Shown: positions 1 to 64,000, counted from the first letter of the stretch. The stretch: 64,000 nucleotides of DNA from Phoronis australis (GCA_002633005.1 NMRA01000091.1:479267-543266); one strand, 5' to 3'. Numbers and translations are program-made. The notes: generated by a model from the letters alone, not told the origin.

Positions 1-304
1 ATGGTTTGTTTTACGTCACACTTGACTGAATTACATATTAAAACATGAATGGAGTCGCACTTTCAGCATTCAAGGTACATCGCACAAGAATAATTGTCAA
101 AATTGTCATGTTCCATTTTTCAAAAGCTACTTCACTACAAATAAGGTAACCTTTACTAAATATTGTTTTATGACATCAACACTGTACAAACCATGTTGGT
201 AATGGACTAAAATTCTCTTAATTTTTATTTTTGTGAAGAAATTAGACGAAAGAGAATTTCACTTATCTTCCATGGTGTGAACTAAATGAATAAACCTAAA
301 CAGT

Positions 305-790
305 CTTTTTGTGCCCACATTTTTTGATGTGGTTGCATATTGCCGTCATCTCTGGCTGGGCGTCCATCGTCCAGCATTTGGCGTCTGCTGCTGTAGCTCC
401 AATGTCCCTTTTAGCATGATAGTCAGATTTGGCAGATGTGTTTTCATGAAGCAGACGACAGACAACGACGAGTTTCGGACCAATTAAACTACCGCTGTGC
501 CCCCTAGTGGAAATTTTAGTTTTTTACGTTTACCCCTGTATCTTTGGACTTCCTATCACGGATTTTCTTAAAATTTGGCAAATAGGACTTTCTTTCCGCA
601 TTTGGATGCATTTGACATATTTTGCGCCACCTAGTAGACGTTGCTACTGTTTTCAAGTCTGTTTTTTGGTGTCCACCCCTCTAGCGACCAAACCACTCTA
701 ACGATGATTACGTAAATTGACCTATATGTTCCCACTGTGAAGAGAATGGTTTACAGTGTGATACACATTGCTTTGGGAGACATTTTGTTA
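305..790 (+). mobile_element. Non-autonomous Helentron/HINE-like repeat, degenerate copy
   Basis: Starts TTTTTGTGCCCACATTTTTTGATGTGG..GCATATTGCCGTCA, closely matching the start of the element at 15889. Contains the core motifs GTGCCCCCTAGTGG (~497) and GCGCCACCTAGTAG (~624). The family assignment is inferred from structure. Confidence 0.55.
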
Positions 791-1159
791 TAAATGTGAT
801 TAAACAAAAAATGGAGCCCTTTGCAATGAGATTCAAAAATAACCTTAATGATCACTACCTGAAACTAATTGCTCTGCTGCGGTCTTTAATTGCTGTCATG
901 GCTTAAGTGTCTGATAATTGGTTTTTGTGTTCTATGCTTGCTTTCACTTTGTTTGAGTTACGAGTTTTAGTTCAGGCCTGGGTAAACCTTTCTTCAAGAC
1001 TATGCGGTGACTCATGTTCCCGTAGAATCTTAACAAGATTACGGAACTACTTAATATTAAAAAGTCTCAAAAGAAGTTACTATTCAGTTGCTAAGCGCCC
1101 ACACGTTATATGCCATCACCCCTGTCTATCCGTTTGGCAACCAGGGCTGTTCCTCCAAA

Positions 1160-3506
1160 ATCCTCTCAGCGGAACTTTCATGCCAATGTGCAATAAAAGA
1201 ATAGGGTCACTTATCAGTTTGGACCACCCCTGTTTTGTATAAAGTGATATTTATAAACATTCTTCTATGGGTAAAGAGATACCTGAAGTTCTTGAATTCA
1301 GGATTGATGGGAAGGCTAAAGGGTGAAAAATAAATTTCTGTGATTTCTTTTTCATTATAATAATTACTTAACCGCACATAATTGTCGGGTTTTTGTGCAA
1401 AAATATGGATAGTACAATTTTTAACCCAATCTTTACTACAACTATTATAATTAATTAATTGAAAGTTGCTACAACCAATAGATCTTGGTTCTAGTTCGCC
1501 AAAATGCTTCCTCAATGCACTAACAACCATATTATATTGCAATATACAAAAATTCTTGAGATTGTATATATTTCTGATAAAATCCTAGCCAAGAATATTG
1601 TTTACATTATCTAGAATGTCTTTGCAAAATAACAGTCCCGCTTCAAACATTTCCCAACACAATACTGATTTGTTGCAAATTAAAATGTTTTGATTATTCC
1701 ACAAGACTTGTTTGTTAATAGGAATATTCTTAAAAACTTCTATATTCAAAGGCTCCAAGCTTTTAAGCACTTCAGTATAAAAGGAATTGCTAATTGGCAT
1801 TTTCAAATTTCTTAAACAGAATTTTGAAAAGAAAATAAGACCACCACCCAATTTAGTGAAAAGAGACTTGGGTTAAAATTTCCAACTACCATTTCCTCGT
1901 GAATTTAAACGTTTGACCCAATTGATTTTGAGTCGATTTTTAATTATTTCCACACTAAGGTATTTTAACCGTCCTTCATATGGAAGTACAGTGACAGATT
2001 CCTTTATTCTTGGTGGTTTTCCACACCAAATAAAATTTCTAATTATTTTATGTATTTTTATAATCCTATTTTTTGTAACTTCGATATTGGGTAAAACGTG
2101 AATCAACCTAGACAAACCGTAGGTTTTTACAACATGAATCTTCCCCGTGGTTGTCAAATGCCTAGTTTTCCAACTATTTCATAGATCTTTTTATTTCTGA
2201 ATCTTAGTACCATAATTTAGTTGTTTAACTTCTTTGTCATTTTGTCCCAAATATATTCCTAGACTTTTTATAGGTTTTCGTGGCCAAGAGATATTGTACA
2301 TTTTTTGAAAACAATGGGCACCAACTCAGGCAGAAATATACAAACCTTCGCACTTTTCAGGGTTTAAATTTAAGCCAGAAATGTTTCCAAATAGTTTTAA
2401 AAATTTAAAACATTCTTTTCTGGAATTCTCGTCTTGAATGAACAAAATGGTGTCATCCACGTACTGGGTTATTTTGATTTCATTATTATAAATTCTTAAA
2501 CCGTGAAAATAATTATTCTTTCTAATGAAATGTGACATAAGTTCTGCAAGTAACACAAAAAGGGGACTTGACAGCGGATCACCCTGTCGTAAACCTCTTT
2601 CAATGTCAAAGTACCGAGTGGTGAATCCGTTATTTAACACAAAGGATGAGATGTTATTATACAAAATTTTTACTTTACTTATTACCCCTTGTTCAAAATT
2701 GAAAGCTTTTAAAGTTTTGAACAAGTAATCCAAATTAAGGTGTCGTATGCTTTCTTGAAATCCAGGAATACAATTTTGCCATCGATTTTATTTTGTTTGT
2801 AATATGCCATCAAATCTAACTAATTGAATATTTTGGCCAATATACCTTTTAGGTAATGATGTATGATAAGATTGAATCAATTTGTCCATGTACTCATAAA
2901 TTTTATTCGTAATTATGGTTTTTGTGATCAATTTGTAGTCACAATTTCAGAGGGAGATTGGCCTCCATTTACGTATCTAACAACAGAAGTTCCTCACTGT
3001 TTTTGCTTTTTGAAATAAGAGTTATGACACTTTGTCTCTGTGACATATACAATTCACCCCTCTGGTAGCTAAAATTAAAACTCTATTAATTCATATTTAA
3101 TTACCCCCCAAGATGTTTTATAAAACTCATAAAATTCCGTCATTACCCGGTGTTTTGTTACATTTTGTTCTTGGAGAGCCACGAAGATTTCGTCTTCAGT
3201 GAAGTCTTGATCAAGTTCCAGAGACTCTCCTTCAGAAAGTTGTTTATTTTTTCGAAATGTAAATAATGTTGGGAGTGATCCACAACTATTTTCTTTTAGG
3301 GAATATAGATTTTTATAATACTAGGTTTGTAACTCTCTTACTCCAGTAGGAGTGGTAACACTTTGGTGGTGACCATCTTTTAATGAAAGGATTTGTATTT
3401 GGACACAGTTCCTCACTTCAAGTTTTCTAAAATATTGGGAATTTTCCCCTTCCTCTGTCCATTGATCTTTGCTCCTTATAATTGAGCCTTTTAAGTTTAC
3501 TAGCAT
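1160..3506 (-). mobile_element. Decayed non-LTR retrotransposon ORF2 (L1/Tx1-like LINE), frameshifted and truncated
   Basis: Collinear minus-strand ORF fragments: 3321-3506 KGSIIRSKDQWTEEGENSQYF (typical L1/Tx1 linker); 2326-2733 RGLRQGDPLSSPLF...QYVDD...SGLNLNPEKC (reverse transcriptase core); 1873-2157 GKIHVVKTYGLSRL...FIWCGK; 1585-1851 LWNNQNI; 1207-1542 FRYLFTHRRMFIN (region before the C-terminal zinc finger). Many stops and frameshifts. Ends are approximate. Confidence 0.9.
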
Positions 3507-5952
3507 TGCTCCCTCTAGTGGAAATGTTTAAAAACGATCATCCCTTGTATTTGCACTGCATGTGATTTATACTATGGGAGCATATTAACGAACCGTGTTC
3601 CTTTAGTTGAATGAAAATTTAATAGTTAATGTGTTTGCAGTGATCTGTCAAACTATGAATCTTACGCATACAAGTAAAGGGAATGCATTAGACGCTTTCG
3701 CAGTATTCTTTTTGGAGTGAAGAGTCAACGTATTAGTTTCTACTTTTAAAACAATGTTGGCGTTAAGGGCAAGTAGGCTGTTGTAAGAGGGGACCCAACT
3801 ACAGTTTGCCAAGGAAAAATAGTCATGTATGCCCTTTTGGTCATGTCCGAAGGAGGGAAGGGCTGGGTCCTCTGGGAAACCTCCCCATAATCCTTCATAT
3901 GTCTCTTTGACCCTGAGCACATTGAAAGTAATCAGGAGGTCCAGTCAACGATCAGTTTTGTTAGTGAATGAAGGAACCATCTAAAGAAATCACTATTGTT
4001 CGAGTTGGAAGGATTTAAAATCCTCAACATTATTCAAAGGTTTTCCATTCAAATAAACTTGGGTTGTTCAGCAACATTTATTTCAACATATAGACAATCA
4101 AATTTAATCACTTTCATTTTAATGTTATGCAAGAGAGAGCGAGAGAAAAATAACAAACAGTAAAGCTGCTTTGAACCTGAACAAGAAACAGCATTTCTTT
4201 TAGACCCACTTAGCGCTATAGAATTTGCCTCAACTTACTTGTCACTCCGATGGGAATTGATTTCTGAATTTTCAAAGAACTGACAGATTGTTGTTCCTCG
4301 AGACCATGCTTGGCAGAAAGCGCCACCTTGTGGCAAGCCACCTCGTAGATTTCTTTTGAAGACTTAAAATCACCTCCAATCTGACCGAGGTACAATTTGA
4401 GACAAATTTCATAATCGCAAGCCGTCTAAATTGAAAATTGTTTTTTATATGATGGAAGGCGCGTTTGTAACCACTTGAACTAAAATTCAGTTTAAAAAAC
4501 AATAAAATCAACTCATACAGATTTGTACCTGAATTTTCGCTCAAACCATCATCTCCAACATAAAAGATCAGCCGTGTGCACACTTCTAAACAGACCTGAA
4601 CAATTGACCTTGCGCAAGCTCTGCCCCCTTGCGAAATGTCAACAAACCAACAATACGTTTTACCCGGTAATGTATTGTTTGTCGAATAAAATGGTGGCTT
4701 GAAAATGAAGGTGTGTCAAGAATGCTGCATTCTAATTGGTCTGTTAAGCTGTCACTCAAAATCCTGGCGATAGGTCGTTTAGTAACAGAAGAACGTGACA
4801 GACATCTGGAACAGACTAATTTACGGGTATCAAATCCAAAATACCAAGAAATGTGGCTTACCTAGCTACGGATGTTTGTTTGCCTCAAGCAAGAATTTAA
4901 GCACAGTGGGGAGAAGCTACTTCTGCTGGTTACATATTCTCTCAGGAATCACTGGACCCTACCATATTAGGAGTGTCCAAAAGTAAGATGATCAAATAAG
5001 TGCAAGCAGTTGTTGTGGATACTATCTACGGAGGGTTACTTGGACCACATAACAAGTATCAAGGACAAGAATATGTTGCACCTGACAGTGGATGATTATT
5101 TGGACGTTTGACATGTTCTATTTACCCTTGTTTTAAGGAGTTTGTTAGGATGTGTAAGCAGCTACTCCTGTGTGCACCTGTGCGGGGGAATCACTGATTC
5201 TTCTGGGAAGAAGGTTAAGTGAGATAACCAAAGACAATTGGAAATCACAGTGGCTTTGTCCAAATGCAGTCATGAGAGGTGGAGAAAGATGGCCTACCTG
5301 GCTATGGCGTTGTATCACCTCAAATATTCCTCTGTAAACTTTGAAAGGCATTAATTAGAATCAATCTAGCAGTGGACCCTTGCTGTTGGAATTTCTGGGC
5401 TCTGCTTTGCGGTGTAGAAGGGAATTGAGATGATCAGACATGGTTTCCTTGGAATCGCTAGATTCTACTTTGCTCCATAGAATTGTACGTGAGACAACCA
5501 AGCAAGTGGAAACAGTGATAAATGTGGCCTGCCTGCCTATGCACTTCTGCATTCTCTCTCAGGAAATGTTTAGTGATTATACATAAGAGCGTTCACATTG
5601 AGTTTCAAATCATATGGGTTTTACATTGGGCTAGACCAATGCGACCTGTACATGTCTGATTTAGTTCAGGCATTGGACTGCCTGCAATCTTTGTGAGCTC
5701 CCATTGGCCGCATTGCCGTTCCGTTCCATACATACCTACACATGACGTATTGAACACGCCATTTTTGTTGTCAGGAGGTTCTGTTGGCCTGGCACCCATT
5801 CAAATGTTAAGCAGTTTGATGTCAGTCGCTTGGCAGATGTTCTCCATTCAGTTTGATGGCGTAAAAACCAAAGTAAATTTTGATGCCTGAATAAATCAAA
5901 TTTCTTTCAAGGTTTTTTCTTAACGTATTAGTAGGGAGGTAATTCCGTTACA

Positions 5953-7249
5953 TTATATTGATGATAAGGAAAATTTGCTTTTTAGATCAAAGCACTTTCT
6001 TAAGTCCTGTCTAAAGTTATTACTCATGATGAGATATACGAAAAGATTACTTATGTTGTTTACAAAATACATGAAGAAAATGCATTGGCTTTCAGGAATT
6101 ACTTCAAATATGACTAACGAAGGAGGCAGGAAACTGAGAATAAAGATCACATGGATAATAAAAAACATGAGTGCCAGTTTAGAGCTTGTTGCATCACCAC
6201 TTCTTTTTGAATTATCCACAGATAACCTGCTGCGTTTTATTTTGTAGTAGGCACTCTGCCATTTGGTTGACGTATTGGACATATCTCCTGATGTCGAATG
6301 ATCTTCAACTAGTGTATTCGCATCATCATTGATTTCGCAAAATTTGGTCTCCTTTATTTCGGATCTTTTTGTGTATTTCTGGCGAAATTTCTCTTGCCGC
6401 TTCACTGTACACAACATGACTATGTAGACAACAAGGGCAACTAGTCCAGCCAACCAGAAGGTGGCGTTGTGCACATACCTAGAAGGGAACAAAAGGCAAA
6501 TTTATGGTTCCGTGTGTTCATTCCAACTATTATAATTGGCCTGATTTAAGTTAAGTATCTCAGTTTGTTAAAGCCAAAATGTGCAACTAGTAAACAAATT
6601 TTACTTACTGGTAATATGTTATGAATATTTCGTCTGTTGTGTTGTTAATAAGCTCACACTTGTATGAGGAAGGATTATAGTGGTAGACTCTAGACACAGC
6701 AATTCCGTACATGCTAGAAATGAACATCAATATGCCAATTGCTATCTTCGCTTTTCTTTTCCCGAATCTTTGCATATGGAAGAATGGTTGACATACAAAC
6801 AAATATCTGTCAATAGATATGGCGGCCATCATGAATGTTGACGCCATCGGTCCCACCGAATTAAGGAAGTATTCAATCTTGCAGAATATGTCGTAGCCCT
6901 GTCCTATACTGTCATATAAGGTGGCCATGTGCATCTCGAAAAACAAACAGGGAATTGTCACTCCGCAGGTCAATAAGTCGATGAATGCCAATGCATTTAT
7001 AAACACTGTCACTGTCAGGTTGTCTCTTTTCTTTGTATAAACTGTCAGTATAAGTATGTTTCCAATGACACCAACCACAACAAAGATGCCCAGCATGATA
7101 TGTACACCTATTGTCTCTGAAGTCCACGTTGGGCTAGTCACATTACTTAAATTTGCACCTATTGCCTCAGAAGTCCATGTTTGGCTGGTCTCATTACTTA
7201 ATTCCGCACCTACTGTTTCTGGAATCTGTGACGGTTTTGAACAATTCAT
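5953..7249 (-). CDS. Orphan class A (rhodopsin-like) GPCR, 2 exons, 388 aa
   Basis: Exon 1 7249-6609 and exon 2 6478-5953 are joined by a 130-nt phase-2 intron (CA|GTAAGT ... TTCCCTTCTAG|G), restoring ...ITYYQYVHNATFW.... Motifs: TM1 GN, TM2 LAFIDL, TM3 CKI...ISIDRY..VCQP, ECL2 Cys, TM6 FILSFLP, TM7 NNISNLFVY, helix 8 NFRQDL. N-glycosylation sequons in the N-terminus. Confidence 0.9.
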
Positions 7250-8899
7250 CTTTAGGTTAGGCTATAATCCTTAATTGATAAAATCAACCAACATAATATA
7301 CACATCCATTGTCTCTAGAGTCTAGCCGCTGTAGTGTCATTAGCCTAATCCAAAGAGTTATTCACGTTTTTCATTCTTCATTGAGGCAATCCTTAACTGG
7401 TCAGCAAGCTATGTCTTCCAGTCATTCCTTCCCGTTCGTACTGAAAGGAAGTGCCGTGAATGTTAGTGGGCTGAGAATACGTTACTAGTTATATCGTTTG
7501 ACGCTCATTACCGGCAAGTTCCATTTTACACAATTAAGTAACATAGACTAATTAGTCCCGAGTGATGGAAATGATACTGATCCATTACTACTCTTTCAGA
7601 ATCCAGATTTGTGATTTTCGGAAAATATTTGGCATGCCAATACTTTTATGTACTCATAACAAGTGTACGTAATAACAGGGATGTCATTGAATAGATTGCG
7701 ATTCTTTGTTTCGCGAAGCCTGGCTGCTTATGAACTATGAACAAATTAGAAGTGTCCAAAATAGGTTTTAATTATATGCCTTTCGCACATATACACTCTG
7801 TTAATTAAGCTTAGTATTTTGCATAAATATCATACCTACTAATACACTGAATGGGATTTAAAAACAGATTTTAAGACAATCTATTTCAAAAAGCTTATAA
7901 GGTTTTCAGTGTTTATTAACCAATTACTAATCAATATAGTGAGTCCGTCACTGAGTCTTAAAATTTTAAAGATGCATTTGCATGCTCCTAACTACGTAAT
8001 GTATAGCAGGAACTAAACGGCAATGCTATTTGAACATCATCTACGCTAAACAAAGTGCAATTGTATTCATTGACAAATAAACTTGTAAATGTGAAAACAA
8101 AAAGTTCTGAAAACAGGTGACCTTTGCACTAAGGATGTATCTTGGGAGCTGCGTGGTGCAGTGTTATTCCTCTACACGGCATCACGATACTTACTGGACA
8201 TGGTTGAGTGAATTTACGGTGGTTCATTTTTGACACAAAACTTGTTCTTAAAAAGATTTGGCAATTTTCAAGGTACTTCATATTTACATTGCCGTTATAT
8301 GTTGTGTGTCTAATTTAACCAAGCAATCACAGAGATATGGAAATAGCGGGCAAGGTCCTCTTTAAATAATAATTGGATTTCCAAGATGAACACAATATAG
8401 TACTTTGAAAACCCTATAACTTAGTACTTGCAACTGCTAACCTGTGCTCTTTTTGGGAACTAACTATAATAGAATACTCTGTTTTTGGACATCATGCATG
8501 AATTCAAAAATTGCACCACATTGCTGTTCAAAGTGAGTTTACGAATAGTATACCTGAAGGCCACATCGTTCAGTTGACGGTTATTTACCTTATAGAGTTT
8601 TGCAAAAATAAAAATTAAAAGAATATCTCATTCATTAATAGAACCAAAATATTTTATGAAAAAACTGAGCAACTGTGGAGGTGTTTTCTGAGTTATGTAA
8701 TTTTGTTCAGTTTTGCATTATTGATTCGTGCCTCCTGATCACTGATTATGGCTCTTTAAACAGATAGTTTTCGCAGAAGTGAACTAACTCTGGTTTTAAT
8801 TAGGCAAGATTTACTTGTTTGTGCCACATGTTTACTAGCAGTTATGACTTGATTGATCCAACCTAAGTGAAGCCAAGCCAATTATAGAGCAACTTCTAG

Positions 8900-9906
8900 T
8901 TGTGAACAGCATGATACTTGAGAACGTTCTAGAAGTTTCCATTATATTTAGTGGTTGAATGATGATCGGGAACTTTCTGGGTGCACAGTGAGATTATTGA
9001 TGCGTTTCAAAAGTGAATTGTATGCCACATGAACAGGAATAGAATCACGTACTATATAAATTTGAAAGTCATTTTGTGATTATATTTAAATATATGTTTT
9101 GAAAAGTGGTCACGTATGCTGCACTTATACTCTGCCTGTCAAGGATTTTCAGTGTTGTACCCAATGGCATATAATTCAAGGCATTTATTAAACTGTTATT
9201 TTCACCAAACGTAAAATTTTCACAATTTATATTAAAATTGTGTCATCACAAAGTTAAAAAATATGTGACAAAATTATGAATTAAAATTTACTGGTATCTG
9301 GCGTGTGTTGCTACTAACTGTAGTTATTTTATGTATATTGTTTTGGTGTGTTTTAAACATCTGGTCCAAAAATAATCTCCCAGATTTATCTCCAGCACTC
9401 GGCCCATTAATAGCATTTTCAAAGTCATTTTCAAAGTTTATACTCTTAACATTTTTTGTTGGCTTCTCTACATTTTTGTTTGTTAAAAACAATCTTTACG
9501 CTGAACTTATTATTTTTTGTCTGCTGTGAGATGTTTTAGTTGACCTAGTGTGTCCTGTTGCTTGCGCAGACCTTCAGTATAAACTGTTATTTAAATCACA
9601 TCTGAGATAACTTTACTGATAACTGCTGTAACAAATCATTTTTTTTTCTGATGGAGACTTTGTTTTCAAACAAATGTTACCCACAATTTCACAGTTAAGG
9701 TCAAGCACTGTCCAGACTATGGTTCTATTTTCTGGTCACTGATGTAATGGAACATTGCTGGATCACTGGCCTGACCCTACGTGTCAGACAATCAATTGCT
9801 ATCTGCTAGGAAACAATAGAACAGCAAAATAAAACCTGTCTTTACTGATAGTATCATCATCTTCATTGATGTTATTGCTGACGTTGTTAGCTGTGATTGT
9901 TACCAT
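8900..9906 (-). pseudogene. Possible highly decayed GPCR relic
   Basis: Manual minus-strand translation gives, in GPCR order: MVTITANNVSNNINEDDDTISKDRFYFAVLLF (from 9906), IAIDCLTRRVRPV (TM3-end-like), TIVWTV (TM4-like) and MTFKFI*YVILFLFMWHTIHF (TM6-like, from 9072). Interrupted by stops and frameshifts. Weak evidence. Confidence 0.3.
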
Positions 9907-10796
9907 GAGTGTTATCCTACATTAACAATGGTGATGTGAGCTTTGTTGTCTTTTGTCCCGCTGCCTTTGTCGTTACACTCCCTTTTTCGGTTAATTTTGC
10001 CAAGTGTCTCTCCATCAAAGCGCTTTCATTGAATTTTTACTGGCTGGTTAGCATTTGAAGACCAATGAGTTTATTAACTGGGGTCTACATGACAGTACTA
10101 GAGAGTGTCCTCATGTTGAAGGGTTAGAAGTCTCAAGTGCTGTTATCTGTGCATGTTTTGCATAATTGAGCATAAAGCAATATCTTCACTTACAGAAAAC
10201 TGTCAAAAATATCTCCAATGTATGCGAATTACAATAAAATCTTACCAGTTTGGGACATAATAATGTCTTTCAAGTGAAATTTCCCTTCATCTGTTTTTCC
10301 TCGAAATTTTGCCATGTAAAATTTCTGCTTTCTCAGCAGATAGTATTTTGAAAAATGTGATTATTCACGTCAATGTTAGAAGCCCTTGAACATTGAAGAA
10401 TGGTCAGTTTTGGTATTTATTTTTGTCCAAAATTGGCAAGATTTTCCATATTTATCAAAGTGACTGTATACACCAATACAGCTCAGAGGTCGTCTTATAC
10501 TCTTCATTTTGTTTTTTATTTGCTTTGAAGTTTATTAGTTGATTATTTGATCGTTGTGTTATTGGTGTGGGGAGTTGACATGACAATGGTAAGATGGTTA
10601 CTATCAACATTGCTGGAAACTTAGGAAAGTGGTGGCTGGGGAGTTGATATGACAACGGTGTGCACAATTAGTATTAGACTAAATCATAGGATTGAAATGG
10701 TGAAAGATGGTTACTATCAACATTGCTGGAAACTTACTAGGAAAGTGGTGACATCGATGAAGCATGAATATGATCCTCTTTTCTTTATTTGTCCAG

Positions 10797-13700
10797 GTTA
10801 TCGAAAGGCTGGGGTTAAATTCTCTTGGTGCATTCAAACCCAAAGAAAGAATCATAGAGTAAGTAAATGTTTGTAAAACTGATTATTTTCAGCCACCACA
10901 CTTGTCTGAATTTAACGTCTATGTTTCGCGAAACAGTTACATAATTATAATTTATACAGTTGCGTCATACATTTTCTTTAAGAACCGTATCTTTGTCATT
11001 GATCATTTGAGATCCCCAAACATGTGTAATTTGCTTGCAGGTTACTCATGGCCATCGCGCTGTATGCATTCTGCTGATTTTTTAAATTAATACTTGCGCA
11101 GGAAGTGTCTCACATAAGTGGATGTCGTTGGTTGTTAAACTTGAGTTTGCAGTTCCAGTAAGCACACAGCTCAGTTCAAAATGTTGCTTTTGAACACCCA
11201 CTAAGGTGCCCATTCTAAGAAAACTGACTTGGCTAAGAAAAATTTTAAATTTCAGCTAACTTTATGTTAAAAAACTTAAATTTGTCTCGACTTTCTTTCA
11301 AGAAAGAGATTTTAAGCTTGGCTTAAGTTTTTTACTAACTTACTGGATTTGGAAGTTTCGAATTTTGAAGGTAGAGATAAATGTTAGGCTTAAGACAAAA
11401 ACAAACTTAAGTTTCCCAGTCTGGACTTGACACCCACGCCATGATGTTTATTTTTTCACTGTAAACCTAGTGGACTTTGACTTGGACAAATACCGTAAAT
11501 GTTCTTGACAATGTATACCCACATCAAATCTTGGTGATACAAAACAGCAAATGCGAGGATAAAATGTGAAATCTGACAATTTTCATTCACAGTGCAACGT
11601 TTTCTTAATTGCTTGCCTTGTTACTGAGATTTTTTTAACTTACAAATAATGTACTGTTGATCCCATGACAATTATAATTATAAAAACAATGCCATTGCAC
11701 ATTTTTACTGACTTTCTTTATTCAACCAGTGATCACGATAGCTCAGTTCATTAGAGCATCTGCATGATTAGCAGAGAGTCACGGGTTGGAGTCCTGCTCG
11801 GGACAGAGATATTTTCAAACTTAGCAACAGATAACGTGATGTGACCAACAGATGGCATTTAAGAATTCTTACTTATATGATAATTCTCCACCTATTTAGA
11901 GCAATATGGCCCCCAAGTGAAATTCTTTGACTCCACAAAAATAAGGATGAGGAAAATGTCATTGCACTGCAAGCATGGTTTGTGCTTTGTAAAAGTCCCG
12001 AACAACTTATGGTTAATTTTGCATTATTCGCAGTAAAGTAGCAGGTCTTTGAAAAAAGGATAAGTGGCAATTTTTGCAATTATTTTTGTATGAAACAAGT
12101 GGAGAATGACCATGTTCCATATCAATGCTCTGACTTATAAATGCACAAAATATACACTGCCTGTATCCTTCATTATGCGACCACATACCAGTTTCCGGAT
12201 GGATTCAACGTATTTTGTGTCATAGTGGACATTTTCATGTTCCAAATTAACACCTCTAGAAGTACACCATTTGCGGTGCATTCGTGGGCGCATTTCAACA
12301 TTGCTCTTGTTGAGCTAGTACACTTTGAATAGCATAATGTTGATATGTTTAGCTGTTGATGGTAGGTACATGGTGCAAGATGAAAGTGATGGTCCTCTGG
12401 TGTCCATGGATCTACGTGACTTTGTCATGACTGTCGGTGCACGCTCACCCAGCCCTGGCGGGGGCTCTGTCTCTGCCATGGTCTCAGCTATGGTGAGATA
12501 ACTAGTAATTGGCTGGCGTTGTTTTGCCCCCAGCTACATAACCTTGGAATATGAATAATGAAGATGATGTATAACAAATAGTTTTACATATTTAGAAAGA
12601 AACGTATGGGATTTGGGTGTGAAATTAACATGACATTATTATAAAGAGGTTAGAAGTGGGGTAACGGACAGGTCCGTGTTGCACATGATTGATGTCTAAA
12701 CGCTTCAGGTAATACAGACTATCATTCTGTGGCTCGCTTTATGTTTCCCAATCTGGAGCTTTATTCTTATCCTTAAATAGTTACTACATGGAAACTTAAT
12801 TTGTATTTTCATCACGTCATTTTCACTGTCTTTATTCGGCATTGACTTGTTCCCTACAGGGGGCAGCATTGGGTAGCATGGTAGGATTTCTCACTTATGG
12901 CAACAGGAAGTTTGATGAGTTGGATAGCCAGATGCGTAAGCTGATTCCACCGTTCTACCAAGCCATGAAAGATCTCATCCCTATGGTGGATGCTGATGCT
13001 ATGGCCTTCAATGACTACATGGTAAACATTGGCTCGATGTAATGGCGTATTAGTTTTAAGGATCTTGTTCTGATTCAGTCTGATATAAGTGACCTAAATT
13101 GTATCATGGCCCAGAGTATTGTGTGATTAGCTGCAGCAAGGCTGTCCTAAATTGATATCAAAATGTGCCTTGGTTTAACTAATGATATTCTGCAGACGTA
13201 TGCTAAAGTTACGTGACTGTCATTAGTGGGGCCGATAATGAGCGTATATTTAGCAAATTGTTCTAGGGCTAATTGGTTTCAAGAACCCTGGAGCAGTCTC
13301 ATCTCAGTTTTTCAAGCCCAACGAATATGACTTAGGAAGGTTCTGACAGCCATACATCTTATCAAGATAGTGTGCATGTGCCGTCAATTTTTTCGTTATT
13401 GACATTGGTCCTGATCTTAACGAGGACAAAATATTGAGCAACTAAATGACAGATCAGCTGCTGGCTTTAATTGATGGACATATTCAAATTAGCAACGAGC
13501 AGGGCTTGAAATAGTAATCGCTAAAGGTGTATCAGTTGTAATAGTTTATTGTTTTCTGATGCAGATGGCGCTGAAGCTACCCAAAAACACGGAAGAGGAG
13601 GAAACTGTGTAAGTGGATACCGGACTTTTGTACTTGGTATTTGTCTAGGCCAGGGAACGTCAATTGTTAAAAGGACGTTCTCGGCAACAAAAGCAGTATT

Positions 13701-16700
13701 AAAGAAGTTAGCAGTAGTGCGAAATTGAATCAACCAGCTCCGCAGTAGCAGCCTAACATTCTGCCACTGACCTTAACCCCTCACTTTCAATGGTAAAGAC
13801 ACCAGCGCTGTTTTCAACAAATGTCTGACAGACAACGGTGGGAATTGGCGAGTTGTAAAATCACTAAACCATCAGTTGCTCTCTAGCTCTGGTCAAAGCT
13901 TCTAACCTCAACAACAACTAATAATCCTAAAAATGTGTTTTGGCCATGAAACTGATCGTGTCCTTTTCATAGAGAATTTGCACTTCAGCTTTGATGAAAT
14001 GTTTTGTTGTACCGGATTTGATGTGATAATTTAACGTGCACTTGTCATGTCTCGCTTTCTGTTCCCAAATTCACTAAATAATTTGAGTAATTGTTCGTAA
14101 CTGTAGCATCCTTGTACAAATATCTTGCTTGAGATAATGACTAATAATTAGTGTGAGTGACCTGTGTACTATTTTGCAAAATAATCACAGCGGGGGGTTA
14201 GATGTCCTTTAAGCTGTACCAGATATGAATAGGCCACATTGTTGGGTTCATTGCACGAAACACCCTTTCTGCAACTGGTTTGTATAAGCTGAAGGAAAAT
14301 GTTTCGATTAATTCTCCAGCCCTTTGATTTGTTCAAATAGTTAACTATTCTATTGGTCCTCCCAGTTCCCAACTTTACTTAATATGCTTTCAACAAAGTG
14401 TTTGATTTTTGTAATGAACTTTTGCAAGATGGGGCCAAGGTTTGCATGATTTTATCAGTTTCACGTGAATAAAGCTATCGTTAATGGCCGCATCTTCCAC
14501 AAATGTGACCGATACGTTATTACAGAAGGACAGAGGCTCTTCAGCACGGCCTCAGGACAGCCATCCAGGTACCCATGGCTGTTATTAAGACAGCGAACAA
14601 ACTCTGGCCATCCATGACAGAATTGGGCAAAATTGGTAATTATGTACTTGATGTTGTACACAATGAATATTGTTAATAACTACTGAGTGGTCTGTACTAG
14701 GTGGATGGTATATATCTAGAGATGGGCAGTTTCAGTTCCTAGCACTAGCAGGGTCTCTTTGTTAACTCAGACATGTAGCTTCCTGTAGTGTCCTCATTCA
14801 GCCAAGGCCTTTCAAAGGTGCACTTTGCCCTGTTTAATTGGCTAAAAACAAACGTGGGATTAAGCCTTTTACACTTTTACTCTGATAATATTCCTTAACG
14901 TGATGCGTTTCATTTCCATTGCTAACTCAAGTCACAGACAATGCGTACACGCGCCATTTTGGAATTTGCTACTTCACGGTTGGCCAACCCCAATAAACTC
15001 TGAAACGTTGTCGGAGTTTGTCGGGGTTGGCCAACTAACAGTGCTAAGAATGGTGAAAGTTGTTTAAGTTGTCGAATTATGCTTGATATATGTGTTGCAG
15101 AATGATCAGTTCTTGGCATGGAATATCAAAACCTTTTAAATCATCTGGCAGGCTTGAATTGAAGTCTAGTTGCACACTTTCCGTCAAAGATCCAACTTTT
15201 GTTTTAGACTACTTACAGCTATGAAATTGATCTCCAGTCGTTCTTTTCTCTAATCATCGGTGATTTCTGGTCTCAGAAAGAACTGACGTTTGTTATTGCT
15301 TAAATCCAGGCTCAACAAGTTGACTTGTCATGGTGGGTCATTTTTGTTATTGCTTAAATCCATGCCCAACAAGTTGACTTGTCATGGTGGGTTATTTTTG
15401 TTATTGCTTAAATCCAGGCTCAACAAGTTAACTTGTCATGGTGGGTCATTTTTGTTATTGCTTAAATCCAGACTCAACAAGTTGACTTGTCATGGGTCAT
15501 TTTTATTATTGCTTAAATCCATGCTCATCAACAAATTGACTTGTCATGGTGGGTCATTTTTGTCATTGCTTAAATCCAGGCTCAACAAGTTGACTTGTCA
15601 TGGTGGGTCATTTTTGTTATTGCTTAAATCCAGACTCAACAAGTTGACTTGTCATGGTGGGTCATTTTTTGGCAGAAATTCTTTTCAAGCCCTGAAACCA
15701 TTTCTTATTTGAGTAGATGTGTTATGAACTGGTAGGTAGTATGCTCTACTGTCTGGTTGCAGGAAACATTTCATGCAAGTCAGATCTGCAAGTGGGTGCA
15801 AAGTGCCTGGAGACAGGAGTCTGGGGGGCGTATCAAAACGTCATGACCAATCTCAAAGACCTGAAAGAAGAGGATATCAGGAAGAAGGTATTTTTATGTG
15901 CCCACATATTTATATGTGGAGGCATTATGCCGTCATATCCGTCCGTCCGTCCGGGCGGGGTCCGTCCGGCATCTACTGCTCTATCTCCAAAACCCTTTGA
16001 CTTGCATTCATGAAATTTGGCACATATGTTCCATTTATGAATGGAACGGCATGAGCGAACTTTCGGACAGATCCGACTACCGGTGTGCCCCCTAGTGGCA
16101 ATTTTAGTTTTTTACGCTTACCTTTGTATCTTCAAAAGCCCTGAACGGATTTTCATGAAATTCGGTATGTAGGCACCTATTAGTGAGTTGACGCTATCCT
16201 CCTGTTTTCGAATGGATTCGACGTAGTTTGCGCCACCTAGTGGCCATTTTTACTGTTTTTGTCCACCCCTCTATCAACCAAACCGTTCAAAGGACAATTG
16301 TGAAAATTGGCATGTATGTGCTTCCTATAACGAGGACGATTGATGATGATTTTCCGACGATTTTGACTACTGTGGCACCTCCTAGTGGCAGTTTTGTTTT
16401 TGTTGGGCCTATGGCTGTATCTCCTAAACTGCTCTTAGGATCTTTATACTTAATTTATCAAGTGTATTTATATGATGTTGACTACGGATGACGACGACTG
16501 GCAATTTTAATTTTTTTACGTTTAACTCAGTATCTTCAAAGGTCCTCAACAGATTTTCATAAAATTTTAAATATAGGCTTCTATTGGTGTGATGACGCTA
16601 TCTTCCTGTTTTTGGATGGAATGGAGGTATTTTGCACCACCTAGTGGCCATTTTTTGCTATTTTCAAATCTTGTTTTTGGTGTCCACCCCTGTATGTTCT

Positions 16701-18299
16701 CAATATGAAGATGACCTTTGATGATGGTGACTGACTACTATGGCGCCTCCTAGTGGTAGTTTTGTTTTGCGCCCATAGTTGTATCTCCTAAAGCCACTGC
16801 AGAATCTTTCCTAAATTTTGTAAGTGTATTTATATGAAGATAACAACAGACGATGACGACAACTTTCAGGCCGATCCAACGGGCACTGTGCCCACTAGTG
16901 GCAATTTCATTTTATTCTGTTTTCCTTTGTTTCTATGATGTTCCTTGGCAGACTTTTATGAAATATGGCATGTTCCTGTTTTTGGATGGATTGTATGTTT
17001 TTGCGCCATCTAGTGGCCATTTTTATGATACAAATAAATAACCCTAAAAGCACACCATTTGCAATGCATTCATGGGCGTTCTTGTTTGTAAAAAAAGGTT
17101 TAGTCAAATTGTTCAAGCAGACTGCAAAATTTTGCTTGGGTATGATAGCATCTCACGAAGTTAGGACACAAATGTTCACAATTACATTGTTAGTAGTCTT
17201 CAAAAAATGAAAAGAAAAAGTGAATTTAGGACTATTTTATTTGTCCAAAATTCGTGAGGTTTTATGGTAAGGCAAAATCTAGATTGTCTGAAAGGTTGAG
17301 TGCCTGAACTGGGGCAGTCAAAGACTAGGATCAAGTGAAGATTTGACTTATGTTTATGGACTTCAAGTTATACCATATTTCTAAAATGTCACTTTGAGGA
17401 TTTCAGCTTTATTCATTCTTCTGCCTGTGTTAATGGAGCAGACTAAAATGTTTGCTGTATATTGCATGATGCTATTCTAACCTAGACATTGGATTTTTGT
17501 CTCTGTACAATGCCTCTATTTAAAATATGGTGAGATCTTAAAACGTAATACTTTTATAATTTTTTGAGTAATTGAAATGTTAATGAATAACTAGACATGT
17601 TTTGTATATTCAAGTTAAATGCATCTCTTCCAAAATACACAAAACAAAGATTAAGAAAGAAAAATGAAAGGCAAGTTAATGTGATGTAGGACCCTCGAAA
17701 AATGGTCACATTTGGGAAACTTTGGAACATTGTATCTCAGAAATGGCTTATTGAATTTATATGAAACTTTCAGGCGCCATAATTAATGCACCGTTCTCCA
17801 AAATGCGTTAACAATTGTTTATTAAATTTTACACCTCTCCATGAGGGGCTATCAAAAAGGGACTTTTATGATTTTTATGAAAAAAGGAAAAGTTGTATGA
17901 ATTTAAAAATAAAGGTCTTAGAAAACTCTAACTGAATATTTGAGATTTCACCTTGAATATTTATATTAAAAAAAATTTAGACACTTTATTGATACCATTG
18001 TTCTACAATCAATGTACCCATGTTTTTCTAAAGTTGATTCAAAAGGTGTGTCAGATTTAGTAAAATGTCAAAAATAGAATTCTGCAAGCTTTCTACTTTC
18101 AGAAAATTTATACTTTAAAAATTTATTTTTGGTTAAAATCTTTAGTTTTGTGGTTATTCAGCTGAATACACAGGCTTATTTACATGACCTTCAACATCAT
18201 ATTTGTGACCTTCAGATCCAGGAGGAGGCTGATAGTGAACTGATGCTCGCTCAAAATGGCTGTAAGGATGTGTTAGCTGTCATTGAAGCAAGGAAATGA
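10797..18299 (+). CDS. FTCD: Formimidoyltransferase-cyclodeaminase, 3' part (linker plus cyclodeaminase domain); 5' exons not found in the window
   Basis: Phase-consistent GT-AG exons: 10797-10858 (VIERLGLNSLGAFKPKERIIE), 12366-12492 (YMVQ...VGARSPSPGGGSVSAMVSAM), 12860-13021 (GAALGSMVGFLTYGNRKF...DADAMAFNDYM), 13565-13608 (MALKLPKNTEEE), 14526-14635 (RTEALQHGLRTAIQVP...LWPSMTELGKI), 15763-15887 (GNISCKSDLQVGAKCLETGVWGAYQNV), 18216-18299 (IQEEAD...IEARK stop). These match recognisable FTCD motifs. Confidence 0.95.
11731..11810 (+). repeat. Degenerate tRNA-derived sequence (SINE head or tRNA pseudogene)
   Basis: A-box-like TAGCTCAGTTCATTAGAGC and B-box-like GGGTTGGAGTCC at tRNA spacing. The invariant GG and TTC positions are mutated. 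Confidence 0.5.
12140..12312 (+). mobile_element. 3' end fragment of the HINE-like family
   Basis: ACACCATTTGCGGTGCATTCGTGGGCGCATTTC...CTTGTT matches the 3' end of the 15889-17090 element (ACACCATTTGCAATGCATTCATGGGCGTTCTTGTT). Confidence 0.55.
15290..15670. repeat. Minisatellite, ~54-bp unit, ~7 copies, in an FTCD intron
   Basis: Unit TTGTTATTGCTTAAATCCAGGCTCAACAAGTTGACTTGTCATGGTGGGTCATTT repeated head to tail. Confidence 0.95.
15889..17090 (+). mobile_element. Near-complete non-autonomous Helentron/HINE (DINE-1/pearl-like) element with ~145-bp internal core repeats
   Basis: 5' TTTTTATGTGCCCAC with a short hairpin (CCACATATTTATATGTGG), then a (TCCG)n microsatellite, then diverged core repeats with GYGCCMCCTAGTGG-like motifs at ~16085, 16230, 16374, 16634, 16743, 16888 and 17003. 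The 3' subterminal ATGGGCG is complementary to the 5' end, and the element ends CTTGTTT in a T-rich site. Confidence 0.7.
17677..18195. mobile_element. MITE, TTAA-flanked family (Kolobok-like), copy 1
   Basis: TTAATGTGATGTAGGACCCTCGAAAAATGG ... TTTACATGACCTTCAA. Internal ACTTTGGAACA..TATCTCAGAAATGGCT..TTG is shared with copies at 41594, 47094 and 50180. Confidence 0.6.
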
Positions 18300-21200
18300 G
18301 TGACGTGCGGAGACAGACGATATCAACCAACAAAAAGCTCTGTATTTTTTGAAAACAGTGTTTTGTCTTTTGCCATTTGCTTATAAAGTTATGTCTTTCG
18401 TGTGTGTTTTGAATGCAAATTAGTACTTGTACGGTCCTTTGAAATGTGTGATAACACATTGTGACTTAGTCACTGTGTATGTTTTTGCGAATAAGCTGGC
18501 ATCACATAAGCGAGAGATATCGAGCCCAAATTTTTGGTTTGGTTTGCATTTATTTTTATCAATGCGTGTTTGCGCTTGTCTTTGCCATTTGAGCACTTAA
18601 AATTCAAGGTCCTATGTAACTTATAGAGATGTAATGATAGAGTGTGATTTGCAGTGATGTTTGGCTTATCCTGTGTGGAAAGAGGGTGGAGCTTTGTCTA
18701 TGCGTCTTGTACTACTTAAATTGCTTGAGTAGAGATTGCAATGGCGTACCAATTTATCTATGACTGAATCAGATATTTAATAGCAAAAGCCAAAAATAAT
18801 CCCAAAATAAGAGGGGGATTAATCATGAAAGCGACTTGATCAAAATCAGAAAACCTATTACACTTCTCGGTCATTCGCATTATCAGGGCACACAAGACAC
18901 AGTTGATGGACATAACCGACTGGTTTCAACGAAACCAGATTTGGTTACTGATCTTGATGTGCTGTTAGCTTGGTATGTCTCAATGTGATTCTGGAGATGG
19001 AAATGGATCTATGCTTGTGTAAGTAACCATGTATCCAACTGTCACCCATGAAGGTTACTTAGTAGTCATAATCTGTGACTGATACTATTGCTGTACTCGC
19101 GTTCCATTTGCCGTCCAAAATTCCGGGGCTTTAGCGAGTACGTCAAGTACGTACCTTGAGTGGTAGTCGTACTTAAAATGGTGGATGGTCGTACTTAAAT
19201 TGAGGTGTGGTGGCCAAGAAGCGGGCCCTTACAAAAATACCAATTTCCGGCTGTTCAGCCGAGTATTAATTACAGAGCTTAATTGCTATGCATACTGGGT
19301 TGCTCTCTTGATCCAAACATCTGGTATTATTTACCATGTGTTCATGAGGTTTGGTTGAACGGTGTGCAGCTCACGGCCATTACTAAGGTCAGCATGGAAT
19401 TGTTTTGTATTTTTAAGGATTCGTGCAATAGAATCTCCAAAAATAGTACAAACTGAGGACAAATATGTTCCATGAACATTAGAGTAATTAACTTTTATTT
19501 ACTTTGAAGTTTGTGAAACCAATGACAATGGATGGTCAGGTCACTCTGTCATTCCAACATGCATTGTCAAGGTTTCGTTATCTTTTTTGTATTTGAACGG
19601 ACTAAAATGAAAGATTTTGGAGGCGCGTATGAAGTACTGAGAGATCTAACAGATCACTGTACCTCCATTTAAGTATGACTGTACATTGTTTTCAGTAGGA
19701 CCACTGGTCAAGGCATGTACTGCGATTAACGGTTCCATTCGACGTGGTGTGTCCCATTAAGTTATGGTGCAGTGTTCACTTGTTCTGTTTTGTTTGTATT
19801 GCACAGTGGCAGCTTGTTGTCTTCTTTTGGACAGTTATCTCTCTCTAGACCTGGGCTCTGTTTCATGGACAGTGACCTAAGACTTGGACATTTATCTCTC
19901 TCTAGACCTGGGCTCTGTTTCATGAACAATGACCCAAGACTAGAGACAAAAATTTGGTCTTAAGCTCAAAACAGGTATTTTAAAATTAAAGCAATCTCAC
20001 TCAAGCAAATGTGCAGTCTCTGAGAATGAACACATAACTGCTGGTTATTGAGATAATTTCTAGACTGCGGGCGCTCGTAATTACTCGGATAAATCTTTTT
20101 TCAGCACTTGGGAAGTAATAGCATCAGACCAAATTTCTGCTTTGAGTCTCGAGTCTATCATGTAACAGACCCCATTCTTTGATAAATATAATTGCAAGGA
20201 TATAGATGCTGAAAGTGATCCAAGTCCCTGCATTGATTTTTAGGTCATTTTGAAAGAGGAGTTGAACTACCTTTTTATAGGTTTTGTTGAAAAGGAGGTC
20301 TGAGCCTTTATAAATATATTCATTACAAGTAATTATTCTGATTAAGCTCTACATGTATATCAAATTTAGTGTCCACAATTTTCTTTTAATATGTATTTTT
20401 CTTTTGATTGACAAGATTACTGATGACTTGTGAAAGCTATTAGCAACTAGTATTATTGGACATAGAAAATGTACAAACAGAGAGATTTACTTATACAACA
20501 GAAATAGCGTTTAATTGAAGTGTATTTTTTTCTCACAATTCAACATTCCATTGTAGCCGTCCAACCACTTTCAGTGGCAGCCATTTTGTTAGTGAGGTTG
20601 TGATCTCGCATTAGCGTGATCTAACTAGTTCATGCATGTGAACCTGTGGACATCAGTTGTTACTGAATGTTGTGAGGCTCTTATTCCAAACTGACGGCAC
20701 TGGTGTTATTGCAGACATGCAGGTAATTTATAGGATGGCATAGTACGGTGTTTTTACTGTGCATAGGCAGATTTCGGGGAGCAGATCTTTCCTTTTGAAC
20801 ACGACCAAAAAACTGCTACTATTCCTTCGCTGGTTTACTCTTCGTAGTCATAAAATGACGAAGTAGTGAAGATATAATGTCATAAGAAAGACCAGTGCTT
20901 CCACAAATGTGCTGAAAGATTTTGGGAACGTAGTTAAGTTCCCGAATGGGACTGTTTCACACAAGTGGCCATTTACCCCTGAACCTACTGAATTTGGTGA
21001 GGTAACAAATTACACTGGACCTTCCAAAAAATACCTGTATTCTGCCAACCTTTCTTGTTAGGCTTCATTTTGAAGCTAAAGTGAATTAGATGAATTTTTA
21101 TTTGTAATCGTGAGACTGTTGAAAGATACACTGTTTTGTCATTTTTATTGAATGTTACTGTACACGTATGTCTGTTAAGAATCTAGTTATATTTGTTTTT

Positions 21201-21649
21201 ATCTTTATATAGTGGAGTATTTTTGTAAATGTGACTTGGTACCGTTTGAAAATGTTGGCTTGCTTATTGCAATAAATTGTTTGACTCTTCTTTCATTATC
21301 TTCAATTAGCAACATTGGTGGTTCGGTGAGGATCTGTGTTTGTCCACAAAGAAAATTTTTAGACTTTTATTATAAAGTGACAAACCAAATATATCACATT
21401 AATTTTGAGTAAACTGCAAGTGCATACTTCAACCGTTGTTTAATTATTTTTGTCTACAACCGGATAAACATCAAATGAATTATTCCTCAGGCTAAAGCAG
21501 TTTGATTTACAAGAGCAATGTATAGTTGATATGTGCCTACTGTGTGCATTGCAAATAGCAAAGATATAAGGAATGGTAATTTATTTTTCAACATTTTTGT
21601 GCACTAGGGTGCAGTGCTAGTCCTCGGAAAATTGGCAAATGCAATCCCG

Positions 21650-22520
21650 ATAGATGAAATTGCTACAAGGGAAACAAAAATTACCACAAGAGATCCATCC
21701 AATAATCAATGCCAATCATGGTCACCATAAAGGTCACGTTTGCCACTTCTAGGGGTTTGCCAGATATAGTGAGGGAGGTACCGAAAGTGAGCACAAAACT
21801 AACAAAATTGGCTCTAGGAGCCACAGCACAAATCTTTCCGAAAATGGGCAAGTTCTGCTTCATCCATGGATAATATATTTGCCAAGATTCAGGAAGAACT
21901 TTTATTAATAGAGAGATATTGAGGCAAACAAAAAATGAAACTGCCACAAGGGCGCATAGTAAAAGTGGGAACCATCCAAAAATCAATGTCGCATAGCTTT
22001 CCATCACTGGAAACACCTACATCAAATTTCGCAATATTATGATTCTTTGAATAGTTTGAAAGAAAGAAAGATATATACCAAAAACGGACACCAAAATACC
22101 AAAAAATGAAAACTAGGGTGTGCACAATACCGGAGATGCCCGAAGATAGGCAGGTGCTGTTGTGTCACGAAGCTCCACCAAGGGAGACATGCAAAAAAGT
22201 AAAATTGCAACAAGAGGGCACAGAATTAGTAGGATCCGTTCATAAATCAATGAAATAAACCGTGCTCTTGATAACAGGTACACATCACCCAAACTCGATG
22301 ATGCTTTAAGAAATTATGTAGATATTGAGGCAGGTGCAAAAACAAAACTGCACGACTAGAGGAGCATAGCAGTAATTGGAATGCCTTTAAGTTAATATCA
22401 GCCATGCTCTGCTCACTAGAAAATATGTTAAATTTCACGACAATCCTCGACCAAACTTGGTAAATACTGAAACAGGCGTACAAAACAAACCGCCACTAGA
22501 GGACATAGCAGTATCCACAC
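21650..22520 (-). mobile_element. Degenerate HINE-like core-repeat array (reverse orientation)
   Basis: Reverse-oriented core motifs TGCCACAAGGGCGCATAG (~21942), GCAACAAGAGGGCACAG (~22207), CACGACTAGAGGAGCATAG (~22351) and CCGCCACTAGAGGACATAG (~22490). Boundaries are approximate. Confidence 0.45.
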
Positions 22521-22819
22521 ATATTTCTATTCACTATACATATATGATAGTTGGAGTTAATAAACTTTGTGTGTCAGTAGAAACTTAACGACTGTGTTTG
22601 TTTTTATGCTGCTCTCCATCAACTTGCAGTGGCTACCTTGTTAGCCAACTATCTATTTACCGTTCAACCAAGAACTGGGTAACCCAACAACACTACAGAT
22701 GTCTGCCTCTGTTGTTTTCAACATATCTCTCACAGAGAGAGAGTAGTAGTATATCAGCAAAATGCCCATCACACCTCTGTTGTCTTCAACACATCTCTCT
22801 TAAGACAACACATCTCTCA

Positions 22820-22907
22820 CAGAGAGAGAGAGAGTGAGGGAGAGAGAGAGGGAGTGAGGGAGGGAGGGAGAGAGAGTAGTAGTAGTATTAGTAGTAGTGG
22901 TAGTAGT

Positions 22908-22982
<75 letters not shown>

Positions 22983-22983
22983 C
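22820..22983. repeat. Compound microsatellite (GA)n-(AGT)n-(AGC)22
   Basis: Read directly from the sequence; pure AGC run 22908-22973. Confidence 0.97.
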
Positions 22984-23003
22984 GTATGTCAGCAAAATGC
23001 CCA

Positions 23004-26000
23004 TCACGCCTCTGTTGTCTTCAACATATCTCTCACAGACTGAGGCAGCATACACATGGACCCTGGTTTGACTCTCTCAGTCACCCGAAAAACAAAACCT
23101 TCCTGTCCCTCGAGAATAGTTCTCTCTTTATTCCAGTCGAACAGAGCACCATCCGTTGTCTCCAGAAAAGGATTGATCTCGATGACCCAAATCTTATCAT
23201 CTGAAAAAGAGTTCTTACAATGCAGGCCAAAATAATAGGACAAAATACCACTTCTTCATCGTGATGGGTAACGATGGGTAACGACTTGTCATATCTAGCT
23301 ACCCTGATGGTGTATTCCACTTACACTCAGTCGTCACAGCGCACAATTCTGGGTAATCTAAATTTGATTATTCTCGGCATGTTCAATTACTTACTTATGA
23401 GTGGGTAAAATATGGACAATGATAATAAACACTGGCTGCCTACCAAGACAATTTTATGTCACCACGCCATGTGCAGCATTGAATTAGATGCTGTGTCATG
23501 GATCACAGCATATTTCAAATTTGAAAAAAATTATCAAGTCATTTTACAAATAAAGTAAACATGAATACATCTCACTAAAAACATGAAATGTAAAAGGACA
23601 TGGATAACAATGCATCATTTTTGATCTTTCATTTCAATACAAATTGAATAATTGAAACATGCAATAAATACCAGCGTGGCTTGCACATCTAAGTCAAGTG
23701 CAAAGATCCTTCTTTAGGCTGCTTGTACAAACAAATCAGTGAATTCTCGTCAAACATGATGGTGATGCAGAAAAAATATGCAAAAGGGATTTCGCCAAAC
23801 AGACTAAGTCTTAGCATTGTGCGATTTGATCAAAGCAGCATACTTCTGGTTTGAAAAACTCATTTTCATGATTTGTTTATGAAAACGACGGAAAATGTTC
23901 GATGTAAACAATGTAACTCACACAGCCAAATTGACCAAAAATGTCTTCAAAAATGTAACAGTCCCTTAATTGTCAGTTGTCGTCTGCGTTAGCTAGACTG
24001 TGTAAATAGACTCTCCCACTTGGAATAGTTTGTCTGATTCTCAATGGGGATGCACATTGTTTCTTCACTCAACAAGACTGATATTAGCTCTCGCAAACAA
24101 CTCGAAGATGAAAAAAGACTAGACAGTTAAGATTATTACACAGTTGAAGAAAAAAGAAGATTATTAACTTTTGCAGCAACAAGTACTGCAGTTCTTACCA
24201 CAAACTGCAAAATCTATCACATAGTTCTTGACGAAAGTCCCAGCCAGCATCCTGTGTTTGACTTCCTTCTGGAAATAGTCTTTTATCCTTCCACACAGCT
24301 CCTGTTTACAAGCCACCAGCTTTTCTGAGTGTATAAGATAGTTGTACTGTGACAGAGCTGTTAAATCACCCTGGAAAATAAAGCAGTGCTAACCAAACAT
24401 TGATTCTAACTTCAACTAAGTTTTGAACACAAACAACCGTAATGTATGGAGATTGGGCTAGGCTTGAACACAATGAATGTGCAAGCCATTTTCCGCATGT
24501 GCACATCCAAGCTTAAGTATGGATTGGCATTTGAAAAGCAAACAAGATGAATGTCTATTTGATGCACATATTCACTTTTTAGGTCCACACAACACCAATG
24601 ATGTGAAGCAAAAATCGCAAACTTGAAACTAAGATTTAAAGGAAATTAGCGGTTGCGAATCACCCCACTGTCAAGTGAACTCCATTAGGTCCATGGTTTT
24701 ATTATGTACAATTAAGAATACTAGATTGCTGCATTTAAGAACCAAATCAAAGGGTTTCATCCCAAAACATGAGTCAAAGCCAAACTTTCAAAGATGACAG
24801 TGCATCACTTTCCTCTAAGTCTAAAGCTTCCTCTTTATTACGCCAACAGCAATGTGTGACACAGGCAGCACACTCGTCAACGTGACTTTGATGCCATTTT
24901 CAAGATCATAGCCAGAAAATCATGTTTAACTTGGGAACCTATTGTTGGCATATTATCGTAAGAGATTTTCAGGTTTTGTTCAAGTTTTGTAGCGAGGTGT
25001 GGCTGGGACATCTTCAGGTGACAGTCATATTCGACCACTTTGACTCGAAATCGTAGTGAGAAATGTTGAAGCTGCATCACATCAAACACTGCATAAAAGC
25101 TCATTGTTTAAAGCAAATGTTGTTCCTATGAAAATTTTGAAATTTAGTGTTTATTTTCAGATGGAAATAAAGTGTTGCATAGATTATCTTCACACACAGA
25201 TGTTCTATAGTGTTAAAGATGTATGCATATAATCCCAAGGTGGCCAAGGACATTTTTCATCACTGTGTGACAAATGCTTGTTGAATTTGACTTGGCTACA
25301 GCTTGACAACAATGCATAATGTTATATATTCACACTGACACTTGAAGAACAATTTTGCCACAATTGATTTTCCAAAGGATGTTGTCAATAGACCACTTTC
25401 CAAAAATGTTCAGAGGTATTCTTGCAATCTCTGCAAATCACAAAATCAGATAAATCGATCAGTATGGCTTGTAAAGCAAAAAACTGTACATAACAAATAG
25501 CTCGTTTTGAAAATCAAATTCACTCCGTACAACTGTGGTACTACGCGTTTGTCCAACACAGATTATTTCAAGGGCCCCCTATTATATCAAAAAATGCAAA
25601 TGGGTTTCAAACACATGTCCCATACTCAAAAACTTCATAACAACACAGGGTCACTAGTGGAAGCTCACCTCATACACAAATCCACGAAATTCCATATCCA
25701 CGTCAATGTGAACAAACTTCCTGATCACAAAATGTTCATTAAACCGCTCTTTACATTTTGTCGCTAACAACATGTCTTGATAAATCCGCTCACTTCTCAC
25801 AAACATTTCAATTACTTCAGTGGCATTCTTTACCTTCTGTGCTTGAAAACCAGCTCTTAAAAGACAAGTTATTTTAACATTCTCAGAGATTCTAACTTCA
25901 TGTGGATAATTGTCAAGTTCAGACAGATACAACTGTTTAAAACGTTCTTGAACAAGAGGGGCGTCCTTAGCACTTCTTGAAGATGTTTTAACGAAGCCAT

Positions 26001-26382
26001 AACCACCGTGGAGAAAGTCAACCATGGTTTTCTCCAATTTATCAGTCAAGTTCTGAATTGCTTCCAGAGTTGAACTATCAATACATTCCCTCCATTTAAT
26101 AATAGCAATATTGCTGGAGTCTTTGTCTTTAAACAACTTCTCGTATATCTTCACAAAAAGAGCACTCTCCTCATAAGAAATTGGGCAGAATGCTGTAGGA
26201 AAAGACAGCTCTGCTAAAGAGTCTAACCATTCCTCTGTGTTGACATCCAATACGGCATTTTGGTACGTTGAAATAGCTTCTTGACTCAAAAATCCGTCAA
26301 GTTTAGGAGCCGATTTGTCTTTGGACGTATCTTCAATAGGCTTCAAGGTGACTGATTTCAAGGCTTCTGCTAATGAGCTCAT
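23004..26382 (-). CDS. CDC123/D123-like (R2K-type) ATP-grasp protein, non-canonical, with an N-terminal WH2-like motif; 3 coding exons, 360 aa
   Basis: Exons 26382-25669 (ATG 13 nt after a TTTCAG acceptor; donor GTGAGC), 24370-24199 (GDLTALSQYNY...YVIDFAVC; donor GTAAGA) and 23200-23004 (DDKIWVIEINPFLETTDGALFDW...). They total 1083 nt in frame. Motifs GFVKTSSRSAKD, RSERI, DMEFRGFV, LSQY, YVIDF, VIEINPF and TDGALFDW parallel the Cdc123 motifs PKLNWSAPxD, EFRCFV, ISQR, IDxNP and TDxLLFxW. Confidence 0.85.
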
Positions 26383-27345
26383 AGTTGTAGCGATACTGAA
26401 AGACAAAAGACCACATGACGTAAACATCTCCTTTAAAGCAGATAAGGATCGATTTGGAGAAATGTTTTGAATTTCTCCCATGTCCCACCCCCCACCCTCA
26501 TCATTTGGTCGCATAATGACGGTGAATTGCCATCTATTACATCTTGAAAGCATCCAGGCTCTATTTTTCCATTCTCTTTTTGGGACATGAAAACTGATGG
26601 AAACTATGGAGGAGTGGCAAACATTAGACTGTGCGAGGTTCTCGAATTTTCAAAATTGGTCAGGTAATAGCGATTTTGTAGTTTGCAACATGTCTTATAT
26701 TCTAATTTACTGCACCTTTGCCTGAAAGAATGTGGATGAAGCTGGTCCTGATCCAATATTCTAGTAAAAAGGAATTGTTCACAACATGATATAACATGAA
26801 GCTCAGGTGTCATATTGTTAATTTGCCCAAACCTGTAATAATTAACAAGTTGTAAATCTGAATAATAGTTTTATTTAATCTAACCAACTTTGATAAGAAA
26901 TTTGAAACTAAAATAGTAGTATGACTTAGGGTATTCATAAACATAATACTCTTCACTGTTGTTAATGCAGACACTAACCGAACGTCTAAGACCAGTAATC
27001 ATAATGATGACAAATGGGTGTCAAAAGATCATGACCCACCAGCTTCAGGCAAGACTATTAAGGAAAGAACTAAAATTTCCCCAAGGCTAATTGCATTAAA
27101 TGGTCTACAATCATTTTTGAAATTCATTACCAAGTGCCTCCTAAATACCACAGGCATGCACCTTTATTGATCAGTCGCTTGTATGAGACAATCAGGGAGC
27201 ACTTGATGATGGGAGATATAGGCTACAGCAGAACGAGATGCATTTGAATCAAGGACACTGTGATGGTCTGTACCAAACCCACGATAAGTGGAAGCCTAGC
27301 GTACAGTTATAGACAATACCACCATGCAAACCATGCTCTGAACAG

Positions 27346-27406
27346 TTCAATTGATTGCTGCACTGGTCTAGTTCAGTGAACTAGACCAGTGCAGCAATCA
27401 ATTGAA
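27346..27406. repeat. Perfect 30-bp inverted repeat with a 1-nt spacer
   Basis: TTCAATTGATTGCTGCACTGGTCTAGTTCA-G-TGAACTAGACCAGTGCAGCAATCAATTGAA. Confidence 0.97.
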
Positions 27407-27594
27407 TCACATACCGACCTGTCTCCTTGACACTGTCGTAGACCAAGTAGGTTTTAACAAGTTTTCAATCTATTTTGAACTTCCCACCGGCGGAACTACG
27501 ATAAGTAAGAAGAGGGACCCAGTCGCTATATTCTATGAATGTTGTTAACACAAAAAGCTCAGAAATAATCTGATCTTTTAAAACTTTGTTTTAA

Positions 27595-27735
27595 CAGACC
27601 TGTGTGTACTTCGAGAGAATCGCTTAGTCCACCACTAGATGTCGCGCGCACCGACACAGGATTTTAAACAGTGTCAAGGTCAGCCATCTGCTAGCAGCTT
27701 GCACCGGTTGTGTTCTTTCTTTGTATGGCGTAAGT
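27595..27735. promoter_or_regulatory. Putative bidirectional promoter with divergent non-coding first exons (CDC123-like gene / ABCB6)
   Basis: Both genes have their ATG exon preceded by a splice acceptor (26396-26397 on minus, ~30117-30118 on plus), so each needs an upstream exon. A plus-strand donor GTAAGT at 27730 and a weaker minus-strand AG|GTCTGT at ~27599 flank a CpG-rich core (GTCGCGCGCACCG, 27641). Confidence 0.5.
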
Positions 27736-28859
27736 TAGAATTAGTTTCAGAATTCATGACTTATTTTTTGGCAATGTTCTATGTTTACTGGGAAATTTTC
27801 CCATATATTGTTAATTTCCAGTAGTTTAACCTTTGTTTGTCGAGTGAAAATCACATTGTCACTGTGTCAGTGTCAGTGAATCCAGGCATCGCAATCACAT
27901 CATCAAATTCAAAACGTCATTGTGCCTTAGTAGTTTTGTGGTTATGTAATTTACTAAATCTCTAAAAGTCTTAGAATAAGGTGATTCTCGGACAAAACCA
28001 AACAACCTTTTATTTTGAACTCGAGAAAGCTTGATAATATGAAGAAAAGTAGCAGGAAAGGAATTTAACCATTTTAGAAACTCATATGGCACTGAGAATA
28101 TGACTGAGATCAGAAGTCAAGCCAAAGCCAAAGCCAGTGAAGGATGACTTGCAAAATTTCAACAGAAAATCTAACTTTTGGTATTTATGCCTTGCCTTGT
28201 CAAGTAATCCCCCTGTTACCATACTATTCAGAGTTGCGGTTCAGGTATCCAGCCAGAGCTAGATTTATGTGGATTAAACCATTAAAATGCAGCAAAGGAA
28301 CAATTCAATCGCATGTAGATTTTAGACCTTTGAGCAGAAATTCACACCGCTTGGATTAAGTTCTGCACATCACCTCATTGTGAAACTTATTTGTTAAACC
28401 CCAGAGTGGATGGGTACATGCAATATCTAAACGTCAACCAACACTCGGCCGTTAAAGTGGAAAACATTCTAGCAAACGTTGTTTTCTTGCATCTTTCTCT
28501 TTTATGGCTTTACAACGAAGCAAAGTGTGTCGTCAACTTGAAAACTACGCTCATGTCGTGCGTACGTGCCATTTGCTCCATTTTTTGCAATACGTTGGGA
28601 GCTGATGACAACTTTTCTAATTTAGTTTGCGTTGGTTAAAAATGAAAAGAAATCAATTTCTAAAATAGTTGACAATCCTTTTTCGCTGTAAGCCAACACA
28701 CATTATTATTTCACCCTTTAGTTAGAAGAATACTGATGTGTTTTATTTTAGCACCCATAACTTATTTGCTTTACTGCAAGAAGAAGGGCTGTTTATATGA
28801 CATTGATTTTGGGCCAGATTTTTTGCCATTTTTTACTCAACAAATGGGGTACCGATTGC

Positions 28860-29850
28860 AGTCAGTCATCTCTTTCCAGGCATTATGTATCTTGTGAATG
28901 CCTTGCAGGATCTTAAGGAGATTTGGCAGATATATTCTAATAAAGTTGTCAATAGATGGTGACTAGTTTCGAACTGATGCGATTACTGCTCTCCCCACTT
29001 GTGGCAATTTTGTTATTTTACTTTTGCACCTGTATCTTTGGAATTCCTTGATGCATGTTCATGAAATTTAGCTGATCTAGGTTTTTGTTAAGTAGATGAA
29101 GATGTTATTTCATTTTCAGAGGTATTTGATGCTTTCACACCACCTAGTGGCCATTTTTGGTGTTTTTGACGTCTACCTCTCTAGCCTTACGAATTATTAT
29201 GAAAATTTACAGATGTGTTTCTGATGAGAAGGCAAGAGCTGAAATTGATTTTCTGACTGCTCCAATAACTGTGGCATACCTTATTGACGATTTTTTTCGT
29301 CCCTATATAGGTGCCTATGAAGCTGACAACAGAGGACGAGTTCTAGACTGATCTGACTACTGCTGTGCCCTCCCCCCCCCCGACAAATATTTTTTTTGCA
29401 CCTGCCAGTGGAGTTCGTTAGTGGATTTTCATGAAATTTGGCAAATAAGTTTAAAAAAATAGACGAATATGCGTTTCCACTTTGGGACATATTTGATGTA
29501 TTTTGCTCCATCTTGAATCCATTTTTATTATTAGTTTGCTGTTTTTTGTCATTTATGTCTTTATTTGCTGAACTTCTCAAAGGATTATGAAAATTGGCAG
29601 ATATGTTCCTGATAAGAAATCACGGCTGATGTTGATTTGTAGACAGGTGTATCTGTTGCATCTGCAGGTGTTTCTCCTAAGTCCTTAGAAGGATCTTTAT
29701 AAAATTTGGCTAGTGTTTTCCTAGGAATTTGTCAAAGACTGACCATGACATTTGGACAAATCTGATTACCACTATGCGCCCTAGTGGCAATTTTAGCTTT
29801 TACATTTACTCAGTCATCAGTGTTACCAAATACATTTCTATTGAGGAGAC
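28860..29850 (+). mobile_element. Degenerate HINE-like core-repeat array in the presumed ABCB6 first intron
   Basis: Core motifs CTCCCCACTTGTGGCAA (~28990), CACCACCTAGTGGCCA (~29138) and GCGCCCTAGTGGCAA (~29775), plus the shared ATGAAATTTGGCA and TGTATCT segments. Confidence 0.5.
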
Positions 29851-30178
29851 GTCAGCTTCATTCCTTGCAAAATTTCTGTTGGTAGCCATCTTGTTCTCAA
29901 AACAATGCCAATGTATTGTATTATGTCATGTCATTCTACTGTAATCATTTCATACGAGATTGAGTGATACACATCAGTCCAAAAGTAAAATAGTTGACCA
30001 CAACGCAGCACCATCATGCACCGCCTCATGCCTGTGGTGCTTAAGGGAGGTTATTGCCTATAATTATTATAATTTTGATTCATTGCCGGTTAGTAACCTA
30101 TCTTTAATTATATTTCAGAGAACTGGTTCGGCAACGGTCAAAAGGTTACATATAGGATTCGCATCATTGAATACCAAA

Positions 30179-33100
30179 ATGCGTTTTTGTGAAGCCAATG
30201 AAACTTTTTCACCAGAATGGATAAACAATGGACTCACTCATTGTTTCATGGACACTGTCACGTCTGGCATTCTGTTCACTCTTGTAACGATATTTGGGGT
30301 CATCCAGTGCATGTATTATGCCGGCAATGCATTTCCCGTACCGGCTGATTTGCGGCCAAAGAGTTTCTTTTTTCAACTTCAAGTTCTATTTACAATTTTG
30401 ATGCCTTTGATCTATGTAACACATCTGGTACTCAAATATACTGTGTATGAGGACAGTAGTACTTATATCTACCAGATTCTCTCGTGGTGCTTTTCAATTT
30501 TGGCATGGCCAATTTCTTTGCTAATGATTCGACTCGAGAGGCAGAAATCTTTGGAGATGGACCACAGGCGCCATGGCTTAGTGCTTTTGCTGTTCTGGAC
30601 TTTGGCATTTGTGAGTGAAAATCTGGCATTTATATCCTACTCGAGCCCAACTTGGTTTTGGAAGTTAAACAGGTATGTAGTAGTGTCAGATGTTTATGGC
30701 GTCTGTTAAGCAGATTTTTTCTGTTTAGAAACCCAATGTGCTGAGTTATTGTTAAACGCTGTAAGGATTAAAATTCTTCATTTTAAGTGAATTTTGTAGT
30801 CTAAATATTCATCAGTAGTCCTGTGTTGTACACTGAATAATTAATAAATTATGTTTATTCTAAGTATGATGTCTGAAGAATTGGAACTTGTTTTAAAGAT
30901 AAGTTCCAACTGTCTTTTAGAGTCCATGGTTAGAATTTAGTACAGGATAAGGAACGCAGTGTTTATGATTTTGCCAATTTTGCTGGTACGCTTTGGAAAA
31001 AGAGACAGAATAAGTGGTTTTTAGTTTTTGTTTTAAGTTTCTTTTAAGCCCGTAAAAAGCTTGTAACATCTTGGTCTTACTTCTAGTTTCAAAATTTAGT
31101 AACAAAAATGTGCTTGTGAAATTTAAACTGATGTACTAACCGTGGAATCTGCATTTGAATTTTCTTACAGCACTAGAGATCGGATTGAATTTGGATTTTG
31201 GGTTGGTCGATACGTGCTGACTTTCTTCCTGCTATTGTTGGGGTTCAAAGCTGCTGGCCTAAATACAGTGATGCCGCAATTGTATGTGAATGCTGAAGAT
31301 GGGGTGGTCGATGTCCCCCAGGATCAGGTAGGATTGGTAGTGGAGCAGCAAAGGGGATGGAGTTCGACGTGCTTGAATACTGCCCCAAAACGTTGACTGA
31401 AAAGTGCTTACAAAAGTGCAATCAAAGCCACTGTAAACCATGTTTTGAGAAAAAAAACATCACATCGTTCTTATACTTGGTTAATATAAATTGTCTGGAA
31501 TCTCTGATGGAAAATGTATTTCCAAGATAACCAGATATCTCGATTTTTACGAAACTTATTTTAAGCTGTTGTTTTCCCCCTTTAAAATGGTCTTTGTTTA
31601 GAGCAATATCAGTTCTTCTGACCTAAGTCATTTGTAATCTGAGCGGAAAACGAGACGAGAGTGATTTTAAAGCAGAATTGTCCTTAGAAAGCGAGATGTG
31701 TTTTGAAAGAAGGCACTGGTTGATTACCCATTTTACTTGGTATTTTCTTATCAACTGATTCTATTTTCCATAGCAAGCATGTTTTCCCCTCAAAGTTCAT
31801 GGTATTCTTTCTATCTCAGAGAAATTAACCTGTTCATCTGGACTATGTTATAGTACTAAAAATCCTTAAGCCCTCAGGAGCACCGTGCTCCTTTCTTGAG
31901 GAATGATGGAGTGATTAGTGTGGTGGGCTGTTGGGTCTTCGGCAATGCTCTCACAAGATTCGATTGACAGTAGTGTTTCAAGGGACAGAGCAAACCTGCC
32001 AACCCCCATGTCTATTGAGTGACGGATTCAATGCCTTAATGAAGATGGCCTCCTTTGCGCTTCTTTCGAACCAGCTCTTGTCCCAGCTCAAAATGTCAAC
32101 ATTGTGTTTTCTATCAACAACAGGCTCTTGTGAGTGGCATCAGAGAGCAGACTGGCTCTGCCTGGTCTGACTTCTGGCACAAGTTGACTAAGCTCTGGCC
32201 TTACATGTGGCCTAAGAAGAATTTCTTCCTCCAGTGTCGCGTCGTCGTCTGTTTTCTAGTTCTCGCAGCCGGGAGAGGAGTCAATGTACTCGTGCCAATC
32301 TATTACAAAAATATAGGTAAGTGTGCGGAGGTCAGTTGGACGTCTCTGTTCTTTTGTTTTGGCAGTTTTTATTGAGTGACATTTGTGTTTACGATTAAAA
32401 TGATTTTCTTGTAATAGACGACATCTTTCAGAAGTGTGGTCATATTGTGTATACTTTGTTGGGCACACTGCTGGTAGGACTGTTGACACATTTGTGTTTC
32501 TGTAATGAGTGTTGTTTTTTTGATTTATGCATGTCAGAAGAATTATTTTAAGTTCTGAAATTGGGCGAGTATTAACGAGTGTTGAAATACTTAATGAGTT
32601 TTCCCTGACTGTTACATGAACGGGGTGGATATCAGAGGTGGTATTTATAACCTTTAAATTATTTGTGAGTTGCTGTCTCTTAGTTCCAAATTTACGATTT
32701 CTGTTTATTTAATTAATGAATTTAGTTGACCTATGATGACTCATCCAATGTTTGGGTATTGTTTGTTGCTGCAGACGTAGTGGACTTTAAATGAGGGAAG
32801 TGAAATGAAGTTTCTGTCTGGCCAAATCTTGTGATTGAGCAGCTACTTACTAGTAAATTTAAGGATGGGGTGTTTATGAATTTTTACCTGACATGTGTTG
32901 ACTCTGCAATGCTTGTGGTTTCAGTTGACAGTCTCAGCAACGCCACTGCTGTCAAGTTGTCCGAGACTAATCTTGGTGCCGTTAGCGGACAGTTTCGTGT
33001 GGACTACATTCTGATCTGGATCTTACTGAGGTTTTTACAGGGAGGCGGTTTTGGTGAGTACAGTACTTTAGTTACTGTTAAAGGATTTGTTATTCATTTG

Positions 33101-36100
33101 GAGTGCGCGAACATTCTTAAGAATAGGCTGTGGGAGTAAGACCTCATGTCTGATGACACGTTGTGAAGTAAAAATTTTCCCCAGTGTCGTTTTCTCCTTT
33201 TCTAGTGAAAATAAGGGAGATTTAGTGCGTGGCGATCTGTTATTATTCCTTGGATTCAGTCTCACACTGTTATGTAAGTACTTTCCAAGATTTGACTGAT
33301 ATTTTATCAAATTACTAGGGGTGACTAAAATTCCAGCTCTTTTCTTGTCTTAGCTCATGCTGGCAGAAATTTTTTTTAAGGATGTGACATTAAACACTAG
33401 TCATGCTTCTGTGAATTCAAGCTTCTCAGAGTTCTCTCATGCACACAAAGACACACGCTCTTGTATAGGCACACAGAGTTGCAGCTGCCCGATGTCCATT
33501 GCGAAAATGATGAGAATGGGAATCCATATTAATACGCATTTAAACCTAGATATATGATCATAGTGAAATTTTGATTGTCAATTAGCTTAGGGTACTGGTT
33601 GATATGATAATAATGCAGCTAATTTTTATTAACTGATCACATAATCCCATCGCATTCAGTTAGAACATGTGACTTCTGTGTGGCTAGAATCCCATCTGAT
33701 TGACTTGCATGGGTTTGGAACCTATCCTTTTGTTGTTGTCTGCTCTAGTTGAATAAGAGAGTTGCTGCCTTGTCATAGGCTTCATAGAGACTGCACTATC
33801 TTCCTAGATACAGTTAATTAATAGTGCAGTAGTAAGTCCCATGAACATTTTCATTTGTGTTTTGATTTCTTTTTAACGTAGCGTAACAGCAGAGTGTTAA
33901 CGAATGTGTTTTAATTTTCTTCAGGCTCCATGGGCGTGTTAAACAACTTGCGTACATTCCTGTGGATCCGAGTGCAACAGTACACTACCAGGGAGATTGA
34001 AGTTCGACTTTTTAGTCATTTGCACTCGTGAGCTTTATTCGTGTTACATAATATACATATTATACATTATACATGTGAAAGTGTATGTGAGTAGTAAGCA
34101 TTGGGCTTTGAGTGATAAGCAGACACTACCTGGTTAGTACGCCTTTCATTACAATACCAAGAATGCAAAAACCAATATCCAAAACACGTGGTTGTGAACC
34201 AAACGTCTTACCATTGGATTCAGCTTATACATTATGCATATTGGAACTTCAGGGGTCTGTTTCATGAAAACTGACTTAAGACTTTAGGCAGAATTCTGGT
34301 CGGTCTTACGCTCCTCATAACTTTTTGCGAAAAATAATAAAAACTCACTTTTCCATAAGAACAATGTATCCTAGAATATGCATATAATTACTACTTACCG
34401 AGAAAATTAGTTCAACTTATTACCTGTCCGTGATGTGCTTATTAAGTGCATGACTAAGTAGGAGCATAAGACTCCATTTCTGTCTTTTTGTCCAAAGTAA
34501 CTTTCACGAGACAGACCTATGGACTTGGGAAGAACAAATGTTTGTTGCTGAAAAGCAAACTCAATCATTTGGAATTTCATAGTCATTTTTGTGATGTGAA
34601 TCAAATGACTGTCACATACAAACTTAATGGTGTTTGAATTCTCGCACAAACTCCTGTTGTTACTTGAACCAGCTGTATTATCGATTTCAAGTCTTCTTCA
34701 GTCACCAGCTAGTAGGGGCATTTTACGATGCAATTGAAATCTTGTATGATGCTCATCAGTTTTTGTGCCGAAAAAAAAAAAAAGAAGTTTTTGTGCCGAG
34801 TAACAGCCGTTAAAAGTCCTGGATGACTTAAGCTTGCGGTGTTATTTGACTATGAATTCATGTGTTAATGCATTTTGGGGGCAACATGATGTCTTGTTGG
34901 ACATCTGTATCTCTTCAGTGTTTTCTAATTCTTAGTAGGATCATTTGATCACTCAGTGAATCACCCAGGGCTATGTTTCATGAAAAGTGACATAAGACTT
35001 CAGAAATTTGGACTTAGGCTCCCACTTAACAATTATGGACTTAAGTTTTTGCCAGATAATGTTAGCACATGGCAGTTTAGAAATAATTTATGAAAATTGT
35101 CTAAGCAACTGGCAGCTATAGGTATGTTTTCAGAGGCACTGGCTGTACTTTTAGTAAGGTGAAATAGCATTATTTTTCAGAAATTCTTGTGTGGAGAGCC
35201 AGAAGAAATTTCTGATTTATTAAGTCAATTTTCATGACACAGATCCCAGGATGCGACAAAATTGTGACAAGGTAGACTTTTGGAAAAGTATTGACTGAAG
35301 ATATTCACTGAGCTAAGTTCCTTTAGAGTTAAGCACTATTGATAGCTGTTGTTACTTTTTTACCACACTAGGCTGTCTCTGCGCTGGCACTTGGGACGTA
35401 AAACGGGTGAGGTCCTGCGAGTTATGGACAGAGGAACTACCAGTATCAATAATTTGCTTAGGTGAGAATACTCATCGACTCTCAGTTGAAATTATATCCT
35501 GGTGTGAACCTACCTTCTGTCAAAAAGTACCAGTGTGTATTGGGGCTCGCGTGCCTATGTCCGAAATGATGTTTTTTTTTCAAAAAACAACTACTCTTTC
35601 GCGTGGTTTGCATGTAGGTGCATGTGCGTAAATTTCATTTAGAAGCGCATGTGACTTTCTGGTATAAGCGTTTTGTGTGTTTCTTGTCTGCTTGGTATTT
35701 TTCATTTAAAGCTGCATTTTGCCCTGTTTAGCAGGTTTAAAAATGAATTCGGCCTTTTGCTCTCACTATTAAAATCAGTATGTTATCAACTCAAGTAATA
35801 GGCATTTCGTACATGCGCCATTTTTCAAATTGGTAACCACTGATTTTAAAATACTTATTTCGATTTTTTGTTTTTTAGCCTGCTAAACGGGGCGAAATGA
35901 ATCTTTAATAGGTGATGTTCAACTGAATACACTTCAACCATTTTGTATCAAATAAGCTAAGTTTTTATGACATAATGTTTCGGGAATTGCACGATTAACT
36001 GGTAAAATGTACCTTCTCGCTCAAAAAGATTAATTCCAGCCTAGTAGGGTAACGTTTTGGCCCACTCTATGTGGTATGACAGGACATGCCATTAAGAACA

Positions 36101-39100
36101 TACATTGTATTTACTGGTCATACATCTGGGCAGCACTCAGTTTTACTGGAAAGTGTTTCACACACACAAGTGCATGCACTTAATCCTGTTCAAAACAGTA
36201 GGCAGTTGGCCTAATGCCTTTTGCTGTGCACCAGGTATGCCAAGGCCTCATGACTGTGCCCATTGCACAGATCGATGATCCTCTGATAATCACTCTTGAG
36301 GGCCCTCAGCACAGGGTTCCACATGGTTTAAATCTTCCAATCTGCCTGTTATTCTCAGGAAATTAGGAACACTGATAAACCTGACAGTGTGTGATTTAGT
36401 GATGTCCTTTAGACATGTAATGTATTCATCGAGTAGAAAGCTGTGAACCCTTTGATAAGGGCAAATCTCTACTAAGTGTTAAGGAGTCTCCTCTTCCTTG
36501 CCACTTTTAGGACCAATTTGAGCCTATCAGCTGATATGGGCACAGCTTGGCATAAGAGCCACATATATAGTGATGTTTGATTCAGAACCACTTAATTGTT
36601 TTCAATTTGTTCTTTACTCAGGTAAACAGGAATTTCTGAGCTTGGCAAGAACTAACCATTGGTCACTACTCAAGACTATACTTGATAAGTTGCCTTGATG
36701 TGCTGGCTCATTTCATGTGCATTACATCTTTAATGAAAATTGTTTAGTACATGTTATCATTATGTTAGGTTTATTCCTATGTTTCTTGATTTCTCTTCTA
36801 ACCGATAAATAGAGCGGAGATGTAACATGTCTACATGAAATACAAGTCGCTCACTCTTTTCTTTTATTAGAGACTGAACAAATGGTGTTATGAGGTTTTC
36901 CTTTAAAATTTTTAAAAATCACTACTGATTTACTGTCTTTAGTCCATTTCGTTTTCAGCTACGTCGTGTTTAGTATTGTACCGACCATCTTTGATATCAT
37001 CATCGCCATTGTTTACTTCATATCGGCATTCAATATTTACTTCGGCATCATCGTGTTTGCTGCTATGACCCTCTACTTGAGTAAGTTGTGATTATATATT
37101 TACCATAACTCTCTTCAACTTGGGTACTTAGTTACTGACTGTATGTTTCCATAATTATCCTCTACTTGGATGAGTTGTTATTCTATAATTAGTTATTAGC
37201 ATGACACTTTTTGATTTTGGTAAGTTGTAAAATTGAATTAAGAAAAAGTTGTAATTCAGCTGTAATTAGCATAACTCTTCTGTTCTCTGTCCTATATTAG
37301 ATTGTCTGTAACTATAAACATGTTCTCATGAATGCGAAATTTATGCTGGATGGTGGGGTTTAAAAATGTCTGTGGATGTCATCGTCAGCTAGAGGAAAAT
37401 AATAGTTTTGTGTGGTTTTGAAAATGTTGTAATATATGAACAATCCCTGATGTAAGTTGATGCAATATTGTGTAAGTTTGATTTGGTTTGTGTAGTTATT
37501 GTTTATTCGTGGCCCCACCGTTTGCTTGAGCCAGTTTCTCCTGCATTGCCATCAGTGCACAAGTGCCCAAATAACTGTCGGCTTCCAACAATTGTAAATA
37601 GTTTTAATAGATATCGTACAGGGCAGCCCACACCCACAGTATTGTGTAGCAATGATATAAGTTTAATGTTTAATATTTTCTTAATTTCTTAGTAATTAGT
37701 ACCATCCAAATGTTTACCAGGTGCGTGTGATATTTTAAATTTGTTGTTCGTAGTTGCTACAATCGGTGTCACTGAGTGGAGGACAAAGTTTCGACGGAGG
37801 ATGAACATTTTGGACAATGAGCGAAATGCCAGAGGTGTTGACTCGCTACTAAATTTTGAAACGGTAAGCTTGGATGATGGTGGAGAAATGAAACTGGAAA
37901 ACTTGCTTTCAAAAACCCATGTTCCATGGTACCAACGAGATTTCTCTCATGGGACATTTGAATATCCCATGTGAGGTTTCTTCAATGTATTGTGCCACGT
38001 CGTAATACGAAATACTCATGACATAAATGAGTACGTAGTATATTTGTGACATAGGTTTTTCATACCTAACGATATAGTGAATCTCATGAGAACTTTTAGC
38101 GGGTAACTGATATGAGTGAATAAAAAGTTTTTTTATTGACTTTGATTGATATTGGTTTTGTGTAAGACCTCTGATCTCTTGCCAAACTAGTGTCTTGCTG
38201 GCGAGTGGCGAGACCTGACTGTGGTTCACTATTCCTACTGTGTACCACTGTACACACTCAGCAGGGGCTAAGTAAATTACAGACACCCTCACCAACGTAG
38301 CCCTACTTTGTGATTACAACAGAGAGATCAGTGCTCTAACTACATTGCTTTCAGTGTTAAGGAAATCTAAACACACTAACTGTCTTTTGTCTGGTGTTTG
38401 AGAATTCCAGAAACCATCTCTTCCACTTTTAGGAAAACCTTGTTCTGCCTTTCTGTAATTGTCGTGATAAATTGTCGAAGCTGTGAAGTGCTGATTTATC
38501 GCAAAATGTCGCTCTGTCAGAATATGACTATCATGTTTCTGTGGTGACATCCATGTTTGTATACCAGGTAATGAACAACTGCTGTAAGATTAACTTTGTC
38601 TTTTTTGTCCAGGTGAAGTATTACGGGGCCGCTGACTTTGAGACTGAGAGGTATAACGAGGCGATATTGAGTTACCAGGAGGCGGAGTGGATCTCTACAG
38701 CCTCTTTGAATATACTCAATACTGTGCAGAACATTGTCATAACGATGGGTCTGATTGGCGGGTCACTCTTGTGTGCATGGTAAGCGTTCTTTTTATTGGA
38801 CAGCATAATTAAAGAGCTAGTTAGCAGTTTAAGTGGCTGAGAAGCAGATAATAAATGTTAAAATGTCGCATTTTAGGACATAGTATGGTGGACAAGCAAA
38901 ATTTGTTTTCCGAAAAAGAATGCTTTCCCATGTTTAATTTCTGTGCCATGGCTACCGTGAGAAGGCATTTCAAAAAAGTTTCGGACGTTCAAAAAAATGT
39001 AAGCAACCCTTGAAAAATGAAGAAAGGACAATTTTTCGTGAAATTAGTGTGATTTTATCGTATGTTCCATATTCATGCATTGAAGTCAGAACAATGATGA

Positions 39101-42100
39101 TGTTGTGTACTGGCAATGATTTGCGTTGCACTTTGTATCCAGGTATGTACACGAGGGTGATCCTGTATTCGGCCATGTCTACACTGTTGGAGACTTTGTC
39201 CTGTTTGCTACGTACGTTGTGCAGCTGTACGGACCACTCAACTTTTTTGGCACCTACTACAGGTAAGCGGGTGATCAGTGGATCAGTAGTGCTAGTAGTT
39301 TGACCATGAGATTCAGTTACCTGAGCTTAAGGCATCACTCCTGTTTCTATAACAACATTAACATTGTCCTTCTCATTTGGGGTCGATTTTGGTCTGAGAG
39401 GTATACTCCTGTACTTCTCTTTAAGTTTCTCTGTTACTAAACCTCGAAAAAAGATCTGATCAAATACATATGCCACCCACTCACATTGTCGTGGTCCCTA
39501 TTAGGATTGAAGGATTTGATCTATGTCAGACTTTGGTGCACGACATACGCATGGTCGTTTTTCAAGTGCATGGTAGGATGGTCATTGGCTTGTAAATATC
39601 CATTGACATAACTGAAAACTTGGAGACATTTATGAAACTGCATTTTGTAGATGCATTTATATGGAGTAAAGCTAAATGTGATCATGTGCTTCGCTTGTAA
39701 TGTATGGCTATATCTACAAGTCATGTGTAATGCATGGCTACATCTTCAAGTCATATGTAATGCATGGTTATATCTTGACGGCATGTGTAATGCATGGTTA
39801 TATCTTGACGTCATGTGTAATGCATGGTTGTATCTTGACGTCATGTGTAATGCATGGCTGTATCTTGACGTCATGTGTAATGCATGGCTGTATCTTGACG
39901 TCATGTGTAATGTATGGCTATATCTTCAAGTCATGTGTAATGCATGGCTATATCTTCAAGTCATGTGTAATGCATGGTTATATCTTCAAGTCATGTGTAA
40001 TGCATGGCTATATCTTCAAGTCATGTGTAATGCATGGTTATATCTTGACGTCATGTGTAATGCGTGGTTATATCTTGACGTATGTGTAATGCATGGTTAT
40101 ATCTTGACGTCATGTGTAATGCATGGTTATATCTTGACGTCATGTGTAATGCATGGTTGTATCTTGACGTCATGTGTAATGCATGGCTGTATCTTGACGT
40201 CATGTGTAATGCATGGCTGTATCTTGACGTCATGTGTAATGTATGGCTATATCTTCAAGTCATGTGTAATGCATGGCTATATCTTCAAGTCATGTGTAAT
40301 GCATGGTTATATCTTCAAGTCATGTGTAATGCATGGCTATATCTTCAAGTCATGTGTAATGCATGGTTATATCTTGACGTCATGTGTAATGCATGGTTGT
40401 ATCTTGACGTCATGTGTAATGCATGGCTGTATCTTGACGTCATGTGTAATGCATGGCTGTATCTTGACGTCATGTGTAATGCATGGTTATATCTTCAAGT
40501 CATGTGTAATGCATGGCTATATCTTCAAGTCATGTGTAATGCATGGTTATATCTTCAAGTCATGTGTAATGCATGGCTATATCTTCAAGTCATGTGTAAT
40601 GCATGGTTATATCTTGACGTCATGTGTAATGCACAGCTATATCTTCAAGTCATGTATAATGCATGGTTATATCTTGACGTCATGTGTAATGCACAGCTAT
40701 ATCTTCGTGTCATGTGTAAGGCACGACTATATCTTTAAGTCATGTGTATTGCATGGCTATATCTTCAAGTCATGTGTAACAGTAATGCATGGCTTTATCT
40801 TGAAGTCATGTGAAGTACATTGCTTTTTCTTAAAGTCGTATGTAATACGTGGCTATATCTTGAAGTCATCTGTAATGCATTTCTATATCTTCAAGTCATG
40901 TGAAATCTTGTGCTTTTGTAAGTTCCTTGCGTCTATGGAGTGCAGACCAGTCATTTTTGAGATTTACTCAGGACAATACTTTTAGCATATGTTTTGCACA
41001 AAAGATAATCCAGGCATGAACCATTCAATTGCATTCATCATTCAATGCATTTGTATCTCACTGCAAGTTTTTATTTTCGTATGACTTCTATTTAGTCATA
41101 CACGTGCCAAAACATGTTGCAAGGAACCTGTTCTTTCAATTATTTAAAGCTCAAGTGTCAAGTGCTGTTTTCTGCCATATTGCTTACAATATATTGTCAC
41201 CAGGTTTTCTGTGGTGTCACTAGATGTTTACGAGCCGACATTTGTCTCATAATGTGTTTGAAAGTGACTGCAGCGCCATAGATGAAATTACCTGAATTAT
41301 GATGATCCAACTGCCACATGCACACGCACGCGCACGCACATGCACACACACACACACATACACACACACACACACACACACTTATCTGGTAATGATGTCT
41401 GAGGAGGATTCATGAACAACTAGTTAAAGAACCCATTGTTGGTCACCTGTTGCGCTGGTTGTAAGTGGTTTGTTTTTGAGATACGTAACTTCCTAAATCT
41501 CAATTTATGCATAGTCACCATGGGAAGAGAAGTAATATCAGTAACTTGCTTTAATCAGTTTCTCTTGTGTGCTCTGTTACCATGGTAACCGCTTTAGGTT
41601 ATGTAGGACCCTCGATAAATGGCCAAATTTGACAAAGTTTGGAACATCATGTATCAGAGATGGCTGATTGGATTCATATGAAACTTCCATATACCATGCT
41701 TGGTGCACTGTTCTCAAAAACTCTGTTAGGAATTGTTTTTAAAGTTTTCCGCTATCAAAGAGCAGGACTTTTATGAGTTTTTAACAAAACTTAAAAGTTG
41801 CATGAAACGAAAATGGAATATAATATTTTAGAGAACTGTAACAACATTTTTGAGATTTCATTTTGAACATTTAAATTGAACAAAATTTGTTCATGTTCTT
41901 GATACTATTGACATGGTCACGTGACCCAATTAATAGCCGATTGGTATAAAGTCAAAAATGTACACTCAGGCTTTCTACTTTGATATTAGAAAATACATAC
42001 TTTTACAGACTAATTTATAGTTTTATAGATATTTGGCTTTAAACGCTGACGAGTCGATAAGGCCCTACATAACTTTAAGGGACCTTCTTCCTGTTGTGTA

Positions 42101-45100
42101 TAGGGATACAATAGAGTGCCTGTGTGGTGTGTACTGTATACGATACAGGAGAATTCCTGTGTGGGGTGTGTACTGTATACGATACAGGAGAGTTCCTGTG
42201 TGGGGTGTGTGCAGTATAGGATACTAGAGAGTGTCTGTGGGGTGTGTTCAATATTACAGTATTGTCAACGCATGGTGGTCTACACACATCAAGTGTTTGA
42301 GTGTGACTGAATTCAGGTGCTGTCCTTCACTTGATTCTGCTCTCAAGAGTTGGAGCTGCTGTTACATATCTCCCACAAATAAACAGATTTAGGACGTGGT
42401 CACGAAGCTCGCCTTTGGACACAACCAAAAAATAGCAACGGCATGCTGTTTTTAGGGAATGCCCAGATATTTTTCCTTTGAAAGTTGTGGTTGCCCTCCT
42501 TTATGACATCCGAGGTTAGCCAGTACCCACAAACCTCTATTTTAAGCATGTACGGTTCAGGTTTGCTGTGATCCATTGTCTGTTTATGTCTATTGTAATG
42601 TAATGAAATGTCTGTTTTCAGGATGATTCAACAGTCCTTTGTAGACATGGAGAACATGTTTGATTTGCTGAATGAGAAGCAAGAAGTGAGTAATGCTGCT
42701 TTGGTTAAGCTAAACTTGATACATGGCGCATTTGAACATTTTGTGTAGGACTTAATCCTTGAATTAGTCTACACATAAAAGATGTCATGACAACTGATTG
42801 TTCATTAGCGAAAGCAACCTATAAGTGGTCAGATATTGTACAGCTGTCGTCACCAAGCACAGTGAAATTAATGTGGAAATTGCATGCTAATTCCTTATTT
42901 CTGTAATTTCTTGGTGAAATTAGCTAGAAACACAACATATAGCGATGATGTGAATGTGAAGTAGGTTGAAAATTGCCATAATTTTTTTAAGAACCAGTTT
43001 TGTGTCGAAAATGATCTGCCCTGAATCACTCAACCGTGTCCTATAAGTATCATGACGGAAATAACACTGCATGATGCGAGCTATGTGCAAAGGTCACCTA
43101 TTTGCAGAAGCTTTGTTTTCACATTTACAAGTTGTCAACTGATTGACAGGGTACTCATTTATAAAGTGATATCACATATTACTGACCACGACATTTATTT
43201 TATTTCTTTTAGGTAAAAGACATCCCAAATGCCCCAGAATTGGTGGTCACTAAGGGATTGATTGAATTCAATCACGTCAACTTTCATTATGAACCTAGGT
43301 GAGTTACGCATGCACTGTTATTGGATTTGCAAAACCACTTTCTTAATACAGTAACATAATTTCTAAAATTCATTGGTCTATTTACACTAGCCTGTAGCCT
43401 ATTTACATTGGCACTATGCTTCAGACATTTCTTCGCCCATCTTCAGGTGTCCTTAGATGAGTACTTAGATTGCTCCAGTTTCCATGCCTGTTCTTCTAAA
43501 AGGGCAGTGACACCTGAAGATATCCGGAGAAATGACAGACGGAATCACCGTGTTAATCTGAATCGGCTAGAAGTTGATGTAAATAGATTTTAGAAACGAT
43601 GTTACTGTTGGAGATAACCACTTGCAAACAGTTCTTTGTGAAACCAGTGGTCTTGATAATTAACAGAGCCAACTCCAGTTGTTCATAATCAACGTTTTGG
43701 TCTTAACCACAAAATCATCATTGTCATTATTAGACAGTGTTAGACAGTTTGACACTAATCCATAAATACAATACTTGACCTCAAAGTGCTCTGTGTGTTT
43801 ATGTCACTAGCACTTACGTGCAAATGAGCGATTTAGGAATGTCTCAGTATCTGTTGACCTGATCAACAGCACAACATTTGAAAAGCTTGGAATCTGGCTG
43901 CCCAAACTTCAAGTGACGTTGTACCATCCTTTAGCTGAAGAAATTAAAGAAAATAAATGGCACTTTTACTTGAACAGAAAATAAAGGCTGACTACCACAA
44001 CACACTGTCAAGAATTTCTCTGTGTTTACAGTACTCTGTTTGTGCTTCTCTGACATTTTGTAGCTCAATTTGAGCTGGTCGAACTCTCCTGTCTAATCGT
44101 GTATTGATGATCATCACCACATACGACTCACATGACTGGGGTATTATTCATTAAACTAAAATAATAGCGAATACAAGAGATTATGCGTGATGTAAGGTAA
44201 TATCAATGCATTTCTTTCTCTTTTATTGTTTAAAAGTCGACCTATCCTGAAAGACGTCTCATTTGTTGTACCACCTGGGCAGACATTCGCCTTGGTTGGA
44301 CACACAGGCTCTGGCAAAAGTACAGTGATCAGACTACTGTTCAGGTTCTATGACCTCCAGGAAGGGGTCATCAGGATTGATGGACAGGATATCAGCAAGG
44401 TGGGTGGAGCTTCAGAGTGGAGTTTCTAGCACTTCGATGTGAGATTTAAAAATCTACTCTGTATTTTTCTGCTACTTTAGCTCTCAAAAGTATGAAAATT
44501 GACTGGTAGTTATTTCTGACATAGCCAAAATCACACTTGTAGAATTCAGGTCGCAATTATAAGTTCCAAAATGTGAAATTCATAGTTGCCATCAACCAAT
44601 TGAAGAAGTGGGAGTGTTTGATGAAGTGCAGCCATCCAAAGGAGACGAAACCGCAGACTTCTTTAATCTTATTCCTACCAACGAGTGTGAGTTGGAGTGA
44701 CATGTGTGCCATTGGATAAGACAGAAGTTTTGGTCAATGCTTGTGTTGGTATTCCTATGCCTGGCAGTTTTCATTTTGCATTTTATTTGGCAACCCTTAA
44801 GTTAACTGAGTCGGTGTATTTTTAAAATAATAGGATCACATGAGTTGCTTCTGTTGTTGTGGTCTGATATAATTCCCAAGTTGACTAATGCGAGTTGGCC
44901 AAAATCTTAGCTTGTATTTCCAAATTTCAGGCAGCCTGCAGGCTGTAACCTAATGTTCTTTTGGAATTTCCCCCCAGCAATATTGGCTATCATAAAGGAT
45001 ATCAAAACCAAGCTACATTGCACCTTGTTTAGCTAGCTTAATACAAAAATGGAATGAGGCTTCAGTCTCATCAAATTGGCCCCAAAATAATCCTTACCAC

Positions 45101-48100
45101 AATAGGGTTCTATTTTCCTTACCAACAAAACATTGATACCATCAGCGACTCCAGAAAACACACTTCAGAGTTGATCTGGTTGGCCGACCCTGAAATTGCA
45201 AATTCCATTCATGTGTGCATTGGTAATTGAAATATAATCTATTACGATCAGGGATATTATTAGACCGATTTTATGAGATTTTCAGAGTGACCTAATTCCA
45301 TTTTCGTTTTTAACCTGATAAACATGGCGAAATGCAGTTTAATTTACTGTTGGTCAATTTTTGCTATTGATTTTTTGGTTATTGACACATATTTTGAATT
45401 GGTGAATTCAAACATTGACTATATTTCAATATAATATTATTTGCTTTAGGTTGAGCAAGAATCTCTTCGTAAAGCAGTGGGAGTTGTGCCTCAAGATACA
45501 GTGCTCTTCAACAATGATATCAGGTTTGTAAATGGTGCTCTGTAACAATGATATCAGGTTTGTAAATGGTGCTCTTCAACAATGATATCAGGTTTGTAAA
45601 TGGTGCTCTGTAACAATGATATCAGGTTTGTAAATGGTGCTCTGTAACAATGATATCAGGTTTGTAAATGGTGCTCTGTAACAATGACATTAGATTTGTA
45701 TATATGTTGCTCAATGGTATCAAGTTTTTATATGGTACTCTTTTAACAATGATATCAGTTTGTATACAGTCCTCTTGAACAATGATATGATTGTGGTTGT
45801 CTCTTCTCACGTCTTTGTTGTTGTCTGGAAAAATTGTTAGTCAGGACGATTTAGTTTGTTTTGCCCGAATTTTTTTGAGAAATTTGTCGATGCAAGTCTT
45901 GTTTTCATTCTTTCTTGTGCACTGTTCTAAATAACGACCTCTCACATCAGAACCGTGTGAATTGATGTTGCCGTTTTGGGTTGCGTGATACAACAGCAAA
46001 TCTATTTAATAGAAAAATAGTTACACTTTAGGCTCAGTCTTGAAGGTAATGTACTGCATCTGCACATCTACAAAACTATAGAATTAAGCTCGGGAATATT
46101 TGGCTGAAATTAGAACACCTGTAGAACTGGATTTTTGGCTTAAATACCAGTCTGTCATTCTTTGGGTCACGTGACCGTGTCTTTTTGACGTCAAAAAACA
46201 AAGGTACATTCAGAGCAAACTAAGAGCTGCATAAATAAGATGACCAAAATTTATTTGATGTAAAATTTGAAAATGAATTCTCAAAAACTATTTTATTCAC
46301 TTTGTTTTCACTTTGGTTTTTCATCGGTCATAAAATCCTTACATCTGACTAAGTTGGTGAATGTCTTTTGTATTTTGAAAGTCCAAACATGCTTTCTACA
46401 TTTTGGTGGCAGCGGTGTCCAGAAATTTACGTCTGGGTGAAAGATCCTAAGGTTAATTATTCACGTTTTCGTGATAAACGTTCTTATGCAACTAAGTAGT
46501 TTCTGACGATATTTCTAATGAGCACTACCTTTACGTACAAGGCAGATGAGTTTGTGGTAGTAGATTGTGTTGTAGGTAGTTTTCTTGTAAAAACAGTCTG
46601 GTGCACAAAAATCTGAAACCTTATGCTGCCAATTTGAAATTAATCCTTCGTTGCCAACTTCCCGTTCCTCCTATGTGACTTTAGAGTTCTTGGCTTGAAT
46701 ATTTTTTTTAATTACAAAAACAAACAAACAAATAAGTACACCATTCATTCATGCATGCACACCTCAGGAAGACCATTCTCGTATCTCATTTAAAGTAAAT
46801 ATCTTCTACATGTAGTTAACATGAACAATAAAATTTTCCCATTTCGCAGAGAAGCTGTCATATACAAAGTTTTTATATGCAATCTTGGCTTGAAGTTGGT
46901 AAGAATTACAAAATAGACCTTGTATTGGAATATTTTTGGCAGTTTGGGGTAAAAAAGAAATTTGAGAGAATGGTGTTGAGTGTTCATAATATGGAGTCTG
47001 TCCAGGTGCAAGGTCTGTTTTCATAGTATTTTATTACTGTCTTGACTATATTCCTGTCACCAAGTTCATGGATTCACTGTTTCACAGACAGTGTTATGGT
47101 TATGTAAGACAGTAGGAAAATGTCCAAATTTGGATAGCTTTGGAACAACATATCTCAGAAATGGCTGATTGGAATCATAGGAAACTTTCAGGTATACTGT
47201 TCCCCAAAACTCTGCTAGGAATTCTTTTCAAAATGTTCCACTTTTGCTTGAAGGCTATCGGAAAATGGGACTTTTATGGAAGTCATGAAAATATTCTAAA
47301 GTTGGATAAAACAAAATGGTAATTTAAAAAACTGTAACCACGTTTTTGAGATTTGGCGGATGTTTTTGATGATGTTGTTTAGCTATCAATGAATGTACTT
47401 TCCATTTAATTGCTAAATTTAACTAAAAGGCACCGTCATGTGACCCTGTTAATGACAGAATCTTAAAAAGTCCAAGTTCAAATTTTACAGGCTTTCCATT
47501 TTCAAAAAATATACACTCTTACCAATTTAAATCTTATATTTTTAGATATTAGTCTAAATACACAGTCATGCCAATAAGCTCCTAAATAACCTTGATGATA
47601 TTTCTTTAGTACTATTTTAATACAGATACAACATTCGTTATGGACGTGTTACCGCTGAAGATGAAGAAGTGGACGATGCTGCAAGATATGCGGACATTCA
47701 TGACAGAATATTGACATTCCCAGATGGTACCTATAAGCAATATAAAATTCACTAGGTGGTGCTGGTGGAACAAGGGTGCCACCTACAGGAGTGCATGTGG
47801 TCAGATCCCTTAACTTCCCAATGCTGATCAACAGCTTTCTGATCTTGGTCTGTTGTGGCAATGAAAAGTGTGACCATTCTTCAGCAGCTCCACCTAGTGA
47901 ATACTGAGTTGCTTTAGAGCATGTCAGTGCTCGACACTTCGCTTAATGCCTGCCCACCAAACGCGACTTGGCAAAAAACCCAATTCGCCAAATGAAAACT
48001 GAGGTTGTCAAAACAGTCAGAGGTCAACGACCTAAAAACGTGCCATTGTCAGAATGACTTTTCTCGTAAATGTGTAAATATGCACTAATCAATTTCTAAC

Positions 48101-51100
48101 CCAATTCCTATTACTAAGACAGATGATTGGGTACACTGAAGGTGTGTGTTTCATGGTACGATCTTGTCTGATGTTTGCCGAACAATTCCGACTTTCGTCT
48201 CTTTACTTCCTGCATTTGTAATTTAAGCATGTGCTTGATATGTGGTAACTGCTGAGGGTGGCAAACCTGCTGATTTCACAAAATAAACTGAGCATTTGTG
48301 AACCAAAGGTATTGAATCTAGAAAAAATGATATTAATTTAAATTTTGGAAGTAAACACAAATTTTGAAACGAATTTCGGGTGAATCTTTGTCCGACTTGT
48401 TTGATATTCGCTGTGGCGACTTGGGATTTATCCCAGGTCATCAAACACAATTTGAAGTCTCATTGGCGATCTGCAAGTTGCCAAATCGAGCACTGTAATA
48501 CATATTTGCAGTGTGAAATTCATGAGATGATGAGAACATCGGCTATTTACTCATGCTGTCTTTTTTGAGAACTTGTATTTGGTTGTGCTAAAACTGAGCA
48601 TTCTGTATAATGTTTTATTGCAGCATTGGATGTTGCCTAAGATGGAGCATGCCATAACCTTCGATGTGAATTAAAATAGTTTTTGATTTACATTTCATAA
48701 ATCCCTGAGGTTTATTAAAGATACCATCTGTACACATTATATGCGAGGAAAGGGTGAAATTGAATTTGTGACACAGTAAACATCTTTCGTCCATTTTCAG
48801 GTTATAAGACCCTAGTTGGTGAGAGAGGTCTCAAGTTGAGTGGAGGAGAGAAACAAAGAGTGGCCATTGCTAGGACTATACTGAAAGCTCCAGCATTTGT
48901 CCTGTTGGATGAGGTGAGTCTTGATGCAATAATGATATTGTGTTCAAGATTTAGTTTTATATAATAAATTATTTTTAACCTAACTAATGAAATTTAGTCA
49001 TTTAAGTCCTCGGTCTTGTGAGTTGTCAACTCCGCGACCCAAATATTTTCAGTAGTTATTACATCTCTTGAGAGGGTCTAATGCTTCAGCAATCTATTCG
49101 CGAGTGCCAGCCTTCGTGCAGTGTTCACCTACTACATTCAAATTCAAATCAAGATGTTGGCTCATAGTCNNNNNNNNNNNNNNNNNNNNNNNNNNNNNNN
49201 NNNNNNNNNNNNNNNNNNNNNNNNNNNNNNNNNNNNNNNNNNNNNNNNNNNNNNNNNNNNNNNNNNNNNNNNNNNNNNNNNNNNNNNNNNNNNNNNNNNN
49301 NNNNNNNNNNNNNNNNNNNNNNNNNNNNNNNNNNNNNNNNNNNNNNNNNNNNNNNNNNNNNNNNNNNNNNNNNNNNNNNNNNNNNNNNNNNNNNNNNNNN
49401 NNNNNNNNNNNNNNNNNNNNNNNNNNNNNNNNNNNNNNNNNNNNNNNNNNNNNNNNNNNNNNNNNNNNNNNNNNNNNNNNNNNNNNNNNNNNNNNNNNNN
49501 NNNNNNNNNNNNNNNNNNNNNNNNNNNNNNNNNNNNNNNNNNNNNNNNNNNNNNNNNNNNNNNNNNNNNNNNNNNNNNNNNNNNNNNNNNNNNNNNNNNN
49601 NNNNNNNNNNNNNNNNNNNNNTACAAGGCAGATGAGTTTGTGGTAGTAGATTGTGTTGTAGGTAGTTTTCTTGTAAAAACAGTCTGGTGCACAAAAATCT
49701 GAAACCTTATGCTGCCAATTTGAAATTAATCCTTCATTGCCAACTTCCCGTTCCTCCTATGTGACTTTAGAGTTCTTGGCTTGAATATTTTTTTTAATTA
49801 CAAAAACAAACAAACAAATAAGTACACCATTCATTCACGCATGCACACCTCAGGAAGACCATTCTCGTATCTCATTTAAAGTAAATATCTTCTAAATGTA
49901 GTTAACATGAAAAATAAAATTTTCCCATTTTGCAGTGAAGCTGTCATATACAAAGTTTTTATATGCAATCTTGGCTTGAAGTTGGTAAGAATTACAAAAT
50001 AGACCTTGTATTGGAATATTTTTGGCAGTTTGGGGTAAAAAAGAAATTTGAGAGAATGGTGTTGAATGTTCATAATGTGGAGTCTGTTCAGGTGCTGGCT
50101 CTGTTTTCATAGTATTTTATTACTGTCTTGACTATATTCCTGTCACCAAGTTCATGGATTCACTGTTTCACAGACAGTGTTATGGTTATGTAAGACAGTA
50201 GGAAAATGTCCAAATTTGGATAGCTTTGGAACAACGTATCTCAGAAATGGCTGATTGGAATGTTAGGAAACTTTCAGGTATACTGTTCCCCAAAACTCTG
50301 CTAGGAATTCTTTTCAAAATGTTCCACTTTTGCTCGAAGGCTATCGGAAAATGGGACTTTTATGGAAGTCATGAAAATATTCTAAAGTTGGATAAAACAA
50401 AATGGTAATTTAGAAACCGAATGAAATTTGGTGGAGGTTTTTGGTGCTGTTGTTTAGCTATCAATGTACCTTCCATTTAATTTTACTAAACTGCACGGTT
50501 GTGTGACCCTGTTAATGGCAGATTCTAAAAAAGTCAAAATTCAAATTTTACAGGCTTTTTCAAAAAATATACACTTTTACCTATTTAAATTTTGTATTTT
50601 TAGATATTAGTTGAAATACACAGTCATGCCAATAAGCTCCTAAATAACCTTGACGATATTTCTTTAATACTATTTTAATACAGATACAACATTCGTTATG
50701 GACGTGTTACCGCTGAAGATGAAGAAGTGGACGATGCTGCAAGATACGCGGACATTCATGACAGAATATTGACATTCCCAGACGGTACCTATTAGCAACA
50801 TGAAATTCACTAGGTGGTGCTGATGGAACAAGGGTGCCACCTACAGGAGTGCATGGGGTCAGATCCCTTAACTTCCCAATGCTGATCAACAGCTCTCTGA
50901 TCGTGGTCTGTTGTGGCAATGAAAAGTGTGACCATTCTTCAGCAGCTCCACCTAGTGAATACTGAGTTGCTTTAGAGCATGTCAGTGCTCGACACTTCGC
51001 TTAATGCCTGCCCACCAAACGCGACTTGGCATGATATTAATTTAAATTTTGGAAGTAAACACAAATTTTGAAACGAATTTCGGGTGAATCTTTGTCTGAC

Positions 51101-54100
51101 TTGTTTGATATTCGCTGTGGCGACTTGGGATTTATCCCAGGTCATCAAACACAATTCGAAGTCTCATTGGCGATCTGCAAGTTGCCAAATCGAGCACTGT
51201 AATACATATTTGCAGTGTGAAATTCATGAGATGATGAGAACATCGGCTATTAACTCATGCTGTCTTTTTTGAGAACTTGTATTTGGTTGTGCTAAAACTG
51301 AGCATTCTGTATAATGTTTTATTGCAGCATTGGATGTTACCTAAGATGGAGCATGCCATAGCCTTCGATGTGAATTAAAATAGTTTTTGATTTACATTTC
51401 ATAAATCCCTGAGGTTTATTAAAGATACCATCTGTACACATTATATACGAGGAAAGGGTGAAATTGAATTTGTGACACACTAAACATCTTTCGTCCATTT
51501 TCAGGTTATAAGACCCTAGTTGGTGAGAGAGGTCTCAAGTTGAGTGGAGGAGAGAAACAAAGAGTGGCCATTGCTAGGACTATACTGAAAGCTCCAGCAT
51601 TTGTCCTGTTGGATGAGGTGAGTCTTGATGCAATAATGATATTGTGTTCAAGATTTAGTTTTATATAATAAATTATTTTTAACCTAACTAATGAAATTAA
51701 GTCATTTAAGTCCTCGGTCTTGTGAGTTGTCAACTCCGCGACCCAAATATTTTCAGTAGTTATTACATCTCTTGAGAGGGTCTAATGCTTCAGCAATCTA
51801 TTCGCGAGTGCCAGCCTTCGTGCAGTGTTCACCTACTACATTCAAATTCAAATCAAGATGTTGGCTCATAGTCTACTTGAAGTACGTAGTGGGCTAGGAT
51901 AGTTAATGTCTCTAAATTATGTAATTATTAACTGAAAAAACTTGGTTATGGGCCAATACAGATATTTCCTATTGCGAGTCTTGTATACTTCGCGGGGAGT
52001 TTAGATAAATGCATGAACGGATCCATAGCCTTGGAAGAAGTATTTTGTCAAAAAAAACACTAAAAAGACAGACATGAAAGTCATCATTGCCTTTGGCATA
52101 TCATTAATTGACCAACAATTTCTTGCTTCGACCTTTAAGTTTTTGCTAATGTTTGCATTAAGTTGTTACAATATGTCGGTAATCTGGTCAGTTTAACTAG
52201 TTGTCAAATATGAGAGTAAAATTTCAGATGTCCTATGTGGAGAGCAATGATTGAGAAATATATTTTATTTGTGGTATGATCAAGATATTGAAATGTGAAT
52301 GACATCACTTTGTAGGCCACGTCTGCCTTGGATACGAAAACTGAGCGCAACATCCAGGCAGCTTTAGCCAAAGTGTGCGAGAACAGAACGTCTATCATTG
52401 TGGCTCACAGACTATCAACTATCATTAACGCTGACCAGATACTGGTGATGAAGGAAGGGTCCATTGTGGAACGGGGAACGTGAGTTTAAATACTGTTCAA
52501 TCAGTTTTAGTGCTGCCAATATCAAGCATTGTCAGATGCTAACAATGGGGGATGACTCTGTTTGAGTTCTGGACAACAAACGTGTCTGGAGGGACTTCTT
52601 CATTATGAAGAAACCATACAAGTGAGGAGAAATGCTCCCATTTTCAACCAATATTAAGCTTTTAACCATTTGTTGTAACCAAAGTTTATTGCCTTGGGTA
52701 ATAGTCACTTACAGGGTCCCACATTTTGAGGTCCAGTGCTGGGTTGCATGAAACAGTCCCAAATAGGGACTTGACTAAGTTCCCTAAATCTTTTGTCTGT
52801 GTCTTTCTTTCACAGATGTAACCTTTTTCTATCATTTCATCTTTAGTATGAGTTCCTCTTGGACTCATGACATTTTGTAATAATATAACTAAAAACTAAG
52901 CCCTGAATTCAATGAAAATAAATAGTGATTCAAGTCCTTAAGGGGCGTTGCATGAAGAGATCCCTATTGATAATTTTGAGAATTCAACATCAAGTTCACT
53001 TTCGATTTGTATCAAAGCCAAAATTTAACATAGTAATGAAACTAAAAAAATGATAAAGGACAATAAGTGTTTTCACAAGCCCACAAATACACAGTAGATT
53101 TAGGGAACTTTGTTGAGTCCCTATTTGGGACTGTTTCATGCAAACGAGCACAGTGCTGTTCACTGAATTTCGTGCATCAAGCAGGTGCTCAAAATCCGGG
53201 ACTCCTGAAGGTGAGTATTGCCATTTGCTGTAGAGAACAAAACAGGTTCGTTGTAACGCATTTCAGCTGGGCCTTGCATATTTGGATTATGTGTTTCCGT
53301 GAGCCCATTATGGCGTTTTCCTGTTGCTCCCATCTTGTTTGAATCAACAGCCCAACAGCAAGTTGAGAAGTTTACCCCTGTAGCCAATATCTTACACGAC
53401 TGATTAACTCCATTCTGGCATTCATGGTTGGAGGGCCAGCTCTCTTTTGTTTGATAATTGCTCTAATCTTCAATAAAATCCTATCTTGCCTGACTGAGCT
53501 GTGCTTTTAAAAATAAAAGTTAAGCTATAACATATTTGAACATAAACCAATAGTCTTTCTGAAATCCTCGTCAAATGGTGATCATGTTTAGTTTTTGAAT
53601 CGCCAAAATCACCCAACTGCAACCGAAGTTACGATAATTTATTCTTTCCGAATGTACCAATTCACTCTGGGTTTGACGGTGTTCACATGTGGTCTGTAAT
53701 AAGGCTGGTACATAACTGGCCTGCCTGTTGTCATACCAGACAAAAGACTGTGCTTGGCAGTTAACAAAGAAGCTAGATGTTATCACACGCTCAGAACCCC
53801 CTACATCTGGTAAAGTCACTGAATGGAAAAACGCTGTCATGAAACCGCCTAATTTAATTCTTTTTAGCCTACTAACAAATTGCTCTTGTTATTCAATGAA
53901 CAATGTTAGTACAAGCTTAAATATTTGCTGCTCATGCTGTAACCAGATAGATAATTATCCACTGTTTCAGTTGTTAACTGTCTAAAATGTGCTGTGATTG
54001 GCTGGTGCCATGCCTAGGTGACTGACTAGGACCCAAGGTTTAATCTTTTCACTCAAAATTTATTTTGGCATTTTCTGTTATACTTTTGTGAGAACTCAAG

Positions 54101-55521
54101 ATAAGTGTAATGTTATTAATCTATACTTACCATCTAATCTTAGTTTGCACCAGGAATAAAATTTGAAGTCTAAGATTTTACTCGAAATTTTAAGTGTTTA
54201 ATGAAGTTTGTAGCTTGAATCTAGGGGTCATGAAATCCTAACTTGGACTAGAAACTTATATGAATAAACAGCCATGTTCTTGAGCACAAACTAATGGAAT
54301 TTGTACAAAAATAGAACAGAAATACCAGAAATAATTTTCAGTTTAATTTCGTCGAGAACAAAGATTATAACCCGGCCCTAAGTCCGACCTGCGAAGATCT
54401 TGGGCCTATTTTATGAACAGGGAGTTAAGACTTAAGATAGAAATGTTATCTTACTCTCCCACTTCTTAATTGGTGAATTAAGGGTTGGCCATATTGTTAT
54501 CAGTATGCCACAGTCTAGAAATAATTTTTAGATATTATCTCAGCACCTAGCTGTCGTAGACTTAATTCATGCATTCACCATTTTAAAAATGGGCCTGCAT
54601 TTGAGACATAAATATGACGAGGCTCGGGGTAAAAATCGCGTTCTGCACTGTGATTAAGCGTGGAACGCTTTGTTTTGAAAACCTAAAAGGAGACTTTTTA
54701 ATATGGCGACTGCGTGAATAAGGTGCATATTGTGTAGACTTTGGACTGTCGCATAAGTGTGATTTACACAATTTTCAGGAATAGTTGTGTGGAATGCAGG
54801 ATCAAATAGCTGATTTTCGAAATAGCTGCGCCATATTGAAATTCACTATCCCGCCAGATGGTAATCATGTCTTAGGTGGACAAGTGCTCAGCGCCACCTA
54901 CAGATTCCATGTAATGCGGACGGGATGTTTCAACCCACTGATATAAACAGCATTTTAACATCTTTCCTGCTATCATATTGCCGCTGTCAAGTTTTCACTG
55001 ATATGCAGTGGGGTGCACTATTGGCTAACAGAAAAAGGCAAACCTCTTAAAAGGGCCATGAATGAAGGACATCATACATTTCCCACTGCCAAGAAGAATC
55101 CACGACTGCATAGTCAGTGGCTGCGACTGACACAGCGGGTGAATTTTGATGTCAGCCGATGTCAAAAAGTTAAAATAAATAGTGAACTTAACCTAATCAA
55201 ACAATGGGTGAGGATGATGGTGGGGCTTATTCCTCTGTTTTTAAATTAATGAACGACTATGCAGTACTGAGGGTGGGATCAAGTGAAAGTCACTTTCTTG
55301 ATCTCATTACTGTAGAGAGTGCCTGTGTGGAAAGTCCGCTATTTCATGTGTGCCTTTCTTTTCTACCTTCCAGTCATGAGGAGCTACTACAGAGTGAAGG
55401 GGAGTACTTCAGCATGTGGCAGCAACAGATGTTGAAACTTGAAGAGGATGACAGTGCCTCGGGGGGCTCAGGAGGTGGAGAGAAGAGCCTGGAGATAGAC
55501 CAGGAAGGAGGGAGTGACTGA
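30179..55521 (+). CDS. ABCB6: ATP-binding cassette sub-family B member 6 (HMT-1-type half transporter with TMD0), 18 coding exons, 865 aa
   Basis: Phase-consistent exons: 30179-30672, 31171-31327, 32124-32316, 32925-33053, 33925-34027, 35372-35461, 36959-37080, 37754-37863, 38613-38779, 39143-39262, 42622-42685, 43213-43298, 44237-44399, 45450-45523, 47626-47726 (or duplicate 50684-50784), 48801-48913 (or duplicate 51505-51617), 52316-52479, 55374-55521; 2598 nt in total. Motifs: TMD0 GLTHCFMDT...[19 protein letters not shown]; [13 protein letters not shown]; [14 protein letters not shown]; [12 protein letters not shown]; Walker A GHTGSGKS; Q-loop VPQD; signature LSGGEKQR; Walker B LLDEATSALD; H-loop AHRLST. 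Confidence 0.96.
34252..34520. mobile_element. Short MITE (GG.TCTGTTTCATGAAA terminal inverted repeat family)
   Basis: Left end GGGGTCTGTTTCATGAAAACTGACTTAAG, right end TAACTTTCACGAGACAGACC. Relatives at ~19850, 34968-35250 and ~54404. Confidence 0.55.
34968..35250. mobile_element. Short MITE, same family as 34252
   Basis: Left end GGGCTATGTTTCATGAAAAGTGACATAAG, right end TAAGTCAATTTTCATGACACAGATCCC (inverted). Confidence 0.6.
39690..40900. repeat. 30-bp minisatellite (~40 copies) with higher-order structure, in an ABCB6 intron
   Basis: Unit TCATGTGTAATGCATGGYTRTATCTT(CAAG/GACG). It explains the periodic ORFs [10 protein letters not shown] and [10 protein letters not shown]. Confidence 0.97.
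41318..41382. repeat. (CA)n microsatellite
   Basis: Read directly from the sequence. Confidence 0.95.
41594..42078. mobile_element. MITE, TTAA-flanked family (Kolobok-like), best-preserved copy
   Basis: Terminal inverted repeats TTAGGTTATGTAGGACC ... GGCCCTACATAACTTTAA. TTAA-like flanks with purine-purine termini are characteristic of Kolobok elements (inference). Confidence 0.65.
42100..42255. repeat. 39-bp tandem repeat, ~4 copies
   Basis: Unit approximately GTGTGGGGTGTGTACTGTATACGATACAGGAGAATTCCT. Confidence 0.85.
45501..45790 (+). repeat. 34-bp tandem repeat spanning the ABCB6 exon 14 splice donor
   Basis: Unit GTGCTCTKYAACAATGATATCAG|GTTTGTAAATG. Five intact copies (45501-45670) are followed by degenerate copies. 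Confidence 0.95.
47094..47595. mobile_element. MITE, TTAA-flanked family copy (duplicated at ~50180-50652)
   Basis: TTATGGTTATGTAAGAC ... CCTAAATAACCTTGA, with internal sequence shared with the 41594 copy. Confidence 0.6.
49170..49621. other. Assembly gap (N run)
   Basis: Run of N. Confidence 1.
52743..53143. mobile_element. MITE with ~48-bp inverted repeats
   Basis: TTGCATGAAACAGTCCCAAATAGGGACTTGACTAAGTTCCCTAAATCT pairs with AGATTTAGGGAACTTTGTTGAGTCCCTATTTGGGACTGTTTCATGCAA. Confidence 0.75.
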
Positions 55522-55810
55522 CACTAGTGGTATATGGCATGGAGGAGAGTCTCTTAGGGAGAGTGGGCTCAGGAGGTGAAGAGAAGAGCCTGGAGATGAA
55601 TGGGGAAGGAGAGAGTGACTGACACCAGTGGTATGTGGCATGGAGGAGAGTCTCTTAGGGAGAGTGGGCTCTGGAGGTGAAGACAAGAGCCTGGAGATGG
55701 ATGGGGAAGGAGAGAGTGACTGACACTAGTGGTATATGGCTGAGTAAGAAAATATCTCAGTGAGGGGGAGGCTCATGTGTTGAGAAGGTCAGAACCCGAG
55801 GCTGGAGATG
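55464..55810 (+). repeat. 101-bp tandem repeat (about 3 copies plus a remnant) overlapping the ABCB6 stop codon
   Basis: Copies start at 55464, 55565 and 55666 (GGGCTCWGGAGGTG...AAGAGCCTGGAGAT...GAGTGACTGACAC). Confidence 0.92.
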
Positions 55811-56124
55811 GAAAGAGAGATGTGATGATCAACCCTGGGGAAGAGATGGATGCATGTATCTTAAGGGGTTTAGTTACTGGAGTGAAGAGCTATAAAATGT
55901 TTTCAGATAAGTTTGAAATTCGCCAGGCTTCGTTTTTTTAACTCAATGAGTTGACCAGGCCTGTGAGTCGTGTTTGTAGGTGATTAACTGTGTTCACGAG
56001 TGGGATATCCATGTTTCTACTCCTTGAACTTAAATTTTGACAATGAAGTACTCTGTGGAAAAGCTAGTCAGATAGACTGTGGGTTAATTAAACCATCTGT
56101 GACATTGAGAAAGGGTTAGGTGTG

Positions 56125-56996
56125 TGCGAGGTGATACTCAAGATTTCCTTTAATTTGAATATAAATCAATACACCTATACAATGATCCCAGTGTTATACG
56201 AATCTATGCGTTTGTGATACTCTGCATGTGACCATTCTTCGCAAGGTAAGTGATTATCTTTGAATCTCCTGTATCGACTCAAAACGGTGCCTTTTCAATT
56301 AGTTTATTAATGGGAATAGTGTTCCAAAAACTCCTCGACAACCTGCGATTTTTGAGCAGGCGTGTTGTCATGGTAAATGACTCGGTCATTGTTTTCCCAC
56401 TGTTTGGTCATTTTTCGCCAAATGCTCTCCCTAAGTCAGGTCAGAAGTTTGCATCACATCTCTCCATTAACAGTTTGTCTCTGAGGATCAAATCCCTCAT
56501 GAACAATGTCCTGCACCTCGAAAATAAAATCAACATGAAGTTCATGTTGCTTCGATTCATCACCAGTAATAATGTTTAAAACAATATTCGATTCAGCTCT
56601 GATTTGTTGGCTGAGATCCATCGCAGTGGCACATCATCCTTGAGAAATCAGGCAATAAATTTGGCAAAAACACGCCTCTTGTTCAGTTCCTCGGAGCAAA
56701 TGTGCTGAACATTCCCATAAGATATTACTAAAATGTTGCAAACGTCGTGAATGGTTCTTTGTCGATGTTCTAGAACAGCCGTGTGCACTTCTTAACATTC
56801 TTTGTAGTTTTGGTTGCCAATCTCTCCCACAGCGTTTGTCATTTTCGACTCTCCTTGAAACAGTGATACCACACAAACGCCATCTTTTGGGACATGGTAT
56901 GATTCTCAAGGATTGCATGAGTTGTACAATACTGCCAGACCGTGAATTGCAGCTCACTAATATTCAAATTAGGGAAACTATATGCATCTCCTCGTA
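56125..56996 (-). mobile_element. Decayed, internally deleted Tc1/mariner (mariner-like) transposon
   Basis: Imperfect ~30-bp terminal inverted repeats (TGCGAGGTGATACTCAAGATTTCCTTTAATTT versus the reverse complement of AAATTAGGGAAACTATATGCATCTCCTCGTA). Minus-strand fragments ENHTMSQKMAFVWYHCFKESR (HTH region) and YHDNTPA (mariner HDNAP motif). Confidence 0.75.
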
Positions 56997-58127
56997 CACA
57001 TTTAAGGACTGCACGTTTTTATGAATTTTAATGAATTTAAACATGTTCTTTTAATGTCATTATTGTTTTTGTTAGCCAGGTACCAAATGCACTTGTCGAG
57101 TTTGTATTTAAATTTCTTTCTTAAGTTTCATTCTTATTTCCTATTCCCTGCCTGTTTCAGTCTGTTGTTCTCCCCATTCTTATATTTACGCTGTTTGATT
57201 TCTGGAGGCTCCACTTCTCCAGAGTTCAGTAGGTTCAATAAGTTTTAACTGGCTTTTACAAAAAGTTGTAGAACCTTAAGTATATCATTTATTATTTAGT
57301 GGAAATGATCATTTTCTCTATAATGAGAATGCTCTATTTGTTTACAGGTGTTGCGTTATCCTCATGGTATTGAGAATTTTGTAGAATTGAGAATCTCTAG
57401 TGTGGTGAAATTATAAAGCAGTAAGTTTGACACCCTATGTCATAAAGCCTGTAGATAATTCTTGCACCTGAAAAATTCATTTAGTTAACGAGTATCTATG
57501 ATCACATGTTGCTGTATCATATTGTGAAGAGTTTACATCGTATTTTATCATAGTATCAGCTGTTCTTATTTTTTACTGTCATTAAAACTCTCTTCCTTGA
57601 GTAAACTAACTTACTTATCAATGTCGACCTTGGAAATAAAATTTTGATGCGTTCTCTTGAGTTGGCTTTTTGCGATTACATCACCTGACCATGGCCAGTT
57701 TCTTTTCCCCTGATTCTGTTATCAACTGTTCTTTGCTGCAGGCACAAGGTTGCTTACATGTCACAACATATTTTCGGAACTTGTTTCATTTGGTTTCAAG
57801 TTTGTAGTATTTTAATACCAGCAAACCGAATTTTAGAACAAACCTTGCTGCTGCAAAGCTGTTATTGTCTCCCAAAAGATGCTGCAAAATTTTAGGAAAT
57901 GGCGCATGCGCTGTGTCACAAACGTGCTGTTTTTGAAACGGATGACACTTTTCTTTGTTAATAAAGGCGGCGAATTATGCTACAAAATGACGTTTATTTT
58001 ATTATTTTCCACTTAAACGGCTGCAACGAACGATGTGAGTATCGGTTGACTACCAGATTTTGCATGCACCCCGCTGGTCCGTTAGCTCTATCGCATGTGT
58101 CGATGTAAGTTTTATGACGAGGTGACG

Positions 58128-59110
58128 CAGTGGCGGATCTAGGATATCTCAAGGGGGGCCCAACATTTTGTCGGTAAACATTTGATCAAAGCACGATTGT
58201 AGATGCGCATAGCACCGAATGGGGGGAGGTCAGAAATTTTTCTGTTTTTACCTCTAAAAATTAAAAATCAAGCATTTTCCTCGATTCCCGAAGTATTATT
58301 CAAGAAAAAAGGCAAAAATAAAAAAACGGAAAATATCGAAAAGGAAAAGAAGCAAGTACCACAGACTCGAACTCACGACATGGCGTGTAGAGCGTGCGTG
58401 CTTTACCACTGCACCACCACGATGTAACTTTTATACTAAGAGACCTAGGCCTACTTGTTTATGGTTCACAGCGTTTGCGCGCGAAACCTTCTTTTTGTTA
58501 TGCTTATTACATGTTTTATATTTTGTGCAATCAGTTCGTAACAAATTTGTTGTATTTAAATAGTCTTCAATTGCCCAAAAGACCAAATCGTTTTTGTGTT
58601 GGCAATAATGACGCGATTGCTTTGGAAATCGTCTTAAGTAAGGTTTGACAAAGAGAATTATGACTTTCTGAGTGATTCAGTAAGAGTTCGATTAAAATTG
58701 ACATCTTACCAACAGCTTTTGTTTTTTCATCTTCACTCAGATTCCATTTTCTTTTAAAAATGAAGTAGTTTTCTTCATTGCACAGTGGAGCAGACGACGG
58801 AAACGGAGTCGTAGTGCCCAGCGCCACTGCCGGTCGCCTGAGATATCGCGGGAGAGCCCAAACTAAGGCACTAGTTCCGTTACTATTGCGCCGTGTTCCG
58901 AATTTGACACTTGAAATTGGATCTGAGCCCCCCCCCACACACACACTCACAAACTAAAATTGCACACATTTAAATCTTGTTTCAGCCGTATGATTTTAAT
59001 TACCGGGGTTAATTAATAAATTCAACATTTCCCTGCGCTCTTGCTGTTTTATTTTTTTTGCGGCAGCCAGGGGGGGGGCAGGCCCGCTGGACCCCCTAAA
59101 TCCGCCTATG
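58128..59110. mobile_element. Non-autonomous DNA transposon with CAGTGGCGGATCTAGG / CCTAAATCCGCCTATG termini and an internal tRNA-like segment
   Basis: Inverted termini. Related ends at 60314-60530 (CAGAGGCAGATCTA...TAGATCTGCCACTG) and 60607 (CATAGGCGGATTTAGGGGG). Minus-strand tRNA-like stretch at 58358-58420. Confidence 0.6.
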
Positions 59111-59551
59111 CCAACAGACAACAAACTATTTCCACTTCCTCCATCAGTCATGCCAGTTTGTTTACATAAAGCGCCAGCTGTTGAGAATTCGATCAGTCAA
59201 TCAGAAGCGTCAGTGTAAAAAAAAATCCCGAAGAAAATTAAATGATACCTGCGTGTTGTCTACCCCCCAAAGGACACGAACGTAACCAGCGAGGCATGCC
59301 AGCCACAATTTACTAAATTGTTACTTATCACAAAAAAGTTATGTACATGATGTACATAACTTGTTTGTGATAAGCAACAATAGGTCCTTAACGAGGGGGA
59401 GTTCGGGGGGGATTCGATCGAAACCCCCCGCGGAAAAGGTCCAGCCCCACACAGATGACAGGGTCGTGCAGACGATTAGAGGAGGCTTTACGTCATTCAT
59501 TGGCACTGAACTTGAAAGTTTGCTACCCCAGTGACTATCGTCGATATTGTC

Positions 59552-59981
59552 GTTGGCCAAATGGGTGAACGTTACGCTGTTAAATTACGTGCGTACCATA
59601 TTCTTGTCAGAGGCGTAAAGTAATTATTTGCGGAGTAAAGTAATTATTATGTCATTGCATAAAGTAATAATTATTTGCAGCACCAAATGTTACTTTACAC
59701 CGCAAATAATTACTTTACCACACAAAAACTTATTATAGGCTTTACATAATTACTTTACGACGCAAACAATTACTTTTTGCCACAAATAATTACTTTACCC
59801 CATAAAAGGTTACTTTACGTCGCAAATAATTACTTGACGCCGCAAATAATAACTTAACGCCATAAATAATTACTTTTCGCCGCTATTAATTTTTTACGCC
59901 ACAAATAATTACTTAGCGCTTCTAACAAGAATATTCTTAAGCGTGTAATGTAACGACGTAACGCTCACCGATTTGGCCAAC
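59552..59981. mobile_element. Foldback-type element with long inverted arms built of ~21-bp subrepeats
   Basis: Left arm GTTGGCCAAATGGGTGAACGTTACG...ATATTCTTGTCAGAGGCGTAAAGTAATTATTTGCG pairs with right arm ...CAAATAATTACTTAGCGCTTCTAACAAGAATAT...CGTAACGCTCACCGATTTGGCCAAC. Confidence 0.8.
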
Positions 59982-60640
59982 AATACACCACAGGGTAACA
60001 AAGGAGTTTAGAAGTAATTGTCTATACCTAGCTATATATCAGCTAAAGAGCTCCCAAAAAGTAGTGTGGCGTGAATGTCTTAAAGTTGACCAAGAATCAA
60101 AACCATGAAGCGGAAAATTTTAATTCTCTGCTATTTTGGTATACTTGCTAGCATAGTAGGGTAAGGTGCAGGCATTTTAAATTTTGAATTGAAGGTGATC
60201 GTCAAATGATTGTAGATCAATCATCCCGCAGTGTCCACTTTGATTGTGGATTGGTAGATTGACATGCATGCACGTGTACACGTGTGTGCGTTTCCATTCT
60301 TTTAAATCCAGCACAGAGGCAGATCTACCGGGTGTGGTTTCAGGGAGTTTAAGCCCACCCTCCGGGTAAAATAGAAAAAACGTCGCCAGGAAACGAAATC
60401 AGCTATAAACTCGAAAAAATCGTACACGGGGAGACCCCTCCCGACCTCTACCCCCCCCCGCTCGCCGCTACGCGCCTCGGATTCGCGCGAATCCTAAGCC
60501 CCCCTTACTGAAAACTTAGATCTGCCACTGCAGTACAGGCGCCGACGGCAAGTTCACTATTGGCAGTCCTCCGTCGTTGCTCAAACAAAAAACAGACTTT
60601 TATAACCATAGGCGGATTTAGGGGGGGCCCGCCCCCCCCC

Positions 60641-61246
60641 NNNNNNNNNNNNNNNNNNNNNNNNNNNNNNNNNNNNNNNNNNNNNNNNNNNNNNNNNNNN
60701 NNNNNNNNNNNNNNNNNNNNNNNNNNNNNNNNNNNNNNNNNNNNNNNNNNNNNNNNNNNNNNNNNNNNNNNNNNNNNNNNNNNNNNNNNNNNNNNNNNNN
60801 NNNNNNNNNNNNNNNNNNNNNNNNNNNNNNNNNNNNNNNNNNNNNNNNNNNNNNNNNNNNNNNNNNNNNNNNNNNNNNNNNNNNNNNNNNNNNNNNNNNN
60901 NNNNNNNNNNNNNNNNNNNNNNNNNNNNNNNNNNNNNNNNNNNNNNNNNNNNNNNNNNNNNNNNNNNNNNNNNNNNNNNNNNNNNNNNNNNNNNNNNNNN
61001 NNNNNNNNNNNNNNNNNNNNNNNNNNNNNNNNNNNNNNNNNNNNNNNNNNNNNNNNNNNNNNNNNNNNNNNNNNNNNNNNNNNNNNNNNNNNNNNNNNNN
61101 NNNNNNNNNNNNNNNNNNNNNNNNNNNNNNNNNNNNNNNNNNNNNNNNNNNNNNNNNNNNNNNNNNNNNNNNNNNNNNNNNNNNNNNNNNNNNNNNNNNN
61201 NNNNNNNNNNNNNNNNNNNNNNNNNNNNNNNNNNNNNNNNNNNNNN
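60641..61246. other. Assembly gap (N run) between poly-C and poly-G tracts
   Basis: Run of N inside a GC-homopolymer-rich transposon end. Confidence 1.
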
Positions 61247-64000
61247 GGGGGGGGGGGGGGGGGCTCTTTCGAGCCCTCCGTGCCCCCCCCCCGGGTGCGC
61301 GCATACCCGTTTAGCAAACTTTGAAAGGAGTTTCTGAATCTTCATCGTATAAAAAGAAACACATTCAAGGTCAAGGGCCGGAATAAAATTCATGAATGAC
61401 ATGACTGAGTTCATGACCGACATAAAGACATTAAGTAAACACAGTTCAACAAAACGCCACGGTACGTAGACTTCATAGCGAAACATATATCGAGTGACTG
61501 TGGCTCTGTGGCGTCTAAGCGGGACACCAGGCATTTGTTAACTGGGCGGTTACAAAGTCACCAACCAGGGATGGGTGGAGGGCGCCACTTAGTGAGGTGT
61601 CGATTGGGAGCAAGGAGGTGCTCGCTACGCCGCGTAGGCCACTGTCATTTCACCTCAACTGCAAACTACTATTGACAACCGTGTATATGGCAAACATTAG
61701 TAAAGCAACTGAAGTTACGTCATTTAACTCCAACTGTGTCACCTGATTTTGTGGCTTTTCAAGTCAAAGGCTCTGGGTGGTACCATGCAATTCTGGGCCT
61801 GTTCAAACTGAACCAACACGACCGTGGAATGCTGAAGTCAATACCTCGTACAGATTTCTTCCGGAAGATCTTCGGTGTTCAGGGTACAGACACTTTCTGC
61901 TTGGGCGAAAACCGGGACCAATTTCTCTTCGGTGAACATGGCATATGATTTGACTTCATGACTGGTCCTGCTCAGTCACAAATAAACTCATCCTGGCTGT
62001 AGTACGAGCTCATACTCTACCACTGGCCTTGATTTATGCCGCGGCACTTTACTCAGATGTTCTGAAGTGTCCTTAGCATGAATGAATAAAGCCACCAAGC
62101 TTTTGTGATCGCACTTGTTTGATGAGAACTCTCTCAGAAATTACCATCGTTTTTCGTTTTGTCTTAAGAACATGATAGCCTCAAAATGAATCTTTACAAA
62201 TAACAATTCTTACAAATTGTAAACATCAAAGGGATTTATTTCCATTTAAATGACCCCAAATCGTCAAATAAATGATAATGCAAAACAACAAGAGCGTTAC
62301 ATGTACAAGTTTTTTCACATTATGCTCAAACCTAATGACAAAGTTCATCGGATTCAGTTTCGACACTGATCGCGTTATAGGCCTACATTCAGAAAACAAC
62401 TTGTTTTCATTTGAAAGACCTTAGAGTTGATTTTTTATAACAATTTAAAGCACATTTCTTATTCCTAATTTCGTCCAATCTGTCTGTAAAATCTGCTCAT
62501 AATTTCCAGCTTTTGCAAGACAATTTTCACTTAATCTACTCTTTAGCTGAATATTCAAAAAAGTTACATCAAGTTACAAGGTGCAATATGGCAGTAAGAG
62601 GGTCACAAAAACGGCCTCTAAACTTAGCTAGGGAAAGTGGTCTGTGAATTAGATCTCCCCTGTCTAGCACAACGCCGTCAAATTTGAGTAAATGCCAAAT
62701 ACTCATTAGTATACATTGGTTATTGCAGCCACCAAAGTAAAACTTTCAAACTATTTTGTAAATTACTTATTTTTGGTCCTGAAAACATACAATTTTGGAT
62801 CAGACGGCTAACATAAGCAATTGCGGTCTAGTGCTCCGGCGGCGAAATTAGGGGTCATTGAGTGCACAAAATGTTAGTATTTGTTAGGATACCTATCTAT
62901 GTACAAAAAAATGAAGTTGTTTTGAATTTTTATGTATAGACTGATTTTTGAAAATCTCCTTTTTATTTTTTTATTTTTTTTTTGAAAATCTACTGGTTTT
63001 TATATAGACTGCCTCTTAACAAAATCAATATTTGACTTGAACTTTATTGACACTGACCTAGCTGTGTAAACGTTTATTTAACCCCATTGTCATGTCGGCC
63101 TACGAGGCCAGCGAGCAGAGTATTTAGGCTTCCTTCATGAATGATTGTTGAGTAATATTCCACTTGTTCCTCATGTGTTGATGCGTGAATTCTGTCTGTC
63201 GCTAAAAGTGTTCCCCATCCGATTACTCGGTGACGAGGCCCGATAGACACAAGCTTAATTTTTCGCAGTGTTTGCCCGGTGTGTTCGGAAGACGCAAGAG
63301 TCTCGAGGAATGCTATTTTTAGTTTCAAGTGCTTCCCTTGTTATACAAGGCGATATCTCCAGAACTCTTGCTCGCTCTTGCGTTTTCGCCACGACGTTCT
63401 CACATCTGCGACCGAACGCCGGTTGTGAGCGTGCCGTCGTATTCTGAACCGTTCAGAATACGGCTATAGCCCCCCCAGCCCCCCTGTGCTGCACCATCCA
63501 TAGACAATGGAAGCCGGAGCACTGAAAAAGTGGGGGGCTATAGCCACCCAGCCCCCTATGTTGCGCCGCCCATGACGCACACTGTTGAACAGTGTATTTC
63601 GCGGTGTAACCTTGGCGTTTGAAAATCGCGTGCGTCTTCATTTTTGCTGTGGGTCTAATCTCTAGCTGTACTCGATCGAAACCTGACTTGAAAATTCATT
63701 AATAGAATGTTACACACGAGAATGCATACTAACAAAGAACTTGTAAATTTGTAGACTGATCCACGTTAACCAAGAAGCAGGATGACATGTTAGTTAAATT
63801 AAATTTTGAGTCTTGGACCCTCGGGTCAATTTTTCATAAACAGACTGTTTGACTGTCACTTTTGACAAGCCTGTTAAATATGAACGGTAGCACTATAATC
63901 TGCGAGCATTTGTCAGCAACTTAAATGGGAACAAACCTCTACAAAAATTTGACTCATTTATTGAGGTTCAGTACAAGCACACTCCTTTTCAAGCGCCCAC

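Follow-up and report, generated by a model that had tools for sequence, protein, structure and literature searches.

A WH2-like motif joined to a non-classical CDC123-family ATP-grasp protein in Phoronis australis, a candidate actin-directed ligase

The gene and its surroundings

We analysed a stretch of 64,000 nucleotides of Phoronis australis DNA (NMRA01000091.1:479267-543266), hereafter the window. Its minus strand carries a gene with one non-coding and three coding exons:

27600..27885, minus strand: 5' non-coding exon, with an RNA joint to 26395, sense depth over 27576-27885 and a GT donor; the 5' end is approximate
25669..26395, minus strand: first coding exon, with 13 nt of 5' UTR, the ATG at 26382 and residues 1-238
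24199..24370, minus strand: second coding exon, carrying SQYNY and the catalytic D291
23004..23200, minus strand: third coding exon, carrying E303-I-N305 and the stop codon

The gene had been proposed, in a sequence-only reading, as an intact spliced frame of 360 residues. RNA reads with the same species label bear this out. The exons have GT..AG ends and both coding introns are found in the reads: the joint 23200/24199 in nine reads from two of the four runs, and the joint 24369/25668 in nine reads from three of the four. Sense-strand RNA depth is confined to exons. The frame starts MSSLAEALKSVTLKPIEDTSKDKSAPKLD, with residues 1-29 at 26382-26296 (minus strand). The earlier reading overlooked the leader exon, whose end at 27600 is spliced to the acceptor at 26395 in two reads of a single run (X3). 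Sixteen codons ahead of the ATG, this exon interrupts the frame with a stop, and no Met codon intervenes; the sense depth in run X3 drops from 6.7 to 0.06 across the acceptor. Hence, the N-terminus is as first read, and transcripts with another one, which had been named as a possible objection, did not appear. A different N-terminus provided by an upstream coding exon is ruled out by the leader-exon joint, the in-frame stop and the drop in depth. Of the coding differences in run X3, 9/15 are synonymous versus 21% expected (p = 0.001). Splicing, the open frame and this synonymous excess rule out a pseudogene, and the gene is confirmed as real.

Several features surround the gene. Its last codons and stop are duplicated downstream, in a 58-nt copy (22742-22799, 93%) and a 37-nt copy (22705-22741, 92%); the copies of the gene end (window 22705-23044) are set apart by TAG/CAG and GA microsatellites. 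At the other extremity, an AC repeat closes the leader exon (27600-27610); it appears to be longer by two units in the run X3 reads that cover the junction, which is consistent with a non-coding exon. Opposite-strand RNA depth starts at about 27640 (27640-28400) and overlaps the leader exon. On the plus strand, an ABC transporter with an MTABC_N domain is encoded from 29945 onward (29945-33139), and the arrangement is probably a head-to-head promoter. The interval 29138-29452 attracts hundreds of partly mapped reads, with joints jumping back by about 302 bases; it is most likely a repeat transcribed elsewhere. Further away, a rhodopsin-family GPCR gene occupies 5953-7261 on the minus strand; like the tree position given below, it agrees with an animal origin of the DNA.

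A non-classical CDC123 enzyme with a WH2-like N-terminus

The following elements of the protein are used below (residue numbers are those of the window protein):

26296..26382, minus strand: WH2-like motif, residues 1-29 (helix L4-L8, L13-K14, D22-x-S24-x-P26)
25966..25989, minus strand: R2K loop K132-TSS-R136-SA-K139, placed by alignment to 8phd (human CDC123 K104 to R111)
25774..25794, minus strand: SERIYQD motif with the invariant R199 and D203, a predicted actin contact
25684..25692, minus strand: E231-F-R233, the ExR of peptide-bond-forming ATP-grasp enzymes
23043..23075, minus strand: C-terminal segment R338-P348, whose ortholog counterpart has the lowest-error contacts with actin subdomain 1 in the predicted complex

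The assignment of the enzyme to a non-canonical branch of the CDC123/R2K proteins was upheld by Pfam D123 matches in orthologs, by a Cdc123 fold match and by the alignment to human CDC123. Of 539 candidates from a search with exon 1, 202 are relatives; in the best 120 of these, the named proteins belong to a brachiopod, molluscs, the annelid Owenia and rotifers, and carry the labels CDC123-like or uncharacterised. All three exons in the window match Pfam D123, each below the cut-off when taken alone, and the cut-off is passed by all 27 longer orthologs scanned, ahead of R2K_2 and R2K_3. The direct search of the PDB with exon 1 gave no match. The monomer model of the Lingula ortholog (pLDDT 90.9), compared with 48,161 chains, retrieved Cdc123 (4zgo; Z 23.5, rmsd 2.2, 237 aligned residues, 23% identity), followed by other ATP-grasp ligases at Z of at most 8.8. 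The model of the window exon 1 had Cdc123 chains at ranks 1-10, and only D123 clusters were among the top matches of the atlas search.

The residues that define the R2K clade are present. The Lys in RAGNYA strand 2 and the second Lys/Arg in the next loop are K132 and K139, aligned with human K104 and R111, and the ExR, catalytic Asp and ExN of the kinase-like domain are E231-F-R233, D291 and E303-I-N305. Judged from the sequence, the catalytic residues are intact. R136 (100%) and K139 (99%) are conserved in near and distant sets alike and, more broadly, R136, K139, R199, D203, E231 and R233 are each conserved at 99-100% among 83 near and 105 distant relatives. R136 and R199 align with a Ser and a Phe of human CDC123.

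The protein shares with classical CDC123/D123 (R2K.1; 8phd, 4zgn, 4zgo) the fold, the K..K/R loop spacing, the ExR, the D and the ExN-type motif. It differs by an identity of only about 16-23%, by KTSSRSAKD in place of KLNWSAPRD, by SERIYQD in place of SSDFITRD and by a 35-residue N-terminal addition; the classical partner is eIF2-gamma. We took as classical those proteins with the pocket motif NWSAP[RK]D including A109 and no N-terminal extension. An orthologous eIF2 assembly factor is thus rejected, on the pocket motif (TSSRSAKD versus LNWSAPRD) and the 35 extra residues. Human CDC123 starts where the motif and linker of the window protein (its first 35 residues) end in the 8phd alignment.

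None of the 23 longer or fungal relatives scanned has a GGACT or GNAT domain, and longer fused forms were absent among 3758 candidates, which is weak evidence. One of the 23 (P0202) has a dual-specificity phosphatase, together with an RRGF-type N-terminus that replaces the WH2-like motif and is common to several other relatives.

The N-terminus had been read as a WH2 motif, and this holds at the level of the family. WH2 motifs have a characteristic layout and bind in the cleft between actin subdomains 1 and 3 (PMC3298513). Residues 1-30 of the window protein have no match to Pfam WH2, and the call therefore draws on the family and not on the window sequence alone. The pattern helix-L[KR]-DxSxP, composed after the sequences had been viewed, occurs in 74 of 80 near and 45 of 81 distant N-termini, leaving out 3 near and 24 distant rows without N-terminal extension; shuffled sequences gave a mean of about 1 and maxima of 4 and 5 (n = 300). 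The motif is thus conserved in relatives. A profile of the 81 distant N-termini scores the window N-terminus at 29.7 bits, a value reached by none of 2000 shuffles.

Profile searches point to known actin binders. The best PDB match of a profile of 31 near N-termini is the actin-bound WH2 of MIM (2d1k_C, E = 0.068 among 177,635 sequences). From 143 representatives we chose 15 distant N-termini by eye, and their profile matches WIP (2a41_C, E = 3.7e-8), MIM (2.3e-7) and N-WASP (7.9e-4), with designed beta-trefoils ranking above WIP through a partial DRSxP match. Pfam WH2 (PF02205) itself matches 7 of these 15 sequences, with one passing the cut-off, and 2 of the 31 near ones, with none passing (best E = 0.0059). 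The motif resembles the long-type WH2 of WIP and MIM (2a41, 2d1k) in its short helix, LK(K) and D-x-S-x-P extension, and it is predicted to bind the subdomain 1/3 cleft. Unlike them, it is fused directly to an enzyme, has DFSSP or DKSAP in animal members and a longer spacer, and falls below the Pfam cut-off. In the window protein the spacer from L to D is two residues longer than that of WIP, and the LKPI stretch includes a Pro, its P-I occupying positions where most orthologs have K-[SVT]. Monomer models show a short helix (residues 4-9 in the window protein) and then a chain of low confidence, the picture to be expected from an unbound WH2.

Mispredicted or alternative forms of some mollusc-like and rotifer orthologs (P0022, P0024, P0041, P0097, P0100 and P0105) break just after the motif. 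This suggests that these orthologs have an intron between motif and enzyme that the window gene lacks.

The predicted complex with actin and what it may mean

As a stand-in for the window protein, we modelled the full-length Lingula ortholog, which is 56% identical to it over exon 1, in complex with an invertebrate-type actin; neither ATP nor alignments were included. The three runs gave ipSAE values of 0.70, 0.76 and 0.70 (median 0.70), against 0.01 for the best of three controls; they share at least 67% of their contacts, and the partner pLDDT is at least 83. With this tool, which is unproven on disordered chains, 51 of 78 solved microbial pairs attain the ipSAE mark that we used, as do 2 of 108 mismatched ones; for eukaryotic pairs the figures are 39 of 65 solved and 2 of 126 mismatched.

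On actin (canonical numbering), the predicted interface has three patches: the WH2 site (G23-R28, Y143, G146-T148, E167-G168, I341-T351), the D-loop and its neighbours (H40-S52, D56-E57, Q59-I64) and the flank of subdomain 1 (D80-E99, T126-N128). The side of the enzyme includes the motif (residues 2-17 and 26-30), the equivalents of the active-site positions S135-R136, E198-R199, Q202-D203, N305, E309-D312 and D317-N319, and a C-terminal part (338-349). The helix was thus found in the subdomain 1/3 cleft of the predicted complex, where the sequence-only reading had expected it, and the LK motif of the ortholog runs over actin D24-R28. Since the tool reports residues per chain and the 25 best pairs, with no pairs for the D-loop, the predicted facing of D-loop and active site is a reading of two per-chain residue lists.

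The 25 lowest-error residue pairs involve residues 318 and 341-349, outside the WH2-like motif. Complexes of WH2 with actin have been solved, and the WH2-actin patch may come from the memory of the model. In the PDB searches, the solved relatives of the enzyme were only Cdc123 alone or with eIF2-gamma. Hence, memory of WH2-actin complexes explains at most part of the interface, because the best pairs lie outside the WH2 and none of the solved relatives found is bound to actin. In distant relatives, the segment with the C-terminal contacts is poorly conserved, at 13-50% per column. Core interface residues are slightly more conserved than others (0.52 versus 0.43, p = 0.04), a difference driven by the active-site residues; among these, R136, R199 and D203 are not specific to actin, because they are also found in a bacterial relative without WH2 (L131).

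We propose that the protein is a monomer-clamping ligase which, in an ATP-dependent reaction, puts a small acyl or amino-acid group on the D-loop of actin, and we hold this to be an even bet. In the model, the WH2-like helix would dock in the subdomain 1/3 cleft, the C-terminal GxxxMLP segment would grip subdomain 1 (E83-E99, T126-N128), and actin H40-S52 and D56-I64 would face R136, R199, D203, N305 and E309-D312. By analogy with the family, ATP would make an acyl-phosphate, an amine would attack it and an isopeptide bond would result. The first candidate for the modified site is K50, whose amine would accept an activated amino acid, probably glutamate; the second is D51 or E57, as the activated carboxylate. 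With both the barbed-end cleft and the D-loop covered, the enzyme would be restricted to actin monomers, and a tag on the D-loop would likely alter polymerisation.

There are precedents for the proposed reaction. Protein-modifying ATP-grasp ligases are one, and amide ligation has been predicted for the R2K clade (PMC4431377). Another is the reactivity of actin K50 towards the bacterial toxin ACD, which makes an ATP-dependent amide bond to this residue via an acyl-phosphate (PMC3448709). Unlike the enzyme proposed here, ACD belongs to the glutamine-synthetase family (PMC2908040), has an unrelated fold and links two actins.

The same interface could serve a non-covalent role on actin, that of an ATP-driven chaperone, an assembly factor or a sequestering protein, as classical CDC123 does for eIF2-gamma. 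Classical CDC123 keeps its ATP site, yet the accessible text of PMC8844851 and PMC12860950 records only ATPase activity and assembly roles for it; the coverage of both ends of the actin monomer in our model also fits such a role. However, 188 relatives retain the invariant R136 and R199 together with the ExR and ExN, as expected for the binding of a carboxylate substrate, and the predicted D-loop contact sits at the active site. We regard a purely non-covalent role as unlikely.

Actin might also be an activator, a bait or an address, with the ligase acting there on another protein or on a small molecule. Bound actin is the cofactor or bait of several enzymes, such as YopO and the ExoY-type cyclases. 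Relatives without the motif retain the same active site, which argues that the family acts on non-actin substrates too. In the model, however, the substrate side of the active site is filled by the actin D-loop, and this alternative seems rather improbable to us.

It is very improbable that the N-terminus is merely a basic amphipathic extension of a CDC123 paralog unrelated to actin and that the complex model is a false pass: the missing Pfam match of the window motif, the 36 of 81 distant N-termini that miss the full pattern and the 2 to 5 in 100 or so false passes of complex prediction would allow it, but conservation of the motif extends across spiralians, fungi, amoebozoans and algae, and its distant members closely match WIP and MIM.

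Distribution of the family and its place among known systems

The family extends beyond animals. The protein library search returned 136 representatives at E <= 1e-30, and the family ranges over spiralians, fungi, a choanoflagellate, amoebozoans and algae. The named non-animal carriers of the motif are the choanoflagellate, a centrohelid, Anaeramoeba, Ceratiomyxa, Dracoamoeba, a haptophyte, Rhodomonas, Amorphochlora, a chytrid and basidiomycetes. Among the matches listed (the best 120 of 202 and the best 120 of 275), no name belongs to a deuterostome, an arthropod or a cnidarian.

We inferred a tree from 70 hand-chosen sequences and 305 core columns. The window protein has that of Lingula as its sister (support 0.87), and both fall within a spiralian clade (support 1.0). 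The tree includes no classical CDC123 and its deep nodes are weak, and as a consequence it does not separate vertical descent from transfer. Entamoeba, Acanthamoeba, Naegleria, Legionella and NCLDV members, none of which is among the named matches, are absent from the tree; other amoebozoans are present. In the viral collection, relatives accounted for 0 of 49 and 1 of 24 pattern matches, the one being a plasmid-like contig without the WH2-like motif, and no giant-virus relative was found there.

Burroughs et al. (2015) described a second, fast-evolving CDC123-like set in amoebae, Legionella and giant viruses, and suggested from this distribution, with no binding motif as evidence, that it may modify the actin cytoskeleton (PMC4431377). 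Both that set and the present proteins are non-classical R2K.1 paralogs. Unlike here, the accessible text of PMC4431377 describes neither a WH2 nor an animal subfamily, and neither WH2 nor any of five invertebrate genus names occurs in its one supplement text (20,031 characters). We found no report of a fusion of CDC123 with WH2 in the literature searched, whose scope left subscription journals mostly outside. The general idea that divergent CDC123 proteins may modify actin dates from 2015 (PMC4431377). The predicted placement of the D-loop is new here.

Other ATP-grasp ligases, of the TTL/TTLL, RimK and LysX/ArgX types, add amino acids to proteins (PMC4431377). They share the superfamily with the window protein (Z 8.2-8.6 for ArgX, LysX and RimK-type structures, 7.0 for TTLL11) and differ in belonging to other clades, in their substrates (tubulin and S6, and also LysW by PDB title) and in having no WH2. 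For tubulin, a modification code is set by a family of ATP-grasp ligases; we know of no endogenous equivalent for actin.

A broader claim is that there is a eukaryote-wide and so far unrecognised family of endogenous actin-modifying ligases, guided by WH2 and placing an isopeptide tag on the D-loop, in molluscs, a brachiopod, an annelid, rotifers, fungi and many protists; we give it slightly less than an even chance. If true, this would be the actin counterpart of the TTL/TTLL code of tubulin, and it would give the CDC123 clade, where the question of whether the proteins are ligases has stood since 2015, its first demonstrated ligase reaction. The WH2 motif names the subfamily's own candidate substrate, and the model points to a loop of 13 residues. 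Even if ligation were negative, there would be a widespread new candidate G-actin-binding protein, now annotated as CDC123 or as an eIF2 assembly protein.

Among prokaryote genomes, 2 of 46 candidates are relatives. One is a rotifer-like fragment of the gene (L130:4001-4486) on a contig filed in a Bacteroidetes bin, a probable contamination. The other is a bacterial R2K.1 protein of 260 residues (L131:3647-4429, L132:4659-5441), with KxSSRSxKD and SERIxxD and without the WH2-like motif. It is encoded on a mobile element, near genes that we labelled by eye, from their translations, as transposase-like and relaxase-like.
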